Assembly (NCBI GenBank): GCA_048937405.1
Contig: JBHLNF010000009.1
Coordinates: 139,096 to 203,095 of the forward strand
Reading direction: 5' to 3'
Length of the DNA stretch: 64,000 bases
DNA from: Promethearchaeota archaeon
Lineage (GTDB): Archaea; Asgardarchaeota; Lokiarchaeia; Sigyniarchaeales; SOKP01
In this document: in pieces, positions 1 through 64,000 of the stretch
Layout: each line of letters opens with the position of its first letter
How positions within the stretch are numbered: the first letter of the stretch is position 1
The notes under the pieces: model-generated
What the model saw: the letters and a program-made list of their open reading frames with translations, nothing else
The model's database searches: none
What the model was told of the DNA's origin: nothing
Made by a program: the position numbers and the translations under genes

Positions 1-2
1 TG

Positions 3-332
3 GTAGCTTTGACAATTTTCCTTGTAGATGATATCTTATATATAACAATAATTATACCATTTGTTGGATTGTTTTTAGGATTAGTCCACGGATGTGGGAT
101 GAAGATCATGCTTGAGTACGGTACAGCAGAAAATACTTCAAAATATGCTACTATTAATGAGGTCTTAATAGGGATCGGTTTTGGATTAACTCCAATTGTT
201 GCAGGATATGTTGTGGAAGTGTTTATATATGGAATTCACGTTTTTGAAGTATTTTTTGGACTTATTGTTTTATTACCTCTTATATTTCTTTCTAGAAATG
301 TTAAACGGGGAAACCCAAAGAATGAAGAATAA
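3..332 (+). CDS. MFS transporter, C-terminal part (5' truncated by window edge)
   Basis: Hydrophobic helices; MFS-like segment 'YATINEVLIGIGFGLTPIVAG'; frame is open to the window start. Confidence 0.6.
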   Translation, partial: VALTIFLVDDILYITIIIPFVGLFLGLVHGCGMKIMLEYGTAENTSKYATINEVLIGIGFGLTPIVAGYVVEVFIYGIHVFEVFFGLIVLLPLIFLSRNVKRGNPKNEE

Positions 333-353
333 GTTATATCTCTATTTTATTGT

Positions 354-833
354 TTAATCGGGATTTTTACAAATCAATTTGTCTAGATGGGTTGACAGTT
401 CTGATTCCAAACTTTGATTAACTGGATATCCTTTTTCTATATGTTCTGAAACGTGATTTCTTAAAAATAGTTCAAGATCAATCGATGTTTCTAATTTCTG
501 TAAAAAAATATCATCTTCATAATTTGTATCTGTAATCCTAGAAAGGTACATATAAATTATTATACTTATAGCTTCCTCCAAATTCCTAGATCCGACTATT
601 AGAGCATAGTCTCCATCAAATAGTGATCCATGATAACTAAAGATATTTGTATTTCCCCATTTCTTAATCTTGTCCTGTAAAAAATTTAATACTCCAAGAA
701 TCTCTAAAGGTGATTTATCTGGGTTAAGTTTAAAGAATATACCACATTCAGCTTTTTGTTCATAAATAGTTAGTAAATTATTTATTTGAATTTTGAGTTT
801 AACTTTAAATTCAGAAGAATTAATTTTTGACAT
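354..833 (-). CDS. hypothetical protein
   Basis: 159-aa ATG ORF; no motif recognised. Confidence 0.6.
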   Translation of the reverse strand: MSKINSSEFKVKLKIQINNLLTIYEQKAECGIFFKLNPDKSPLEILGVLNFLQDKIKKWGNTNIFSYHGSLFDGDYALIVGSRNLEEAISIIIYMYLSRITDTNYEDDIFLQKLETSIDLELFLRNHVSEHIEKGYPVNQSLESELSTHLDKLICKNPD

Positions 834-979
834 ACAATATTATAAACAAATTAACAATTTCTATTATGATTTTCTAGCTTGAGTTATAAAAATGCAAAAA
901 TTTAAATATTTACTAACAAAAATGTAAAATGCTTTAAAATTAAAACTTAATTATAAATAATTAGAGAGGTGATACCTAT

Positions 980-1285
980 ATGATTTTTATAACTACTCAA
1001 TGGATCCCATATCATAAAACTGAAGAATGGTTCAAATTATTTCAAGAAGTTCAAGGTAAATTTCCACCTTATATAAAGAAATGGCAAACTTTCGCTGCTC
1101 CTGATAAAAATCGGGGAATAAAGGGTTATAATATTATCTTTGTAGAAAAAGGGAAAGCAGATGAAGCAGTAATCGAGGTTTCAAAATTGTTCACGCCATT
1201 CTGGAAAATTGAAGGTTTTTCAATGAAAACTGAGATGGTAATGGCAATGAGAGATGCGGTTAAGGTATTAGGTAAAAGTTTGTAA
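980..1285 (+). CDS. small hypothetical protein (possible ferredoxin-like/DUF3303-like fold)
   Basis: 101-aa ORF preceded by a GAGGTGA RBS. Confidence 0.65.
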   Translation: MIFITTQWIPYHKTEEWFKLFQEVQGKFPPYIKKWQTFAAPDKNRGIKGYNIIFVEKGKADEAVIEVSKLFTPFWKIEGFSMKTEMVMAMRDAVKVLGKSL

Positions 1286-1321
1286 TCAAGTAATAATCTA
1301 CTAATTCTTTCATTATTTTTT

Positions 1322-3385
1322 TTATTTTTCAAAATATTTTTCTATTTTAATAATCCAAGGATGATTATTAATATTTTCTACTTCATTATTTATATCCTCA
1401 TCACTTCGTAAGTTTTTAATAAAAAGATCTAATCTTTCAAATGATAACTGCTTTAGATTTTTAAGATATAAGGATACTCTATTAATTAATTCTGTATTTA
1501 AACCATCTGATTTAAGCTTACGGGAAAATATAATCTCGCTTATTAAAAGATTTATTAATTTGTTAAAATATTCAATAATATTTTTGTTTTCATCTCTTAT
1601 AATCTCATTTTCATTTATATGGATCATTATATCTGCCAATTTATTAAAAACATCATATTCCTCAAGGAATTTGAGTGGTAATCTATTAATATTATTAACA
1701 GAAATTTCTGTGGTTAAATGTGCTCCCAAATTAAATACAGAATCATAATAAAAGTTCATTACCTTTGAATTCATTAATAAGAGAAGATATTTAATACTAA
1801 ATTTATCATCTAAATTCTCCTTTGGGATTATAGCGATACAAGTACTTAAAGGATAATATTTCATATTGTCATAAGCTACAGTGAGATTTGAACTAATTGT
1901 TTGCATGATTAATTTTTCAGGTTTTTGAAATATCGATTCATCCCGAGCCCTATGGAGGGCTTTAGGGTCATAATTCACATACAAACCATTAAAATCTATA
2001 AAATAACGTCCAATATTTTTACCCCTAAGAGTTTTTTTAAACTTTTCACTAACTTTATGATCTTTTAAGAATTTTGTGTCGTTTCCAGTAGCTATACACG
2101 TTTTTGCTTCAAAATAGTCATTTAAAATAAAATCTTTATTATTTCTAATATAATTTATGATTTCAAGTTCATCATGTAAAAGTTCCAAATTAAAGTTATA
2201 ATTTTCTTGCTTTAAGTAGATGTTTTGGGGTAATTCCTTGATTAAAATATCTTTAGATGTTATTATGTTTTGTTTATTAAAATTAGTTTTTATTTTGATT
2301 TTATGAGTTTTTATTGGAAGGGTATTTTTTATAAGAATAATAACGGCTTCGGCTGTTATAGAAGGAAAAGCTCCAGCTCCAACATCAATGATTTCTTCAA
2401 TAGTAGTATGCTCAAGAAGAAATTTCCTTAGTAAATCATAATTATTAGATCTAATTATATTTTTATGAATAACAAAACAATTTATTGAAAATAAGTTGCA
2501 TATATTAATAGAGCGCTCAATAAAGATTCCAAATGTATTCATTAGACCTTTAGTGGTTTTATATCTTTCCTGGAATATTGCCTTCTCGAGAGGAGAGAGG
2601 TTTTTATTTGAAATATACGGGGGATTTTCAATTATTATATCAAAACCTCCTCTCTCCATTATTTTTGGGAATTCATAGAACCAATGAAAAGGTTTTAATG
2701 TATATAGCATTGTCTTTTCCTCTCTTTCTGTTAGATCCAATTTTTTTAAATCTTTATGGGTATGAAATAAATACTTAATTTCATCATAAAAACAGGCATT
2801 CAAATCTTTATGATTTAAAGAAGTTATTTCTGATTTGTTAATGTAGCCAATTACGGCATTACCTAATTTTAAATTAAAATGTATATTTTGCTTATCATTA
2901 TCCTTTTCATTATGAACCAAGTGTTTTATCGTAGCCAATAATCTTTTTTTTGTATTTTCAATTGCATCTTTTTCAATATCTACACCAAATAAATTACGCG
3001 AAATAATTTCTTTTTTTATCTTTAAATTTGTCCAATTTATTATTCCTAGGCTTCTCAAATTAACCATATATTTTTCTATGACTTTTAAAGCAGCAATTAA
3101 AAGGTGTCCACTTCCAACAGCAGGATCTAATACTTTCAAATCCCTTAATACTTCAAAAACATATTCAAATTGTTCTCTATCAATTTTATCAATAGTATAA
3201 ACTAAGGAACCTCTATTATCATTCTCTTTTCGAATGTATTTTTCAAATAATTCATCTATAGATATTTTATTTGTTGAAAATCTCTTATTAATTTTAGTCA
3301 CAAGAAATTTATCTATTGTAATTTGAGCAATGTAATTAGTTAAATTTTCAGGTGTGTATACTCTTCCTATCTTCTGTGAATTCAT
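1322..3385 (-). CDS. N6-adenine DNA methyltransferase, Eco57I/TaqI-like with C-terminal target-recognition domain
   Basis: GRVYTP, DPAVGSGH (motif I), FGVDI, ENPPY (motif IV); TaqI_C-like 'LRGKNIGRY...PEKLIM'. Confidence 0.85.
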   Translation of the reverse strand: MNSQKIGRVYTPENLTNYIAQITIDKFLVTKINKRFSTNKISIDELFEKYIRKENDNRGSLVYTIDKIDREQFEYVFEVLRDLKVLDPAVGSGHLLIAALKVIEKYMVNLRSLGIINWTNLKIKKEIISRNLFGVDIEKDAIENTKKRLLATIKHLVHNEKDNDKQNIHFNLKLGNAVIGYINKSEITSLNHKDLNACFYDEIKYLFHTHKDLKKLDLTEREEKTMLYTLKPFHWFYEFPKIMERGGFDIIIENPPYISNKNLSPLEKAIFQERYKTTKGLMNTFGIFIERSINICNLFSINCFVIHKNIIRSNNYDLLRKFLLEHTTIEEIIDVGAGAFPSITAEAVIILIKNTLPIKTHKIKIKTNFNKQNIITSKDILIKELPQNIYLKQENYNFNLELLHDELEIINYIRNNKDFILNDYFEAKTCIATGNDTKFLKDHKVSEKFKKTLRGKNIGRYFIDFNGLYVNYDPKALHRARDESIFQKPEKLIMQTISSNLTVAYDNMKYYPLSTCIAIIPKENLDDKFSIKYLLLLMNSKVMNFYYDSVFNLGAHLTTEISVNNINRLPLKFLEEYDVFNKLADIMIHINENEIIRDENKNIIEYFNKLINLLISEIIFSRKLKSDGLNTELINRVSLYLKNLKQLSFERLDLFIKNLRSDEDINNEVENINNHPWIIKIEKYFEK

Positions 3386-3505
3386 TTTTTATATATTAAT
3401 ATTTTATAGAGATGAAATGATAATAATTTTGATTCTCTTTTTAATAAATATAATTGAGTTAATATGAATTATTAATAACAATATTACGATCCTAATCTAG
3501 CAAAT

Positions 3506-3724
3506 ATGGAAGAATTTAGCAAACTAGATAAAAAAATTCGAAATGTCTCTTTATTAGTAATATTAATTGCAATAATAATCATTATTTTTTGGATGATAAG
3601 TTATATAGATTCTCCAGAAAATAATTCTCCATTATTAATGGCTATTGGTATTGCGCTTCTCCTCGGAGGAATATTATTATTTACAAAAGTTCAATATATT
3701 ATTTTGATGAGGAAACGTTATTAA
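3506..3724 (+). CDS. small 2-TM membrane protein
   Basis: 72 aa with two hydrophobic stretches. Confidence 0.55.
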   Translation: MEEFSKLDKKIRNVSLLVILIAIIIIIFWMISYIDSPENNSPLLMAIGIALLLGGILLFTKVQYIILMRKRY

Positions 3725-4014
3725 AAATAATCTGATATAACCAGACTGAAGCTTATTATTATATTATTAACGTAATTACTAACGGAAAAACTATACTGAT
3801 CAATAATATAATCCAAAACCAAAATGTCCCAAACATTTTAGTTTGTTTTTTATAATTATAATATTCCTCTTTAAAGCGTATTCCAACATCATATATTTCC
3901 TCTAATTTTGCTTGAAAAAAATTCGCTATTAGAATTAAAGGAAAAATAAGAAATCCATCAATATTTATTCCTCTTAAACCAAAACCTAGCGATATGATGA
4001 TTATTCCAAAATAT

Positions 4015-4210
4015 ATTGGATGCCTACAGAATGAGTGAACTACACACAGCCGAAAGGCTGTCGCTTCCTACGAGTGCGCAACCGCTTCTACTACGGGTTG
4101 GTCTGTATGTCGTAGAAAACCATTCCATCGTGTTAGGAATGATTCCTCGTTCACGGAGGATTCATGCGATAAGAAATCGAATTTATGTTTCTCTGATAAA
4201 AACCGGATCA
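4015..4210 (-). ncRNA. putative TnpB omegaRNA/reRNA: scaffold over tnpB 3' end and right end, guide from the flank
   Basis: Known TnpB architecture; scaffold 3' boundary at 4035, guide 5'-UCAUUCUGUAGGCAUCCAAU; 5' boundary is a guess. Confidence 0.55.
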
Positions 4211-5484
4211 TGATATTAATTGCTGAGTTGAGATCTCGGTCAATACGATTTCCACAATCACAAATAATAAATCTCTCAAAAATTACCCTATTTTTGAGCT
4301 TTCCACATTTGCAGCAGGCTTTTGTAGTCTTGAATTCGTCAATTCTTATTACTTTTTTACCCATTTTTTCTGCTTTGTAGGTTAAGAATTCGACAAATCG
4401 AGACAAATAGCCTGTGTTGTGAACCGAATGGTTGAGTGTGTGATTTAACCTATTCTTTTTAGCATTACCCGTTCCTTTCTTCTTTTGAGCCATCTGTTTT
4501 ACTTTTAAATCTCCAACAATAATCGTGTTCGCTTTGGTATTAGTTACAATTTGGTTTGAGAGCCAATGCTGGAAATCTTTCAGTTGATAAGCGCATTTTT
4601 TAATCATCCGAAGCAGTTTTGAATGATACCAATGCCATTTATTACTGTATCTCTTACAATGATCTCGTTTTGAGTGGACTTCTTCTATTTTTTTTTTCCA
4701 ATAGAGGTCTGCTCTTCTGTGAGTGAATTGTACTGAGTTTCCAGAAAGGTTTATCCCTACAGTTTGATTTATTCCTAAATCAATTGCTTGATAAGAGCGA
4801 TTATCATAATATTCAGGGACGTTGAGATCGTATGTGAGGGAAATATACCATCTCTCATCAGACTGAAAAAGTTCTATTTGCTTAATAGTCCCTTGAGGAA
4901 TGAGATGAGAGGGAACTTCAAATTCAAGTATGATATTCGAAGGATGTTTATGAGAGAAGATGATTGAACTCTCTTGTAATTTAAAACCAGATTGATTATA
5001 ACAAAGGGTGGTGAAATACTTCTTCCCTTTAAATCGGGGGGATCTTGCATCTTTATCTCCCTTTTTCCATAACACAAAGAAGGATTTATAGTTTGCATCG
5101 AGTTTTTTCAGTACTGTCTGGAGAACTTTTGAATATACCCATTTATATTCTGGATATTTCTCTTTTAATTCCGGTAATGCTCTTGATTGGATAAGATAAT
5201 TAAGATAGCGACGTTTTTCTCGTGGAAGATCCTTATTTTTGTACCAATTTTCCATTCGTTCAGCTAACGCAAAATTATATAAGAGGCGACATTTGTCTGA
5301 TAAGATCCAAAGAAGGAGTTCTTGCTTTTCAGAAGGGAATATCCTAATTCTTTGCGTTAGCTTCATTTCTATAATGAGAGTACACCGCAAATTAAAAAAG
5401 AGGAGTGGATAAAGATTTAGTGATTTTTTCTTCATGCTCAATTCATCATCTCCCTAAAAGGAGGTGTATTCTTGAGCTTTTGTA
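4035..5484 (-). mobile_element. IS200/IS605-family tnpB-only (IS1341-like) element, 1450 bp
   Basis: Left end follows TTTAT (5489-5485, minus) and has a subterminal hairpin (gctcaa 5436-5441 / ttgagc 5472-5477); right end has hairpin acagcc-gaaa-ggctgt (4046-4061) and ends GTTCAC; no target-site duplication; no tnpA. Confidence 0.9.
4068..5366 (-). CDS. tnpB: RNA-guided endonuclease TnpB
   Basis: N-terminal 'RIRIFPSEKQ...CRLLYNFAL', PRFK, RuvC-I AIDLG, IIVGDL, IDEFKTTKACCKCG zinc finger, RuvC-III DRDLNSAINI; start taken as ATG 5366 (ORF track starts at 5441). Confidence 0.92.
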   Translation of the reverse strand: MKLTQRIRIFPSEKQELLLWILSDKCRLLYNFALAERMENWYKNKDLPREKRRYLNYLIQSRALPELKEKYPEYKWVYSKVLQTVLKKLDANYKSFFVLWKKGDKDARSPRFKGKKYFTTLCYNQSGFKLQESSIIFSHKHPSNIILEFEVPSHLIPQGTIKQIELFQSDERWYISLTYDLNVPEYYDNRSYQAIDLGINQTVGINLSGNSVQFTHRRADLYWKKKIEEVHSKRDHCKRYSNKWHWYHSKLLRMIKKCAYQLKDFQHWLSNQIVTNTKANTIIVGDLKVKQMAQKKKGTGNAKKNRLNHTLNHSVHNTGYLSRFVEFLTYKAEKMGKKVIRIDEFKTTKACCKCGKLKNRVIFERFIICDCGNRIDRDLNSAINIMIRFLSEKHKFDFLSHESSVNEESFLTRWNGFLRHTDQPVVEAVAHS

Positions 5485-5880
5485 ATAAATTCCATTTGTT
5501 AATAATTTGCTAACAGTATCTTTGGCTCCAACCACTCTACGCATTAAAATAGTCCTTAATAATATTAATATTCCTAAAATCATTAATATTAACCCTAGAA
5601 TATCAAACCATCTTACATTAAAAGGATCTTTAAAAATTGAAGGTTTTTGAATTATTTCCTCTTCAGAAGGAATTATCATTGGCGCATAGCAAAAGAAATT
5701 AAAAAGAATGACTGAAATAATGTTAATAGTGGTGTTTTCTAATATTTCCGTATATTTATCACGATTTTTAAGAAAATAAGCAAATATCATTATAAGAACA
5801 AATAAACTTCCTATTAGGCTTAATCTAAATATCCATAATATCGACATTTTGTTCACCAAATTAATTTTTTATCATGTAAT

Positions 5881-6447
5881 TTATTCTTTTATTATTTTGA
5901 AAGGTAAATATCTTCCTACTCTATTTTTGTAGTTTTTATAATCATCGCCAAATCTTTGAAGTAGAAATTTTTCCTCATCGATGGCTTTTGAATTAAAAGT
6001 AATTATATTAAAAATAGCGATTAATAAGACAATTATAGTTGGAATTATTAGAAAAGAACCGAAAACAAGTAAAAATACCCCAAAAACGATAGGGTTTCTC
6101 ATAATTCTATAAATTCCTGTAGTAATAAGCTCAGTTTCGTCTATAGGGAGTTCAATCCTAAAGTTAATCCCAAGTGCTACAATTCCCAATATTTCCAATA
6201 AAAATCCAAATGAGATAAGAATCATCCCAGTTATAATAATCATGTCATTCGATAAGAAATTTAAATGCCAGAAAGTCTCAATTAAATTATTGAAAAATAT
6301 ATATAAGATAATCAGAACTAACCATAAGAATATCGATACCGAACTAAACTGTGTCAATATAGCAGATCCCTCATGAGTACCATGAGGATTACTACCGCTT
6401 TTTTTTACTACTATAAGAGGCCAAATAAAGCCAATAATAAATAACAA
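5881..6447 (-). CDS. isoprenylcysteine carboxyl methyltransferase family membrane protein
   Basis: LITTGIYRIMRNPI, DEEKFLLQRFG, YKNRVGRYLP; true start may be ATT 6492 after a GGTGA RBS. Confidence 0.85.
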   Translation of the reverse strand: MLFIIGFIWPLIVVKKSGSNPHGTHEGSAILTQFSSVSIFLWLVLIILYIFFNNLIETFWHLNFLSNDMIIITGMILISFGFLLEILGIVALGINFRIELPIDETELITTGIYRIMRNPIVFGVFLLVFGSFLIIPTIIVLLIAIFNIITFNSKAIDEEKFLLQRFGDDYKNYKNRVGRYLPFKIIKE

Positions 6448-6928
6448 TATAGAAATAATAAAAAATGTTTTAATATAGATTGTATCGATAATTTCTTCTC
6501 ACCACGTTTTATCCTATTACCTATTTTCTGTATAATTTAGAAATTTAACCATCCTATTGATAAGGGAAGAAATAACTCTATCCCGATCCGCTTCTATCTT
6601 ATTAATAAATCTATCAGAATGCATTATATTTAAGTCTTTTAGTCACACCTAATTTATCTAAAAAAATATTTGTGAAGGGATAATGTTAAAGGATAATCTA
6701 TGAGATTTATGAATGAATAAATAAATATTTGTGTTCTCCAATTCACTTTCCATACACTAATCTTTCTATTATATCTTAAAAGTATCAATCCAAAAGAAAT
6801 TAATATTTCATAAAAAGAGAAATTGATAAAATATCTTTTTCTTCTGACTCAACAATTCAATAGATTGTTTTTATTTGAGTACTAATTTCGAGTATTTAAA
6901 ATTATTATTAATTTTAAAAATGAAGATT

Positions 6929-7609
6929 TTAAAATATGTAATTATCCCCAACACAGACTCGCTTAAATTGATACGGATATTTTTCCTTTATAAGATTGTA
7001 ATATTGTGAACAATGACAGGCCCCAATAAAATCAATATCTTCTAAATAAAATAAATCTTTAAAACCATGAAATCCCCCTATTATTGCTTTAATTCTGGAA
7101 ATATTCTGAGTTTTTATGATAAATTTTTCTAGACCCGGATGTGCACAACCAACTAATACAACAAATTCATTATCCTCAGTTTTTAGAAAAACTGATTGCT
7201 CTGGGATAAAACTTCCTTTGATTTGTCCTGAAATAAAGAGATTTTTTTCAATTTCGATCATTTCTGAACTCCCATAGATTTGATTATTTGGAAATGCATC
7301 TGAAAACCCTTTTTCCTCATCATTTGGAACATAAACCTTGATATTCGAATTAATTTGTAATATATTTACTAAACCACCTGTATGATCAAAATGGGCGTGG
7401 GAAATAACTATGTTGCTTATAGCTGAAATTTCAACATTGAATTTTTTAATATTATGGATTAGAATATCTCCATTTCCTCCAGTATCAAATAAGGTAAAAT
7501 TTTCTGTGAAATAATTATATATTAACACTGAAAATCCAAAACCAGGTAAAAATTCCGGTTTGTGGCATTTATTATCAAAAACAATATAGATTTTAAATGA
7601 TTGGTTCAT
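6929..7609 (-). CDS. MBL-fold metallo-hydrolase
   Basis: LFDTG, SHAHFDHTGG, GCAHPG, GGFH, CHC motifs. Confidence 0.88.
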   Translation of the reverse strand: MNQSFKIYIVFDNKCHKPEFLPGFGFSVLIYNYFTENFTLFDTGGNGDILIHNIKKFNVEISAISNIVISHAHFDHTGGLVNILQINSNIKVYVPNDEEKGFSDAFPNNQIYGSSEMIEIEKNLFISGQIKGSFIPEQSVFLKTEDNEFVVLVGCAHPGLEKFIIKTQNISRIKAIIGGFHGFKDLFYLEDIDFIGACHCSQYYNLIKEKYPYQFKRVCVGDNYIF

Positions 7610-7811
7610 TTTTATTCAAATTTAATTTTTACTAACAATAATTCTATAGTTACTATTAGTCTAACTATAATGGAAATTTATTATATACAATGTAATCTTT
7701 CCTGTTGTACTAATCCAGCTTTCTTTAAAATTATTTAAACTATCTCAAAAGATCATAAAACTATTAAATTTAAATCCCCCTAGTTTATATATAATTTCAA
7801 TTTATTTCAGG

Positions 7812-8342
7812 TTGAGAACAAAAATTCCTTTCTATAAAATATGCATATGCGGAGACTTTAGTGTAGGCAAGACTACATTACTTCACCAATATTTGCAAAG
7901 GAGATTTACCCCAAATGTTGGTTCGACAATCGGATCCAATTTTTTCGCAAAATATATTAGAATTCCCAATATTAAAGATACTTTTACTTTGCAGATATGG
8001 GATTTAGCAGGACAAGATCGCTATAAGTGGGTAAGACATGAATTTTACAAAGGAGCAAAGGGAATTGTATATGTTTTTGATTTAACAAGAAGGAACACCT
8101 TCGAAAATATTAAAAAATGGAAAGATGAAACTGAGAAAGTTCTTGGAAATTTATCAAGTGTACTTGTTGGAAATAAACTTGATTTAATAAATTCTGGAAA
8201 TAGAATAGTTGAAAAACGAGAAGCAGAGAGTTTAAAAAAGAACATTTCTGCCTGTGAATATTTTGAAGCTAGTGCGAAAATAGGTACTAGTGTAGAAGAA
8301 TTCTTTTTGAAATTAGTATCACATATATATAAAACATCCTAA
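7812..8342 (+). CDS. Rab-like small GTPase (Ras superfamily)
   Basis: G1 GDFSVGKT, G2 STIG, G3 WDLAGQ, G4 NKLD, G5 EASAK; no C-terminal cysteine prenylation motif. Confidence 0.92.
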   Translation: MRTKIPFYKICICGDFSVGKTTLLHQYLQRRFTPNVGSTIGSNFFAKYIRIPNIKDTFTLQIWDLAGQDRYKWVRHEFYKGAKGIVYVFDLTRRNTFENIKKWKDETEKVLGNLSSVLVGNKLDLINSGNRIVEKREAESLKKNISACEYFEASAKIGTSVEEFFLKLVSHIYKTS

Positions 8343-8448
8343 ATACTCTTAAAATTAAGTTATGAGAGAATTAATAGGTGAATACTTAATTTATTCATTG
8401 TTTGAACCTTAAAAAAAACTATAAAAGTAATTAGTTCTTCGAATAAGA

Positions 8449-9285
8449 TTAAAAGAAAATAAACGATTCTAAATTAAGTAATCCAAATCCACTTTCTAAT
8501 AATTCACCCAAGCGAGAAATAAAACGGGTTGCAGGAGCTCCATCTACAACGTCATGATTAATTAAAACTGTAACTGCTAAATAGTCTCTAATTTCAATTT
8601 TTTCCTCAATTACACCTGGTTTTTTAGTTATTGCTCCAATACCAAAAGCTAGAGGGTGAGTTGTTGTTGGTATTGGCCATCCGTGAAGTTTTCCAAACAT
8701 ACCTACCGAAGTAACTATGATGGTTCCCATAAGTTGCTTGATTTTTCTTGGATCTCTAAATTTATTCTTTAGAAGGAATGTTCTAATGAATTTCGGTAAA
8801 GCCACATATGTCTTTACATTTTTCTTCATACTGTGATTTCCTAATACTGTTGCTTCGCTAATTTTTTCAGATTGAGCTCTCCTAATTTCTTCATTGATTT
8901 GTTTAATTGTTTTTTTATTGGTTTGTCTAATGATAAGTGGTATAGGAGTCTTTACTCCTTCAATTGTCCTCTCAATACTTACAGAAATATCAACATCCTC
9001 GAATTGGATGATCTTATTCTTTCCCATCATCATAGAATGAACTTCCTTATATTCACTAGCCGCTTGTCCAACACATTTAAGAAACCATGCAGTAAATGAT
9101 ATTTTTTCTCCAGTGTTCTTTTCATGTTCCTGAATTTTCTTCCTACCTTCTGTTACATCAAATTCAATTAAACCTTTTACATAATGCTTTTTTGCGCCTA
9201 ATGATAGGAAGTCTAGAGTAGGGATTCTAACTTTTGGGAATTCGATAATCTTATAGTGACCGATATTGCTTAATTCTTTCATCAT
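8449..9285 (-). CDS. 2-oxo-acid dehydrogenase E2-like acyltransferase, stand-alone catalytic domain
   Basis: GTIIVTSVGMFG and HDVVDGAPATRF (HxxxDG); no lipoyl domain. Confidence 0.85.
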   Translation of the reverse strand: MMKELSNIGHYKIIEFPKVRIPTLDFLSLGAKKHYVKGLIEFDVTEGRKKIQEHEKNTGEKISFTAWFLKCVGQAASEYKEVHSMMMGKNKIIQFEDVDISVSIERTIEGVKTPIPLIIRQTNKKTIKQINEEIRRAQSEKISEATVLGNHSMKKNVKTYVALPKFIRTFLLKNKFRDPRKIKQLMGTIIVTSVGMFGKLHGWPIPTTTHPLAFGIGAITKKPGVIEEKIEIRDYLAVTVLINHDVVDGAPATRFISRLGELLESGFGLLNLESFIFF

Positions 9286-9546
9286 TAATGGTTTTTTTAA
9301 ATTGAAATTAATTCTATGATAGTCTAGATCCTACAATTTATAAACTTGATCTAGCAAATAAATACCAATTTTTCTTATTTTATTAGTTCAATATTCTTTT
9401 CTTTCTCTATTATCAAGCATTTAAATAAATTGCCTATATAGTCGTGTTGTATCAATATAGAAAAGAAAATATTATTAGCAATTATGTTCTAAACTTTATT
9501 AGAGTTAATCAAAAAATACCTTTTTGAATAACAAAGCGATAAGATC

Positions 9547-20072: not shown

Positions 20073-22016
20073 TTACTCCTCCTTCTCGATTGCTTTATTT
20101 GGGCAAATTTCTTCACATATCCCACATCCTAGACATAAATTTGGATCAATAAATGCAAATTCTTCTTTTGAATCAATGGCAGGACATATTAATTTATTAT
20201 AACATAGCCCACAATTATTACATAATTCAGGATTAACATATCTTATCGTTGGAGCCTCTCTTTTAATTGTTTTTTGTTTACACTCATCCCTAATAAGAAT
20301 AACATGCAATCTTTTATTTTCTATCACATCAACTCCTTTTTCATAAATAAGTTTTGTTAGATTTGATAAATATTTTTCATCAGCATTTTCATAATGATTA
20401 ATTGTAGTAATACTCGCACCTGTACCATGTAAGAAATCTTCCAAATTTATTGCTTCTTTTGATGGTCCCTCCTTATAGTAACGGGTATCACTCCCTGGAT
20501 TTGGTTGTTGTCCTGTCATTCCAATCCATCCATTATCTAGTATTAAAACTAAAATTGGAGTTTTATTATATATTCCATTTATTAGCGCAGGTATTCCAGA
20601 ATGAAAAAAAGTTCCATCACCAATAATAGCTATATTAAGACTTTCGCTTGTTCGAGCAACTCCTTGAGCTAAGGCAATACTAGAACCCATACAATATTTA
20701 ACATTAGCAAAAGAAAAAGGAGGTAAAGCTAAAAGTGTATAACATCCAATATCTTGATAAAAATAAATATCTTTTCCTTTTTTTAATTTGATTTTTTTAA
20801 CAGCTTTTTGTAGAGCATATCCTGTTGTTCTGTGGGGGCATCCCGCACATAATACGGCTTGTCTTGCCATTAAATTATACTTTTTCTTATTAATTTGCCC
20901 TAAATCTATTTTTGGTTTTAAATTTATTATTTTCACTAACGCTAGAGCAACTTTGGTAGGATTTAACTCTCCTACCATAGATAATAAAGTACTTTCTTTA
21001 GAGTATGAAAATGGGTCTTTCCCATGAATTTTTACATTAATTCTATTTTTTTGGGCAATTGCAAGTATTTGTGTTTCAATAAAGCTGTCATTTTCTTCAA
21101 TTACAAATATCTGTTTAAATTTCCTTAAAAATTCAACCACTTTTCTTTCTGGAAGTGGATTTATAAAGCCAATCTTGAGTATTGGAGCTTCAAGTTCTAA
21201 AAAATCTAAGGCTTCATTTGTATAACTATATGATACACCACAGGTGATAATTCCTAAATCATATTGATTTTTTGAGTTTTCATTTACAATTTTGTTCAAT
21301 GAACTATTTTCTGACATCTCTAATGCTCTTTTAAGCCTATTATATATTTGGTCCTCTTTTAACTCTAAAAAATAAACTCTTGAAGCAACGTTAACTTCCT
21401 TAGATAAATCAAAGTTCTCTTCCATCCCTGAAGGTTTTATCTCTCCAATTACCACATTACTTCTGGCATGAGAAATCATTGTAACAGTTCTTAGAATAAC
21501 TGGAAGTTTCAACTCTTTTGAAATATTGAATGCTTCTTTGGTAAATTCCAAGCATTCCTGAGGATTACTCGGTTCTAACGCCGGGATTTTAAAGATTTTT
21601 AAGAAATAACGTGAGTCCATTTCTACAGCACTCGAATACTGCTGAGGATCATCTGCAACTAAGATGACCATAGCAGAATTCTCATTCTTCGGACGTGTAG
21701 TAGCAAGAGCAAATAATGGATCAGAGGCAACATTCAATCCTGCATTTTTCATTCCTACCATAGCTTTTGCTCCTCGAGCATAAGCAGCACCTGCAACCTC
21801 TAATGCAACCTTTTCATTGATACTACACTCTACCCATCTCATTCCCACTTCTCTAAAAAATTCTATAAAATTCTCTCCCACTTCTGAGCTTGGTGTACCT
21901 GGATAAAAAGTATAAATATCAATCCCGCTTTCTATAGCACCACGTACTATCGCTTCGTTCCCAAGAAAGAATTTTTCTGTCCCCGGTTTACCCTTTACAA
22001 TTTTATTATAACTCAT
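20073..22016 (-). CDS. iorA: indolepyruvate:ferredoxin oxidoreductase alpha subunit
   Basis: LGNEAIVRG, YPGTPSSE, NEKVALE, LCAGCPHR, GDGTFFHSG TPP motif, C-terminal ferredoxin; start taken as ATG 22016. Confidence 0.93.
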   Translation of the reverse strand: MSYNKIVKGKPGTEKFFLGNEAIVRGAIESGIDIYTFYPGTPSSEVGENFIEFFREVGMRWVECSINEKVALEVAGAAYARGAKAMVGMKNAGLNVASDPLFALATTRPKNENSAMVILVADDPQQYSSAVEMDSRYFLKIFKIPALEPSNPQECLEFTKEAFNISKELKLPVILRTVTMISHARSNVVIGEIKPSGMEENFDLSKEVNVASRVYFLELKEDQIYNRLKRALEMSENSSLNKIVNENSKNQYDLGIITCGVSYSYTNEALDFLELEAPILKIGFINPLPERKVVEFLRKFKQIFVIEENDSFIETQILAIAQKNRINVKIHGKDPFSYSKESTLLSMVGELNPTKVALALVKIINLKPKIDLGQINKKKYNLMARQAVLCAGCPHRTTGYALQKAVKKIKLKKGKDIYFYQDIGCYTLLALPPFSFANVKYCMGSSIALAQGVARTSESLNIAIIGDGTFFHSGIPALINGIYNKTPILVLILDNGWIGMTGQQPNPGSDTRYYKEGPSKEAINLEDFLHGTGASITTINHYENADEKYLSNLTKLIYEKGVDVIENKRLHVILIRDECKQKTIKREAPTIRYVNPELCNNCGLCYNKLICPAIDSKEEFAFIDPNLCLGCGICEEICPNKAIEKEE

Positions 22017-22185
22017 AGGTATTAAAAAAAAAAAATCGTAATTTATGATTAACAAAGACCATTATTGCTTATAATTTATCACGTTAAGAATTATATCTTA
22101 CCTGACTAAATTTTTATGGATTAGTCAATCTAAATATCTTGATTAATCAATACTATTTATAAGAATTATTTAATTTTAAAGAAGC

Positions 22186-22833
22186 ATGGAATTTTTAATT
22201 ATTTTCATAACATATGGGCTTTTATTTCTTGGTGAACTTGGAGACAAGACACAGTTAATTGTATTTAATCTAGCTTTAGAATATAAGAAGTTTTATAAAG
22301 TTGGAATAGGAGTTACTCTTGGATTTGCAGTTTTGGTAACAATCGGTGTTTTTTTCGGAGTAGTTATTACTCAATTTGTCCCAATTTTCATAATTTCAAT
22401 AATTTCTGGAATCGTATTTATCACAATAGGGATTTTAGAAGCAACAAATATCAAGAAACTCTATCTAGAGAGAAATTCTAAAGATCCTAACATTGCAAAT
22501 AGTGAAAATAACCAAGATAGTATTGAAGATAAGAAAGAAATACCATCAATATTATCAAAATTTAAAAATAATCCATATATTGCGGGTTTTATATATATAT
22601 TTTTAATGGAGTTAGGAGATAAAACCCAAATTTTAACAATTACTCTTGCTTCCCAATATGGACTCCCTCTTGAAGTATGGTTAGGATCTTTTTTCGCTCT
22701 AATTTCTGTGGCATGGATAGGAATTCTTTTTGGAGCTTTTATTTCTCAAAAGGTGTCAAAATTTTATTTAAAATTAATTTCTACGTCAATTTTTATTTTT
22801 GTTGGGATCTTAATCTTAATAATTTCTTTATGA
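22186..22833 (+). CDS. TMEM165/GDT1 (UPF0016) Ca2+/Mn2+ transporter
   Basis: Two ELGDKTQ motifs. Confidence 0.92.
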   Translation: MEFLIIFITYGLLFLGELGDKTQLIVFNLALEYKKFYKVGIGVTLGFAVLVTIGVFFGVVITQFVPIFIISIISGIVFITIGILEATNIKKLYLERNSKDPNIANSENNQDSIEDKKEIPSILSKFKNNPYIAGFIYIFLMELGDKTQILTITLASQYGLPLEVWLGSFFALISVAWIGILFGAFISQKVSKFYLKLISTSIFIFVGILILIISL

Positions 22834-23065
22834 ATTCTTTTTAATCTTTATTCTAGTATCATTGTTTGGGGTCGAAGAAATAAATAAAATTAATTTTAAA
22901 ATATTTATATAAATCAAAATAATTTTTCTTATCACTTGATTATTCTTATTTTACTAAAATGTAAAAAATTAAGTTAAATATTTATATCCGTACTTTTTAA
23001 GATTCCTTACGTAATGAAATCTTATTAATAAATGAAATAAAATTTTTGAACTAAGGTAATTAAAA

Positions 23066-24688
23066 ATGAGATTTAGAAAAGACAAAACAACTACTATCTT
23101 TCTTCTAGTATCGTTAATATCAATTAGCATCATAAATAGTAGTTTTATCTTATATAAACCTACTAGAGTTTCCAAAAATCAAGAAACTGATGAACTAATG
23201 TATGAAAATCTTAAACTTTCATTAATTCAAGATTGGAATACATCTTGGGATATCGGAGATAACGAGTATGGATATGGTATTGCTGTAGAGGAATCAACTG
23301 GAGCAATTTATGTTACAGGATATAATGAATCAACTGAAAGTGACGTGGTTTTAATAAAATATGATAACAATGGAGAAGAGCTTTGGAATGTTACATTCGA
23401 TAACGGAGATAATGAATTTGGATATGATGTAGCAATAGATTCTTTGGGAAATGTTTATGTTGCGGGTGCAAATGGAACTTTTTATCCTTATTGGGATGTT
23501 CTTCTATTAAAATATAATAGTTCCGGTCATTTCGAATGGGCACGATCCTGGAGTAGACAATTTGATGATGCTGCTTGGAGTATAGATATTGATACTGATA
23601 ATAATATTTATTTGACAGGAACCACATATACAACTTCATCTGATTTATTAATATTAAAATACGATAGTTCAGGGAACTATAAATGGAATTCAACTATTTA
23701 TGCTCCAGAATCACAAGTAGGCTATGATCTTGTTTTAGATTCAATGAACAATATTTATATAGCAGGGATTAATGGATCAATAACGACAGAATACGATGTA
23801 TATACAGCAAAATTCGATAGTTCTGGAAATCAAATATGGAATCAAACATGGGGACAATATGGATTAACGGATCAAGGATTTGGCGTAGCACTTGATTCAA
23901 ATAATAACGTTTATGTAACAGGCAAAACTGAGAGTTATGGTGCAATTGTTTATGATTATATCACCATTAAGTACGATAATGATGGCAACTGGAAATGGAA
24001 TCAAACGTGGGGAACAAATTGGGAGGATATGGCACAAAGCATTGCAGTAGACTCTGATAATAACATATATACATGTGGATATACGACAATGTGTAATGTA
24101 AGTATAGTAAAGTATAGTAATTCTGGAGATTTGATATGGGAGAAAACTTGGGCTAATAATTCTATTTATGAATATTGGTGGAACGATATGGTTATTGATT
24201 CTTTAGACAGGATTTATATTACAGGCTATAATCGTACAGATTCATTTGGAATTTATGATATTTTTACAACTAAATTTTCAATTGAATCTCCCGCAAGCTT
24301 TAATTTAACTGCGGATTGTGGAGCTATAGATGATGACGGTATTTTCAATCTAAACTGGACTTTAGCTCCAAGAGCAGTCAATTATTCGATTTACCAATAT
24401 AATACTTATATCTCTGAAATCAATGATACTTTAACATCAATAGTGAATCAGACCCAAGCATTATCTCTTCCATTAAGTGGGTATTCTAATGGTACTTATT
24501 ACTTTAAGGGTGTAGCATTCAATATTTTTGGAAATAGTTCTTCAAATTGTATTAGTGTAGCTGTCGAGATTCCTCCTGAAGATGAAGAAACTGAACCTTT
24601 TATACCAGGCTATAATTTGATGTTTGTGATAATTGGATTTGCTGCTATAGTTTCGATTTTAATATATCGACGATTAAAATTAAAATAA
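23066..24688 (+). CDS. secreted SBBP-repeat beta-propeller protein with FN3-like domain and Loki-CTERM-like sorting tail
   Basis: Repeated DSxxNxYxTG...KYDSSGNxxW; C-terminal IPGY + TM + basic tail. Confidence 0.85.
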   Translation: MRFRKDKTTTIFLLVSLISISIINSSFILYKPTRVSKNQETDELMYENLKLSLIQDWNTSWDIGDNEYGYGIAVEESTGAIYVTGYNESTESDVVLIKYDNNGEELWNVTFDNGDNEFGYDVAIDSLGNVYVAGANGTFYPYWDVLLLKYNSSGHFEWARSWSRQFDDAAWSIDIDTDNNIYLTGTTYTTSSDLLILKYDSSGNYKWNSTIYAPESQVGYDLVLDSMNNIYIAGINGSITTEYDVYTAKFDSSGNQIWNQTWGQYGLTDQGFGVALDSNNNVYVTGKTESYGAIVYDYITIKYDNDGNWKWNQTWGTNWEDMAQSIAVDSDNNIYTCGYTTMCNVSIVKYSNSGDLIWEKTWANNSIYEYWWNDMVIDSLDRIYITGYNRTDSFGIYDIFTTKFSIESPASFNLTADCGAIDDDGIFNLNWTLAPRAVNYSIYQYNTYISEINDTLTSIVNQTQALSLPLSGYSNGTYYFKGVAFNIFGNSSSNCISVAVEIPPEDEETEPFIPGYNLMFVIIGFAAIVSILIYRRLKLK

Positions 24689-24996
24689 TTTATTTATACC
24701 TTTTTTTTATTTTTGGTTATTGTCAACTTTTTTTTAGTGTAGTTATTACTCAAATTATTATAATTTTTAGGGATTTCATGTTTCTATCTCTTTTAGGACA
24801 TAGTTTATAACTATAATGTTAAAATTCTGCAAGATACTTTAATGTTAAAAGAAAATTTTATGTAAAAGATTATATCACAAATTTCTTGAAAAGTCAATAT
24901 AAAATAAAATAAGTTTAATGTTAAATTATATCTATTAATATGTGTGAAAAAGGATTTAGATAAAATCAAAATCAAGTTGATTTTATTTTCTTAAGT

Positions 24997-25350
24997 TTAT
25001 TGTTCAAAAGCTTTCTGTTTTTCAATCTTTTCTTGAGTAATAGCTTTTAACTCTTTTTGTAGAATTTTGAGTTTTTTCTGATTCAATTTTTTAAGTTCTT
25101 TCTTTAAAGGTTGTGCCGCAATAATCAAATCTCTCTTCCTTTGTTTGAACACTTTCTCTCTCGATTCCCATTCTTTAAATACCTCTTCAATCTTATAAAA
25201 TTCATCACGAATTACATTTAATTTTGACTCAATCTCATTGATCTTAGGGTCATATTCCTGATTTATCCGGGTAATAATATATTGTTCCTTTTTCTTTGCT
25301 CCTTCTTCGATTTTTTTAATTTGGTCTTTTAAGGTATTATCAATTTCCAT
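24997..25350 (-). CDS. coiled-coil hypothetical protein (paralog of 38684-39076)
   Basis: AKKKEQYIITRINQEYDPKINEIE versus AKQKEVYVRDRINKEFDLKISEVE. Confidence 0.7.
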   Translation of the reverse strand: MEIDNTLKDQIKKIEEGAKKKEQYIITRINQEYDPKINEIESKLNVIRDEFYKIEEVFKEWESREKVFKQRKRDLIIAAQPLKKELKKLNQKKLKILQKELKAITQEKIEKQKAFEQ

Positions 25351-25459
25351 TGATTTTTATTTCACCAATTATTTTTTCTTTAATCCTTTTATAATAATAT
25401 TATTATAAAAAAATTCTTAATTTTTTATGCATTAGAACAAGTTTAAAAAAATAAAAGAA

Positions 25460-25927
25460 TTATTGATTTGAATTATGTGCTTTTTCTTCTGATTTAATAT
25501 TTTTTTGGGAGAGTTCTTCAAATCTGGGTATTAATATTATCATAATTCCACTTCCAATTGCTCCACCTAAAGCTCCAAATAAAAAACCAAAGAGTATTAT
25601 CAAGATAAGAATTATTAAACCATAACCTAAACCTCCAAAGATTAATCCTGCAAATTGATCCAAATTTGTATAAAAATTCTTTGCTATCATTAAATAAATT
25701 AGATAGAAAATCCATACTAAAGAAACACCAAGAGCTCCACAATATATCCCCCGTCGCATAGTTTTATTGAATAATCCTCCTATTATACCAGGAATTATAA
25801 TTAATTGCCAAATTTCAGCATAAGTCAGAGCAAATGTTAGAAGTCCTGTAATTATAAATGCAATTAGGAAATTTCTAGTATCTGGATTTACAACTAATTT
25901 GGTCATTTTTATTTTAATTCTTAGCAC
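25460..25927 (-). CDS. membrane protein, Gly-rich helices
   Basis: About 4 TM segments; adjoins the acylase gene. Confidence 0.7.
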   Translation of the reverse strand: MLRIKIKMTKLVVNPDTRNFLIAFIITGLLTFALTYAEIWQLIIIPGIIGGLFNKTMRRGIYCGALGVSLVWIFYLIYLMIAKNFYTNLDQFAGLIFGGLGYGLIILILIILFGFLFGALGGAIGSGIMIILIPRFEELSQKNIKSEEKAHNSNQ

Positions 25928-28658
25928 CTCCTCTTTTCTCCTTAAAATCCCGAAATTTAGAACGAATTAAGTCCCTTTTATAGTATCCAACTACAATAAT
26001 TACGATACCTACTGTAAATCCTACAATTAAGGATGTTGTCAAAATAATTATAAATTCTGGATCTTCTTTATTAAGAAATCTAATTCGTGATTCAACATGG
26101 TTTTGTGGATAATCTTCCCAGGAATCATAGAAATATTGTTGATGATATTTACCTTTCAAAAATAATTCTTCAAGTTGATCAGAATAATGCTTAGAGTTTG
26201 ATATAGCTCTTTGTCCAGAAGGGATTGCACTCCAACAATTTTGTAAATCACTAAAATCAACTATGAATCTTTCAGATGCTCCCCATCTGGCATAACCAAT
26301 TCCATCTCTGATACTCACTCCTGATGGATTAACTGTATATCCTTCTCCATCTCCTTCATATGGACCTCTGTTAAGACTATCAAATCCAGGAAGTAAATGA
26401 GGAAAAAGAAGCTGATGCATATCCCCCCATCTCCAAGAATTGACATCACTAGTACCATAGAATTCTAAAAGAGATTCTATTGTGGAATCCATAGCTTTTA
26501 TAATTATTTGGGATCTATTTTCTATCTCGGGTGTGTTTATATCATCAAACCATTTAGAAGTTGGTTCATCTCGAGTTAATCCCTCTAGTACATTTAATGG
26601 TGGATTCATGGGAGCATCAGCAGCATCAAATTCATCATTAAAAGTGTAATTTTCATAAAAATCTCGCCATTTACGATAAATAGTGGGGGCTGATAAATCT
26701 TTATCCATATCATAATTCCAATTCTTTAATTGAGTTAAAACTTCTTGAATTATTTTTATTTTTTCAGAAGAAGGTAAATTTTCAATTTCATCAATAAGAT
26801 AGGGAATAAAGGCTCTTGCTGGAGTTGATTTGACGTCTAATTGAATTTCTTTCATTCTTTCAATCCCAACTGTTCCATCTGCAGAATTATTAAGTAATTC
26901 ATTGATTCTTCTCCCCCTATAACCTGAACTATAACTAGATTGAAGAGCATATTTTTTATATTCTGGACCAGCTACTATTTGATTCGCTGATTGTATATAA
27001 TGTTGTGATGAATTTTCAGTGTGTGGTAATTCTTCAAATGGAATATAGTCTATCCATTCTCCTTCACCATTAGATCCATTATATGGTAATGTACCATTAC
27101 CTAAATATCCTAAAGCTATTAAGCTGTCATCTCTAATTGGCACTAATCCAGTAGGTCTCATAGCAATAGTACCATGTACATCTGCATATACGTGATTCTG
27201 TGCAGGACAATGAAAATCTCTCGAATATTGATTGAATTGAGTTCTATCTGTCGCATGATTATAACCATACAATGCTAAAAACTCTCTAGTGATGTTATTT
27301 CCTGTCCATTTGGGTGCTAATACAATTTTTTGTGAATCTAATGAATCAGGAACTGCATCATCAAGAAAATCATTAAGAACAGGTCCATGTACAGTATCTT
27401 TAACCGTAAAAATCTGAGATCCTTTATCTTTAACATTAATAGTATAATTCCTAGTAGTATAAGGGATTTCTGTATTATTATAAATATAATGATTATCGTC
27501 GGTTTCTTCATAGTAATACCAATCCATAACATCATAGCCAGTGTTTGTAAATCCCCATGCTACGTATTCATTATGGCCAACTATAACTATATTGGCACCT
27601 GCAAGAGTAAATCCATAGACATTTAAACCTGTATCTTCAGTAATTAAATGAGCCTCATACCATATTCCAGGCATGTTCCATGCTAAATGCATATCATTAC
27701 ATAAAATTGGTTTACCTGTACTACTTTTCACACCATCAACAACCCAATTATTTGAGCCAATCGTATTCTCTTCTTGAAGTTCTAGTAACGTTTTTTCTGA
27801 AGGGATCTTCTCGATATCATTTAAAAATTTAGAAATAGTATGCATAACACTTGAACTTATCTTTAATGGACCACCATCATAGATGAGTTCCGAACTATCA
27901 TTATAGCTACCATAATTAGGGCATATAGGCACCTGACCATATGTTGCATATCCAAGTAATTCAGTGTAATTAGCACTTCCAATTCCCTCAAAAGTTTGTA
28001 ATCTATACAAATCATCATAACCCCATGTAAGCATTTTAGCCATATATTTATCAAAACATAGTGTATCTATTGGTTCCCATTTTGTAGGTTTGAATCCTAA
28101 TATTGCGTATTCTATTGGGAATTCACCTTGATGAGACTTGATATAATGATTTACTCCATCGGAATAACTCTCAAGTAAATTATAAAAATTATTTTCCCCT
28201 GCTTCTTGACTTAATTTCATATCATCAAGAGTTTTTTCTGCCCAATATTCCATTCCCATAGCAAGATTATACTTATCCTCTTCAAGAGCCAATTCACCAA
28301 CAATTTCAGAAAGTTTTCCTCTTACATTCCTACGTGCTATATCCATTTGAAATAATCGATCTTGTGCATGAACATATCCTAAGGCGAAGCTAAGATCTTC
28401 TTCAGTAGACGCATAAATATGAGGTATACCCCATTCGTCGCGATAAACGGTAACAGAACTATTCAATCCTGGAAAGTATACAGTTTCATGTTCTGGAACT
28501 TCTCCTGGAACATTCCAAAGACCTCTTCCAGGAAAAAGGATATTTCCAAGTGGTGCTATTATACTTATAAGTGGAATTGAGAGAATTGTCATAATAATGA
28601 CAGTTATAAAAATAGTAGTAACTAACTTTCCTATATTTTTTTTATTTTGAATTCTCAT
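25914..28658 (-). CDS. penicillin acylase family (Ntn hydrolase), membrane-anchored
   Basis: RDEWGIPHIYA, AQDRLFQMD, GSNNWVV, NDMHL; TM segments at both ends. Confidence 0.93.
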   Translation of the reverse strand: MRIQNKKNIGKLVTTIFITVIIMTILSIPLISIIAPLGNILFPGRGLWNVPGEVPEHETVYFPGLNSSVTVYRDEWGIPHIYASTEEDLSFALGYVHAQDRLFQMDIARRNVRGKLSEIVGELALEEDKYNLAMGMEYWAEKTLDDMKLSQEAGENNFYNLLESYSDGVNHYIKSHQGEFPIEYAILGFKPTKWEPIDTLCFDKYMAKMLTWGYDDLYRLQTFEGIGSANYTELLGYATYGQVPICPNYGSYNDSSELIYDGGPLKISSSVMHTISKFLNDIEKIPSEKTLLELQEENTIGSNNWVVDGVKSSTGKPILCNDMHLAWNMPGIWYEAHLITEDTGLNVYGFTLAGANIVIVGHNEYVAWGFTNTGYDVMDWYYYEETDDNHYIYNNTEIPYTTRNYTINVKDKGSQIFTVKDTVHGPVLNDFLDDAVPDSLDSQKIVLAPKWTGNNITREFLALYGYNHATDRTQFNQYSRDFHCPAQNHVYADVHGTIAMRPTGLVPIRDDSLIALGYLGNGTLPYNGSNGEGEWIDYIPFEELPHTENSSQHYIQSANQIVAGPEYKKYALQSSYSSGYRGRRINELLNNSADGTVGIERMKEIQLDVKSTPARAFIPYLIDEIENLPSSEKIKIIQEVLTQLKNWNYDMDKDLSAPTIYRKWRDFYENYTFNDEFDAADAPMNPPLNVLEGLTRDEPTSKWFDDINTPEIENRSQIIIKAMDSTIESLLEFYGTSDVNSWRWGDMHQLLFPHLLPGFDSLNRGPYEGDGEGYTVNPSGVSIRDGIGYARWGASERFIVDFSDLQNCWSAIPSGQRAISNSKHYSDQLEELFLKGKYHQQYFYDSWEDYPQNHVESRIRFLNKEDPEFIIILTTSLIVGFTVGIVIIVVGYYKRDLIRSKFRDFKEKRGGAKN

Positions 28659-28894
28659 TAGTGAAATTCTCTTTTTTTTTACTTTTTTTTGATAAATAAG
28701 ATTAATTACATTACAATTTCTATGAACTAATATAAAAAAGTTTAATTCTTTTCTGAAATATTTGACTTTTTAAGTGAAAAAAATAAGATGAGACATTTTC
28801 TTCTTTCTTTATTTTCAATTTTTTAAGTTCATATTTATACGTTAGATTCATTTTATAGAATAAATATCAAATATAATAATAATATGTTTTAGCT

Positions 28895-29776
28895 ATGTTA
28901 GAAAATACTAAAATAATTGTGGATCTTGAATCTTGTACTAAATGTAAGGCATGCGTGAATGTATGTCGGCATTTCATTTTTGAGTCAGATAATTTAAGTT
29001 TTGATAAAGAGGCAGATGAATTTTGTATTGAGTGTGGAAAATGTGTTGCTGTTTGCCCTGTTAATGCTATTAAACTCAAAATTCATAAAGACGAAATTCT
29101 TGAGGATGTTCCTACTGATGAATATATACCCTCTTTTAAGACTTTATCTAATCTTTTCAAAATACGAAGGTCGAGAAGACAATTTAAAGATAAAAGTGTT
29201 CCAAAAGAATTAATTGAGAAGATATTGAATGTAGCAGGGAGATATTCTGCAACAGGGCATAATGAAGAAAATGTATATTTTACTATTGTTCAAGATTGTG
29301 AAACATTAGAGAATCTTACTAATGAGATAAATAATCAGATTAAGGGACTGGTAGAATCATTTGAAGATCCTCAAAGAAAAAAATTCTTAGAAAAATCCTT
29401 TCCCTCTAATATCATTGACAGATTTAAAGATATTCTCCCTACATTTAAAAGAATATTAAAAAGAATAGAACTTGGTAAAGAAATTTGGCGTTGGGGTGCA
29501 GAAATTATAATAATCCATTCTCCTAAGACTTCAATGACATTAAAAGATAATTGTGCCTTAGCAGCGTGCCAGATTATGCTCGCTGCTGAAACATTAGGAC
29601 TAGGTACTTGCTCCTTGGGTTTTATGACTAATTTCTTTTCAACATTAAGATCAACAAGAAAAATTGTAAATCTCCCAAGAAACCATGTTGTTGGTTATAC
29701 ATTGGCAATTGGATACCCAAAAGCTCAATATCATAGAATTCCTGCTCGAAAACCTCTTAAAGCTACATGGCTTTAA
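28895..29776 (+). CDS. nitroreductase with N-terminal 4Fe-4S domain
   Basis: CTKCKACVNVC, CIECGKCVAVCP, RRSRRQF, LGLGTCSLG. Confidence 0.9.
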   Translation: MLENTKIIVDLESCTKCKACVNVCRHFIFESDNLSFDKEADEFCIECGKCVAVCPVNAIKLKIHKDEILEDVPTDEYIPSFKTLSNLFKIRRSRRQFKDKSVPKELIEKILNVAGRYSATGHNEENVYFTIVQDCETLENLTNEINNQIKGLVESFEDPQRKKFLEKSFPSNIIDRFKDILPTFKRILKRIELGKEIWRWGAEIIIIHSPKTSMTLKDNCALAACQIMLAAETLGLGTCSLGFMTNFFSTLRSTRKIVNLPRNHVVGYTLAIGYPKAQYHRIPARKPLKATWL

Positions 29777-29885
29777 AAAATTAATGCGTTGCTTAATAAT
29801 CCAAATATTTATTCCATTTTTGTTTTATATTGCTATTAGAGATTATTTCCAAGAAAAAAAAGATCCTCAAATAGAAAAAAGAGGA

Positions 29886-39490: not shown

Positions 39491-40276
39491 ATGGCACAGA
39501 AAGCAATTCCTGAAGTTGATAGAGAATGGTCTAAAATCTCTTTCAAATGGAGAAGATTGTTACCGATAAAAAAAGACAGACCACCCTCACCAATAAGGTT
39601 TGAGGCTGATGAAGAAGTTCTTGAGGAACTTGTAGATCGATCCAATAAGATCATAGATGAATTAATTAAAAAATCAAAAATGAATGCTTCTGGTCACGCA
39701 AAACTAATAACAACAGATAAAATTGTAATAGATCCACGCGTACGGTGGAAGTGTCAGATTCCCATCTGTTTTGGTTTCGGAACGAGTATTAACTGTCCTC
39801 CACATTCTCCAACAACAGAGCAAATGAGAGAAATTATTAGTTGCTATAAACATGCAATTTTAGTTACATTTTATCCCCCAAAAAAGAACCATGTATTCCC
39901 TAGTATTCTTCTAGGGGTTCAAGGAGATGTTAACCTATTAAATCAGATGGTCGGAATGATAGAAGGGGAGGCAACATATATGGGATATTATCTCGCTATG
40001 GGATTTAAAGGAGGTCCTTGCGTTGGTTGTGGATTTTTTTCACCTGAATATTTTAAAGATATAATGCAACAAAAAAAAATACCAACATGTCCTACACTAA
40101 ACGGTGAAATGTGTCGACAATATTTAAGAGCTCGACCAGCCTTAGAGGCATGTGGAGTGGATAGTTTTGCTACAGCGGTAAAGTGTGGTGAAAAGGCACC
40201 ATATGTAATCAATCCGGAACATCCAGATGAGTCAATTCCATTTGTTGTTTGGCATGGCATTATTTTTGTAGTATAA
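39491..40276 (+). CDS. DUF2284 family Cys-rich metal-binding protein
   Basis: IVIDPRVRWKC..C..NCPPHSP, GYYLA..GGPCVGC, ARPALEACGVD. Confidence 0.82.
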   Translation: MAQKAIPEVDREWSKISFKWRRLLPIKKDRPPSPIRFEADEEVLEELVDRSNKIIDELIKKSKMNASGHAKLITTDKIVIDPRVRWKCQIPICFGFGTSINCPPHSPTTEQMREIISCYKHAILVTFYPPKKNHVFPSILLGVQGDVNLLNQMVGMIEGEATYMGYYLAMGFKGGPCVGCGFFSPEYFKDIMQQKKIPTCPTLNGEMCRQYLRARPALEACGVDSFATAVKCGEKAPYVINPEHPDESIPFVVWHGIIFVV

Positions 40277-40316
40277 TAACATTAATTAGTAAGAAAGTAA
40301 GGAGGAAATAAGAATT

Positions 40317-40985
40317 ATGGAAAATGCAATTACAATTGAAGAAAAAAAAAAATCTAAAGATAATTTCCTTTATATCGATAGGATTGTTGAAGCTGTTACT
40401 TCACTTGACTTTTTTTCAATGAAAGAAACGATAAAGCAAGCAATAGATGCTGATGTTCCAATAATCGAAATTGTTAAAAATGGTATCTTAAAAGCATTGG
40501 ATGAATCAGGTGAGATGGGGCTAATTTTAGCAGCTGAAGCTCTAGAGGGCGAAGTTCAAAGTGTTGAAGAGGAAGATAGGCTAGACTTGTCGGAGAGTAG
40601 GAACTACAATGGAAAAGTTGTTGTAGGAACAATTGAAGGTGATATTCATAATTTGGGTAAAAGTATACTGATTGCTTTAATGAAATCTTATGGTATGGAT
40701 ATTATTGACCTTGGAATAGATGTAACGCCTGACAAATTTGCAGAAGCAGCTCGACAACCAGATGTAAAGGTTGTTGGTATTTCCTTCCTGCTTTCTTCAG
40801 CAGAACCTGCTATAAGGAGAGCTATGACAGTATTAAAAAATGGAGAGTTTTCATCAAAAATAAAGGTGATTTTGGGAGGTGCTGCAGTATCACCTGAAAT
40901 CGCCGAAGAGACAAAAGCAGATGCATATGCTACCGATGCTTTACAAGGTGTTAATATTATTGATAATTGGTTAAGGAAAGAATAA
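40317..40985 (+). CDS. corrinoid (B12-binding) protein, MtaC/MttC-like
   Basis: GTIEGDIHNLGK (DxHxxG), DLGIDV, VGIS, ILGGA. Confidence 0.9.
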   Translation: MENAITIEEKKKSKDNFLYIDRIVEAVTSLDFFSMKETIKQAIDADVPIIEIVKNGILKALDESGEMGLILAAEALEGEVQSVEEEDRLDLSESRNYNGKVVVGTIEGDIHNLGKSILIALMKSYGMDIIDLGIDVTPDKFAEAARQPDVKVVGISFLLSSAEPAIRRAMTVLKNGEFSSKIKVILGGAAVSPEIAEETKADAYATDALQGVNIIDNWLRKE

Positions 40986-41086
40986 TTCCTTAATACCCCA
41001 TCAAACTTTTTTTTATTTTAACGAATTTATTAATGAAGTAAAATTCTGTTTTACTAAGAGAATTAATCGATATATGATGTTTTTAT

Positions 41087-43096
41087 ATGACTAATGCGAG
41101 AATTACACTTATATTAGAACCAATATCTAAACGAACAAATGTTAAAGAAGGTTCTACAGTATATGAATCACTTTTAGCGTTGAATTTCCCCATGAGTGCT
41201 TTATGCGCAGGTAAGGGAACATGTGGAAAATGTCTAATTCGTGTTCTAGATCCTAATCCAAAAATTTCTAACCCTACAGAACAAGAGAAAAAAATATTAG
41301 GTAGTCAAAAATTATCAGAAGGATTTAGGTTAGCATGCCAAACAAAAATTCTTGGAGATTTAAGAGTCTTTTTAACCGATTCATTAATTTCGAGAGAAAC
41401 AAGAATTATGGTTGATGCTGGTTTAGAGGCTCTTGGAATAAAAGAGAAAGATAAAATCCAACCAGCAATTGCTTCTCAAGTACTTATGATAACCCCAGCA
41501 GATTTAACAAATCCTAGAAATGATTTATCTGGTTTAATTGAAAGTATTATTAAAAATAATAGTACTTATAGTATAAAGGAAGATCAGCCAACATTTCACG
41601 TAAATGATATCTTACATTCTATTACTCAAAAATTACCACATATTATGAGAAAAGATAATGGTGAGGTTACATCCCACTTTAGAAAGTTTTCGATGGAAGA
41701 TACATGGACTCTCTATGATATTGACGCTGGAGATAAAAGTAAAGAAATTTTTGGACTAGCAGTCGATATTGGAACTACTACTATTGTTGGATATTTAATT
41801 TATTTAAAAACAGGAGAAATTGTTGCTATTTCTGCAATGTTAAATCCTCAAGTAGCTATCGGTGAAGACGTAGTATCACGAATTACATATATTGTGAAAA
41901 ATGATGCAATTCAAAAGGCTAAAGACTTGGTTATTAGTGCCATCAATCAAATTATTGAGGATTGTTGTAATAAAGCGAATATTAATGTATCATGTGTAAA
42001 AGATATTTCGATTGTAGGAAATACAGGAATGCATCATATTTTTTTTGGAGTTTCACCAGAATTTTTAGCAACTTCACCTTTTCCTCCAGTATTTAAAGCC
42101 CCAATTAATGTAACTGCTAATAAACTAGGAATAAGATGCAATCCAAATGTAAATGTATATTCTCCACCTGTTATAGCCGGTTATGTAGGAACGGATACAA
42201 TTGGCTGTATAATCTCATCAAAAATTTACTCATATGATAAATACACTCTCTTAATTGATATTGGAACTAATGGGGAACTTGTTATAGGAAATAACAAAGG
42301 ATTAATCACAGGTTCTTGTGCTGCAGGTTCAGCACTCGAAGGTGCGCATATTTTACATGGAATACGAGGTTCCGAGGGTGCAATTGAATCAGTGACTATA
42401 GATCGAGATACTTTAGAACCCTCAATTGGTGTAATAGGAAATATTATCCCCCTTGGAATATGTGGTTCAGGACTAATTGATTCAATAGCCGAAATGCTAA
42501 AATCAAATATCATCACAAGAGCAGGGAAATTTAATAATAAATCAGATAAAATAATAAATCATCGTCGTGTCGTAAAAAAAGAAGATGGATATCATTATAT
42601 CTTATATAAAGAAGAGTGGGATATTGAACAATTTCAAATAAATAGTAGTGATACCAATATAAAAGAAATATCAATCTGTCAGAAAGATATTAACCAGGTT
42701 CAATTAGCAAAAGGTGCCTTTTTAAGTGCAGCTAATTTATTACTTGAGATGGAAGGTAAAAGCAATGAATCTCTAGATCAGATTATTCTGGCAGGAGGTT
42801 TTGGAACATATATCAATAAAGAGAATGCTGCTTTTATAGGACTATTTCCTGAAGTTGATAAAAGCAAAATATTCCAGATTGGAAATGCCGCTGGAATTGG
42901 TGCACAAATGTTTATAAAAGATATTGAGCAGAGAAATATTGCAAATAGGATTGCTCATGAAGTAAAATATAGAGAAATTGCATCATCACCATTATTTCAA
43001 AAGGAATATACTTTCTCTCTTTACTTTCCTCATTATAATCTAGACAAATTCCCCTTATTAAAACCAGAATATGACAAAATACCTTTAAAACAGTAA
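41087..43096 (+). CDS. reductive activator of corrinoid proteins (RACo, ASKHA ATPase with 2Fe-2S domain)
   Basis: CAGKGTCGKC..RLACQ, VDIGTTT, DIGTNGE, GICGSG, LAGGFG, GNAAG. Confidence 0.92.
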   Translation: MTNARITLILEPISKRTNVKEGSTVYESLLALNFPMSALCAGKGTCGKCLIRVLDPNPKISNPTEQEKKILGSQKLSEGFRLACQTKILGDLRVFLTDSLISRETRIMVDAGLEALGIKEKDKIQPAIASQVLMITPADLTNPRNDLSGLIESIIKNNSTYSIKEDQPTFHVNDILHSITQKLPHIMRKDNGEVTSHFRKFSMEDTWTLYDIDAGDKSKEIFGLAVDIGTTTIVGYLIYLKTGEIVAISAMLNPQVAIGEDVVSRITYIVKNDAIQKAKDLVISAINQIIEDCCNKANINVSCVKDISIVGNTGMHHIFFGVSPEFLATSPFPPVFKAPINVTANKLGIRCNPNVNVYSPPVIAGYVGTDTIGCIISSKIYSYDKYTLLIDIGTNGELVIGNNKGLITGSCAAGSALEGAHILHGIRGSEGAIESVTIDRDTLEPSIGVIGNIIPLGICGSGLIDSIAEMLKSNIITRAGKFNNKSDKIINHRRVVKKEDGYHYILYKEEWDIEQFQINSSDTNIKEISICQKDINQVQLAKGAFLSAANLLLEMEGKSNESLDQIILAGGFGTYINKENAAFIGLFPEVDKSKIFQIGNAAGIGAQMFIKDIEQRNIANRIAHEVKYREIASSPLFQKEYTFSLYFPHYNLDKFPLLKPEYDKIPLKQ

Positions 43097-43175
43097 TATT
43101 AAAAAAGAATAAGATTTATTTTTACGTTAGGAATTATAAATTTACAGGAGTAAAATATTTTTTAAGAATTATAAA

Positions 43176-44981
43176 ATGAAAATTGCTAAGGGTAAGATTT
43201 CAGAGAAAAAATCGGGCAATCCCAAATATTCTACCTATTGGGTTTATATACCAAATAAAATAGTTAAAGATAGTTCTTTTCCTTTCAGAGATAAAGAAGA
43301 AGTAATGATAGAATTAAAAGGTGAAAGCTTAGAAATTCGAAAGGTATATAATCTAAGTGATCTCACAAAAATGTATGATATTGAGGCTGCTACTATAGCA
43401 AATCTCGTAGAAAGTAAAGCACTCGTTAATAAAGACAGACCATTTCTATATTTTAAAGATAAAGTTTTTACATATGACGATGTTAATACAATTTCTAATC
43501 AAATAGCTAATGGACTTATAACACAAATTAAAAAATTAAAACTAAAGAATCCTAATATTTCTATGCTATTTCCAAATTGTCCAGAAGCACTCCTTTGTTG
43601 GTTCGGTGTTGCAAAAACTGGTATTAAGTTTGTACCATTAAGTTACTTATTTAGAGGAGATTTGTTAGAATATGTGTTGAAAAATAGTAATTCTGAAATA
43701 TTAATTATAGATTATAAATATTTTAAAAATATTGAAGAAATCTATAAAAAATTGCAAAAAATACGCAAAATATATATTTTCAATGCACCAAATGATTTTA
43801 AATACGTAGGGAAATATGCAAATTTTTCAGAAATCTTATCTGACAATTCAAATAGTCCTAATATCCATATTTATAGTTATGATCCTCTTGAAATAATGTA
43901 TACATCAGGAACTACAGGAAAACCTAAAGGGGTAATTTATAGAAATTATTTTGCTCTCTCAGGAATCAGTATTGGAAATCAATTAGAACATTTAGGATTT
44001 GGTAGTGACTCCAACAAATTTTACTGTCCTTTACCATTATTTCAAGGATTAGAAAGGTATTTCTTGATAATTCCAATAATGTACTACAATGGTTCAATTA
44101 TTATAGCTGAAAATTTCAATCGTTCAACATTTTGGAATGATGTCGAAAAGTACAAACCTGATGGTTTTTGCTATTATGCTGCACATTTGATAAGCTTAGT
44201 AAATCAGCCACCCTCGAAAAATGATAGAAATCATTCAATTAAATATGCCATAGGTGCTGGAGCTTTACAAGAAATATGGGAACCTTTTGAGAGGAGATTT
44301 GGGATTCAAATAATTGAAATGTGGGGTTTAGTTGAAGGTATTGGTTTTACAATTAATATTGTTGGATCTAAAGGTGGTAAAGTAGGTTCTGTTGGAAAAC
44401 CTGCTCGAGGTGTTGAAATTAAAATTGTTGATTTAGAAGAAAATGAACTGCCTCCCGGACGAGATAATGTTGGTGAAATTTGTGCTAGAACTAAACTTCC
44501 ATTTGAACTTGAATATTATAACTTACAAGAGGAGACTGTTACAAGAATAGGAGAAGATAGATGGGTTTTCACAGGTGATTTCGGATATATTGATCTTCAA
44601 GGTTTCTTATACTATTTGGGAAGGAGATCTGATATGATTCTCAGAGAAAATGAGATGTTTTTTGCAGTAAACATCGAAATAGTTGCAAATTCACATCCAG
44701 TAATAGTTGAAAGTGCTGTTTTTGAGGTTCCTGATAAAGACTCCTCAGAAAAAAACATAAAAATATGTGCGGTTATTCAAAAAGGAGCTTCAATAACTCA
44801 TAAGGAGTTTTACAAGTTTTTACAGCAAAATTTGGCTTATTTTATGGTTCCAAGATACATAGAATTTAAAGAAGAATTACCAAAAAATGCAAATGAACTA
44901 ATTCAAAAATTTATTCTAATAAATGAATGGGTTTCAGGTAAATCAGTAAAAAACACTTATGATATGATGAGCACCAATTAA
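43176..44981 (+). CDS. AMP-dependent acyl-CoA ligase (CaiC-like) with N-terminal AbrB-like domain
   Basis: YTSGTTGKPKG, WGLVE, FTGD; N-terminal 'YWVYIPNKIVKDSSFPFRDKEEVMIEL..LEIRK'. Confidence 0.8.
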   Translation: MKIAKGKISEKKSGNPKYSTYWVYIPNKIVKDSSFPFRDKEEVMIELKGESLEIRKVYNLSDLTKMYDIEAATIANLVESKALVNKDRPFLYFKDKVFTYDDVNTISNQIANGLITQIKKLKLKNPNISMLFPNCPEALLCWFGVAKTGIKFVPLSYLFRGDLLEYVLKNSNSEILIIDYKYFKNIEEIYKKLQKIRKIYIFNAPNDFKYVGKYANFSEILSDNSNSPNIHIYSYDPLEIMYTSGTTGKPKGVIYRNYFALSGISIGNQLEHLGFGSDSNKFYCPLPLFQGLERYFLIIPIMYYNGSIIIAENFNRSTFWNDVEKYKPDGFCYYAAHLISLVNQPPSKNDRNHSIKYAIGAGALQEIWEPFERRFGIQIIEMWGLVEGIGFTINIVGSKGGKVGSVGKPARGVEIKIVDLEENELPPGRDNVGEICARTKLPFELEYYNLQEETVTRIGEDRWVFTGDFGYIDLQGFLYYLGRRSDMILRENEMFFAVNIEIVANSHPVIVESAVFEVPDKDSSEKNIKICAVIQKGASITHKEFYKFLQQNLAYFMVPRYIEFKEELPKNANELIQKFILINEWVSGKSVKNTYDMMSTN

Positions 44982-45018
44982 AATGGATTAAAAGTTTATC
45001 AGTTATTTAGGGTCTGAT

Positions 45019-45492
45019 ATGGTTAAAATAAAGAAAGAATTATTATCTCCATGTGGCTTATATTGTGGAGTTTGTGCGGTTTATCTAGCACATATTTCAA
45101 ACGATAATGATTTTAAAAGAAAATTATTTCCTACTTTTAAGAAATGGGGTGCTAAAACCATTGAAGATATTGCTTGCACTGGATGTCTATCTGATGATAT
45201 CATATTTCCGTTCTGTCAAACGTGTTCTATAAAAAATTGCATAAAAGATAAGAATATAGAAAGCTGCAGTCAATGTAATGGATTTCCTTGTGATATTATA
45301 AAAAATTGGCCCAGTCCAGAAGGCAAGCAGATCATGATGAGAGAAATACCTATTTGGCGAGAGATTGGAACAGAAAAATGGATTGAAAAGATTGAAAATA
45401 GAAATATGTGCCCAGAGTGTGGTGCTATTAATTATCGCGGAGTTAAACAATGTTTCAAATGTCAAGCGTCCATTAATTTTACAGAAATATGA
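45019..45492 (+). CDS. DUF3795 Cys-rich protein
   Basis: SPCGLYCGVC, CTGC, CSIKNC, SCSQCNGFPC. Confidence 0.8.
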   Translation: MVKIKKELLSPCGLYCGVCAVYLAHISNDNDFKRKLFPTFKKWGAKTIEDIACTGCLSDDIIFPFCQTCSIKNCIKDKNIESCSQCNGFPCDIIKNWPSPEGKQIMMREIPIWREIGTEKWIEKIENRNMCPECGAINYRGVKQCFKCQASINFTEI

Positions 45493-45557
45493 AAAAATCT
45501 TAAAAAAAAATTGATAAAAAATTCTAAACTAAACAGAAAAAGTTATCACCATTAGTT

Positions 45558-46040
45558 ATGCTAAATAAAATAAAATTCCAACCTATATCTGAATTTAATC
45601 CTGGAACTATTTGTAATATATTAAATCAAAGTTATGTTGGTTCTCCATACGAAAATGAAAAACATATATGGGCAGATTTCGATAATGAATCATATAATAA
45701 TCCACAAACTGTTGGCAGGTGTGTTTTTATAAGTATAATGAGTAACAAAATTATTGGTTTAACTTCATATGATCCAAGACAGAAACCATTAGGGATAATT
45801 GGTCATAACTGCATCTTACCAAAATACCGAAGAAACGGTTATGGTAAAGAGCAAATATTAGAAATAATACGAATATTAAAAATGAAAGGTTTTATTGAAT
45901 TAAAAGTTACTACTGATGAGCATCCTTTCTTTATTCCTGCTCAGAAAATGTATTTATCTTGTGGATTTAAAGAAGTCAGTAGACGACAAAATAATGAACT
46001 ATCTGAATATAAATATATTGAATATAGACAGGAAATATAG
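45558..46040 (+). CDS. GNAT family N-acetyltransferase
   Basis: ILPKYRRNGYG motif A; AQKMYLSCGF. Confidence 0.88.
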   Translation: MLNKIKFQPISEFNPGTICNILNQSYVGSPYENEKHIWADFDNESYNNPQTVGRCVFISIMSNKIIGLTSYDPRQKPLGIIGHNCILPKYRRNGYGKEQILEIIRILKMKGFIELKVTTDEHPFFIPAQKMYLSCGFKEVSRRQNNELSEYKYIEYRQEI

Positions 46041-46145
46041 TACTATGAAAAAGTTCTCTAATCATTTATCGTGGAACCAAACACTGTTATAAAAGTCAAG
46101 GTCCTACAATTAATTTTATAACAAAATTTCAAGGTGTTATTTATA

Positions 46146-46313
46146 TTGAAATGTATATTCTGTGGTAAGGAAGCTAAAATTCGAGGATCTATGGGAGATT
46201 TCTGCATGGAATGTTATAAAGAAAGATTTCAGGAAAACTATATATTAACTGAGGGACCAAGTTTTGATGATTCGGGATTAAAATTTATGGCAAAAAAAAG
46301 AAAATCTTCTTAA
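46146..46313 (+). CDS. 55-aa zinc-finger microprotein (not in ORF track)
   Basis: TTG start after AGGTG; MKCIFCGK...DFCMECY with two CxxC. Confidence 0.6.
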   Translation: MKCIFCGKEAKIRGSMGDFCMECYKERFQENYILTEGPSFDDSGLKFMAKKRKSS

Positions 46314-46481
46314 ATAAGTTAGAATTGCATAAAACCTAATGTAGTCTGTATAGATTAGGAGGTATCGAAATCGCACTATAAATAAAAAGTAATTTAAACG
46401 ACAATATATTAGCAAAATATAGTAATTTGAAAATCACTAGAATTGTTTTAGTGATAATTATTTTTATTAGGAGGAAATATT

Positions 46482-47003
46482 ATGAAAGAAATACCTGATT
46501 ATGAAAAGTATCCAGTTAGCGAGGAAGAAATGGGAAAGCGTTATAAGAATTGGACTAAAGCCTTGGCTCGGATGGCAGTGTTGCTTTATACAGTAGGTAA
46601 GGAAGTCGGAGGCGAAAAATTCGTCGAAAGACTTAAGGAAGAAAATCGAGAAAGGGGTAAGAGAGATGCGGCAACAATAATGAAAATAGTAGGTTGCAAA
46701 CCAGAGGATTTCAAGGATTGCATGAAGATTCCCAAGATGGTTGATTTCATAGATGATAGATATGCGAATTTCTGGGATGGGTATGTTGAGAACACACCTA
46801 AAGCTTTTGAAAAAGAACTCTTTACGTGTCCAGTTACGGAACCATGGTCGATGGCCCCTGAACTTTGCGAAGTATTAATTGGTGAATCTCTTAGAAGCTT
46901 TGCTAAAGCGCTAAACCCGAAGTTTAAAACGGAAGGGTTCACAAAATTACTTACCAAAGGTGATAAATGCTGTCGATACAGGATTGAGTTGGAGGAAGAT
47001 TAA
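46482..47003 (+). CDS. L-2-amino-thiazoline-4-carboxylic acid hydrolase / V4R-like family protein
   Basis: TCPV..W..ELC..ALNP..LTKGDKCC pattern; AGGAGG RBS. Confidence 0.75.
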   Translation: MKEIPDYEKYPVSEEEMGKRYKNWTKALARMAVLLYTVGKEVGGEKFVERLKEENRERGKRDAATIMKIVGCKPEDFKDCMKIPKMVDFIDDRYANFWDGYVENTPKAFEKELFTCPVTEPWSMAPELCEVLIGESLRSFAKALNPKFKTEGFTKLLTKGDKCCRYRIELEED

Positions 47004-47172
47004 ATTTTTAGCAAGAATGCTTATATTTGTTATTCAGAAATAAGTATGAAAAAGATGATTTACTTAGATTGAAACTTTACTTCTAATTTTGGAAATTTTT
47101 ATGAATTTCCAAAAAATATTAATTTTTTTTATAAATAAACAGGTAAAAGAAAGTATTACTTTCAATTTATTA

Positions 47173-48057
47173 TTATGATTTGATCTTATTGCTATTAGCA
47201 CTTATTGCGTCTACTATCTGTCCTAAGACTTCACGAGGAAGGCTATGACCCATTCCATCTATAATTAATAGTTCTGCGCCAAGTATTGTCGATGCAATTT
47301 CTTTCCCTGCTTCAACAGAGTTAAATGGATCTTCCTTACCATGAATAACTAAGGTTGGTGCTTTAATTGCGGAGATTTTCGGTTGAATATTACCAGGCAC
47401 TGACATTGCTGCCAATTGGCGAGCTATTCCTTCAGGGTAATAACTTCTGTCATATTCACTTGTTCTATATTCCTTTCCTTCGATTTCGTCATAATTATAA
47501 TTACCGTAAATTAAACTATCGCGTTTTACCATTTCTTCTATATATGCTTCTCGCTCAGAAGGAACAGGTGCAAAAAATTGAGCCATGATCTCTGGTTTTG
47601 CTTGAGGTAAAGAAGGATTACCTGTGGTACTCATAATCACAGTTAATGACAACACTCGAGTTGGATGTCTATAAGCTATAATTTGTGCAATCATACCCCC
47701 CATGGAAGCACCGCAAATGTGTGCTTTATCAATATTCAAAGCAGTTAATAATCCAACAGCATCATCAGCCATATCTTCTAAAGTATATGGGATATTTGGT
47801 ATTTCTCCACGATTATAAGCAGCAGCAATCTCCATCATGTCTGGGATACCTGCATTATCAAATTTTGTTGATAGACCAACATCTCGATTGTCATATTTAA
47901 TGATAAAAAAGCCTTTATCTACAAATTTTTTACATATATCATCTGACCAAGCTATTAACTGACTACCCAAACCCGCAATCAATAAAATTGGCTTTGACTG
48001 TGGATTACCTAGAGTTTCATATTCAATCTCTATCTGGTTTACATTTGCTTTTGGCAT
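47173..48057 (-). CDS. alpha/beta hydrolase
   Basis: DNRDVGLS, GASMGG, HGKED, GMGH. Confidence 0.9.
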   Translation of the reverse strand: MPKANVNQIEIEYETLGNPQSKPILLIAGLGSQLIAWSDDICKKFVDKGFFIIKYDNRDVGLSTKFDNAGIPDMMEIAAAYNRGEIPNIPYTLEDMADDAVGLLTALNIDKAHICGASMGGMIAQIIAYRHPTRVLSLTVIMSTTGNPSLPQAKPEIMAQFFAPVPSEREAYIEEMVKRDSLIYGNYNYDEIEGKEYRTSEYDRSYYPEGIARQLAAMSVPGNIQPKISAIKAPTLVIHGKEDPFNSVEAGKEIASTILGAELLIIDGMGHSLPREVLGQIVDAISANSNKIKS

Positions 48058-48487
48058 TAAAACTCTTTCTTTATTTTAAAATATTCATAATTTATATATT
48101 TCTAATAATAGAAAATTGAAATAATATTATTTTGCCTTTTTTTTTAAAAACAAATAATTTTAAAAGTTATCAATTTTCCTCTTTAAATTCTTTTTAAAAA
48201 AAAAAATAAAAATCTGACTACTCTATTTTCTTTGAGAACTTAAAAATTCAGAAATAAAAGATCTATTAGAATAAGGTAGTGATCAATACTTTAAAACGAA
48301 AAAGAAAGTATGAAAAGAGCTTGGGAGTTAATGTAAAAAATTTGATATATAACTTATTATATTGCTCCACATATACATTTTCACCTATTTGGAGGAAAAT
48401 GAAAATTTAAGTCTACAAAAAAAAAGAAAGGAAAAAGAAATACTGAAAATAGAAACTATTCAGTTTCTTTTAAAGTTTCACCTAAAA

Positions 48488-50506
48488 TTAGGTTACTACG
48501 ACCCTCACACGACCAAGATTATGAATTCGTGCCCATTTAGTTTCAGGATCACCTTGTCTATTCAACGATGCTCGAAGCACAGGGAAGTAAGTGCCAGGTT
48601 TGGAGAAAGTATAAGTAGTTTTCACCTCTACACGAGTACTCTTAGTATCGTTAAGCTGCTCTTTGACCGGAAAGTCACCAACGCCTTCGAAATCCCATTC
48701 TGCACCGACTATAAAACCTGCATCTGGTGGTGCTTCGATAATCCCAGAGAATTCAACCGTTTCCCCAACTGCGAGATCTACACGTTCACCCCCATTTACA
48801 GTAAGGTTGACCACTGGTTGCACTCCCTTGCGTTCCTCAGCGGTTGGTGGCACTATCACTTGCCCATCTACTACTTTATATGTGGTGCTCGTTGGAGGTA
48901 CTATACCTTTTTCAGCCCACGCACTCACATCGCGCAGCGCTTGTTGCAACACACCCCCATAATTAATAATTCGCGTCATTATTGATGGACGGGAGTCAAG
49001 CGGAGTGACTCTTGGTGGTGTATGCATTGCATGGTCAACATACCAGAGTCGGTAATTATTTTCGAATTTATCTCCTAATACCTCTTTTACTTTCGAACGA
49101 TACCAATCAGCCTGCCAAGGATAGGCGGCTTCGTCCATTAAGCAATTTACCGCAATCATCTTACCCTTAAACTTGCCACTTTGGACCGAACCAGAACCCA
49201 TATAGGCATGACGCGGACCTAGGATTTCGGGTCGTTGTGGGTACAATGGTTTACCATCGCCGTCTCGAAACTGGTCCCAAACCTTATATTCAGGTAATGG
49301 TATCTGATGGCGATGATAAGTTTGAGCAGCAAGATAATTAGAATTATCAATCAGCACTTTATCACCCACCTTGATACCTCCTAAATATGGATAGTTATCT
49401 TCACCATAGGCCAACATTACCGTATTACCGAACGCTGCAATAGCATAAGCCACTCTACCCTCTGCTTCACCACTTTTTAAAAATAATGATGCTCCCTGTA
49501 GATCAGCCGCAGTTACGCTTTCTAATACTAATCCTGCTGGGACTTCAATGTTACCTGCTTGTCCTGCAGATATTGACAATGATTGACCCATTTTTCTAAT
49601 ATCCTCAGGCATAATAAGTTTGGTGATTGTTGTTTCATGTTGGATCCGAGCGCGCAGGAGTGATTCGGGCGGATCTGCGCCGAGATAGCCTGGCACTTTC
49701 CAAAAATCCTCAAAGTATGTGGGATCCCAGTTAATCACTATATCAAGGAGTGTGGTTAAGACTCCGGTATAGCCAAACGCTATCATCTTGTAATTGAACC
49801 AAGCTCTTGGTGGGAATCCCATCTTAGTCACTTCGGTAAGTGCTTCTCGTTCCTCTTCATTTAAACCAGCGTACATGTCTCCACTGCCACCAGGTTCTAC
49901 CGCATCGATTATGGAGGGAATTTTATCTTTCAATATACGCATCGCATGGGCCTGCACAGAGAAAACATTGATCATGGCCATTGGTGATGCATGAATAAAT
50001 GGAACTACACCATCCCAAACGCCTTCTGTGCTTTCAATACAGCTGATAGTCTTATATCCTCCACCGCTACCACCCCATGCATAACCATAGGCACGATGGG
50101 GACCATACATTTTAGAGGCTACAACACGCGAGTATTTTGCTACTGCCGCACTGGTTCGATATCCTGCGATAGTAGGATCTTCGCCAGGAAACATGTCCTT
50201 CCTTCCTAAATTTGATTCCACAAAATACGCACCACTCTCGAAGACAAAACCTAACGAGTAACTGGGCTCGGATACTTCTGGTGATTGAGCAACCTTCTCG
50301 TTCCCCGATATCGCCATAATATATTGGAAGAATCGACCCTTATATTGTTCTTTTGGTGGGAAGTAGAATGAGAATAGGGCATCACTACCTTTAAATCCAC
50401 CATGGACATATCTATAACGTACTGGCTCATCCCGCCACTCATCGATATCTATAAAAGGTTCGGTAAAAAGAGGATCGCTTGCATCAAAAGTCTCAACACT
50501 TTCTAT
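48488..50506 (-). CDS. tannase-like alpha/beta-fold hydrolase with C-terminal PKD-like domain; probable ATA/ATT start
   Basis: WGGSGGG nucleophile-type motif, AEWDFEG PKD-like tail; frame continues 63 codons upstream of ATG 50317 to a GAGGTG RBS. Confidence 0.7.
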   Translation of the reverse strand: MESVETFDASDPLFTEPFIDIDEWRDEPVRYRYVHGGFKGSDALFSFYFPPKEQYKGRFFQYIMAISGNEKVAQSPEVSEPSYSLGFVFESGAYFVESNLGRKDMFPGEDPTIAGYRTSAAVAKYSRVVASKMYGPHRAYGYAWGGSGGGYKTISCIESTEGVWDGVVPFIHASPMAMINVFSVQAHAMRILKDKIPSIIDAVEPGGSGDMYAGLNEEEREALTEVTKMGFPPRAWFNYKMIAFGYTGVLTTLLDIVINWDPTYFEDFWKVPGYLGADPPESLLRARIQHETTITKLIMPEDIRKMGQSLSISAGQAGNIEVPAGLVLESVTAADLQGASLFLKSGEAEGRVAYAIAAFGNTVMLAYGEDNYPYLGGIKVGDKVLIDNSNYLAAQTYHRHQIPLPEYKVWDQFRDGDGKPLYPQRPEILGPRHAYMGSGSVQSGKFKGKMIAVNCLMDEAAYPWQADWYRSKVKEVLGDKFENNYRLWYVDHAMHTPPRVTPLDSRPSIMTRIINYGGVLQQALRDVSAWAEKGIVPPTSTTYKVVDGQVIVPPTAEERKGVQPVVNLTVNGGERVDLAVGETVEFSGIIEAPPDAGFIVGAEWDFEGVGDFPVKEQLNDTKSTRVEVKTTYTFSKPGTYFPVLRASLNRQGDPETKWARIHNLGRVRVVVT

Positions 50507-50716
50507 AATAATACACCTCTTTTTTTTTCTAATTTAATTTATAATTTTTGATTCTATTTTTCATTATTTAAAGTATTTGATTTTATTATCAAATCAGTTT
50601 AAATATAATTTATGGCAATATACCATAAAATTAATAAAAAAAGAATATATTTTTATTTAATAAACTTAAGCTTGAATATTCAAGTCATAAAAATTTTTTA
50701 AAAATATTACTTAAGA

Positions 50717-51364
50717 ATGAAAAAATTAAAAAAAATCGTTCTAAAAATACCTTTAGATCCAAAATATGAGGCATTCTTTGATCTATGGGAAAAATATGAA
50801 TTGTTCCAGATACACCGTCAAGATGATAATCAAATCTCTGTCACACAGAAAGTAAAATTCAAGGATCATAAAATGCATCCAAAAATGTTGGAAGGTAAAA
50901 ATTATGGGATTTCGGATGTAGAAGTAATAGAAGAGAATACGCCAAAAAATGAATTTATTTTCTTTTGTAAGTATAGTTGGGTTAAGGAAACAAAAGTACT
51001 CCTCGAAAAACTAGATCTGATTATCGAACCTCCAATGATGATATTTCAAGATCGTCTTTTAGTAAGTGCTATAACAGATAGTAAAAATATCGACAAACTA
51101 ATTGATACCCTGGATTCCTATTATGAAGGAGAATTGGACATTCTAAGCATATCTCATATACATCTTAATGATAAAAATCTTTTTTTAAAACTAACAGACC
51201 GTCAGAAAGAAATTATTTATTATGCTGTTCAACATGGATATTTTGAAATACCTCGTAAAATCGATTCAAAGAAAATCGCTAATCATTTTAAAATTTCTCA
51301 GAGTGCACTATATGAACATTTGCGAAAAGTAGAGAGAACAATTTTTCACTCAATATTTAGTTAA
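50717..51364 (+). CDS. transcriptional regulator with C-terminal bacterio-opsin-activator-type HTH (HTH_10)
   Basis: LTDRQKEII..A...GYFEIPR...IA..FKISQSALYEHLRK. Confidence 0.88.
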   Translation: MKKLKKIVLKIPLDPKYEAFFDLWEKYELFQIHRQDDNQISVTQKVKFKDHKMHPKMLEGKNYGISDVEVIEENTPKNEFIFFCKYSWVKETKVLLEKLDLIIEPPMMIFQDRLLVSAITDSKNIDKLIDTLDSYYEGELDILSISHIHLNDKNLFLKLTDRQKEIIYYAVQHGYFEIPRKIDSKKIANHFKISQSALYEHLRKVERTIFHSIFS

Positions 51365-51421
51365 AAATTATTATAATTTTACAATAATTATTAAATATAA
51401 ATTATTAGAAAAAGAAATATC

Positions 51422-53830
51422 ATGCAGATATTGAGTTTAACACCTGAAGAGCTTCGGAAAAAAGTCATTAGCCGTGGCATCCGTAATATCAAACGTGGAA
51501 CTGCTGATGATGATTCCAAGCGGGGTATGTTTCGACCAGAGATTCGTTTGGATTTACAGAGATCTAGGTTGATGACAGAATCTTATAAAGAAACCGAAGG
51601 ACAACCAATGGTTCTACGTCGTGCTAAGGCATTGGCCAACATTTTGAACAATATGGGCATCTTTATTCGAGATTATGAAAGGATTGTTGGTTATCAGACA
51701 GCAGATCCTAACGGTATTTTTCATCCAATTGATCAGAACTGGAAATCACCACAGCGTTTAGTTAATAGCGAAGCCGGTAAAACTCTACTTGATGAAGCAG
51801 GGAGAAAGGAACTTGATGAACTTTGCGCTTATTGGAAGGATAAATCAATAAGCGATCGTCATAAGGCGATGCTTCCTGAGCATTTAAAAAAATATTGGAC
51901 GTATGAGGGAACATTTCTCTGGACTCAGCTTTCTGAGTTGGGTATTCCGAATTATGAAAAAATATTCAAACTTGGATTAAACGGATTAATTTCAGAAATT
52001 AAATGCAAAATGATTGAATTGGATCAAGAAATTCCAGTAGATTACGTAGAGCAAAAAAACTTTCTAAGGGCTGCAATAATAACGCTAGAATCAGTGATCA
52101 AATTTGCAAATCGCTATGCTGTTTTAGCTAAGAAATCCGCCAACAAACAAGAAAACAACCAACGCAAAAAGATTCTAGAAGAGATTGCCAAGACTTGTCA
52201 ATGGATTCCAGCTAATCCTCCGAGAACATTTATCGAAGCAATCCAGTTCTTCTATTTTATCCATCTGGTGCGTTATCTGGAATATTCCACACTGGGGATT
52301 GGTGTTCGAATTGACAAGGTATTTGGGCCTTATTATGAAAGAGATTTAAAGGAAGGACGAATTAGCAAAGAAGAAGCGCTTGGAATTTTACAGCTACTTT
52401 GGGTCAAACTAAACGAACTCGGGCTGGTGTATTCCCCCACTGTAAGTTCTGTATATGGTGGTGTGGCATCTCTGCAGGCAGTAACCATTGGCGGAACAGA
52501 TGACATGGGTAAGGATGTGACAAACGACCTAACCTATTTAACCATGGAAGCAGCAAAATCATTAAAAATAATCGAACCCAGTATAGCTTTAAGAATTCAT
52601 GAGGGAACACCGGACGAAGTCTATTCCAAGGCAATTAACGTCATAAAAACCGGTATTGGGTATCCCTCCTTGTTTAATGATGAAGCTTTAATTCCACTTT
52701 TCGAACATTGGGGTGTTCCATCTCATGATGCTAAGCAATATGCTGTCAGCGGCTGCGTTTACATTGAGATTCCAGGAAAGAACATTGTTCGTCGATCGGT
52801 AGGCTATTTTGTATTACCAAAATGTTTATGGTGGGCGCTACATCAAGGTGTAAACCCGAAAACAGGTGAACAGCATGGAGCCCGAACTCCCGATCCTGCT
52901 ACCTTTAAAAGTTGGGAAGATGTTCTTGATGCATATGCCGAACAAGTGAAATTCTTTACTGAAAAGATTGAACATCTCGAAAGAATCAACAATCAACTTT
53001 TAGCAGAATACTGTCCCCGCCCATTTTACTCATCACTTCTAGACGGTTGCATTGAACAAGGCAAAGATTGTCGTAAATGGGTCTACAATTCTATGATCCA
53101 TCATTTTGCCCAGGTAATCGGTGGTACGAATGTTGCAGATGCCATCACAGCAATTAGAAAAGTAGTTTTTGAGGATAAAAAAGTCACACTTCCAGAATTG
53201 ATCAAAATTATGGATGAAAATTGGAAAAATCATGAATATATCCGTCAAATCTGTCTTAACGCACCAAAATTCGGCAATGATGATGATTATGCTGATTTAA
53301 TTGCTCGTGAAGTTCAAGCTCGAGGCGAAACTGCCATGGAATTAGTAAAAGACCCATTTGGATATTCGCATAGAGGCGATGGTAGTGCGGTATCTGCCAC
53401 CTATGGATTAGCCAATGATACACCAGCTACTCCCGATGGTCGTTTGGATGGAGAGCCTTTTGCAGATTCTACTCTGGCACCCGCTCCAGGAAGGGACAAG
53501 AAAGGTCCTACTGCTGTTTTAAGATCCGTTTCCAAGATCAGTACTATAGATACATTTAATCATCTCCTCAATCAGAAATTTCTTCCCAAGTTTTTACGAG
53601 AGGATTTGAAGCCATTGTTTCTCGCCTATCTAAAAACATGGAAAGCGTTAAATATTCCTCATATTCAATTCAATATTGTCGATAAGGAGACGTTGTTGCA
53701 AGCAAAAGCCCACCCAGTGGAATACACCGATCTGATTGTTAGAGTTGCTGGATTTAGTGCTTATTTTGTAGATTTATCATCGGGTCTACAAGATCACATT
53801 ATCGCTAGAACAGAGCAGAGTTTAACATAA
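51422..53830 (+). CDS. glycyl radical enzyme (PFL superfamily, substrate unknown)
   Basis: C-terminal VRVAGFSAYF glycyl loop, SGCVY Cys loop, APKFGNDD, TPDGR. Confidence 0.92.
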   Translation: MQILSLTPEELRKKVISRGIRNIKRGTADDDSKRGMFRPEIRLDLQRSRLMTESYKETEGQPMVLRRAKALANILNNMGIFIRDYERIVGYQTADPNGIFHPIDQNWKSPQRLVNSEAGKTLLDEAGRKELDELCAYWKDKSISDRHKAMLPEHLKKYWTYEGTFLWTQLSELGIPNYEKIFKLGLNGLISEIKCKMIELDQEIPVDYVEQKNFLRAAIITLESVIKFANRYAVLAKKSANKQENNQRKKILEEIAKTCQWIPANPPRTFIEAIQFFYFIHLVRYLEYSTLGIGVRIDKVFGPYYERDLKEGRISKEEALGILQLLWVKLNELGLVYSPTVSSVYGGVASLQAVTIGGTDDMGKDVTNDLTYLTMEAAKSLKIIEPSIALRIHEGTPDEVYSKAINVIKTGIGYPSLFNDEALIPLFEHWGVPSHDAKQYAVSGCVYIEIPGKNIVRRSVGYFVLPKCLWWALHQGVNPKTGEQHGARTPDPATFKSWEDVLDAYAEQVKFFTEKIEHLERINNQLLAEYCPRPFYSSLLDGCIEQGKDCRKWVYNSMIHHFAQVIGGTNVADAITAIRKVVFEDKKVTLPELIKIMDENWKNHEYIRQICLNAPKFGNDDDYADLIAREVQARGETAMELVKDPFGYSHRGDGSAVSATYGLANDTPATPDGRLDGEPFADSTLAPAPGRDKKGPTAVLRSVSKISTIDTFNHLLNQKFLPKFLREDLKPLFLAYLKTWKALNIPHIQFNIVDKETLLQAKAHPVEYTDLIVRVAGFSAYFVDLSSGLQDHIIARTEQSLT

Positions 53831-53962
53831 AAATTGAGAAATAAGATCCAGTAAAATTTTTCGACTTCATATAGATTTAAAGCAATAATAGAGAATTAAA
53901 TAGATTAATATTATACCCATAATTTTTTAAGAGATTTATACAACTTTTTAAACTGATGTAAA

Positions 53963-54430
53963 TTGCGAGATAAACGATTTGTTCGAGATCATCGGGGAGG
54001 AACGCTGAAACTAAAACAACACCAACAATTAATAAATTGGGCTTGTGCATGTGCTAATCATTTATTGTCTCTTTTGGGTAATAATATAGATGAGCGTTTG
54101 AATAATGCCTTAGCAGTAGCTAAAGAATGGGGAAAAGGAAATGCTTCGGTTGGAGATGCAAGAAAAGCATCAGTAGATGCACATACTGTAGCAAGAGATT
54201 CTTCTGATCCAATTTCAATTGCAATAGCCCGTTCAATTGGTCATGCTGTTGCTACTGCTCATATGGCAGATCATTCATTAGGGGCTGCTCTATATGCTCT
54301 GAAAGCAGTGAAGAATGCTGGAAAATCAATCCATTCGGAAAGAAAATGGCAAAATGAACAATTGTCATTAGAAATCAAGGAGCTTATCATAACTGCTAGG
54401 AAAGAGAAAGAGAAACATTTCAAAATCTAG
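53963..54430 (+). CDS. Imm5-like putative immunity protein
   Basis: WACACANHLL, ARSIGHAVATAHMADHSLGAALYALKA, ERKWQ. Confidence 0.75.
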   Translation: MRDKRFVRDHRGGTLKLKQHQQLINWACACANHLLSLLGNNIDERLNNALAVAKEWGKGNASVGDARKASVDAHTVARDSSDPISIAIARSIGHAVATAHMADHSLGAALYALKAVKNAGKSIHSERKWQNEQLSLEIKELIITARKEKEKHFKI

Positions 54431-54633
54431 CTTAATATTGCTTTATTCCAAACTAAAATTAATTCTATCCTAAGTTTTTTATGAAATACTCCCTCTATTT
54501 TCTAAATAATTGTTAAACTTATTTTATTTTTAGAAAATTTATCATTTATTTTGAAGACTCACCCTTTCTGTGATCTTTCAGAAAAAATCATAGATAATAT
54601 TTTGTAAGGATTAAGACTAGCAAAACCGCTAAT

Positions 54634-54870
54634 TTATATCCCCGCATCTTTACGAGCTTTATCTGCTTCTCCTCGACCAATATGACCTTTTACGCCATTT
54701 TGTAGCAAAATTTTTAGACCCTCCAAATATTTTATCCCACAATCTTGATGCCAATAATAATTGTAACCTTTTGATGGGGCAAATCTAAGCCTAAGAGTGC
54801 TTTTTTCAATAAGGTCTCCACACCAATCACATTTAGTGGTGCCTGTGGGTGCTTCTTCTATTTGAAACAT
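54634..54870 (-). CDS. stand-alone PARP-type zinc-finger protein
   Basis: IEEAPTGTTKCDWCGDLIEKSTLRL...WHQDC (CxxC...HxxC). Confidence 0.7.
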   Translation of the reverse strand: MFQIEEAPTGTTKCDWCGDLIEKSTLRLRFAPSKGYNYYWHQDCGIKYLEGLKILLQNGVKGHIGRGEADKARKDAGI

Positions 54871-55261
54871 TGCATAAAATTCCTCATTCTATCAAACAAT
54901 ATTCTACGTTAAAGTCTCATTGAAATTAAACCTTTCTTAAAAGATTATAATGATTTTTTCATTTTATTAAGTTTTTTATAGGTCATCCCTAAATTATGCC
55001 ATATTTCAATGATATTAGATTGAACTTGACTGAGAATTTCATATATATCAATTGCTTGAGAATATTTTTTTATTATAATATATATTTACAACAGAAATGC
55101 AATTATAGAAATTATGTTCAAAAATAATTTCTTTGACGATAGGATTTAAATTTTTATACTAAAATTATCAAGAACTATATATAGAACTAGACTTGATAAG
55201 ATTTAATAATCTTGATGTTGATTTTTATAGTAATCAAAAACCATCGCATTTTTTACTAAAA

Positions 55262-55918
55262 ATGAAGAAATTAAAAAAAATTGTTTTCAAAATACCAATA
55301 AAAACATCAATTGATCCAAGACATGAATTTTTTACTCAATTTGAAAAATATGAATTACTTCAAATACATCGTCAGGATGACGATCAAATCTACGTCACCC
55401 AAAAAGTCAAGTTCAAGGATGATAAAATGCATCCAAAAATGCTGAAAGGCAAAAAGTATGGTATATCGTTTATCGAAGTTATAGAAGAAAATAATCCAAA
55501 AAAGGAGTTTATTTTCTTTTCCAAACATAAATTGCGCAACGATTTGAAAAATTTCCTCGAAAGATTAGATTTGATCATTGAACCTCCTATTATTCTCGAT
55601 CAAGATTCTCTTTTGATTAACATTATTTCAGATAGTAAAAATATTGATAGTTTCTGTAATTCCTTAGAGTCTTTTTTTGGTGATGACATAAATATTCTAA
55701 GTATATCTTCCATGCATCCAAACTATAAAAATATTTTTTTAGAATTAACAGATCGTCAGAAAGAAATTATTTATTACGCTGTTCAGCACGGATTTTTTGA
55801 AATACCTCATAGGATCAATTCAGAGGAAATTGCTGATCATTTTAAAATCTCTCAGAGTTCATTATATGAACATTTGCGCAAGATCGACAGAACGATTTAT
55901 CACTCGATATTCAAGTGA
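55262..55918 (+). CDS. HTH_10 regulator, paralog of 50717-51364
   Basis: Shares MKKLKKIV, QIHRQDD, LTDRQKEII; start set by alignment to the paralog. Confidence 0.88.
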   Translation: MKKLKKIVFKIPIKTSIDPRHEFFTQFEKYELLQIHRQDDDQIYVTQKVKFKDDKMHPKMLKGKKYGISFIEVIEENNPKKEFIFFSKHKLRNDLKNFLERLDLIIEPPIILDQDSLLINIISDSKNIDSFCNSLESFFGDDINILSISSMHPNYKNIFLELTDRQKEIIYYAVQHGFFEIPHRINSEEIADHFKISQSSLYEHLRKIDRTIYHSIFK

Positions 55919-56195
55919 ATTGTTATAATATCACTCAAAGGTTTAAATCATATATTGATCTTAAAAATGGAAAAAGGATTTCACATTTTCTATGATCTTT
56001 CAGAAATAATCCAAATTTCTTTTTCAGATTTTTCAAAGTTAGTCTTTGTCCACAAAAATATATTACATTATGTCTATAAAAACAAAAAGTAATCAATATT
56101 TTCAAATTAATGAAAAAATTAGCCTTTTTCTTTTCCTTCTTTAAATCTGAAAAATTAAAATGTAATTATCGGATAGTTTATTAGAAATTAAACCT

Positions 56196-57152
56196 TTAAT
56201 CCTTTTCCAATCCAACTATTTTATTACTTAGGTCAACTAATTTCTTGGCAGTATCCATATTTCTGGCATTTGGATTTGGAGATTTCATGGGCCAACCACC
56301 ATCTCTACGTTCTTTGTCTCGATAAAGTCCACAGCTCTGACTGAAATATGCTCCTGAATGCTTTGGTGCATCATCAGAGAGTAAACAATGAAGCGATGTT
56401 TGGGCTGAATCTTTGTTACTGTCGGTGAGCCAATGTTTAAACGGAAATATTAACACATTCATGAATTTCATTCCCAAACCCCCGAAGTTCGATCTTGCCC
56501 AACCAGGGTGAACTGAGGCTGTTGTAACGCCCGTGCCTTCCAGTCTTTTCGCAAGCTCCATTGCATATAATACATCGGCAATTTTAGCCTCAGTATAAGC
56601 AGTAAGCCTTTTGAATTTTCTTGTATTAAAATTTAAGTCTTCTAAATGAATATCAGGTCGATTTTTTTTGCTTCCTGCGTGAATAAGGGATGAAACAATA
56701 ACCATTCTTGATGGAGCACTTTTCTTCAATAAATCAAGTAATAGTTCAGTAAGAAGAAAATGACCGAAATAGTTAACAGCCATTGTCATCTCTAATCCAT
56801 CTTTCGTATGTTTGATTCTCCCAGTGGTAACGAGTCCTGCATTGCACGTCAAACCATCCAGTTTATCATGCTTCTCTAAGAATTCAGCAACAAAATCTCT
56901 CACTGACTGTAGTTCAGCAAGGTCTAATCTCATGACCTCATAACTACCTTTTAATCCGGTAAAACTTTTAGCCACTTTCTCTGCTGCATCGGTTCTTCTA
57001 CATGCCATTATTACATGACCCCCTTGCTTAACTAATTGTCTTGTTGTTTCAAGACCAATACCAGAATTGGCACCGGTAACAATATACACTTTTCCACTTA
57101 GATCTTTTGAAAGGGTTTTTTCATCAACCCGTATAAGATTCTTTCTACTCAA
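56196..57152 (-). CDS. SDR oxidoreductase (retinol dehydrogenase/WWOX-like)
   Basis: TGANSGIG, NAG, NYFGHF, YTEAK, VHPG. Confidence 0.92.
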   Translation of the reverse strand: MSRKNLIRVDEKTLSKDLSGKVYIVTGANSGIGLETTRQLVKQGGHVIMACRRTDAAEKVAKSFTGLKGSYEVMRLDLAELQSVRDFVAEFLEKHDKLDGLTCNAGLVTTGRIKHTKDGLEMTMAVNYFGHFLLTELLLDLLKKSAPSRMVIVSSLIHAGSKKNRPDIHLEDLNFNTRKFKRLTAYTEAKIADVLYAMELAKRLEGTGVTTASVHPGWARSNFGGLGMKFMNVLIFPFKHWLTDSNKDSAQTSLHCLLSDDAPKHSGAYFSQSCGLYRDKERRDGGWPMKSPNPNARNMDTAKKLVDLSNKIVGLEKD

Positions 57153-57450
57153 TTTAATCTTCTTTTTGATTAATTAATAGTCTATTAATTTACTACAATT
57201 CCTTTTAGAAATTTAACTAATACCTAAATTTTTGATTAAATTATCATATCTCTGAAAGTATTTTCAAATTTAAAAAAATTTGGTCGAATTTGACTTAAAT
57301 CTAAACCACAATAATAAGTAAGCTATTTCTTAAGTAAATAAAAAAAATAGATATTCATAAAAAGGTAGACATCAATTTTATTGCAAAAATTAAAAATTTA
57401 CATCATTATTTTGGCTTATTTATGAAAAATTCTGGGTTATTTTTGAAAAA

Positions 57451-57837
57451 TCATACTTTCTCAAAATCTAATGAAATTGAGTTAATACAATACCGACATC
57501 CTGTAGTTTTTGGACCATCATTGAATACATGCCCTAAATGCCCTCCACATTTGCTACAGAGGACTTCAGTACGTTTCATTCCATGGCTAGTATCTAATTT
57601 TTCTTCAACATTTGCATCATCAATAGGTTGATCAAAACTTGGCCAACCTGTGCCAGAATCAAACTTTTTATCGGAAAAAAATAAAGGTTGACCACAACCC
57701 GCGCATTTATAAACACCTTTTTCATGATTATTTAATAATTTCCCTGTAAATGGAGGTTCAGTTCCTTTTTCTCGAAGAATATGATATTGTTCTTTTGTTA
57801 ATTTTTTTTTCCATTTATCTTCAGACATTTTTGACAC
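57451..57837 (-). CDS. msrB: peptide-methionine (R)-S-oxide reductase
   Basis: [33 protein letters not shown]. Confidence 0.97.
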
Positions 57838-57980
57838 CTTATATTTAACAAGAATTTGCGCCTATTATAATCCTCGCCTTATAATCTCTAAAATTATTAA
57901 TTCCAATTACTTATAAAAAAAATCTTGGATTCACTTATCATTTATATTAAATTAGGCACATCTTTAACTTTCTATATCTT

Positions 57981-58469
57981 TTGATTAAAAATATGGAGTC
58001 TCAAAAAGCTATTTTTGCTGCAGGTTGTTTTTGGGGTGTAGAAGCTAAATTTAGAAAACTAGATGGTGTTGTTTCTACTCGTGTAGGATATACAGGTGGT
58101 CATTTTTTTGAGCCTACTTATAATGATGTGTGTTCTCATAAGACTGGTCATGCTGAAGCTATAGAAGTTACATTTGATCCCTCTAAAATATCATATAATG
58201 AGCTTTTAGATGTATTTTGGTCAATTCACGACCCAACAACATTAAACAGACAAGGTCCTGATGTTGGTTCCCAGTATCGTTCAGCAATTTTTTATATTAA
58301 TAATGAACAAAAGGAAATAGCCGAGAATTCTAAGGCTAAACTTGAAGTATCTAAACGCTTTAAAAGACCAATTGTTACACAAATAGTCCCAGCATCAGAT
58401 TTTTGGCAAGCAGAGGAATATCATCAACAATATCATGAAAAACAAACAAAAAAAAGATATACTCTTTAG
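57981..58469 (+). CDS. msrA: peptide-methionine (S)-S-oxide reductase
   Basis: [31 protein letters not shown]; start may be ATG 57993. Confidence 0.97.
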
Positions 58470-58501
58470 GAAAAATTAATAGGAAATTGCCAAAAAAAAA
58501 T

Positions 58502-59365
58502 TTATTCTCTATTTTTCCTTAAATGGTATGCCTTTTCTCTTGCTATTTTTGCTTCATCATTATCTCCAATTTTTTCAAGAGCATCACTGAGATCATCCCA
58601 AGCTTCATCATCCTTAGGATCTATTGTAACTACTTTTCTATATGCTTCTATAGCTCCATTTAAATCATCTTTTTTTTCAAGAGCTATAGCAAGATTATAC
58701 CATGCTAATCCTATTTCCGAATCAACTTCAATTGCTTTTCTATAGGACACAATTTCACCCTCAAGATCACCTTTTTGTCCGAGAGCTAATCCAAGATTAT
58801 ACCATGCTTTTTCATCATCTGGATTAATCTCTAGTGCCTTTTCAAATGAACTCATTGCTTCATCAAAATTATCGGTCAGAATTTGTACAACTCCAAGATT
58901 GAGCCAAGCTTGAGAATCATTGGGATTAAGTATTATAACTTTCTTGTAGGCTCTAATTGCACCATTAAATTCTTCCATTCTTCCAAGAGCTACTCCCAAA
59001 TCAAACCAAATATCTGCATCTTCAGAATGGATCCCCAATGCCTGATTATATGCATTAATCGCATCTTTAAAATTGCCAATTTCTTCATAGACTACTCCAA
59101 GATTGACTAACACTTCCATATTGTTAGGATCAAGATGAAGAGCTTTCTTATACGCATCGATTTCGGCCTGAGAATCTCCATTCTGACCGTATGCAACCCC
59201 TAAATTTATCCAGGCGGTTACATTTTCAGGATTGAGTTTTAATCCTTTATTAAAAGAATCAATAGCTCCTTTAAAATCCCCCTTTTCTCCAAGTTTAACT
59301 CCTAAATCAAACCATCCTTCTGGATCCTCAGGTTCTTCCACTTTCATGATATTATGATTTTTCAT
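58502..59365 (-). CDS. TPR repeat protein
   Basis: About 8 canonical 34-aa repeats (AWxNLGxA...KAxxxxP). Confidence 0.93.
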   Translation of the reverse strand: MKNHNIMKVEEPEDPEGWFDLGVKLGEKGDFKGAIDSFNKGLKLNPENVTAWINLGVAYGQNGDSQAEIDAYKKALHLDPNNMEVLVNLGVVYEEIGNFKDAINAYNQALGIHSEDADIWFDLGVALGRMEEFNGAIRAYKKVIILNPNDSQAWLNLGVVQILTDNFDEAMSSFEKALEINPDDEKAWYNLGLALGQKGDLEGEIVSYRKAIEVDSEIGLAWYNLAIALEKKDDLNGAIEAYRKVVTIDPKDDEAWDDLSDALEKIGDNDEAKIAREKAYHLRKNRE

Positions 59366-59570
59366 TGCTCATTCATCTAAGTAATAAAAAAAAAAATTTA
59401 TTTGCATAAATTGAATTCTGTATTAATATTATTAAGTTTTATAGTTTTTCACTAAAATTAATGAAATAAATATGATTCTATAAACTTTTTTGAAAAAGTT
59501 AAGTTATTTATTAAAAGGACTCTTATTCGATATTACAATACATGAAATTCGATTTACAAAACAATAATAG

Positions 59571-60128
59571 GTGCTAGGAAGTATGGAAAAAAGATATGTC
59601 CCTCTCTTAATAATGCTAGGATTATTGATAATTTTGATTATTACTCCAATTATTGCTGCGCTATTTAAGATTCCTGTAGTAGCATTGGATACACCAGATA
59701 TATCAATTGCTTCGTTTGATTATTGGACTATCGGGCATTTTTTGTGGGGTGTTTCTCTATTTGTTATAGCATTCACATTTGGCTGGATAATTAAAAATTT
59801 AACTGGTGTTCCTAAAGATCCGATTAACGAGCCAGAATTTAAAAGCTTTGTTCTTTACTGGATAATTATAGTTATTATCGCAGGTCTTTGGGAAATTGTT
59901 GAAAACACACTCCTTTATATGGTAGACATTAAAGTTGAGTTTGATAGTCCAGCAAATATAATTACGGATATAACTATTTGGGCTATTGGTGGATGCGTAA
60001 GTTGGTATATGACGGATCTAATGTTTTTAAGTGATAAATATCTCAGAGCTTATTATATTTACGGGATGATGTGCCTTATTATGGGTATAATGATATTTGC
60101 AGTTTTTGGTTTTCTTACTACCAGTTAA
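59571..60128 (+). CDS. membrane protein with H...WE..EN...D motif (DUF2585/VanZ-like)
   Basis: DYWTIGHF, WEIVEN, DSPANIITD. Confidence 0.6.
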   Translation: MLGSMEKRYVPLLIMLGLLIILIITPIIAALFKIPVVALDTPDISIASFDYWTIGHFLWGVSLFVIAFTFGWIIKNLTGVPKDPINEPEFKSFVLYWIIIVIIAGLWEIVENTLLYMVDIKVEFDSPANIITDITIWAIGGCVSWYMTDLMFLSDKYLRAYYIYGMMCLIMGIMIFAVFGFLTTS

Positions 60129-60326
60129 TTCTCTTTTTTTTTTAATTTTATTTTAAATTTGATTATTTAGCAATTTATGGCATTGAACCAATTGGAAAAT
60201 ATTCAAAAAATGATGAATATTATTTTATTTAGCTATATTATTAAGCTTCACCTGAAATCTATTTAAATGGCGAAAACTTAATTTTTTTCATTAAAATTCA
60301 ATATTCAAAAAGTAATTCAGGTAATT

Positions 60327-60608
60327 ATGTTCCAAAAAGGATGTTGGAAATGTGGAAAAATATTAGATATTGATAAATCAATATGTCCTAGTTGCGGATA
60401 TAATTTCAATATGAAATCTCATATATATCCAAGATGCCCATTTTGTAAAAAAGAACTTCATATATATGATTTTTATGCTAAGGAAGTAGATAAAAAAGGA
60501 CGGAAAAAATATCAAGGATTTAAAGGAGAATTTACTAAAAGAAAAAAAATGTGGTACTGTCCCTTTTGTGGTAGCATTCTTGGATTTTCAGAATGGAATA
60601 CCACTTAG
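60327..60608 (+). CDS. multi-zinc-ribbon small protein
   Basis: Four CxxC knuckles. Confidence 0.7.
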   Translation: MFQKGCWKCGKILDIDKSICPSCGYNFNMKSHIYPRCPFCKKELHIYDFYAKEVDKKGRKKYQGFKGEFTKRKKMWYCPFCGSILGFSEWNTT

Positions 60609-60871
60609 AAAATTTTTAAATACAGACATAATCTATTTTCAGCTCTTTCAATGATTAAAGGCTTTAGACTAGCACTAGTATACATTTTTGTAATAAAAAT
60701 AATCCAAAATCTACAATAAAAAAATTTTTATCAAAACACTCATCTATTTTAGGATTTTATTGGTTGTTTTTAATAATTCTTATTATAAAATGTAATATTT
60801 AATATTATTCAAGATTAAATTTTTAATATTTAATAAATATATTACATGAATTTGAAAATCTTATAAAATAG

Positions 60872-62521
60872 GTGAAAATAGTGGTTAAATATAAAAGAGG
60901 GCATCTCTATTATCCTGAAATCCCAATTCATCAAGTCTTAGATGATACAGCTGAACGATTACCGGATAATCCTGCTTTCCTTTATCCTAAAAAATTAACC
61001 TTTAAAGAATTTAAAGAGCAAGTTGATAAATTTGCCACAGTCTTAAAAAATTTAGGTGTAAAGAAAGGAGATAGAGTAGCGATATTTGCTCCAAATTCAA
61101 TTCAATGGGAAATTTCATTTTTTGGATTAGAAAAAGCAGGTGGTATTTTAGTGCCTATGAATCCACAATTTAAAGAATCAGAAGTAGAATATGAAGCAAA
61201 AGATTCTGGAGCAAAATTAATCATTGTTGCCCATAATAGATACGAATTTGTAGCAGCAGTTAAAGACAAAACTAATCTTAAGAATATAATTGTAATAGAA
61301 TCAGAAGAGAACCCAGAAATACCTAATGGAACTATTGGATGGTTAAAGATCATGGCAGAAACAAAACCAGATCCTCCAGAATATAAATTCAACGTCAAAG
61401 AAGATCTTGCAGCATTAGTATATACTAGTGGAACAACAGGTCTACCAAAAGGAACTATGCTTACACATTATAATATGGTGTCAAATATTATCCAAGTATC
61501 TCCAACATATGAATTAAGTGATTTTGATGTTGCGATAACAGTCCTTCCTCTTTATCATATCTATGGACTTAATGTGTGTATGAACCAAGCGGTTTTATTA
61601 GGTGCAGGGCAAGTGGTGACCCCTCGATTTCATATAGAAGAATTTTGTGAACTTATTGATAGATATCAAGTAACATATAGTTTGTGTGTCCCTCCTATAT
61701 TTCTTGAGGTTGTTAGACATTTAGAAGATACAAATGTAAAAGGCTATAATTGGAGTAGCTTAAAAATATTTAATAATGGAGCGGCACCAATTCCTCTTGA
61801 ATTACTTGAAAAGTTTGATAAATTAGCAAAAGAAAAATGTAACGCTCACGATATTGCAATACAACACGGATGGGGTTTAACTGAAGCTTCTCCTGTTGTA
61901 GCTGTAAATCCTACCTTTCGACGCAAAATGGAATCTCAAGGTACATTACTTGCAGACACTTTTCATAAGATTATTGATTTGGAAACAGGAGAAGAACTTC
62001 CAGAACGTGGTAGTGTAGGTGAGCTGGTAATTAAAGGACCTCAAGTTATGAAAGGATACTGGAATCGTCCAGAGGCTACAGAAGAAGCTTTTTGGACTGA
62101 TCCTAAAACTGGAGAGAAATGGTTAAGAACCGGTGATATGGCCTATATTGATGAAGAAGAGTATGAACATCTTATGGATCGTATTAAAGAGATGATTAAA
62201 TATAAAGGATGGAGCATTGCTCCCGCCGAGCTCGAGGACTTATTATTCAAAAATCCACATGTATCTGATGCTGCGGTGATTGGTAAACCATCTTTGGAAC
62301 CAGATATTGGTCAAATACCAAAAGCATTTATTATTTTAAAGCCCGAGTCTAAAGGTAATGTAAGCGAACAAACTATTATGGATTGGGTAGCTGAAAAGAT
62401 CTCTGCTTATAAGAAAATACGTGAGATTGAATTTGTTGATGAAATTCCAAAATCAGGCTCAGGTAAAATATTAAGACGAGAATTAGTCCAATTAGAAAAA
62501 GATAGACTTGGTATTAAATAA
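60872..62521 (+). CDS. long-chain fatty-acid/aryl-CoA ligase (AMP-binding)
   Basis: YTSGTTGLPKG, GWGLTEASP, RTGD, PKSGSGKILR. Confidence 0.92.
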   Translation: MKIVVKYKRGHLYYPEIPIHQVLDDTAERLPDNPAFLYPKKLTFKEFKEQVDKFATVLKNLGVKKGDRVAIFAPNSIQWEISFFGLEKAGGILVPMNPQFKESEVEYEAKDSGAKLIIVAHNRYEFVAAVKDKTNLKNIIVIESEENPEIPNGTIGWLKIMAETKPDPPEYKFNVKEDLAALVYTSGTTGLPKGTMLTHYNMVSNIIQVSPTYELSDFDVAITVLPLYHIYGLNVCMNQAVLLGAGQVVTPRFHIEEFCELIDRYQVTYSLCVPPIFLEVVRHLEDTNVKGYNWSSLKIFNNGAAPIPLELLEKFDKLAKEKCNAHDIAIQHGWGLTEASPVVAVNPTFRRKMESQGTLLADTFHKIIDLETGEELPERGSVGELVIKGPQVMKGYWNRPEATEEAFWTDPKTGEKWLRTGDMAYIDEEEYEHLMDRIKEMIKYKGWSIAPAELEDLLFKNPHVSDAAVIGKPSLEPDIGQIPKAFIILKPESKGNVSEQTIMDWVAEKISAYKKIREIEFVDEIPKSGSGKILRRELVQLEKDRLGIK

Positions 62522-62533
62522 TAGAATTTCTTT

Positions 62534-62773
62534 TTATTTTTTTATCTTATTGTATTTTTCTTTTAAAAATTCTTCAGAGTTCAAAAATATCTCACAATCA
62601 CAAAAACCTCCAGAATCTCGACAATCTTTTAAAAATTCCTCTTGGTCTTCTTTTGATATATTCATTTCTTTCAGAATTATTTCAGCATTACTTAAATCGT
62701 ACCCATTACAACCGTTAATTTCCAATAATTCTTCTAATCGTTTTAAAAATTTTTTCAAATCAAGTTTATTCAT
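62534..62773 (-). CDS. DUF2695-like small protein
   Basis: GC..DL, GGFCDCEIFLN. Confidence 0.7.
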   Translation of the reverse strand: MNKLDLKKFLKRLEELLEINGCNGYDLSNAEIILKEMNISKEDQEEFLKDCRDSGGFCDCEIFLNSEEFLKEKYNKIKK

Positions 62774-62778
62774 TTCAA

Positions 62779-63579
62779 TTACTCTTTTTTTCTATTTATT
62801 TCCCTCTCTAATAACTGAATTAATTCTTTCTTGGTTTTTTGAGTGTCTAGTTTAACATCTTCATCAGTAGAAAAAAATCCATTTTCATCCTCAATGTCAA
62901 CTACGGACATCTTTTCAATATATCCACCATATAAATCTTCAATGATTTTATTCAAGTTCTGGAGCGAATTTTTGATTTTTTTATATGATTTCAAAATTTT
63001 TTTATTTGTATTAAGTTCGATCTCTCTGCTGATATTTTTTATCTCGTTAGACATTTTTTCTAAGGATTCAAATATATAACGATCATTTAACAACAGAGTA
63101 ATTTTCTCTTCTTCTGATTTTTTTCTTGATTCTTCCAAAGTTTCCCAATACAGATCCTTTATCCATTCTTTGATTAATATGTTACTTTCTGTTATTTTTT
63201 GTTTATCATCATCATCATATTTGGATATTTCTTTAAAATAAAAACCAGTAAAAATACTCTGAGTTGATCTCATTCTACTTACAAATTCCTTACATAATGA
63301 TTTTATACTTTCTTCAATTTCAGGAGAAACTAATTGATTTATCATTATTGAGAGCATTAACATCTCCCTATGACCCCGAGCCCAATCGGATTGAATCTGG
63401 AAATAATAATTTAATAACTTTAAGTTTCCAAAAGTATGTGTGAAAAATTCTTCATCGCGTTGCTGAGTCATAACATCATATATTCTATTAGAGATTTCAT
63501 TATCAAGTGGAGTTTCTGGAAAAGTATAGAAAATATCTGTACCAATTCTGGTATGAAAATATGATAATACAATAATCAT
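62779..63579 (-). CDS. uDENN/longin-like N-terminal domain with coiled-coil tail
   Basis: MIIVLSYFHTRIGTDIFYTFP resembles the uDENN/NPR2-type start; SDWARG motif. Confidence 0.55.
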   Translation of the reverse strand: MIIVLSYFHTRIGTDIFYTFPETPLDNEISNRIYDVMTQQRDEEFFTHTFGNLKLLNYYFQIQSDWARGHREMLMLSIMINQLVSPEIEESIKSLCKEFVSRMRSTQSIFTGFYFKEISKYDDDDKQKITESNILIKEWIKDLYWETLEESRKKSEEEKITLLLNDRYIFESLEKMSNEIKNISREIELNTNKKILKSYKKIKNSLQNLNKIIEDLYGGYIEKMSVVDIEDENGFFSTDEDVKLDTQKTKKELIQLLEREINRKKE

Positions 63580-63840
63580 TTTAATCTAAATCCTCCTTAA
63601 TTCTTATCTATTTGTTTTTATGAAATTCTCTACTTACATTTTATACATCTAGTATAATATCGTTTTAAATAATAATTATTATGCTAGACATATTTTTTTC
63701 AAAAAAAATAAATCAACTCCTTATAATTTATCTAAAATGATATTGAAAAGACAATTTGAAATTCTGTATAATCTCCAAAGTTTTAAATATTTAAAGTTCT
63801 ATATTTGTTCTAAACTAAAATATTAAGTAGTTGAGTTTTA

Positions 63841-64000
63841 ATGGGAAAGGAAAAAGAAAAAGACAAGGATAAAAAAGATAAAGATAAAAAGGATAAGGAG
63901 AAAGAGAAAGAGAAAAAGGAAAAAAAGGAAAAAGAAAAAGAGAAGGAAAAAGAAAAAAAGGATAAAGACAAAAAAGACAAAGATAAAAAAGATAAAGATA
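63841..64000 (+). CDS. K/D/E-only low-complexity protein, N-terminus (3' truncated by window edge)
   Basis: ATG GGA followed by 51 consecutive Lys/Asp/Glu codons with mixed synonymous usage. Confidence 0.65.
   Translation, partial: MGKEKEKDKDKKDKDKKDKEKEKEKKEKKEKEKEKEKEKKDKDKKDKDKKDKD

Follow-up and report, generated by a model that had tools for sequence, protein, structure and literature searches.

A tnpB-only IS200/IS605 element splits a methyltransferase gene

The window, which is the whole 64,000-nt stretch of archaeal DNA that was analysed, contains a tnpB-only IS200/IS605 element (IS1341 type) inside a membrane methyltransferase gene, and the anatomy of this element is confirmed to the exact base (Table 1). 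With a probability of about 0.88, we read it as a non-autonomous element that would have been inserted by a TnpA acting in trans, would derive its guide from the host flank, and would encode a TnpB that cuts the empty allele. An earlier note on this DNA had proposed an IS200/IS605 insertion whose deletion rejoins the host frame as GIY followed by SFCRHP, and both proposals are confirmed. Deletion of 4035-5484 (1,450 bp) yields a continuous 216-codon frame encoding a restored protein of 212 aa, from the ATG at 5847 to the stop at 3759, and the unbroken orthologs match the junction.

Because many neighbouring deletions also stay open, restoration of the host frame alone cannot fix the element ends. 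Comparison with congeners places them to the base. In the congener G044, both host flanks map to adjacent bases (64460 and 64461), and eight congeneric orthologs (65-70% amino acid identity) are unbroken at the junction; six of them read TTTAT followed directly by TC, and in one the flanks meet at precisely these positions. The same boundaries are supported by ten family members with common ends and by loose contig ends at 4034/4035 in four public runs, where other element copies continue into other flanks. No target-site duplication was found in the empty-site comparison with congeners, and there are no terminal inverted repeats, the left and right termini of the element being unrelated. The element carries tnpB and, as the earlier note had stated, no tnpA of its own.

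The hairpins at both ends are imperfect (7-8 bp), each is preceded by a 4-nt guide, and both subterminal guides fit their cleavage sites (AATA/TTAT and GAAG/TCAC), with deviations in a few sister elements. This pairing rule between a 4-nt guide and the cleavage site is that of IS608. The register of the guides is validated by the autonomous IS605 of G044 (L017), which shows the same register and scaffold with the guides AAAG/TTAC and GAAT/TCAA, and whose empty site is present in this genome.

Table 1. Positions of the element, its host gene and related features (window coordinates, except for the mini-derivatives, which are given by contig)
Feature	Position	Strand	Basis or remark
tnpB-only IS200/IS605 element (IS1341 type), 1,450 bp	4035..5484	-	empty sites in congeners, sister copies
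Host motif TTTAT, left cleavage site of the transposase and predicted TnpB TAM	5485..5489	-	7/10 genomic members, most congener sites, 6/8 empty orthologs
Left DNA guide AATA (element nt 15-18), predicted to pair with TTAT	5467..5470	-	register equals AAAG/TTAC of the autonomous IS605 in congener G044
Left-end subterminal hairpin (imperfect 8-bp stem, TTTA loop), then ATGAAT	5441..5466	-	folding z -2.35
tnpB, 432 aa from the conserved ATG; HTH, RuvC, zinc finger, 45-aa tail overlapping the omegaRNA	4068..5366	-	NF040570 match
RuvC-I Asp196 (IDLG)	4779..4781	-	invariant in 120/120 homologs
Gly285 replacing the canonical RuvC-II Glu (VGDL, not EDL)	4512..4514	-	Gly in 119/120 homologs
Alternative Glu344, six residues before the first CxxC	4335..4337	-	invariant in 120/120; follows strand 338-343 in the model
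RuvC-III Asp378 (DRDLN)	4233..4235	-	119/120 homologs
Predicted omegaRNA scaffold core: five helices and a pseudoknot between loop 4149-4154 and terminal 4035-4040	4035..4159	-	covariation
Right DNA guide GAAG, predicted to pair with TCAC	4064..4067	-	in L031 and L037, GAAA accompanies TCAT
Right-end subterminal hairpin	4045..4062	-	two-sided changes in 6/7 pairs
Right cleavage site / TEM TTCAC	4035..4039	-	shared ends of family members, loose contig ends
Predicted guide (host flank; working length about 16-20 nt)	4015..4034	-	conservation stops at 4035
5' half of the host PEMT/ICMT-family membrane methyltransferase gene	5485..5847	-	extends 12 codons into the element, stop at 5446
3' half of the host gene, 91 codons, SFCRHP...	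3759..4034	-	uninterrupted ortholog matches PEMT, E 6e-8
Intact neighbouring PEMT/ICMT-family paralog, directly upstream of the host gene	5881..6447	-	syntenic in congeners
Mini-derivatives (genome G000)	C7:3511-4090, C7:803802-804385, C7:865987-866567, C19:67893-68473, C26:202844-203432, C28:286650-287240

Sister copies share the ends and the insertion motif

The genome assembly (G000), from an Asgard archaeon that most likely belongs to the Promethearchaeota, comprises 4.47 Mb in 29 contigs at about 29% GC. A genome-wide search for the element ends, with which the earlier note had expected to find copies alike in ends and flanks, returned nine sister elements with GTTCA(C/T) ends and mostly TTTAT flanks. 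The ten family members consist of the split-gene copy, three other full-length copies (91.9%, 90.0% and 78.1% identical; two exactly 1,450 bp and the third 1,449 bp long) and six mini-derivatives. All ten end in GTTCAC or GTTCAT, and the sequence beyond is unrelated. The insertion motif TTTAT claimed in the earlier note is well founded, since it stands at the left end of seven of the ten members and is retained in six of the eight empty orthologs; TTTTT is found in two members, and one is rearranged (left-hairpin register). At a background of 0.0056 per position for TTTAT, seven of ten gives a binomial p of 2e-14. Among congener sites, TTTAT is seen at a further four and TTAAT at one, and another is off by one base. 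The two TTTTT members and the TTAAT at one congener site suggest that position 4 of the motif may be loose. The first host base past the right end is T in seven of the ten members, through either a slight bias or, in so AT-rich a genome, chance. Nine members are intergenic, and the split-gene copy alone lies inside a gene.

All four full copies have open tnpB frames under purifying selection, with dN/dS among copies of 0.19-0.25. The six mini-derivatives (580-591 bp, 79-85% alike) have one internal deletion in common; they retain both ends and the omegaRNA region, their tnpB remnant has stops, and they are possibly PATE-like elements or guide donors. In addition, one full-length sister (L051, C25:52583-54032) and an element of G053 (L052) are the same insertion at an orthologous site in two species. 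The two elements are 94.3% identical, their flanks are 83-89% identical, and their tnpB genes show a dS of 0.13 and a dN/dS of 0.25. These values point either to selection having maintained the insertion for long or to conversion among copies. A sister common to two species at an orthologous site indicates that these elements can persist for long.

Two side observations concern the same genome. The mini-element at C7:865987-866567 (L054:1459-2039) is flanked on both sides by the same host 12-mer, which occurs once in the empty sites of G044 and G053. On the left, this 12-mer takes the place of the outermost part of the element, and the guide of the mini-element therefore matches the left junction of the same copy over a 12-nt seed that follows TTTAT; such a flanking repeat is unusual for a family without duplications. 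The genome also holds at least three other tnpB families, with open frames of 422, 411 and 396 aa, and the 396-aa family adjoins broken IS607 tnpA genes.

TnpB has a rearranged RuvC site

The TnpB matches NF040570 at 176 bits (cut-off 100), and an upstream ATG at 5435 would give a 455-aa protein. The predicted structure (pLDDT 87.5) shows the TnpB fold, and its best matches are the TnpBs of ISFba1 and ISDra2. The conservation of the active-site residues given in Table 1 was counted over 120 homologs at 52% identity or more, and the named TnpB homologs are mostly labelled Promethearchaeota, Lokiarchaeota, Odinarchaeota or Hodarchaeota. Judged by its site residues, this TnpB has the published rearranged RuvC-II site, in which Gly stands for Glu and an alternative Glu is present, and is thus of a known class (PMC10691335, PMC10530073, PMC10711439). 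The earlier note had passed over this rearrangement. TvTnpB, an IS605 TnpB with a rearranged site, cleaves DNA (PMC10530073), and the rearranged site has been reported to show no collateral cleavage. Activity cannot be taken for granted, as some native TnpBs, HpyTnpB among them, are inactive in assays.

The replacement of the canonical RuvC-II Glu by Gly could also be taken to mean that TnpB is catalytically dead and that what remains is a relic, either in decay or with no function beyond DNA binding. We consider this unlikely, because the alternative Glu and the RuvC-I Asp are invariant throughout the homologs and the RuvC-III Asp is missing from a single one, because the same arrangement is active in TvTnpB and the Fanzors, and because four full copies keep open frames under purifying selection.

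Membership of the pro-Fanzors or Fanzors was considered and rejected. RuvC-I reads DLG in 117 of the 120 homologs and DPG in none, and the relatives are solo or linked to Y1, not to IS607.

The predicted omegaRNA ends at the right end and points to the empty allele

Conservation across 13 loci stops at the right end of the element. A six-helix model over 4159-4035 has 95.5% of its cells paired, with 15 of 35 pairs changed on both sides, and slid controls reach 31-42%. The structure was drawn by eye from the same sequences and the related loci are not independent, so the covariation supports the scaffold and does not prove it. Single-sequence folding of the region is not significant (z -1.04), and only the covariation is informative. 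A terminal pseudoknot, as predicted here, is a known TnpB feature.

With the scaffold ending at 4035, the guide would be the host flank from 4034 and the target would be the empty allele. This is the boundary, guide and target that the earlier note had proposed, and the covarying scaffold and the end of conservation at 4035 bear it out. As far as the sequence tells, the only perfect target for the predicted guide is the empty allele, and a whole-genome search found no match to TAM plus guide in the filled genome. TTTAT is very probably the TAM of this nuclease, given that the tested ISGst2 has the same TAM and TEM.

By analogy with ISGst2, ISDra2 and IS608, a Y1 HUH TnpA in trans would have pasted the element into this site as single-stranded DNA. 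Transcription through the right end would give an omegaRNA with the host flank as its guide, and TnpB, via Asp196, Glu344 and Asp378, would cut copies of the locus that lack the element, where TTTAT is followed by a match to the guide. Recombination with a filled copy would then restore the element after the cut. The filled allele would escape the cut, since what comes after its TAM is the left end of the element.

The search for a transposase

The earlier note had held that TnpA must be supplied in trans. This agrees with an element that lacks the gene, but the search of this assembly gave no donor: no Y1 tnpA was found in the 29 contigs, contig ends included, with PF01797, NF033573 or tblastn using four related TnpAs. 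Absence is not proven by an assembly in 29 contigs; as long as no tnpA is evident, the element is probably immobile at present.

Y1 tnpA immediately precedes the genes of TnpB relatives at 48-57% identity (L039 and L041), and these Y1-linked relatives share the right end and the Gly/alternative-Glu site. Among 54 genomes of the genus, Y1 tnpA occurs in four and this TnpB family in four, with two in common. Autonomous IS605 elements, in which Y1 tnpA is followed by tnpB, are present in G053 (L016) and G044 (L017) and have the same end scaffold; the TnpB of L017 has the canonical RuvC-II Glu, and this genome is empty at both sites (C7:921990 and C24:21556). The TnpA of these elements is the best candidate for a mobiliser in trans.

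The element could alternatively be an Asgard aCas1-TnpB transposon or an IS607 element, moved by a Cas1-like or serine recombinase and not by Y1 TnpA, but this is largely refuted and highly improbable. Asgard aCas1-TnpB loci have been reported with a downstream GTTCACTCA motif, which this junction spells, but the TCA at the junction is host sequence, and the motif is matched only because this host Ser codon is TCA. Remnants of IS607 tnpA are present in the genome, but these matches are stop-interrupted or partial, fall below the cut-off and lie beside other tnpB families. No Cas1 was found in the genome with PF01867, which a very divergent aCas1 could escape, and neither Cas1 nor a serine recombinase was recognised beside any TnpB relative viewed. 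Furthermore, Y1 tnpA is adjacent in L039 and L041, and the element ends obey the Y1 guide rule.

A broader idea, which we raise tentatively and regard as rather unlikely, is that these rearranged-site TnpBs, an Asgard-centred family, survive in lineages without any TnpA, being kept at fixed sites across species by re-homing, driven by TnpB, against empty alleles that come in through DNA exchange, and that the mini-elements of ~585 bp donate guide RNA to TnpB in trans. Hints of such TnpA-free persistence are the lack of tnpA in the assembly, the orthologous shared copy with its tnpB dN/dS of 0.25, and the six mini-elements that keep the scaffold while their frame decays.

The host gene, the age of the insertion and excision

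The intact ortholog of the host gene matches Pfam PEMT above the cut-off and ICMT slightly below it, so "PEMT/ICMT family" is the safe name. As the earlier note had observed, the reading frames of both halves are free of stops and frameshifts. The dN/dS of the split gene against its orthologs is 0.14-0.24, that of the intact G044 copy is 0.17-0.26, and relaxed selection on the split gene was not detected in this comparison, whose power is low because the orthologs are distant (dS 0.9-1.2). The host gene is knocked out at present, a passive and apparently dispensable target.

Three further observations were made at or near this locus. The host 3' half can be read in the frame of the tnpB stop (TAG) through 11 open codons (4017-4076, minus strand), which is probably a coincidence (one in three). 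Downstream, 1322-3385 (minus strand) encodes a 687-aa Eco57I/TaqI-like adenine methyltransferase with a specificity domain, which adjoins the host gene also in G005 and G021. The ORF at 9547-10968 (plus strand), by its translation read by eye, resembles a branched-chain polyamine synthase-like domain fused to a C-terminal S-adenosylmethionine decarboxylase domain.

The insertion had been called recent, partly for its lack of a target duplication. That argument falls away, since the absence is a family trait and says nothing on age. The host halves offer 110 possible single-step nonsense changes and contain zero stops, which bounds neutral divergence at about 8% (unweighted). The insertion is young relative to the species divergence (dS 0.9-1.2), and not necessarily very recent. 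The word "recent" is therefore justified within this loose bound and no further; the nearest sister is 92% identical, no identical copy exists, and there is no sign of a current burst.

A reversible switch, in which TnpA in trans would excise the element scarlessly and turn the methyltransferase back on in part of the population, would account for the intact host halves, whose dN/dS matches that of the intact G044 copy, and for the split-gene copy being the sole one of ten members in a gene; excision in this family is scarless. The earlier note had likewise expected excision to switch the gene on, and it holds to the extent that the DNA product of excision would restore the gene. According to Meers et al. 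(bioRxiv 10.1101/2023.03.14.532601), however, TnpB cleaves the joint left by excision and favours the return of the element, which should oppose reactivation, and we therefore reject a likely switch. No tnpA was found in the assembly, an insertion younger than about 8% neutral divergence would leave the halves just as intact, and an intact paralog adjoins the host gene. These points make the switch quite unlikely. No joint across the empty junction (4034 to 5485) was among the matches listed from four public contig sets, in which contigs drop rare variants and which may include the source sample, so that this result does not count as evidence.

The lack of decay in the host halves would also fit removal at the RNA level, by an IStron or an archaeal bulge-helix-bulge intron, with the host protein still made. 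This is barely credible: no group I intron or other Rfam family was found at gathering level, the space from the left end to tnpB is only about 120 nt, against an IStron, and a canonical bulge-helix-bulge with cuts at both ends does not pair (one of four central pairs). No RNA holder was among the matches listed.

Comparison with known systems

The closest parallels to a non-autonomous element mobilised in trans are ISGst2 and related tnpB-only elements of Geobacillus stearothermophilus, which have the same TAM (TTTAT) and TEM (TTCAC), hairpin ends with DNA guides, and PATE-like mini derivatives; one TnpA mobilises that group in trans, and cut-and-copy retention has been proposed for it (bioRxiv 10.1101/2023.03.14.532601). 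In contrast, the host here is an Asgard archaeon, no cognate tnpA was found in the genome, and the copies are 78-92% identical and not a young burst. The RuvC-II rearrangement is established here for the Asgard TnpB alone.

TnpB2/TvTnpB (PMC10530073), RIIr-5 (PMC10691335) and the D-phi-G and Ealt clade (PMC10711439) have the same RuvC-II Gly and a Glu six residues before CxxC, together with D-phi-G at RuvC-I and a link to IS605 TnpA. The TAM of TvTnpB is TGAC, whereas TTTAT is predicted here, and the present TnpB differs in the CxC of its second zinc pair and its 45-aa C-terminal tail; the likeness is one of site residues, not of a tree. The predicted model shares its overall fold with the TnpBs of ISDra2 and ISFba1 (PDB 8H1J and 8IAZ; TM about 0.63-0.65 by query), in which the omegaRNA likewise overlaps the 3' end of the gene and has a terminal pseudoknot; sequence identity is about 20%, and ISDra2 has the canonical RuvC-II Glu.

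The alternative Glu is also common to pro-Fanzors and Fanzor2 (PMC10711439), but the element here has neither DPG nor an IS607 tnpA and is not cyanobacterial, and ApmFz2 matches only the C-terminal third of TnpB by sequence. The Cas1H-Asgard aCas1-TnpB transposons (PMC10691335) share the Asgard host and GTTCAC near the 3' end; they differ from the present element, which has no Cas1 in the genome or recognised beside the relatives viewed, no flanking repeats, and Y1-type ends.

Implications

More than 65% of Asgard genomes contain IS200/IS605 elements (PMC13343696). Peel-and-paste insertion, a TAM that equals the insertion motif, a guide taken from the flank and cutting of the empty allele are established biology; the mechanism of the present element follows from its well-studied relatives, and its nuclease activity, expression and mobility are predicted. 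With the DPG and IS607 signatures absent, the element gives no evidence for an Asgard origin of Fanzors. It does make an Asgard TnpB family that appears to be uncharacterised (120 homologs, 52% identity or more) ready for testing, supplying exact ends, a TAM predicted from many sites, an omegaRNA supported by covariation, and, in congeners, a candidate TnpA. Its type of rearranged active site, reported to be free of collateral cutting, would be useful in a compact editor of 432 aa.
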